From Tubiluchus corallicola (lineage: Eukaryota > Animalia > Priapulida), in the NCBI GenBank assembly GCA_030141605.1, contig JAQGDQ010000620.1:10853-74852 (forward strand): 64,000 bases of DNA. The letters run 5' to 3'. Shown here in pieces: positions 1-64,000 of this stretch (within the stretch, counting starts at the first letter, position 1; the number at the start of each line of letters is the position of its first letter). The notes beneath the pieces are model-generated. The model saw only the letters and a program-made list of their open reading frames with translations. It was not told the DNA's origin and did not search any database. The position numbers and the translations under genes are program-made.

Positions 1-852
1 CTTACTTTTCAAGTGGCCTACCTACTTTTCAAGTGGTCTACTTACTTTTCAAGCGGTCTACTTACTTTTCAAGCGGTCTACTTACTTTTCAAGTGGTCTA
101 CTTACTTTTCAAGCGGCCTACTTACTTTTCAAGCGGGCTACTTACTTTTCAAGCGGGCTACTTACTTTTCAAGCGGGCTACTTACTTTTCAAGCGGGCTA
201 CTTACTTTTCAAGCGGGCTACTTACTTTTCAAGAGGCTTACTTACTTTTCAAGTGGTCTACTTACTTTTCAAGTGGTCTACTTACTTTTCAAGTGGTCAC
301 TTACTTTTCAAGTGGTCTACTTACTTTTCAAGCGGCCTACTTACTTTTCAAGTGGTCTACTCACTTTTCAAGTGGTCTACTTATTTTTCAAGTGGTCTAC
401 TTACTTTTCAAGAGGCTTACTTACCTTTCAAGTGGTCTACTTACTTTTCAAGTGGTCTACTTACTTTTCAAGCGTCCTACTTACTTTTCAAGTGGTCTAC
501 TTACTTTTCAAGTGGTCTACTTACTTTTCAAGTGGTCTACTTACTTTTCAAGTGGTCTACTTACTTTTCAAGCGGCCTACTTACTTTTCAAGTGGTCTAC
601 TTACTTTTCAAGTGGTCTACTTACTTTTCAAGTGGCCTACTTACTTTTCAAGTGCTCACTTACTTTTCAAGTGGTCTACTTACTTTTCAAGCGGCCTACT
701 TACTTTTCAAGCGGTCTACTTACTTTTCAAGTGGTCTACTTACTTTTCAAGTGGCCTACCTACTTTTCAAGTGGTCTACTTACTTTTCAAGCGGCCTACT
801 TACTTTTCAAGCGGGCTACTTAATTTTCAAGCGGCCTACTTACTTTTCAAGT
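1..852. repeat. 20-bp minisatellite (cttacttttcaagtggtcta), about 42 copies, runs off the left edge
   Basis: Unit recurs every 20 nt with few variants; explains ORFs 13..1221, 33..884 and 293..823. Confidence 0.97.
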
Positions 853-1415
853 GTTACTGGAAAATCATCTGTACACCATACTAGAATGAGAGTTGGTTTT
901 TGTCAACTTAATTATGATTTATACTTCAGAAAATGTAAAAATTACGACGGGTCGCTAGTATCACCTAGTTGTCAATGTGGTTCTACTTATGAAACAGTCG
1001 GTCATTACTTAATTATCTACCCTTTTTACCACCAAGCCAGACGCGACTTATTTACAAATCTCTGCCCTCTTTTGTCAGCTTTTAACATCAATGTTTACAG
1101 TCTTGCATCAAATGAACTTGTACGTTTGTTCCTGCACAGGAACCATATTCTAGATAATTTTGTGAACACTCAAATTTTTTGTTTTAGTGCAGTCTTTTTC
1201 TTCAAACACCAAACACTTTAAATAGTATTAACTTTGTTACTCTTATTACATAGTAATGTTCATATTTATTGCAACATTTTTTGTACATTGTGGTCACCAT
1301 TGTTCTGCATCTGTCTAGCGTTTCGCTCCCACTAGGGGAGAACATATTACAGTTGTACAACTATCTGTTTCAAACCTAGTTTGATATTACATTCTCAACA
1401 AATTATGTTTAAACT
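853..1415 (+). mobile_element. 3' fragment of a non-LTR retrotransposon (ORF2 C-terminal Cys/His region plus 3' UTR)
   Basis: HTRMRVG..LN.DL...SPSCQCG..ETVGHYL..(C>Y)PFY...R resembles the C-terminal CCHC-like motif of LINE ORF2; ends in an aacaaattatgtttaaac tail. Confidence 0.65.
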
Positions 1416-2690
1416 AATGTAGTTACAGCTTCAAAAATATACATTTCTTGTCTATAAAACTTAGCAATTGTTTCTAATAGTAGAATCATTACCTTTGAAA
1501 GTTAATTAATGACAACTGAACACAGCTATTGCTTACGTCACAAAGTAACCAAGTTTGTGCAATAGTAGGCATCTTCCCTGCATATCAAGCACATCTGAGT
1601 AAGCAAAGATTGCTACAAGACGCTGATGTGATGTCGTGAAAATGAGCTCTGCGTCACACTGACGTCACTGCAGTTCATGATCATGCTTATCACGGTACAG
1701 CGCCTATTTGTCGGCCACGCGAATGTGACAAAGGCACCTTTGCCAATCTTTGTGGATTCACTGAATTGCATGTAGCTTTGAAATTTTAACAAAATTTGAC
1801 TGTCCAAAGTCATTATTATTTAATCTAAGCTTTTACTTAAAAAAAGCTGTTGTAGTTTTCAATACTTTAGAGCATAATTTATTTTGAACTTGTGTCTACA
1901 CAATTGTCCGGTTTTCCCTTAACTGTTTTACTGGAATTTATCCTGGTATCTTCCTTTACACATCCACATTAGTTTTAACATACAAGTTGAGTGGGGGTAT
2001 GGTCATATATCTTCAGTGATAGTAAGTAGTTCTTCTTTTGTATTGTTGTTCTTCTTGTTCTTGTTGTTCTAACGTTGGCAGTGCACTGTTACTCTTGCTT
2101 TAACTTTTCTTCATTTTTGTCAATTGTTTCTACATCTGATTAGGTGCGAGTTGATGAACTTGTTGTGCAACAAAAAATCAATAATTTTGCAATCCACGTA
2201 AACAGATCAAAACTTTCAAGTTATAGAGAAGCTGTTAATCGCATTTTCTATATTGGCGTAGGTTTACTTTGAGGATAGAAGCACGGAAGAATTGATACCG
2301 GTAGAGACGAGTCAAACACTGGGAGCCATTTTAAAATACAAAAGGTAATTTTTGTTTCCTGTAGTTATTTAATTCAGTGCAGGAATTGCGGGAAAATTTA
2401 ATGTGGCCCGGCTAGTCAGATAATTTGCACACCCCTGTTCTACACAAAAAACAACTGATCTTTTTTAAATGAAAACGTTGGTAGATTCATTAGGAAGTTT
2501 GTCAGAATGTTTTAGACATACTTTGCATAATGATGAACACTTTTCTTTTTAGGTATACAGTGTACAATGGAACACCCACGTTCCTACTGCTCGTGTAAGG
2601 TTCTGCGTTCCAGAGGGAATTTTTGAAACGACATACTTTGATAAGATAGTGTGTTATTATTAAACGTGTAAGAACACGTCTTTGATAACC

Positions 2691-3190
2691 TTTTCATAGT
2701 TTCAGAGATTGATGAGGGTCGTGAAAAGGTCAAAGGTTAAGTGTACCGGACAACGCACTTGTGTACACTTGACAACGCCTCGTAGTTGTGATAGTAACAG
2801 TTTTAACAGCTAACCAGAACCTTACCTAGTTTGTTTTTTCTTGTTCTCAAGCAAGTTTTTATTATGACGTGTGTGTGTTTACCTAAAACTACCTTACTTG
2901 ATGCTATAAATTCGCATATAGTATTAAAGACAAAACTTTTTCATAGTTCCAACGATTGATGATGATCGTAAAAAGGTCAAAGGTTAAGTGTACCATACAA
3001 CGCACTTATGTACACTTGACAATGCCTCCTAGCTCATGCTATTGAGATAGTAACAGTTTTAACAGCTAGATAGAACCGTACCTAGTTCATTTTTTCTTAT
3101 ATTATCAACGAAGTTTTATGATATGTGTGTTTACCTAAAACTACCTTACCTGATACAATCAATTCGCGTATATAAACATAAAACTTTTCG
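2691..3190. repeat. Diverged ~247-bp tandem duplication (2 copies)
   Basis: ttttcatagt...aaaaggtcaaaggttaagtgtacc block starts at 2691 and 2938. Confidence 0.9.
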
Positions 3191-5725
3191 TATAGGTAAT
3201 ATAACCATGAGAGCAAAGGTAAACACAATCTATGGTAATTCTCAATGTCTATTATTGCAGAAGTACAAGCCTAATTGTTTGTAAACCAGAAATTAACAAA
3301 CATCTTTGACTTTTGTAAGTTTTTGTAGAAAAAGAGGTTTTGAAAGAATGTTCAATGTGTGTTGTAAATACGTACGTTGTCTAGCTGAGCAGGTAGATGG
3401 CAGCATCGTTGTACATCTTTAAAGTTTTTTTTAAGTTTCTGTCACACATACCACGTGTAGACAAGCTGAACACTTTAGAATTAGACTCTATACAAGATTG
3501 CATAGATGTGTATGTATTAATGAAACTCTTTATAATGCTAATTTAATGCCAATTTTTTTTGCAATTCCAAAGCAGGCCATATGAAGAGCTTTGACTGTAT
3601 TTGGTTTAGTTTAACCTTGTACTGACTTTATGCGAAGGCAACGGTGATTGAATCCGAGTGCAAGCCCTATTGTTCGCTATTGTGTGAAAATATGTAACGC
3701 CTAGTTAACATTGATCGCGGCTATTTGACTTCGGAACAGGCTAGTCCTACTGGGCCAAGTGTCAAACAAATTAGCTTCACATGTGTTAGTCAACAGCCCG
3801 CAAATTCATTGGGTTGATTCGAGCTAATAATTTTGCTCTGTGTTACTTAAAATGTTGCAAAACTGCCAAAACACGTTAAATCACGAAGTTATTGGTTTCT
3901 GTGATTATGAACTCAATGTATGTCTTGCATAGATGTGAGACAATGAATAAATATGAGCAGAAAATGGTAGCAATGAGCGCTAATACTCTGTTGTCCAGTC
4001 TTAAGCAGGCCATTTGTTACAAATGACGGAGTTTTCCAATGCCAATTTTAGTGCCAAAAACGAGCAGACTTGATTATTAACACGGAAATATTCTGCGTTA
4101 TTGTCTACTGCACACCTCTCTCACTCCCGATACATGATGCAACAGATCAGTAGTTTTGTCAGCTGCCGGAAGAGATACCTAGCGATGGACAAATGCTGCA
4201 TTTGTTATTAGTTAATTGATCAGTGGCCGGATTCAACCTGCGTGCTTTCGTGTGAAGTCAGTCTGGGCCACGCAGCACATGGTCATAGTTTCGATGTAAA
4301 CGTGTTGCTAGACATATGCCAGTTATTTCTGTATGACGTTGGCCATATTCATTACTCATGTTTTTGTGTGATAAATAAAGCAGTTTAGTTTTTTTGGAAT
4401 TCCTGGTTATGAAAACAAACGTTTTGCTTTTACGGAGACAAAGGTAATTATTTCGGCACAAAATTTTTGTTCCTACCTTGAAAATGTTTAATGAAATTCA
4501 AACAAATTGCTGATATCAAACATGAGAATCTGCCATTGAACATTAATACACAAATTATGTAAATTTATACACGAGTGAAACTTTTTTCATAAAAACGATC
4601 AACATGGCTAAACTAGAGACAAAACAGTAATAATTTAACTTTAATTATTGATAGACTATTACACTAAGACTTAGCAATATGAGTAAAAAACAGTTTTGAG
4701 TGTAACAATCAACATACTTGCATCTCTAAAAACAGAATATTTTCACAGTTGAATTGTGATATGTGTGAAGAGTTTTGCTCAAAATGTTGATTTAGAGTTA
4801 AAGAGAAAATTTACAATATTTCAACAATAAGGCATACAATTGATAAATCAGATACAAATAGTAACAGCATTTTAGATTCGAATGAAGGGAACTGTCGCGA
4901 TGCATATGAAACGGCAAGCAAACATACTGAATCATAACAATACGCCAAGCAACTCGGATATCATTACACCCCTCTCTTCTCAAACTTTTTGTTCGTTTTC
5001 ATGAGAAAGAGGTAAAGAAATGAGTATGGAAGGCCTCCAGTGAGCGACACAACAATAAGAATTGTAGCTTCTTGTACAACGTGTAAAACATCAACACATT
5101 TTGCGTGTGCATCATTGAAATACAATGAAAACAGCAGCACTGTGGCAACTTGCCAACAGTGTATGGTAGTGACAAAAGTTAAGCAATACTGAGCCTGCTT
5201 TAATTAACGGATGGATGACTGCCGTGCTATTTTCGACTATTTACTTTTTTGGAGAATGAACTATATGCATTCAAACATGACTCGTACCTTTACTTAGCGT
5301 CTCATCTTAGAGGATTACCTTTCATAACAAGCTAGATACCGATCCCCCCACAGTCATCTTACATTCGGTAGGCCCTGTCAGTGACTGTTGGATCCTGGCT
5401 TACTGGCAAACTGTATAAAAAACTAATGCTGCCTGATCATGATGATACTAAAAGCATTTCACATATTCTGTCTGGGCAAAACAGTTTGAATACGTCGCAT
5501 GTTAGAAGCATTTAAACTGGGTTTGCTCATTGTGTGACATGTGAATGTTCTAACAGTGAAAATTCAATTATCATTTGTGCCTCTGTAAAAAAACAAGAGA
5601 GCCGCCAAGATAGTATTCTATTCTGTTGATAATCTACCGCACATTTTATCTGTAACATACTTTTCTTTTGTTAGAAAAGGTGTGTCCGGTGCCTGCAAAA
5701 AAGCAGTTTGGGTGGCTCTTCTGAA

Positions 5726-5905
5726 GTGCAGCGCGTGGCAATGAAGCTCGTATTTGTGCTAGCAGTTTATTGTTCAGTGTTTGAAGATTTCCGCCATGTG
5801 ATTCAATGCACTGCTGGAGTGCAGCGCATGACAATGAAGCTCGTATTTGTGCTAGCAGTTTATTGTTCAGTGTTTGAAGATTTCCGCCATGTGATTCAAT
5901 GCGCT
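5726..5905. repeat. 93-bp tandem duplication of the aconitase C-terminus, stop codon and AATAAA
   Basis: gtgcagcgc...gattcaatgc starts at 5726 and 5819; stop copies at 5774-5776 and 5867-5869. Confidence 0.93.
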
Positions 5906-8218
5906 ACCGGCACGAAACCATTTAATCTGTTGCTCATTAAACGAGTGATCAAGTTCTATGGTTTCCTCGCTTTCGTCTTCGTGTTTCAACTTGCACTGCA
6001 ATTTCTTTCCCGGCGCGAGCGAGTCTAAACCGATCAACGATATCCTATCCGAAGGTTGTATCTTGTCGTAATCTGTCGAGTTTACGAATGTGAGAGGCAG
6101 CATTCCCTGTTTCTTCAAGTTTGTTTCGTGAATTCTGGCAAAACTTTTCACGATGATGGCACGACCGCCCAGATGACGCGGTTCTAATGCAGCGTGCTCT
6201 CTGCTGCTTCCCTCCCCGTAGTTCTCATCCCCGATGACCACCCACGGCGTTCCCTGAGCTTTGTAGTGCCGGGCGGTTTCTGGAACGGACCCCCATTGAC
6301 CCGTCTGTCGATTCTTCACTTTGTTCGCTTCTCCATTCTCCGCATTTATTGCACCGATTAACAAGTTATTGGAAATATTATCCAAATGTCCTCGATACTT
6401 CAGCCAAGGCCCGGCTGCACTAATGTGATCGGTTGTGCATTTTCCTTTGGTCTTGATCAGAACAGCCATATCTGTCAGATCTTTTCCGTCCCATTTTGGG
6501 AAGCCTGCCAAAAGCTGTAATCTCTTGCTACTCGGGTCGACGTCGACGTGGACAGAAGATCTGTCCGTTGGTGGTGCCTGGTAGGTATCAACACCGGGAT
6601 CAAAACCTTTCGTGGGAAGCTCGTCCCCAAATGGAGACTCGAGTTTAAACTTTTTCATGTCGCCACCCATTAGTTCATCCCTTTCCGGATCAAAGTCTAT
6701 AGTACCAGCTATCACGAGTGCAGTAACGATTTCTGGAGAGGCTACGAACGCGTGAGTCGCAGGATTGGCATCATTGCGTCCAGTAAAGTTACGATTGTAC
6801 GATGTCACTATTGTGTTCTTCTCTCCTTTTTTGACATCTTTCCTGTCCCATTGACCGATGCACGGTCCACACGCATTAGCCAACACCGTACCACCAAACT
6901 CTGTGAAAACTTGTGTTAAGGAATCTCGTTCCATTGTGGCTCTAATCTGCTCCGACCCGGGCGTAATCGTGAAAGCGCTCTTAGCTTTCAACCCGCGTTT
7001 CATCGCTTGCTTAGCAATAGACGCGGCCCGAGTCATGTCCTCGTAACTACTGTTTGTGCAACTACCGATCAGTCCAACTTTCATTTCAAGTGGCCAATCA
7101 TTTGCCTTCGCAGTTTCTCCCAATTTATCTATTGGATGTGCCAGATCTGGAGTAAAAGGTCCGTTCACATGAGGCTTTAGTTCGCCAAGATTAATCTCTA
7201 TAACTTGGTCGTAGTCACAGTCATCGTCGGGTTTTAGCAAGTCACGATTTTCCATAGCAAGATCACCAATTAGCTGCCTCCCTGTAGCTTTGAGGTAATC
7301 GTACATTCGATGATTGAAGGGAAACACAGACGTTGTAGCACCAATTTCTGCACCCATGTTACATATTGTGCCCATTCCTGTGCATGAGATTGAATCTACC
7401 CCGGGACCAAAGTATTCTACTATTGCCCCCGTCCCACCTTTAACTGTGAGAATACCAGCAAGTTTTAATATGACGTCCTTCGGTGCTGTCCAGCCACTTA
7501 ACTTTCCTTCTAACTTAACTCCGATAACCTTCGGACACTTTAACTCCCACGGAAGATCAGCCATAACGTCGACGGCATCCGCACCACCCACACCAATGCA
7601 CAACCCGCCTAGGCCACCACCGTTTGGCGTGTGACTGTCTGTGCCAATCAGCAACACACCAGGGTATGCGTAATTTTCTAAAATAATTTGGTGTATGATT
7701 CCACTACCAGGTTTCCAGAATCCGACGCCATATTTGGCTCCAGCAGTTGATAAAAAGTTGTATACTTCGGCGTTGACGTCTTTTGCTCGCGCCAAATCCT
7801 TCTCACCGCCTACTTGAGCTTCAATAAGATGATCACAATGGATAGTTGATGGAACAGCCGCCTTATCGAGACCGCTGCTTATGAACTGTAACATTGCCAT
7901 TTGTGCAGTAGCATCTTGCATAGCAACGCGATCCGGTCGCAACAGAAGATAACTTTGACCTCTGACGATCTCTTGTGATTCTGGATGATCTATATGCCCA
8001 TAGAGAATTTTTTCAGATAAAGTTAGTGGCCTGTTTAGTCGGTTTTTGACAATATCAATCTTTTTTCTTAGGGTATCGTATGACAAAAATTTGTCTTGTT
8101 CAAATTTGCTAATAGGAACTTTTTGAGCTGCTACAACACTTGAAGCAAAATGTCGTGCTTGATACAAACGTGTGCACCAAATCCTGTGGCACATCAACCG
8201 CATGTGGACTGCCATCAT
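5867..8218 (-). CDS. ACO2: Mitochondrial aconitate hydratase, intronless CDS, about 783 aa
   Basis: Uninterrupted ORF with [25 protein letters not shown] and ACGPCIG (three Fe-S Cys), SYNRNF, CTTDHIS, GEGSSRE; Arg-rich transit peptide (ARHFASS). First ATG at 8218 (the track start 8251 is not ATG). Confidence 0.96.
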
Positions 8219-9769
8219 GTAGAGTATTTTCACAACCCTGTAGTAAAACAAAAACGGTTAAATTTAATTATAAGTTTACATTTAATTTTGTGATCCAAGG
8301 CATTAAGTCACCTGCCACCGAATTTTACTCTATATTTTAATTTCTATTTCAGTTCAACTATAATACAAAAAGACAAAAAATAATGGAAATAGACTGACTT
8401 GACTTGACGTAGATGATTGACGTTTCAAACCGGCGTTTCAAGCCCTCCACATGAAGTGCTTCATTTATTTACTACTACTAATTTACTTGACACTAGATGC
8501 TAAGTTACATAGATTTTACTGTAAAAAAACCCACGATACCGATGGCAACTTAATTGATAAAATGAAACTAAAAGCGAAAGTGAAGGTCATGCATTACGGT
8601 AATTTTATCACCGCATGAAAAGCAGTAAAAGCCGCAGAACGCCAAAGATCAGAGGTTATGGCTTGTGGCGCCATCTAACGTAGGGAAATGAAAACGCTTT
8701 TACACGTTTCGTAGGCTAACTATACGAGAGAAAGAATTGCAGGAGTAATTCAGAAAAATATTAATATGACAAGATTTAATTATTTTGGTGCATACTGCAG
8801 AAGACAGTACAAAATTATTAAGATTTTTGGTTGCTGTCTAAACACATCTTCTCTTACTCTAAGAAATAGTGAAAACCATAATGTTAAATCCGTATACGTA
8901 TGAACTATTTCAGCATGGCAGCAATTTAATTAGTTCAATATATTTTACTGTTTCATTTTCCTTAAAGAATGCAGTGAAAAGCTAATAACAATTTAAGTCA
9001 CTTATTCCGCAAAACATGTACAGTGTGTATAAGTTGTAGACTATATATTAGAGACTAGAAGTTTAAGGTTCAGCTAAAAGTTAAAATAATGTACAGTGTA
9101 AAATTGACATAATAAGATATTACAGCGTCAATAAATTAGAAAAGTAATATATAACGAAAGAAACCATTACAAAAATACAAAACCTACAGTACTTAGTGGT
9201 TTTATAATGGCTTCTCTTTTTATATTTTAGTTTTCGAATTCATCGAAACTGTAACATTTTATTATGTCAGTATTTTATTGCGTCAGTTTTACACTGAGTT
9301 AGTTTAATTTTAGCGGATGAAAGCTTTTAGTCTAAGATAAACTGTGCGGCAACAGGGCAATTCTGTGATCTTTTAAGTTTGTATAGTCCTATATTATTTC
9401 CAGTAGATCAAATTATATTAAAAAATACAGTTGCAGAATTAAGTTAAACACTTAGATTAATTGTTGTTGAACACAAACTGAGGTTATCTTATCACAATTA
9501 AAGTTTTTAGAAGTATATAAAAAGATTTTGTAAACTTCATGACAGAAATAAAAATTCTCCACAATCCAGATACTGAGTTTGCGAGTAATCTACAAAATTT
9601 AACATTACGCAAACGTTCCCTTTTTCAACACTGAGAGAATTCGTGCTAGCAACATTACTGTATTCTGCTGAGTACTGAATAGATAAAAATAATTGTATAG
9701 TACAAGACTGCGAGTAATGTGTGTTAAGTTGTATTTTAAACTAAAGATGTCAGGACGTGTTGTAACCGG

Positions 9770-9840
9770 AACTGCAGACTGCAGACTTCGGCTCTTTCGT
9801 TATTTTCCGTAAGCGTTCGCGTTTTCGACTTAAAGGCAAC

Positions 9841-9846
<6 letters not shown>
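9770..9846 (+). promoter_or_regulatory. Probable housekeeping-type promoter / 5' UTR of transportin
   Basis: Locally CpG-richer; ETS-like accggaa at about 9765 and YY1-like caacATGGCG overlapping the start codon; motif matches only. Confidence 0.3.
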
Positions 9847-45441
<35,595 letters not shown>

Positions 45442-46721
45442 TGCTGGTGTGGACCGGGCAAGGTGGGTAACCTAACCTAACCTAACCTAACATAACGCTC
45501 GTGCCAGTATTTTGTTGTAGTCCGTATTTCACATGCACTTTTCTTCGATGCGTACTGTTACGTTTTCTTTTGAAATTAAGGTAATTTGCCGGGACCGATG
45601 TGTGATGCGTCGCCATAGAAACGGGGATAGTGTTCTGCGGATTAGCAACTCAACAGACACCAGGTGGGAGGGAGAGGGATGTATGGAAATCAACACGAGG
45701 GACTTTCATATACAAATTCATCGCTTCAAAGTTTGGACATTTTGACTAGGAAAAATTTTACTTCTTTTTAAAAAGAAACAAGAGTAACTAGGGATAATCA
45801 GACATCGTTTAGAATTGATATTTTAAGTCATAAGCGAAGTTGTACAGCGCTAATTACGTAATCTTTGTTCGTATCGAGAATCTGAGTCAAAACCAAAATG
45901 ATCGCTTCTTTAGTTAAGGCCCTGATCTATTTGTTGCCATTGTTGTATCTCTATAACGAGGTTTGCTTCGGCAAGGTTGATATTGAGTCGTTGAACGAGT
46001 GCAGCGGTGGCATCAAATAGATCTATTTTTCTTAGCATTATTATTCTAACGTAGCTGTAGCCAATAAGCATGCAGTAATAGAAGTAAGCCATTGTCGAGT
46101 TTCAAAAATTTTATGTAAAAACGCAACAATTGAATGTATCGCGAACGTTAGTTTTTACGGTAGAATGTTTTACTATATTTTGTTCGGAAGTAAATCTTCA
46201 TCTTAATAACTAGACGATATTGTATACGTGTTAAATTGGTCAATCAATCAATCAGTGTCTACCGCCTGACCCGTGTTAATGTTGGTGATATCTGTGTTGG
46301 GGAATTCCATTGTTATCCTACTCCTGCCAGTATTTGAATCCTTCTCTGTGTATTTTATTGTGTACGTTGTAAAGAGGTGCCCACATCGGGTGGGACGTGT
46401 ACGAGGTTTACCGGGGAGGGGGGGCGATAGTAAGTTGTCGTGTAAAAGGGGGTATTTGTTATGATAAGAAGAACCTCTTATCAGAAATTTGAAGAAAAAT
46501 CTCGAGCTAGTGAGAAATGTGAAGACGGGTGTGACCTTGAAATGTGAAGACGAATGTGACCTTGAAATGTGAAGACGGATGTGACCTTGTGAGCAGCAAA
46601 GTTCGACTTCCGGAAAGGCATCCTGAATGAATTGAAGTTTTGCATTATTATCAGTATGTTATTGCCACGTGTAAAGACTTAGGTTTTGAAGCTACATTCT
46701 GTCAGTAATAAAGCTTCGTCA

Positions 46722-47391
46722 TACGCTCATATCTCGGTTTGCCGGACAAAAGCGGAAAGACGTTGGTTCGAATTTACCGATTGTCCGTGTTTACCGATGC
46801 TACACTAATACAGGTAGGCGCCGTGTATTGGACTCACAGTAATGTAAAATCAATCGCCTAATTACGGGCCGCTTCTATTAAAAATTAAATAAAAAAAAGT
46901 AAATAAAAACTATCGGCAATTGAATCAATTACTCCGCATAATTGACTGTAATGTTTTCATATATAGAGACATACATGAAATTTCACTGACACAATGACGT
47001 AAACTGCCCGCCAACTAGCGGTCAGCTTGCGAAACAACGGACTGTGTCTGTAGTATGCCGGACTTTTAACTGACCAGATTTTGTCCGAATTTTGCCAATT
47101 AGTGGTCAGCTTGCAAAACAACGGACTGTGTCTGTAGTATGCAGGACTTTTAGCTGACCAGATTTTGTCCGAATTTCGCCAACTAGTGGTCAGCTCGCGA
47201 AACAACGGACTGTGTCTATAGTGTGCGGGACTTTTAACTGACCAGATTTTGTCCGCATTTCGCCAACTAGTGGTCAGCTCGCGAAACAACGGACTGTGTC
47301 TGCAGTATGCGGGACTTTTAACTGACCAGATTTTGTCTGATTTTTCCAATATCGGTAAAAGCGATGTCCGTCGACACGAGATATGGGCGTA
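46722..47391. mobile_element. TA-flanked MITE, copy 3 (inverted), with an internal 84-bp x4 tandem repeat
   Basis: TACGCTCATATCTCGGTTTGCCGG ... CGAGATATGGGCGTA; caacggactgtg at 47035, 47119, 47203, 47287. Confidence 0.85.
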
Positions 47392-48461
47392 CGTATACAC
47401 TGCTCACTGCCACTTTGTAACTTTCTGCCATTGTAAAATTTTTCTAAATAGCCTAAATGTTTATGTCATAAGTTGTCATTTGGTAGAAAATCGTAAGTCT
47501 GACACTTATATCATTTAGAACACGGCATATGAAAGATTTTCGCGATAAGAATTGTAAGATTGCCACGTTTACTCAACGATACGTGAAAGCGAGGGTCGTC
47601 GAAAGTAAGAAGTTTGTCGCATTTCATGTGAACTAGCCTTAATATTAGCTATATTACGACTGGCCTCATATACAAAAACAGGTATATTTTGAGCTGAATA
47701 TCTGCATGAAGATTATTACATATTTGTATTCGTAGTTGCGCGAGTAAGTCACGTAATATAGCTGTGGTGCTCAATCTGTGAAAATTGTTAATTTTTACAA
47801 GCCAGAATTCATTTTTTTATGTTCAGGGTTTGTGTGTGTGAGCGTGTGTGTGTGTGTATGTGTGAGCGTGTGCGCACGTGCATGAGCAGGTGAAGTGTCA
47901 TACCTGTGATATGTGCAGCTTTTTGTATGTAAATCCCGTGTGGAATTGTCTATGCACATAATGTACTACGTCTTTCAACCTTAGCCTCGCGAGTTGTACA
48001 GAAAATATAGTCATTTCTATCTAGTGAAAGTATAAATACGTTTCTGCTGTATTTGTATAGTAACTTTTGAACGAATTGAAGCCTCGTTTTTTTTCTAATG
48101 ATCGTATTTGTTACTTTAAGCACCAATGTTTGGAAAGTATAGTATTAGTATTTTATCTAGTGCATTGCAGTTTTGCATAATGACTAAGATCAAAATGAAT
48201 TATAATCGTCATGGCAACTGATAAGCACGTTCTTTAACACTCAATATGACATTTTTTCATCGACTGATTCATATCATATTAATATTAGATAAATCAGTTT
48301 TGTTTTCCATTTAAATACTTCATTGTAAAAAGTTGGTTCAATAACTTGGAAAATATTCACTGCATATTGCAATTCATCTTATTAGATGCATTCTTATTGA
48401 GTTCGCGCTGCAATGGATTATGATTTGTGAAAAAAACTCATTTATTTACTCCTCTGAACAG

Positions 48462-48849
48462 TAGGGGTGAGCATCGAACGTTCGAATTCGATTTGAACGA
48501 GTTTTTTCAGTTTAAACTCGACTCGGATCCAAAACTATAGATTCAAATAATTCAGCACTTCATTCACACATGTTCCTGATCACTAAAACGATTGAAACAT
48601 CATGCAATTAGCGTAATTTAACTGTGATTTCTGCGCACAACTTAAAACAAATTACTAGTCGTTTTATTGCAGAACAAAATCTAGTGATATTCATGATTTT
48701 TGTAAGACTAATTTTTACTGGTAGTTCGAAAACTTGTTCGAAAATCGTTCAATCTCAATTCGAATTCGAAACACTGAAGTTCGGTTCGATGAAAGTCACA
48801 AATTCGGTTTGATTCGAATTCGCTTTCTGCTAGAGAACGCTCACCCCTA
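48462..48849. mobile_element. hAT-like MITE
   Basis: TIRs TAGGGGTGAGC / GCTCACCCCTA; 8-bp flanks ctgaacag / ctaatcag (6 of 8 match); subterminal TTCGA motifs. Confidence 0.75.
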
Positions 48850-48969
48850 CTAATCAGTCGCGTTTCGACTAGCAAGTAACTTGCAAGCCTGTTCAGTTTA
48901 GCGTCAGAGAGTTTGCAATTTTTTGCCGACCGTAACACGCAAACTGGTTCACACTTGCCTGTCTGTTGC

Positions 48970-49494
48970 CTAGTCTGAACGGGGGCCATTACGATGAGCA
49001 AACTCGCTAGTTTGAACGGGCCATTATGATGAGCAAACTCACTAGTTTGAACGGGCCATTACGATGAGCAAACTCGCTAGTCTGAACGGGCCATTACGAT
49101 GAGAAAACTCGCTAGTCTGAACGGACCATTACGATGAGAAAACTCGCTAGTTTGAACGGGCCATTACGATGAGCAAACTCGCTAGTCTGAACGGACCATT
49201 ACGATGAGCAAACTCGCTAGTGTGAACGGGCCATTATGATGAGCAAACGTGCTAGTCTGAACGGACCATTAGGATGAGAAAACTCGCTAGTTTGAACGGG
49301 CCATTATGATGAGCAAACGTGCTAGTCTGAACGGACCATTACGATGAGCAAACTCGCTAGTGTGAACGGACCATTATGATGAGCAAACTCGCTAGTGTGA
49401 ACGGACCATTATGATGAGCAAACTCGCTAGTCTGAATGGGCCATTACGATGAGCAAACTTGCTAGTCTGAACGGGCCATTACGATGAGCAAACT
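48970..49494. repeat. 35-bp minisatellite, about 15 copies
   Basis: Unit gctagtctgaacgggccattacgatgagcaaactc. Confidence 0.95.
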
Positions 49495-50968
49495 GTTCTC
49501 GACACTTTGCAGCACAAGACGTTTAAAATTCTGGAGTTTTTGAAAAAAAAACGAAATTTGTTGGGTGATGAAAAAGTGGAGTTATTCGACGTGCTATTAT
49601 CTTTTGCTCATTTTTGCTTTATATTTATTCTTATTTTTTAAATGTGACTCATTCTGTTTTTCATTAAATATTTTTCTTTAAGACTTGTATTTTCTTACGT
49701 GACACCCGAATCCCGCCTTGCCTTTTGTCGTTATGTCCCGGGGGCCATTTTTGTGTATACCTAGTAATATATCTTTGTGATTGTGTGGATGCAGTGTATG
49801 TTTAGTCGAACTTTTGAAAAGTTCAAAGATATCGCAATTATTTCAACTGCAGTGCGTAGTACAATAAGGTATTTGTTTTTCTAACATTACAAAAGGTAGA
49901 TGAAACTGATGAAATCTAACTTGACCTTTGACCTATGAACAGTGAATTGAGCATTCAGAATTAAAATACTATGGTAACTCTAAAATTTTTTTACTGGTTT
50001 TTGTAATTGGTGGTACCTGCTGAACGTACGTAGTAGGGGGATTAAGGAAAATAAAAGGTCTCGAGGTGCTATGAGTTAAAGAAAAGCAGTATACACAATT
50101 TTGCATGATCTGTAGGATTAGGATTCTACAGTGCGTTCAGATATGATGTGATGACGGAAGACCAAGTTCATCAGAGAAGCAATATTGACTAAACTCTACG
50201 GTTCGTGAAGCTTCTCAGTGCAAACGTTTTGTCTTTTACGGACAAAAGTTGGTTACCGTCTATGAAAAGCCAGTGTGTTTGTCGTTAATAACAATGTAAA
50301 TATCTTGCTTTTCTATTCATTCGATTTTATTCAACGACAGCCATAAGCTCATCAATTTTGGATAAATGCATTCATTGTAAAAACAGAAACTCTAGTTTCC
50401 GCTGGTGGCAAAAAAACTGATCATACCTGCCGCATATCCTATTTACCTTGTATCTAAAAATAGTCTTTGCACATTTTGATGATTTTGTTGTGGATATGTA
50501 TGCAAAAACGATGTACTGAAGGTGAAATTTTTGATAAAGATATAGCCTTACATCCACATTATTTATCTAAAAATAGTCTCTTTATCTTACGTTGTAGTTT
50601 GCTTATCGGATTAAAAATTTTTATTTATACATGTACTTTCATTTTTGTCTTTAATCGTAGCAAGTTGCTACAATTTTGGTCCAGAATATTTATACTACAT
50701 TAATTACAGTAATTAAACATACACTGCATCCTTGCTGTTTGTTTTAACAGTGCTAGTGAATTGTGTTAAATAAGGAGACACTACTTGTAACTATGTAATT
50801 AAGGTCAACTTATAGTAATTTTGTAATTAAGAGAAAAACCTTTTAGTGTAAAGTTATTACAAATAATTATTATACATATTAAAGTTTAATGATGATGTCG
50901 AAATAGGCCAATAAACGCATGCTCAGTAAAATGTTTCTTGCTGTTGTTTGTGAATCTCCAATTGTTGT

Positions 50969-52566
50969 AATTTCAAACAAATACAAGAAGATGCATTGAC
51001 GATTCATACAAGAAGATCCATTGACGATTTCAAACAAGTACAAGAAGATGCATTGACGATTTCAAACAAGTACAAGAAGATGCATTGACAATTTCAGACA
51101 AGTACAAGAAGATGCATTGACAATTTCAGACAAGTACAAGAAGATGCATCGACAATTTCAAACAAGTACAAGAAGATGTATTGACAATTTCAAACAAGTA
51201 CAAGAAGATGCATTGACAATTTCAAACAAATACAAGAAGATGCATTGACAATTTCAAACAAATACAAGAAGATCCATTGACAATTTCAAACAAGTACAAG
51301 AAGGTGCATTGACAATTTCAAAGAAATACAAGAAGATCCATTGACAATTTCAGACAAATACAAGAAGATGCATTGTCAGTTTCAGACAAGTACAAGAAGA
51401 TGCATTGGCAATTTCAAACAAATACAAGAAGATGCATTGACAATTTCAAACAAATACAAGAAGATGCATTCAATTTCAGACAAATACAAGAAGATGCATT
51501 GACGATTTCAAACAAATACAAGATGCATTGACAATTTCAAACAAATACAAGAAGATGCATTGACAATTTTAAACAAATACAAGAAGATGCATTGACAATT
51601 TCAGACAAGTACAAGAAGATGCATTGACGATTTCAAACAAATACAAGAAGATGCATTGACAATTTCAAACAAATACAAGAAGATGCATTGATGATTTCAG
51701 ACAAATACAAGAAGATCCGTTGATTTCAAACAAGTACAAAAAGATGCATTGACAATTTCAGACAAGTACAAGAAGATCCATTGACAATTTCAAACAAATA
51801 CAAGAAGATGCATTGACGATTCATACAAGAAGATCGATTGACAATTTCAAACAAATACAAGCAGATCCATTGACGATATCGAACAAATACAAGAAGATGC
51901 ATTGACAATTTCAGACAAGTACAAGAAGATCCATTGACAATTTCAAACAAATACAAGAAGATGCATTGAAGATTCATACAAGAAGATCGATTGACAATTT
52001 CAAACAAGTACAAGAAGATCCATTGACAATTTCAAACAAATACAAGAAGATGCATTGAAGATTCATACAAGAAGATCCATTGACAATTTCAAACAAATAC
52101 AAGAAGATACATTGACGATATCAAACAAATACAAGAAGATGCATTGACAATTTCAGACAAGTACAAGAAGATCCATTGACAATTTCAAACAAATACAAGA
52201 AGATGCATTGATGATTCATACAAGAAGATCGATTGACAATTTCAAACAAGTACAAGAAGATCCATTGACAATTTCAAACAAATACAAGAAGATGCATTGA
52301 CGATTTCAAACAAATACAAGATGCATTGACAATTTCAAACAAATACAAGAAGATGCATTGACAATTTTAAACAAATACAAGAAGATGCATTGACAATTTC
52401 AGACAAGTACAAGAAGATGCATTGACGATTTCAAACAAATACAAGAAGATGCATTGACAATTTCAAACAAATACAAGAAGATGCATTGATGATTTCAGAC
52501 AAATACAAGAAGATCCGTTGATTTCAAACAAGTACAAAAAGATGCATTGACAATTTCAAACAAATA
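50969..52566. repeat. 32-bp minisatellite, about 50 copies
   Basis: Unit aatttcaaacaaatacaagaagatgcattgac. Confidence 0.96.
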
Positions 52567-52917
52567 ACATATGAATACTTATCGGAAAATACATCCTTTT
52601 AATAAATAATTTCATTATTTACATTATAATTTAATGAATGTACAATTAATACATGCGAAATTAAAAACTATGTATGCATTTTACAATATTATACTACAAC
52701 GTAAAACTAACTTGTGTTTAGTACAGTCTCCCTTTGTTAAGCTTTTACTGTCAGCACAATACAATAGTATATAACTGGGAGTCTGTGGCAGACTGTAAAT
52801 ATTTACACAGAATGTGTCCTAAGAGTGAAATCAAATGATGTTTCTGTGGAAATAAAGCAACAAAAACTGACACGCTTTCTTTTGAGTCTGACAACAGAGG
52901 ATAAAATTGTTGATCAT

Positions 52918-53102
52918 TTATAAAAGATTTCATGTCTTGCTTGAGAAGCTAATTTAGCTTTTTCTTAAACTTTGGCAACTTGAAATTCTACTAAATTCCT
53001 AACGTTGTTTATAAAAGATTTCGTGTCTTGGTTGAGAAGCTAATTTAGCTTTTTCTTGTACTTTGGCAACTTGAAATTCTACTAAATTCCAAACATTGTT
53101 TC
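52918..53102. repeat. 91-bp tandem duplication
   Basis: taaaagatttc at 52921 and 53012. Confidence 0.9.
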
Positions 53103-53258
53103 TTTTACTTCCAATATTGGTCAATTTAACGAGAAACATCTGTGAATAAAACCTTTGGGAAAAAACGACAACGTCACGTCACGTATTTGCGTGCGTGAAA
53201 AGTGTACATCTGCCTGAATCATGTCAGAAAATTGTGTGAATAAAGTGAACATTGTAAT

Positions 53259-53338
53259 CAGGGGGGGCGAGGGGAGGCGTGCGCCCCCCTGTCAAAATTT
53301 TTGTGCCCCCCTGCTTGCCACATCTAGTTCCGCCCCTG
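53259..53338. mobile_element. Tiny hAT-like MITE inside a ~187-bp tandem duplication (second copy 53446-53517)
   Basis: CAGGGG...AGTTCCGCCCCTG with 8-bp flanks attgtaat / attgtcat. Confidence 0.7.
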
Positions 53339-53717
53339 ATTGTCATAATCCAATATAAACATTAAACGTCGTTTAGTATCCACAAGGTGGGAACAGTAAT
53401 GCTGTTCAACATACGTGGTAAATAAAACAGAAACATCATTGTAATCAGGGGCGGAACTGGGGGGGGGGCGAGGGGAGGCGTGCGCCCCCCTGTCAAAATT
53501 TTTGTGCCCCCCCTGCTTGTAATAATCCAATATAAACATTTAAACGTCGTTTAGTATCTACGAGGTAGGAACAGTAATGCTGTTCAACATACGTGGCAAA
53601 TAAAACAGAAACATCATTGAAAGTGGTCATCGTAGTTTTTCTAGTCTTTAGCCAATTTAATTCTCACTGCTGTACATCCTTTCAGAAAATTTTAACAATA
53701 TCTATCTACAACTTAAT

Positions 53718-55268
53718 TTAATAACCGTGAAAAATTTGCTCTTTTCCATCATTGTAAAAGATCGGCTTGCTTTCGAATGTCATGCGCTTCTGTTTGCACA
53801 GGTCGTCTATGTGAGCCATTTCGTTTTTCATGTTTTTCTTCCTGTCTTTCACTTTTCGGCTCAGCTCGGCGTGTAACTCTGAAGGCAAATATTGAGGACC
53901 CATTATCACCTGCGGTATATGTTTGTTTTTCGTTACCGGACCATTCGTAGGCTCGCATGCTTCGTAAACATGTATCTTGGCAGTGTAACATTCAGAATTT
54001 TTTGCCGGCTTTGTTTCGTCACATTCCTTTACGTGTTTGCTAACATCTTCTAGGCTTCTAGTTTTCGCAAGATTTTCATACGTGGGTACATGATTGTTCT
54101 TATTCTTGTTCATTTCTGAGCAATCGTCGTCCAATGTGGAAAGATTGACCATAGATTTTGCACAAGTACGTGCGCACGCACACATCTGCAGCTGATTTCT
54201 CTTTCCTGCTGTTTGGAGGTCCCAATCGGAGTGAGCTCGTGCCTCCTCGTATGCGGAGTCGCTTTCTTCATCACTTGAATCATCATTGCTAGTTGAGCAG
54301 CACTTCTCGCAGCATCGGCTCCAATCTTCATCCTCCTCTTCACTTGCGCTAGATTTCGGATCATTTAACAGTTTGGTCTGTTCTTGCCACGATTTCAAGT
54401 TTTCCAAAATGTTTCTGTACTTTAGTTCTAAATTCACCACTCTTTTCTGAAGATCCTGACCTTGTTCGTTTTGACTTTTTGGCGAGATGTTTGTACGTAC
54501 CGACTTCTTGCATATCTTCGCATCTTCATTTGAACCATTACGGGCGTGTATAAGTTCATTGAGTCTGTATTCTGTTGGGTAGTCGTGCACAAGACACTGC
54601 AGTCTTAGCTCTGGCAGCTGCATTTGTTCAAGAGCTCGTTGCCGGTTTTTATAATCTTCGGTATCCCACGCCCTGATTCTGTGCTGATGGTACGTTCTCT
54701 TGTGCCTTTTGTTAGCCACTTGCACATTATTTCTGTCATGCTGATGGATTTCTATCCTGTTATTTTGATTGGAAGACACCCCCTTGTGATCGACAGCTTC
54801 CACACGCTTTGATCTTTTATATGAAGAATGGCTGTCCGTTGCATAATCGGAAGTGCGTTCATCGTCGATGCCTGTTTCTTCTGCTTTTTCCGTTTTAAGG
54901 ACGTTGTTTGCAATCAGTTCGTTTGCTATGAAATTACTGCGCAGTTCCACCAAATGGCAGCAAGATTTGGACGGGTAAGTCGAATGCTGCAAAACTGTGT
55001 CATCCAAATTACAATCTAGTAGATTACCGATCGGTTGCGTATCGCATGCGCTAAATTTTGAATCTCCACCAACCAACAATGGAGTCGATTTAAACTTCAC
55101 GTCTCTCGTCGCGTTCTTGTATTTCGACCACTTGTTTCTTGATGGCCACTTCTGATGTTTGTAGAGCCGTTCACTCCGATCCAACACAGCAATTTCGTCT
55201 TTTGCAAATATCCCGTTGGCTATTTTGTGGTTTATCATGTTCTTGGTACAGTGGTCAGCGGAATACTC
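53718..55268 (-). CDS. Large low-complexity coding exon (516 aa); probable alternative terminal exon of the Patched-family gene
   Basis: Non-repetitive 1.5-kb open frame extends 10 codons upstream of the track's ATG to a phase-0 acceptor (ttttactaaaattctgtacag, 55269-55271), with an in-frame TAA just upstream. Confidence 0.7.
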   Translation of the reverse strand, partial: EYSADHCTKNMINHKIANGIFAKDEIAVLDRSERLYKHQKWPSRNKWSKYKNATRDVKFKSTPLLVGGDSKFSACDTQPIGNLLDCNLDDTVLQHSTYPSKSCCHLVELRSNFIANELIANNVLKTEKAEETGIDDERTSDYATDSHSSYKRSKRVEAVDHKGVSSNQNNRIEIHQHDRNNVQVANKRHKRTYHQHRIRAWDTEDYKNRQRALEQMQLPELRLQCLVHDYPTEYRLNELIHARNGSNEDAKICKKSVRTNISPKSQNEQGQDLQKRVVNLELKYRNILENLKSWQEQTKLLNDPKSSASEEEDEDWSRCCEKCCSTSNDDSSDEESDSAYEEARAHSDWDLQTAGKRNQLQMCACARTCAKSMVNLSTLDDDCSEMNKNKNNHVPTYENLAKTRSLEDVSKHVKECDETKPAKNSECYTAKIHVYEACEPTNGPVTKNKHIPQVIMGPQYLPSELHAELSRKVKDRKKNMKNEMAHIDDLCKQKRMTFESKPIFYNDGKEQIFHGY

Positions 55269-55475
55269 CTGTACAGAATTTTAGTAAAATCTTTAGTTGC
55301 CATGATACGAAACTATCAAACTGTCTTTATTTACAATTACAAAAAGGCGATATGGAACGCTAAACAATAATGTGGATTTGAAGAAATTTATTACAATTTT
55401 GCTGTCAGTTGCCGCTACCAGTATTCTTGTGCAACTCTTCTAATTCCAAGAGTCTCAAAGTAGAAAGGAATGAAT

Positions 55476-55955
55476 CTGCCACCAAGATCAACATGCATCC
55501 GTGAAGTTAAACATTAATTCTATGAGTTAGCATGCTGCCATCTGCTGGTAGTTTGAAAAGTCTGCCACCAAGATTAACACGCATCCGTGAAGATAAACAT
55601 TAATGCTATCAGTTAGCGTGCTGCCATCTGCTAGTAGTATGACAAATTAATTCTATGAGTTAGCATGCTGCCATCTGCTGGTAGTTTGAAAAGTCTGCCA
55701 CCAAGATTAACACGCATCCGTGAAGATAAACATTAATGCTATCAGTTAGCGTGCTGCCATCTGCTAGTAGTATGACAAATTAATACTATCAGTTAGTGTG
55801 CTGCCATCTGCTGGTAGTTTGAAAAGTCTGCCACCAAGATTAATATGCATCCGTGAAGTTAAACATTAATACTATCAGTTAGCATGCTGCCATCTGCTAG
55901 TAGTTAACATTAATACTATCAGTTAGTGTGCTGCCATCTGCTAGTAGTTTGACAA
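55476..55955. repeat. Compound tandem repeat carrying seven CTCF-like motifs
   Basis: tgctgccatctgct(g/a)g at 55533, 55619, 55666, 55752, 55799, 55885, 55929. Confidence 0.85.
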
Positions 55956-55985
55956 TCAACCAGTTTTACTTGCAAAAAAAACACA

Positions 55986-56378
55986 TTAAAATCTAGTGAA
56001 ATAATGATTAGTATCAGTCATGCATCCATCACCAACAGAATAGTTGTTCATTGAATCTGCAAGTATAGTGTTGTTGTTAGTCTCCTTTTTCACAATATCT
56101 GTTTTATCACTAGCGGGAAGATTAGTTTGCATGTAGTAACTGTTAGTGAAAGGTGCGTGAGATTTCACAGGCGAGGGTGGCATTCCACAAACCTCTATCC
56201 CGTTATGATCCGGTATGAAGTAAAGATTGTCTACTCCTAAGTCGTCCTTTCCCTTTGTCGGGTGAAGCATATCTTCAAGTTCATCTCTGGGATACGGAGG
56301 TGGCCCCACCCAACTGAGAAGCACTGGTAGATACAGTAGTCCGTGAAAAAGTCCAAACACCACTACAGAGAAGAACGT
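55986..56378 (-). CDS. Patched-family exon: last TM plus short tail (internal donor after 56193)
   Basis: TFFSVVVFGLFHGLLYLPVLLSWVGPPPY...HYFTRF*; CAG acceptor 56379-56381. Confidence 0.85.
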   Translation of the reverse strand, partial: TFFSVVVFGLFHGLLYLPVLLSWVGPPPYPRDELEDMLHPTKGKDDLGVDNLYFIPDHNGIEVCGMPPSPVKSHAPFTNSYYMQTNLPASDKTDIVKKETNNNTILADSMNNYSVGDGCMTDTNHYFTRF

Positions 56379-59300
56379 CTGCAACAATAAGATGAGTAAG
56401 TATTAGTTAAATCATTTCACAACTCTGTAACAGTTTAAGTGAAAATATTAAATTCAAAATTCGCTGTCTAAATTTTTGCACAGTTTAGAACTTTGAACAT
56501 TTTATTATTTTTTGAAGTCTGGATGACAAGTTTAGATGTGAATTATAGTGCATAGTAACATGTGACACTAAACTGTTCTTTGTTGTAAATCGGTACAGTA
56601 TTCGCTTCTCTGCTTTCCTAAAATTGATATTGTTCCAGTAGATAGCCTTACGGCCCGCCATCGGTGATGCGGGCAAGCGCTGTATAACGGACACTGCAGA
56701 AATTTAAAAAAAAGAAAGAACAAAACCAAAACTTAGAATTCAAAAGGGACGGCTGAGAACAACACAATAGAAAGAAAACAAAACCTGATGACAATACTTC
56801 AAACCTTACGGAATCCACGACACTCGGCAGGCAGAAAAGAGCAGTGCATTCCATGACAACCAGAAGACAACTGACGATGTCACGTGTTCGTTCTTTCCAC
56901 AGGAAACCACTGCTCAACCAATCGCAGGTAATGTTATGGGCTTCCTAGTTTGAAGTGGAGGTCATAACATTACCTGTAGGGCGGTTGGCCTGGTGCCTAT
57001 GAACAGAACTGTATAATGCACTTTCACCTGTTCAGCTCAATATTAAGATAATTGTTGTAAGTGTTGCTGTGAAGAATATTTCTGGCAGCAGTGTCGCCGT
57101 TAACGTTGCCTCTTCGTTAGTCTCTTGAAGGCATTTTGTCGACTTGTAAGCAGTTATGATGTTTGTCGCCATCTTTTTTAGGAACAGTCGTATGTATTCT
57201 ACTTTTGTGCAACTTACCTTGAAAAATTGTTGAAACGATATTGACTCTGATGTAGAAAGTAGAATGAAAGCAAGAAAAGTACTAAATCCTCCACAAAAGA
57301 CAGCAGGAGCCATATTCTTCAATGTGCCTTTCGCTCTTTCTGCAAAAATGTAAGCATTATCATATCATTATTACATACGTTTTGACTGTGTTCTTATTAA
57401 AATATATGCCAAAGAACATTGGTATGAAATTGTACCTTGTCTTGTCCCAGGTAAGACCATGAATTCGTGGCCAATGTGCACAGCATAATCAACTGCTAAA
57501 CCGACGCATAGAATAAGACAGATTGAAAGACCCATTTCCACTTTTAAACCCCAGTAATACATTGTGCCACCTATGTCAATCTGAAATGGAAAAATGAAAA
57601 CATGTACAACACAATAACAAGAAAAAGTGATGATACATTGTGCTGCCTATGTCAATCTGAAATGGAAAAATGAAAACATGTACAACACAATAACAAGAGA
57701 AAGTGATAATTCATTGTGCCACCTATGTCAATCTGAAATGGAAAAATGAAAACATGTACAACACAATAACAAGAGAAAGTGATTATACATTGTGCTGCCT
57801 ATGTCAATCTGAAATGGAAAAATGAAAACATGTACAACACAATAACAAGAGAAAGTGATTATACATTGTGCCGCCTATGTCAATCTGAAATGGAAAAATG
57901 AAAACATGTACAACACAATAACAAGAGAAAGTGATTATACATTGTGCTGCCTATGTCAATCTGAAATGGAAAAATGAAAACATGTACAACACAATAACAA
58001 GAGAAAGTGATTATACATTGTGCCACCTATGTCAATCTGAAATGGAAAAATGAAAACATGTACAACACAATAACAAGAGAAAGTGATTATACATTGTGCT
58101 GCCTATGTCAATCTGAAATGGAAAAATGAAAACATGTACAACACAATAACAAGAGAAAGTGATTATACATTGTGCCGCCTATGTCAATCTGAAATGGAAA
58201 AATGAAAACATGTACAACACAATAACAAGAGAAAGTGATTCTACATTGTGCCACCTATGTCAATCTGAAATGGAAAAATGAAAACATGTACAACACAATA
58301 ACAAGAAAAAGTGATGATACATTGTGCCACCTATGTCAATCTGAAATGGAAAAATGAAAACATTTTCAACACAATAACAAGAAAAAGTGATTATACATTG
58401 TGCCGCCTATGTCAATCTGAAATGGAAAAATAAAAACATGTACAACACAATAACAAGAGAAAGTGATTATAACAAGATAAAATGGTAGCCAGTACAATTC
58501 TGTGATTATTTTACAAATGTGTGCTTGCATAGCAAAATCGTCCGTAAGTCAGCAATTAAACTTCTCTAGTTATTCACATACCCCGAATCTGCATTTCATG
58601 AGGATTATTTTGATACCAAGTTCATCACTCTGTGTTATTTCTAAGCTGAGATAATCAATGTTGAAGTTGAGGTGCAGGCTGCTATGTTTCTATGAACTTT
58701 GCAAGAGCACACTGAAGTTATGTTTAAATCCAATAGATGACTCTTCGTGATAAAGATTTGGGCTTGGCAACTGGAAAACCCGAAGCAAAATGACAGCTAC
58801 CACGAGCTACAATCGGAGTTTGAAAATACTTTTCACAATTGCAGTACTAGTTTCTAGCCAGAGAAATGAGTAAGAAGTATGCAGTTTCTATGCAGAAAAG
58901 TGGGTAAAGGGTTATAAAATTAGATTTTTTGTATTTTTAAGAATTTTCTTGGCAATTTGATGCTGTAATATCAAATTGCAATATATTTAGCATTTGTTTT
59001 AATAAAAAAAAACAAAAAAATTGACATTAGACCAAATTTTTGTGCATTCTACTTTGAAGCGCCATAATGTAATTTTAACTATGCCAACTTATGAACGGTT
59101 TGGTTTGCAAGCAACACATATGAAAAAGAAATGCTAAACATTAGTAGATTCATACCATGGTAAGGAGCACACACGTCCACACAAGTAGACTGCATAAGAC
59201 ATCAGAGATCAACAGCATCGTCATTAAGAACACCATCGCCAATGCTAGTAAGAGATTTCTCAGCAGTTCCGGTCCAACTATCTGGTTTTGTTAAAAAGAA

Positions 59301-60318
59301 ACGTAAGATACTGGAATGTATGTTAATATAATATACATGTACTATAATAACATGAGATAATAATCTTTATTTTTACCTTGACATACATTACAAAATTGCA
59401 CAGTATGTAACAGGTGCTCTGAAAGAATGTTGTGAAGAAGGGGCAGCGAAAGACCAAGTGGTCACGTGGTCAGCTGATAACATTTATTAGTGGCACTTGT
59501 AGTTAAAAACAACACAACTTTATTAAAAACTTTTACATTAAAGAGTTCAAAGTTAGAATCATGCCAAACGTTTCGACAGGCTGCTGCTGTCATCATCAGT
59601 GGTAAATTTACAAACATACAATCAGTTTATATAGGCAGAGCCTATTATGGACTAATTAAGTAGTTAACAGAAGCTAAATTCATACTGGTCTGCTTAATCA
59701 ATTCCAATTTCACTTTTTGTAAACACATGATTAGTGCTTAAGTAACTGTCTCAGTTTCTTTACTGGTCTGCTTGTTCATTACCTATTTGGCTTCTGTTAA
59801 CTTGATTTCAACTTTTTAACGCAAAAATTTTAATAAAGTTGTTGTTTTCATGTGCCTGAAATGAATACCAGTGGCACTGTGTTATTAACTACATTAACTA
59901 AATAAGTCTCTAAATTCATAAAGTGCAGTATATTAATAAAACTTTTTTTGTTGTGGAAATTGAGATTACCATGGTGACTGGATTTGAGACTTAGGCATGA
60001 AGTCATAACAATTATAAGCTAATTTGAGGTATGTTATGTTTTGAAAGTTTTAAAAGACATTAACAAGATTATTTACATGTTTGTCAATGGTTATAACTTA
60101 GCGCACAGTATGTTTACCACATTTGATTAAAAAAATTCTTACAAGTTACAACACTCATTGTAGAGGCAGTCAATTTCAAAATGTTCGCCTAAAATACTAA
60201 GTAATCAATGGACTTGTTTTAGCAACGAAGTGATCAAAAACACATCAAAAGCAATAGCAATAACAAGTCAGGCTTTCACTGAGTTAGCGATTTCTGCAGT
60301 CGCTAACATAGAAAGAGA

Positions 60319-60355
<37 letters not shown>

Positions 60356-62757
60356 GGGGGAGAGAGAGAAAGGAGGGAGAGAGAGAGAGGGAGGGGGAGA
60401 GAGAGAGAAGAGAGAGGGAGAGAAGAGAGAGAGGGAGAGGGAGGGGGAGAGAAGAGAGAGATAGAGAGAGAGGGGGGAGAGACAGAGAGGGAGAGAGAGA
60501 GAGAGAGGGAGGGGGGGAGAGAGAGAGAAGAGAGAGGGAGAGAAGAGAGAGATAGAGAGACAAACATTGCGGGTGTTGTCTGTTATCGCAAAAAGGTTGC
60601 TGGCTTTGAAAAAAATTAAAATATTTAAAGTTTATCGTCGGATTTGCAACAATTTCAGTCTCGGCGAAATCTTGACGAACATTTCACAATACTTTTTAGA
60701 ATAGTGCTACGAGTTTTTTCAACATTTTGGCTACCTTTTTGCAAATCTCAGCTGTCCCGCGCTTCCTTTTGCGAATATTTCGTGAAACTGTCGTGAAATG
60801 ATAGTAATACACTCGTGCCTTCTCACAGAAGTCGTCAAACATGTCGCACGACAGTCTCGTGATTTTTGTCAGTGAAAAAGGCCCTAAATTCACACTAAAT
60901 GTGGCAACAATCGCACGAACTTCCCACGAATCATTTGTTGCACAATCCAGCCGCGGGAATTTTTTGACGATTACTGGATTTAAAAATGTTTCGACTGTCA
61001 CAAAAGAAGTTACGGCCCCGTGAAACTCTGGATTTAAAGATGTTTCAATTGTCACAAAAGAAGTTACGGCCCCGTGAAACTCTGGATTTAAAGATGTTTC
61101 AATTGTCACAAAAGAAGTTACTGCCCCGTGAAACTCTGGATTTAAAGATGTTTCAATTGTCACAAAAGAAATTACGGCCCCGTGAAACTCTGGATTTAAA
61201 GATGTTTCAATTGTCACAAAAGAAGTTACTGCCCCGTGAAACTCTGGATTTAAAAATGTTTCAATTGTCACAAAAGAAGTTACGGCCCCGTGAAACTCTG
61301 GATTTAAAGATGTTTCAATTGTCACAAAAGAAGTTACGGCCCCGTGAAACTCTGGATTTAAAGATGTTTCAATTGTCACAAAAGAAGTTACTGCCCCGTG
61401 AAACTCTGGATTTAAAGATGTTTCAATTGTCACAAAAGAAGTTACTGCCCCGTGAAACTCTGGATTTAAAGATGTTTCGATTGTCACAAAAGAAGTTACG
61501 GCCCCGTGAAACTCTGGATTTAAAGATGTTTCAATTGTCACAAAAGAAGTTACGGCCCCGTGAAACTCTGGATTTAAAGATGTTTCAATTGTCACAAAAG
61601 AAATTACGGCCCCGTGAAACTCTGGATTTAAAGATGTTTCAATTGCCACAAAAGAAGTTACGGCCCCGTGGAACTCTGGATTTAAAGATATTTCGATTGT
61701 CACAAAAGAAGTTACGGCCCCGTGAAACTCTGGATTTAAAGATGTTTCAATTGTCACAAAAGAAATTACGGCCCTGTGAAACTCTGGATTTACAAGCTCT
61801 GCTAAAGTAACACATGACATCCATCCTTTTCTTGAAAAACTGCATTTTTACATCTAAGCTGTTCACGACAATTTACTTTGCATGCAGAGTTACAAATGTA
61901 TCTTCATACAAACATGCTAGCAGTTATAAGCAAGCTACAAAAGCAAAACATGGTTGTCATATTTGCAGCTGCATTACGGAAAGAGTCACACAATGGAAAA
62001 GCTAAATTCTATCCATAAGCTCAGCTTGTCCGAAGCCAGCAATCAAGCAACATTGCATTTCCTCCAGAAGCAGCAACAGTGGAAATCTTTATAAGCTTTC
62101 TTCATCATTCAGATAGTTAATATGCAAGAGTCGCGCAATGGAAAAGCTAAATTCTATTCTCATGCTCAGCTTATCCAAAGCCAGCAAGCAAGCAACATTG
62201 CATTTCCTCCAGAAGCAGCAACAGTGGAAATCTTTATAAACTTTCTTCATCATTCAGATAGTTAATATGCAAGAGTCGCGCAATGGAAGAGCTAAATTCT
62301 ATTCTCGTGCTCAGCTTGACCAAAGCCAGCAAGCAAGCAACATTGCATTTCCTCCAGAAGCAGCAACAGCGGAAATCTTTGTAAACTTACTTCATCATTC
62401 AGATAGTTAATGTACATTTCATTATAGATGAATGCGTATTCGAAGTCTTGTTCCGCAGAAAGATCACGCATTGCGTACAAACACTCTACTTCATCGTCCA
62501 ATGAGTTGAGCGCTATGTGACTAAATGTTATCCTGCTGGACTGGAACATATCATAATAAACAGTTAAAGTAAACACGTTCAACAAATAAACAAAAACAAA
62601 GACTTACGGCATTGTTGAGATAAGTGAGATATAAATCGCTGTAGAAGAAGACGTAGTTAAAGTCCTGCTGATTGGCTAGATCTCGCATGTCGTACAAACA
62701 CTGTACTTCCTCTTCTAATGTGACAAGTCTGATATGTTTGAACGTGATTCTAGATGT
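55986..62757 (-). CDS. Patched/NPC1-family (PTCHD3-like, RND fold) protein, 3' part; upstream exons outside the window
   Basis: Exons join in frame and encode the end of the second luminal loop plus the last TM helices, with GLAVDYAVHI (GxxxD), GGFSTFLA and FGLFHGLLYLPVLLS signatures. Confidence 0.88.
57218..57339 (-). CDS. Patched-family exon
   Basis: (E)RAKGTLKNMAPAVFCGGFSTFLAFILLSTSESISFQQFFK; CAG/GTAAGT. Confidence 0.9.
57436..57580 (-). CDS. Patched-family exon (GxxxD helix)
   Basis: IDIGGTMYYWGLKVEMGLSICLILCVGLAVDYAVHIGHEFMVLPGTRQ; CAG/GTACAA. Confidence 0.9.
57557..58471. repeat. 76-bp x12 tandem repeat copying a 3' splice site and exon start
   Basis: ctgaaatgg at 57581 + 76n up to 58417. 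Confidence 0.96.
58517..59119. mobile_element. ~600-bp non-autonomous DNA element with imperfect TIRs
   Basis: atgtgtgcttgcatagcaaaatcgtccgtaagt versus acttatgaacggttttggtttgcaagcaacacat; related ends at 10052 and 36765. Confidence 0.7.
59156..59281 (-). CDS. Patched-family exon (two TM helices)
   Basis: IVGPELLRNLLLALAMVFLMTMLLISDVLCSLLVWTCVLLTM; CAG/GTATGA; 126 nt, phase 0-0. Confidence 0.9.
59561..59606 (-). ncRNA. Minimal type I hammerhead ribozyme motif in a Penelope-like remnant (about 59500-59850)
   Basis: Minus strand: CCA CTGATGA T GACAG cagcagc CTGTC GAAAC GTT TGG; intact core, 5-bp stem II, loopless palindromic stem III, CCA/TGG stem I. Confidence 0.68.
60309..60561. repeat. (GA)n-rich polypurine tract
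   Basis: Directly visible. Confidence 0.95.
60975..61792. repeat. 54-bp minisatellite, about 15 copies
   Basis: Unit ctggatttaaagatgtttcaattgtcacaaaagaagttacggccccgtgaaact. Confidence 0.96.
61981..62411. repeat. 145-bp x3 tandem repeat overlapping the donor end of exon 62391-62540
   Basis: caatggaa at 61991, 62136, 62281; ttcatcattcagatagttaat at 62101, 62246, 62391. Confidence 0.93.
62391..62540 (-). CDS. Patched-family exon variant A (candidate mutually exclusive exon)
   Basis: SSRITFSHIALNSLDDEVECLYAMRDLSAEQDFEYAFIYNEMYINYLNDE; 150 nt; CAG/GTAAGT. Confidence 0.88.
62608..62757 (-). CDS. Patched-family exon variant B (candidate mutually exclusive exon)
   Basis: TSRITFKHIRLVTLEEEVQCLYDMRDLANQQDFNYVFFYSDLYLTYLNNA; 150 nt; CAG/GTAAGT; absent from the ORF track. 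Confidence 0.88.
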
Positions 62758-62933
62758 CTGAAATTGTTAGAGTCAAAAAAATATTCGTTTTACGAAAGAT
62801 CTCAATTTTGCAAACTAAAATGAGGAAAACCAGAACACCGAATTCAGGACGGTATTGTGTTGCATCAGATTTACATAATACTTCTATAATAAACTAGGTA
62901 ATGATTGATGTACAAAACTGGGGGTGCACTGTA

Positions 62934-63121
<188 letters not shown>

Positions 63122-63376
63122 ATTCACAAAGCATGAAATGGGATCTGACTCTCTTTCGAGAAGCTTTGAAACAAAATGCAAAATAATACTTTACATTTCT
63201 GAAACCGCATCTGATGGAAAAAAGGACATCAAAAAAGCATTTTCGGTGTTTCAGTCATTTTATTGTTCGAAAATTTACCTAATTTACCTAATTTAATTTG
63301 CAGAATGTTTGCAATAAGACCATAGATGATTCATTTCTCTTGAGAACTATGGAAGATGAAATGAGATCTGTATAAA

Positions 63377-63880
63377 CAGTGCCGGTTCCTGTGTATAGGT
63401 ACTGTGAAACTGCAGCACCCCCTATTTTCACTCATTGTTATGGATAATATTCAATATAGAAAGTCTTTTTTCTTTAGTTCTTTCTTTATACGTATGGAAC
63501 CAGAGCACGTGAGGGTAGTACTGTTTGCTTCACAGCCCAGCACAGTGCACTCACAATTCAAGCAATGCGGTGTTTGGCTGTTGTACACATGTCTAAGTCC
63601 AAGTAGAAAAAGTACTGTCGTTCACGCAGTTTGTTGTCACGTGCTTACCGTGAATGGGCCAAGTTGAACTGAGACAACTTAGGTTATTAGTAAACACAAA
63701 TAATTTTTCTTTATGATTTTATCAAGTTTATGTATAAATTTTCGTATGTTTGTTTGTGTAAAATTACAATTATCAATTACAACATCAAAATTACATATGT
63801 TTGTTTCAATTTACACAGTATTAACGCAATGGCTAAAAATTTTCTGAAGCAGCAACCCCAGTAATTATAGCTACCAGCCA
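63377..63880. mobile_element. hAT-like MITE, copy of 44754-45289
   Basis: cagtgccggttcc...gcagcaccccc...gagggtagtactgtttgcttcacagcccagcacag...caatggctaaaaat blocks shared. Confidence 0.75.
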
Positions 63881-64000
63881 GAAATTTCAGTGTTATCAAA
63901 CCTCTGCTATAAATCTTTTATAATATTTATCAAATCCTTCATTGCTTTGTTCAGGAATGAGAATTTTGCGCGGATACGCGGAATTCCGAGTTTTTGGAAG

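What the first reader, a model, noticed from the sequence alone, without database searches (positions are those of the whole stretch)
62391..62757. Tandem homologous 150-nt exons: candidate mutually exclusive splicing in the luminal loop of a Patched/NPC1-family protein
Seen: exons B (62608-62757) and A (62391-62540) are each exactly 150 nt, phase 0-0, bounded by CAG and GTAAGT, stop-free and 28/50 aa identical without gaps, with many synonymous and conservative changes. They are separated by only 67 nt, with a branch-like ctttaac about 44 nt from B's donor. Known: equal-length homologous neighbours and a short donor-to-branch distance are hallmarks of mutually exclusive exons; this segment is the end of the second extracellular loop, part of the sterol/ligand-handling region in this family. 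A is clearly more acidic than B. Inference: an old, selected switch of the ectodomain, giving up to four isoforms when combined with the two tails. I know of no description of this for the family, and more variants could lie upstream.
Basis: partly seen in the sequence, partly recalled or inferred. Interest (0 to 1): 0.8.

Follow-up and report, generated by a model that had tools for sequence, protein, structure and literature searches.

The report
Swappable neck exon in NPC1-like transporter
An invertebrate gene for a Patched/NPC1-type lipid transporter carries two old, intact copies of one exon, encoding the stretch that in human relatives lines the neck of the sterol tunnel; the copies are likely spliced in one at a time and would give two versions of the transporter, but no RNA was found to confirm it.

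Summary
Exons B (62608-62757) and A (62391-62540), minus strand, are each 150 nt, bounded by CAG and GTAAGT, 28/50 aa identical and 67 nt apart. Synonymous sites are saturated (pS 0.95, pN 0.25). Each copy alone fills a slot that 264 of 268 long homologues carry once and none twice. The slot is the last strand-helix-strand of the second luminal domain plus the neck helix (NPC1L1 1046-1106). A second DNA haplotype keeps both exons open (3 of 4 changes synonymous, no indels). The copies share eight residues that are rare in the family, and no isoform swap was seen in 24 relative clusters, so the duplication looks lineage-specific. Mutually exclusive splicing is the best reading (about 0.72), but it rests on inference: no RNA covering these exons was available. 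The 44-nt donor-to-branch distance is below the mammalian steric limit but not below the nematode one, so it does not prove exclusion. A is more acidic (net -9 versus -3), and 7 of 12 neck positions differ. My searches found no such exon pair described for this family, but the mechanism is well known and appears common in this genome.

The parts
62608..62757 (-). Exon B, 150 nt, phase 0-0; 50 aa; closer to the family profile (36.5 bits)
62541..62607 (-). 67-nt intron between B and A; U/G-rich 5' half (6 TGTT), branch-like ctttaac with its A at 62564; no change seen in the second haplotype
62391..62540 (-). Exon A, 150 nt, phase 0-0; 50 aa; more acidic; family profile 28.4 bits
62311..62390 (-). 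Cluster of 6 YGCY motifs just after A's donor (candidate muscleblind-type enhancer; lead only)
   Evidence: PMC2853123 passage
61981..62411 (.). 145-bp tandem repeat x3 that copies the last codons of exon A, its donor and the YGCY cluster; the two extra donors read GA instead of GT
59156..59281 (-). Next common exon, first transmembrane helices after the luminal domain (phase 0-0)
57436..57580 (-). Common transmembrane exon (phase 0-1)
57218..57339 (-). Common transmembrane exon (phase 1-0), after a 96-nt intron
55986..56378 (-). Last transmembrane helix and short tail with stop; possible internal donor at 56192
53718..55268 (-). Open frame of about 516 codons after an AG, in phase with the internal donor: candidate long alternative tail; no Pfam or homologue match

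Best explanation
A Patched/NPC1-like transporter gene carries two tandem, intact, long-diverged copies of one exon that are likely spliced in mutually exclusively, which would give two proteins differing only in the last strand-helix-strand of the second luminal domain and the neck helix that, by homology to NPC1L1, is predicted to line the lipid tunnel where it meets the membrane. Shown: the two exons, their splice sites, their divergence pattern, and that the family has one such unit per protein. Inferred: (1) the spliceosome picks A or B, helped by the short 67-nt intron and probably by splicing factors, with U/G-rich motifs after B and YGCY motifs after A as candidates; (2) both isoforms fold alike, since A/B identity concentrates in family-conserved columns; (3) the isoforms differ in surface charge and neck lining, which would tune cargo passage, pH response or partner binding rather than switch the protein on or off.
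For: One slot: in alignment A1 either exon fills the segment end to end with no room for the other. 264 of 268 homologues of 350 aa or more give exactly one hit to the slot HMM, 4 give none and none gives two (the set includes isoforms and close orthologues). In the AlphaFold model of homologue P0197 (pLDDT 89.9) the slot 620-672 is strand 617-627, helix 633-648, strand 657-661 and the start of helix 665-697, which runs into the membrane, so a second unit would have to be inserted between the domain core and the membrane helix. The model matches NPC1L1/NPC1 (7n4x E 5.7e-43, TM 0.81). Both copies are under selection: pS 0.95 versus pN 0.25; identical positions fall in lower-entropy family columns (2.01 vs 2.70 bits, p=0.003). 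In DNA run X5, 3 of 4 exon differences are synonymous (2 of 2 in B, 1 of 2 in A), with no indels or stops, while 168 nt of upstream intron show 4 substitutions and 2 indels (p 0.02-0.05). Both donors are full GTAAGT. The neck positions aligned to NPC1L1 F1101/Y1102 (ezetimibe contacts; PMC8284890 passage; alignment) are T/Y in B and N/Y in A; 7 of 12 neck positions differ.
Against: No transcript evidence was obtained. Because both exons are 3n, double inclusion or double skipping keeps the frame, so nonsense-mediated decay cannot enforce exclusion. 67 nt is above the ~40-nt minimal intron of C. elegans (PMC4165533 passage), and this organism's own limit was not measured. No competing RNA pairing beyond shuffles was found. 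No swap was seen in 24 clusters of relatives, so there is no outside confirmation. Many A/B differences are conservative (E/D, L/I, L/M), so the functional difference may be small.
Confidence: 0.72

Rival explanations
1. Only one copy (more likely B, closer to the family profile) is used at meaningful levels; the other is a rarely included or recently silenced spare.
For: A scores lower against the family profile (28.4 vs 36.5 bits) and carries the only non-synonymous polymorphism (S7N). Its donor region was caught in a recent triplication. Inclusion levels were not measured.
Against: A keeps its frame, length and both splice sites despite saturated synonymous divergence. A copy silent for that long would be expected to carry stops or indels (inference). 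One of its two polymorphisms is synonymous and none disrupts the frame.
Confidence: 0.14
2. Both exons are spliced together constitutively (or as independent cassettes), giving a protein with a duplicated 50-residue unit.
For: The frame is kept; the 67-nt intron has GT-AG ends and a branch candidate 23 nt from the acceptor; introns this short are spliced in some invertebrates (PMC4165533 passage).
Against: 0 of 268 long homologues carry two units. The unit supplies two core strands and the helix that leads into the membrane. Both copies keep the same core-facing residues, as expected if each must fill the same slot.
Confidence: 0.1
3. The pair is an assembly artefact or two haplotypes placed in tandem.
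For: The neighbourhood is rich in tandem repeats. No single X5 contig spans both exons fully, and the contig over the intron reaches only 22 nt into B. X5 may be the sample the window came from.
Against: The copies are only 61% identical in DNA with saturated third positions, whereas the X5 haplotype differs by 4 sites across the covered parts of both exons. X5 contigs cover both exons, and one runs from A through the whole intron.
Confidence: 0.02

Closest known systems
Homologous mutually exclusive exons from tandem exon duplication (human catalogue PMC5740500; C. elegans set PMC4165533, e.g. the 3n clusters of mrp-1, bet-2, let-2)
   Same: Adjacent, equal-length, same-phase homologous exons encoding one structural slot, with a short intervening intron; 56% aa identity is within the range of the C. 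elegans table.
   Different: Here exclusion is not shown by RNA, and the intron (67 nt) is longer than the five sterically blocked C. elegans cases (<40 nt). NPC1 and PTCH genes do not appear in the held human supplements searched.
OGDH exons 4a/4b (PMC7969005, passages)
   Same: An exon pair in which a donor-to-branch distance under ~50 nt enforces exclusion.
   Different: OGDH uses mapped distant branch points in a vertebrate intron. Here the branch is only predicted and the whole intron is short.
Human NPC1L1 and NPC1 (PDB 7n4x, 7dfw, 6w5r)
   Same: Same fold for a homologue model (TM 0.79-0.82). The exon matches NPC1L1 1046-1106 and NPC1 1035-1092, including neck helix 9 and the position of NPC1 I1061 (L in both copies).
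   Different: About 22% identity only. The invertebrate clade is ~900-1000 aa, and the model covers only ~0.6 of full-length NPC1L1 by TM-score, consistent with no N-terminal sterol-binding domain. The cargo is untested.
Invertebrate 'patched domain-containing protein 3-like / NPC1-like' clade (cnidarians, molluscs, brachiopod, crustaceans, crinoids, hemichordates, amphioxus; database names)
   Same: Roughly 50-65% identity in the transmembrane exons for the best hits, and the same exon borders for the slot (P0163).
   Different: Single-copy slot in all examined. The window's copies replace the family's E-T-N-K neck ending with L-N-N-A or L-N-D-E and share 8 residues found in under 5% of 140 homologue slots.

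Membership tests
Homologous mutually exclusive exon pair | Adjacent exons, similar length, same phase, homologous sequence, canonical splice sites | tested here: met
Homologous mutually exclusive exon pair | Each exon encodes the same single structural slot of the protein | tested here: met
   264 of 268 homologues have one unit, none two
Homologous mutually exclusive exon pair | Both exons maintained by selection | tested here: met
   the polymorphism part rests on only 4 sites
Homologous mutually exclusive exon pair | Junction reads from each exon bridging the other, and none joining the two | tested here: inconclusive
   no run on record as RNA; X1-X4 laid no contig; X5 behaves as DNA
Homologous mutually exclusive exon pair | A mechanism enforcing exclusion (steric, frame/NMD, competing RNA structure, U2/U12 mismatch) | tested here: inconclusive
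   Frame/NMD not available (3n); both donors GTAAGT; no significant pairing; steric possible at 44 nt but organism-dependent
Patched/NPC1 (sterol-sensing-domain, RND) family | C-terminal transmembrane repeat homologous to NPC1/PTCH1 | tested here: met
   the profile of alignment A1 (6 window exons plus 3 homologues) hits NPC1 at 4e-39 and PTCH1 at 3e-32. Single window exons gave no Pfam hit.
Patched/NPC1 (sterol-sensing-domain, RND) family | Sterol-sensing domain in the N-terminal half | not testable with these tools
   Lies beyond the window end and no genome is held; present in homologue P0197
NPC1 proper | N-terminal sterol-binding domain and lysosomal cholesterol export | not testable with these tools
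   The 5' part of the gene is outside the window; the closest homologues are ~900-1000 aa and appear to lack the domain
Patched proper (Hedgehog receptor) | Orthology to PTCH1 and Hedgehog binding | not tested
   No family tree with PTCH1 was built; the nearest hits are PTCHD3-like/NPC1-like database entries

The most novel reading that the evidence does not exclude
One gene makes two Patched/NPC1-type transporters with different tunnel necks, chosen by tissue (a muscleblind-type switch favouring the acidic exon A), so that splicing sets lipid specificity or pH/compartment preference. It would be the first splice-level tuning of the sterol tunnel in the sterol-sensing RND family and a natural experiment on how the neck helix gates cargo.
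Probability: 0.2. Interest if true: 0.7.

Novelty: new member of a known kind. Interest (0 to 1): 0.42.

Why it matters
The neck of the Patched/NPC1 tunnel is where ezetimibe binds NPC1L1 (PMC8284890, passages) and where inhibitors bind Plasmodium NCR1 (bioRxiv 10.1101/2025.11.11.687791, passages), and how it selects cargo is open. Two selected versions of this segment in an otherwise identical protein would be a clean matched pair for transport assays. The weight is limited: the splicing mechanism is well known, the switch seems confined to one lineage, I found no assay of this clade's cargo, and earlier unreviewed notes suggest that this genome has many such exon pairs.

Tried and rejected
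RNA: no RNA holder was listed. X1-X4 (5% word share, RNA only guessed) laid 0 contigs on 62270-62900; this is no evidence either way, and where their shared words lie was not determined. X5 was laid only on 62270-62925, so junctions to 59281 were not examined. No whole genome is held, so the upstream exon, further copies beyond 64000 and the organism's intron-length distribution could not be read. Word-index searches with exon B and with the 57437-57580 exon found nothing; ESM Atlas gave no usable hit for B; Pfam missed the single exons. Isoform swap in relatives: 24 clusters were examined (14, 10; members under 300 aa dropped; at most 15 members listed per cluster; part of the divergence table was cut). 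None showed an alternative homologous slot; differences lay mostly in the tails and N-termini. One amphioxus model lacks the slot (P0163), one is garbled there (P0157), and the Glandiceps trio differ by a few residues and look like paralogues. No protein named as priapulid was among the 120 listed of 709 hits. Docking/selector RNA pairing: best duplexes were no better than shuffles in 4 of 4 region pairs (41-56 of 60 shuffles as good). Rbfox-type GCATG motifs after A were not enriched convincingly. The lack of change in the 67-nt intron in X5 is not significant (p about 0.09). Spliced A and B isoforms were not folded; only a homologue was. Literature: (search listings and abstract starts only) showed no paper on such exons in Patched/NPC1-family genes. 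Supplements of PMC8373072 (terms NPC1, PTCH, DISP1, SCAP) and PMC5740500 (NPC1, PTCH, DISP1) had no hit while FGFR2 was found. These lists are human only, held files may be cut, and bioRxiv supplements and subscription papers could not be seen.

Full report
Observation. The sequence is as described. On the minus strand, exon B (62608-62757) and exon A (62391-62540) are each 150 nt, open in frame, preceded by CAG and followed by GTAAGT, and 67 nt apart. They share 28 of 50 residues without gaps (0 of 100,000 shuffles reach this) and 92 of 150 nt. Identity by codon position is 36, 40 and 16 of 50; pS is 0.95 (saturated) and pN 0.25. This is the pattern of an old duplication in which both copies stayed coding. 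A has net charge -9 and B -3. tblastn and a family HMM found no third copy in the window, but the window ends 1.24 kb upstream of B and no genome is held.

The gene. Four more exons follow (59156-59281, 57436-57580, 57218-57339, 55986-56378). The 57436-57580 exon finds 464 cluster representatives at E<=0.001. Named relatives are 'patched domain-containing protein 3-like' or 'NPC1-like' proteins of cnidarians, molluscs, a brachiopod, crustaceans, crinoids, hemichordates and amphioxus. A profile of the window exons plus three homologues hits human NPC1 at 4e-39, NPC1L1 at 2e-35 and PTCH1 at 3e-32. The N-terminal half, with the sterol-sensing domain, is outside the window. Earlier unreviewed notes call the organism a likely priapulid worm; I did not test this.

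One slot, two fillers. In the alignment, A and B each fill, end to end, the segment just before the first transmembrane exon. Among 149 long homologues this segment was 49-61 residues in 145, absent in 3 and a low-complexity stretch in 1. With the larger set, 264 of 268 proteins give exactly one hit to the slot HMM and none gives two (the set includes isoforms and close orthologues). An amphioxus model lacks exactly this segment, which fits the same exon borders in both genes. In an AlphaFold model of the crinoid homologue P0197 (pLDDT 89.9) the slot is strand, helix, strand and the start of the helix that enters the membrane, and the model matches NPC1L1 and NPC1 (TM about 0.8). By my count on the alignments, the slot equals NPC1 1035-1092 and NPC1L1 1046-1106. 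It includes the position of the common NPC1 disease variant I1061T (PMC6838179, passages; L in both copies) and 'neck helix 9', which connects the domain to the membrane and lines the central cavity; NPC1L1 F1101 and Y1102 there contact ezetimibe (PMC8284890, passages). Inserting both units would put an extra 50 residues between the domain core and the membrane, so I infer that functional proteins carry one.

Both copies look alive. Positions identical between A and B fall in more conserved family columns (mean entropy 2.01 vs 2.70 bits, p=0.003, 140 slots), and both score against the family profile (B 36.5, A 28.4 bits). Run X5 reads through the introns unspliced, so it behaves as DNA. It shows another haplotype with 4 exon differences, 3 synonymous and one S7N in A, and no indels, against 4 substitutions and 2 indels in 168 nt of upstream intron (p 0.02-0.05 for the synonymous excess). 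This is a small sample, and X5 may not be independent of the assembly.

Age and spread. A and B are sisters in a tree of 142 slots (support 0.94) and share 8 residues found in under 5% of homologues; the best homologue matches only 20-21 of 50. No alternative slot was seen in 24 clusters of database isoforms. The duplication therefore post-dates the split from all sampled lineages, while being old enough to saturate synonymous sites.

How exclusion could work. Both exons are 3n, so frame and nonsense-mediated decay cannot enforce it. The best-placed branch candidate is 44 nt from B's donor, below the ~50-nt steric threshold used for human genes (PMC5740500 and PMC7969005, passages). C. elegans, however, excises introns down to ~40 nt (PMC4165533, passage), so the argument depends on this organism's limit, which I could not measure; the only other short intron seen in the gene is 96 nt. 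No competing RNA pairing was found. Two motif leads emerged: 6 YGCY in the 80 nt after A (reached by 1 of 799 windows) and 6 TGTT in the 67-nt intron (0 of 955) (20 motif-region tests were run). YGCY clusters downstream of an exon promote inclusion through MBNL1 in mammals (PMC2853123, passages). That U/G-rich tracts bind CELF or TIA-type factors is recalled, not tested.

What differs. 22 of 50 residues differ: 2 of 8 in the first strand, 3 of 5 in the loop, 6 of 16 in the helix, 1 of 4 in the next loop, 3 of 5 in the second strand and 7 of 12 in the neck segment, where A is -3 and B -1. The position aligned to NPC1L1 F1101 is T in B and N in A. Many changes are conservative, so fine-tuning of surface charge and neck lining is more likely than a change of fold. 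Whether it alters cargo, pH response or partners is inference.

RNA. None was obtained: no listed run is on record as RNA, and four guessed RNA runs laid nothing on the exons. This is no evidence either way, and it is the main gap.

Novelty. Tandem-duplicated mutually exclusive exons are a well-described class. Five literature searches (listings only) and two human supplements showed no case in Patched/NPC1-family genes, within the limits of the library. Earlier unreviewed notes on this genome match 'mutually exclusive exon' in 24 of 33 cases, so this is probably one of many in an exon-swapping lineage. PMC9013439 was seen as abstract only and not used.

Verdict.

Noticed in passing
window 61981-62411: A 145-bp tandem repeat (x3) copies the end of exon A with its donor; in both extra copies GT has become GA, so no decoy donor remains. 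X5 shows high depth and several variants here, suggesting more or variable copies.
   Followed up: partly
window 57557-58471: A 76-bp tandem repeat (x12) copies the acceptor and first ~20 nt of the 57436-57580 exon, leaving about eleven intact upstream TTTCAG acceptors; how the last one is chosen is unexplained.
   Followed up: no
window 56192 and 53718-55268 (-): A possible internal donor (GAG/GTTTGT) in the last exon is in phase with a ~516-codon open frame, a candidate long alternative cytoplasmic tail with an acidic, serine-rich patch; no Pfam or homologue match. Relatives' database isoforms often differ in the tail.
   Followed up: partly
window 5870-8257 (-): An intronless full-length aconitase reading frame (Pfam PF00330 and PF00694) in an otherwise intron-rich genome; possibly a retrocopy.
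   Followed up: partly
exons A and B, last four residues: Both copies replace the family's strongly conserved E-T (83-84% of 140 homologue slots) in the neck helix with L-N, and gain a Cys and a Tyr in the helix, so this protein's neck was already unusual before the duplication.
   Followed up: no
window 60974-61792; 38024-39322: A 54-bp tandem array (x15) in the intron after A, and a short-period array near 38-39 kb, both giving long spurious open frames.
   Followed up: no
P0163, P0008, P0042: Three database gene models (amphioxus, Elysia and one not looked up) lack the slot entirely; real skipping or prediction errors.
   Followed up: no
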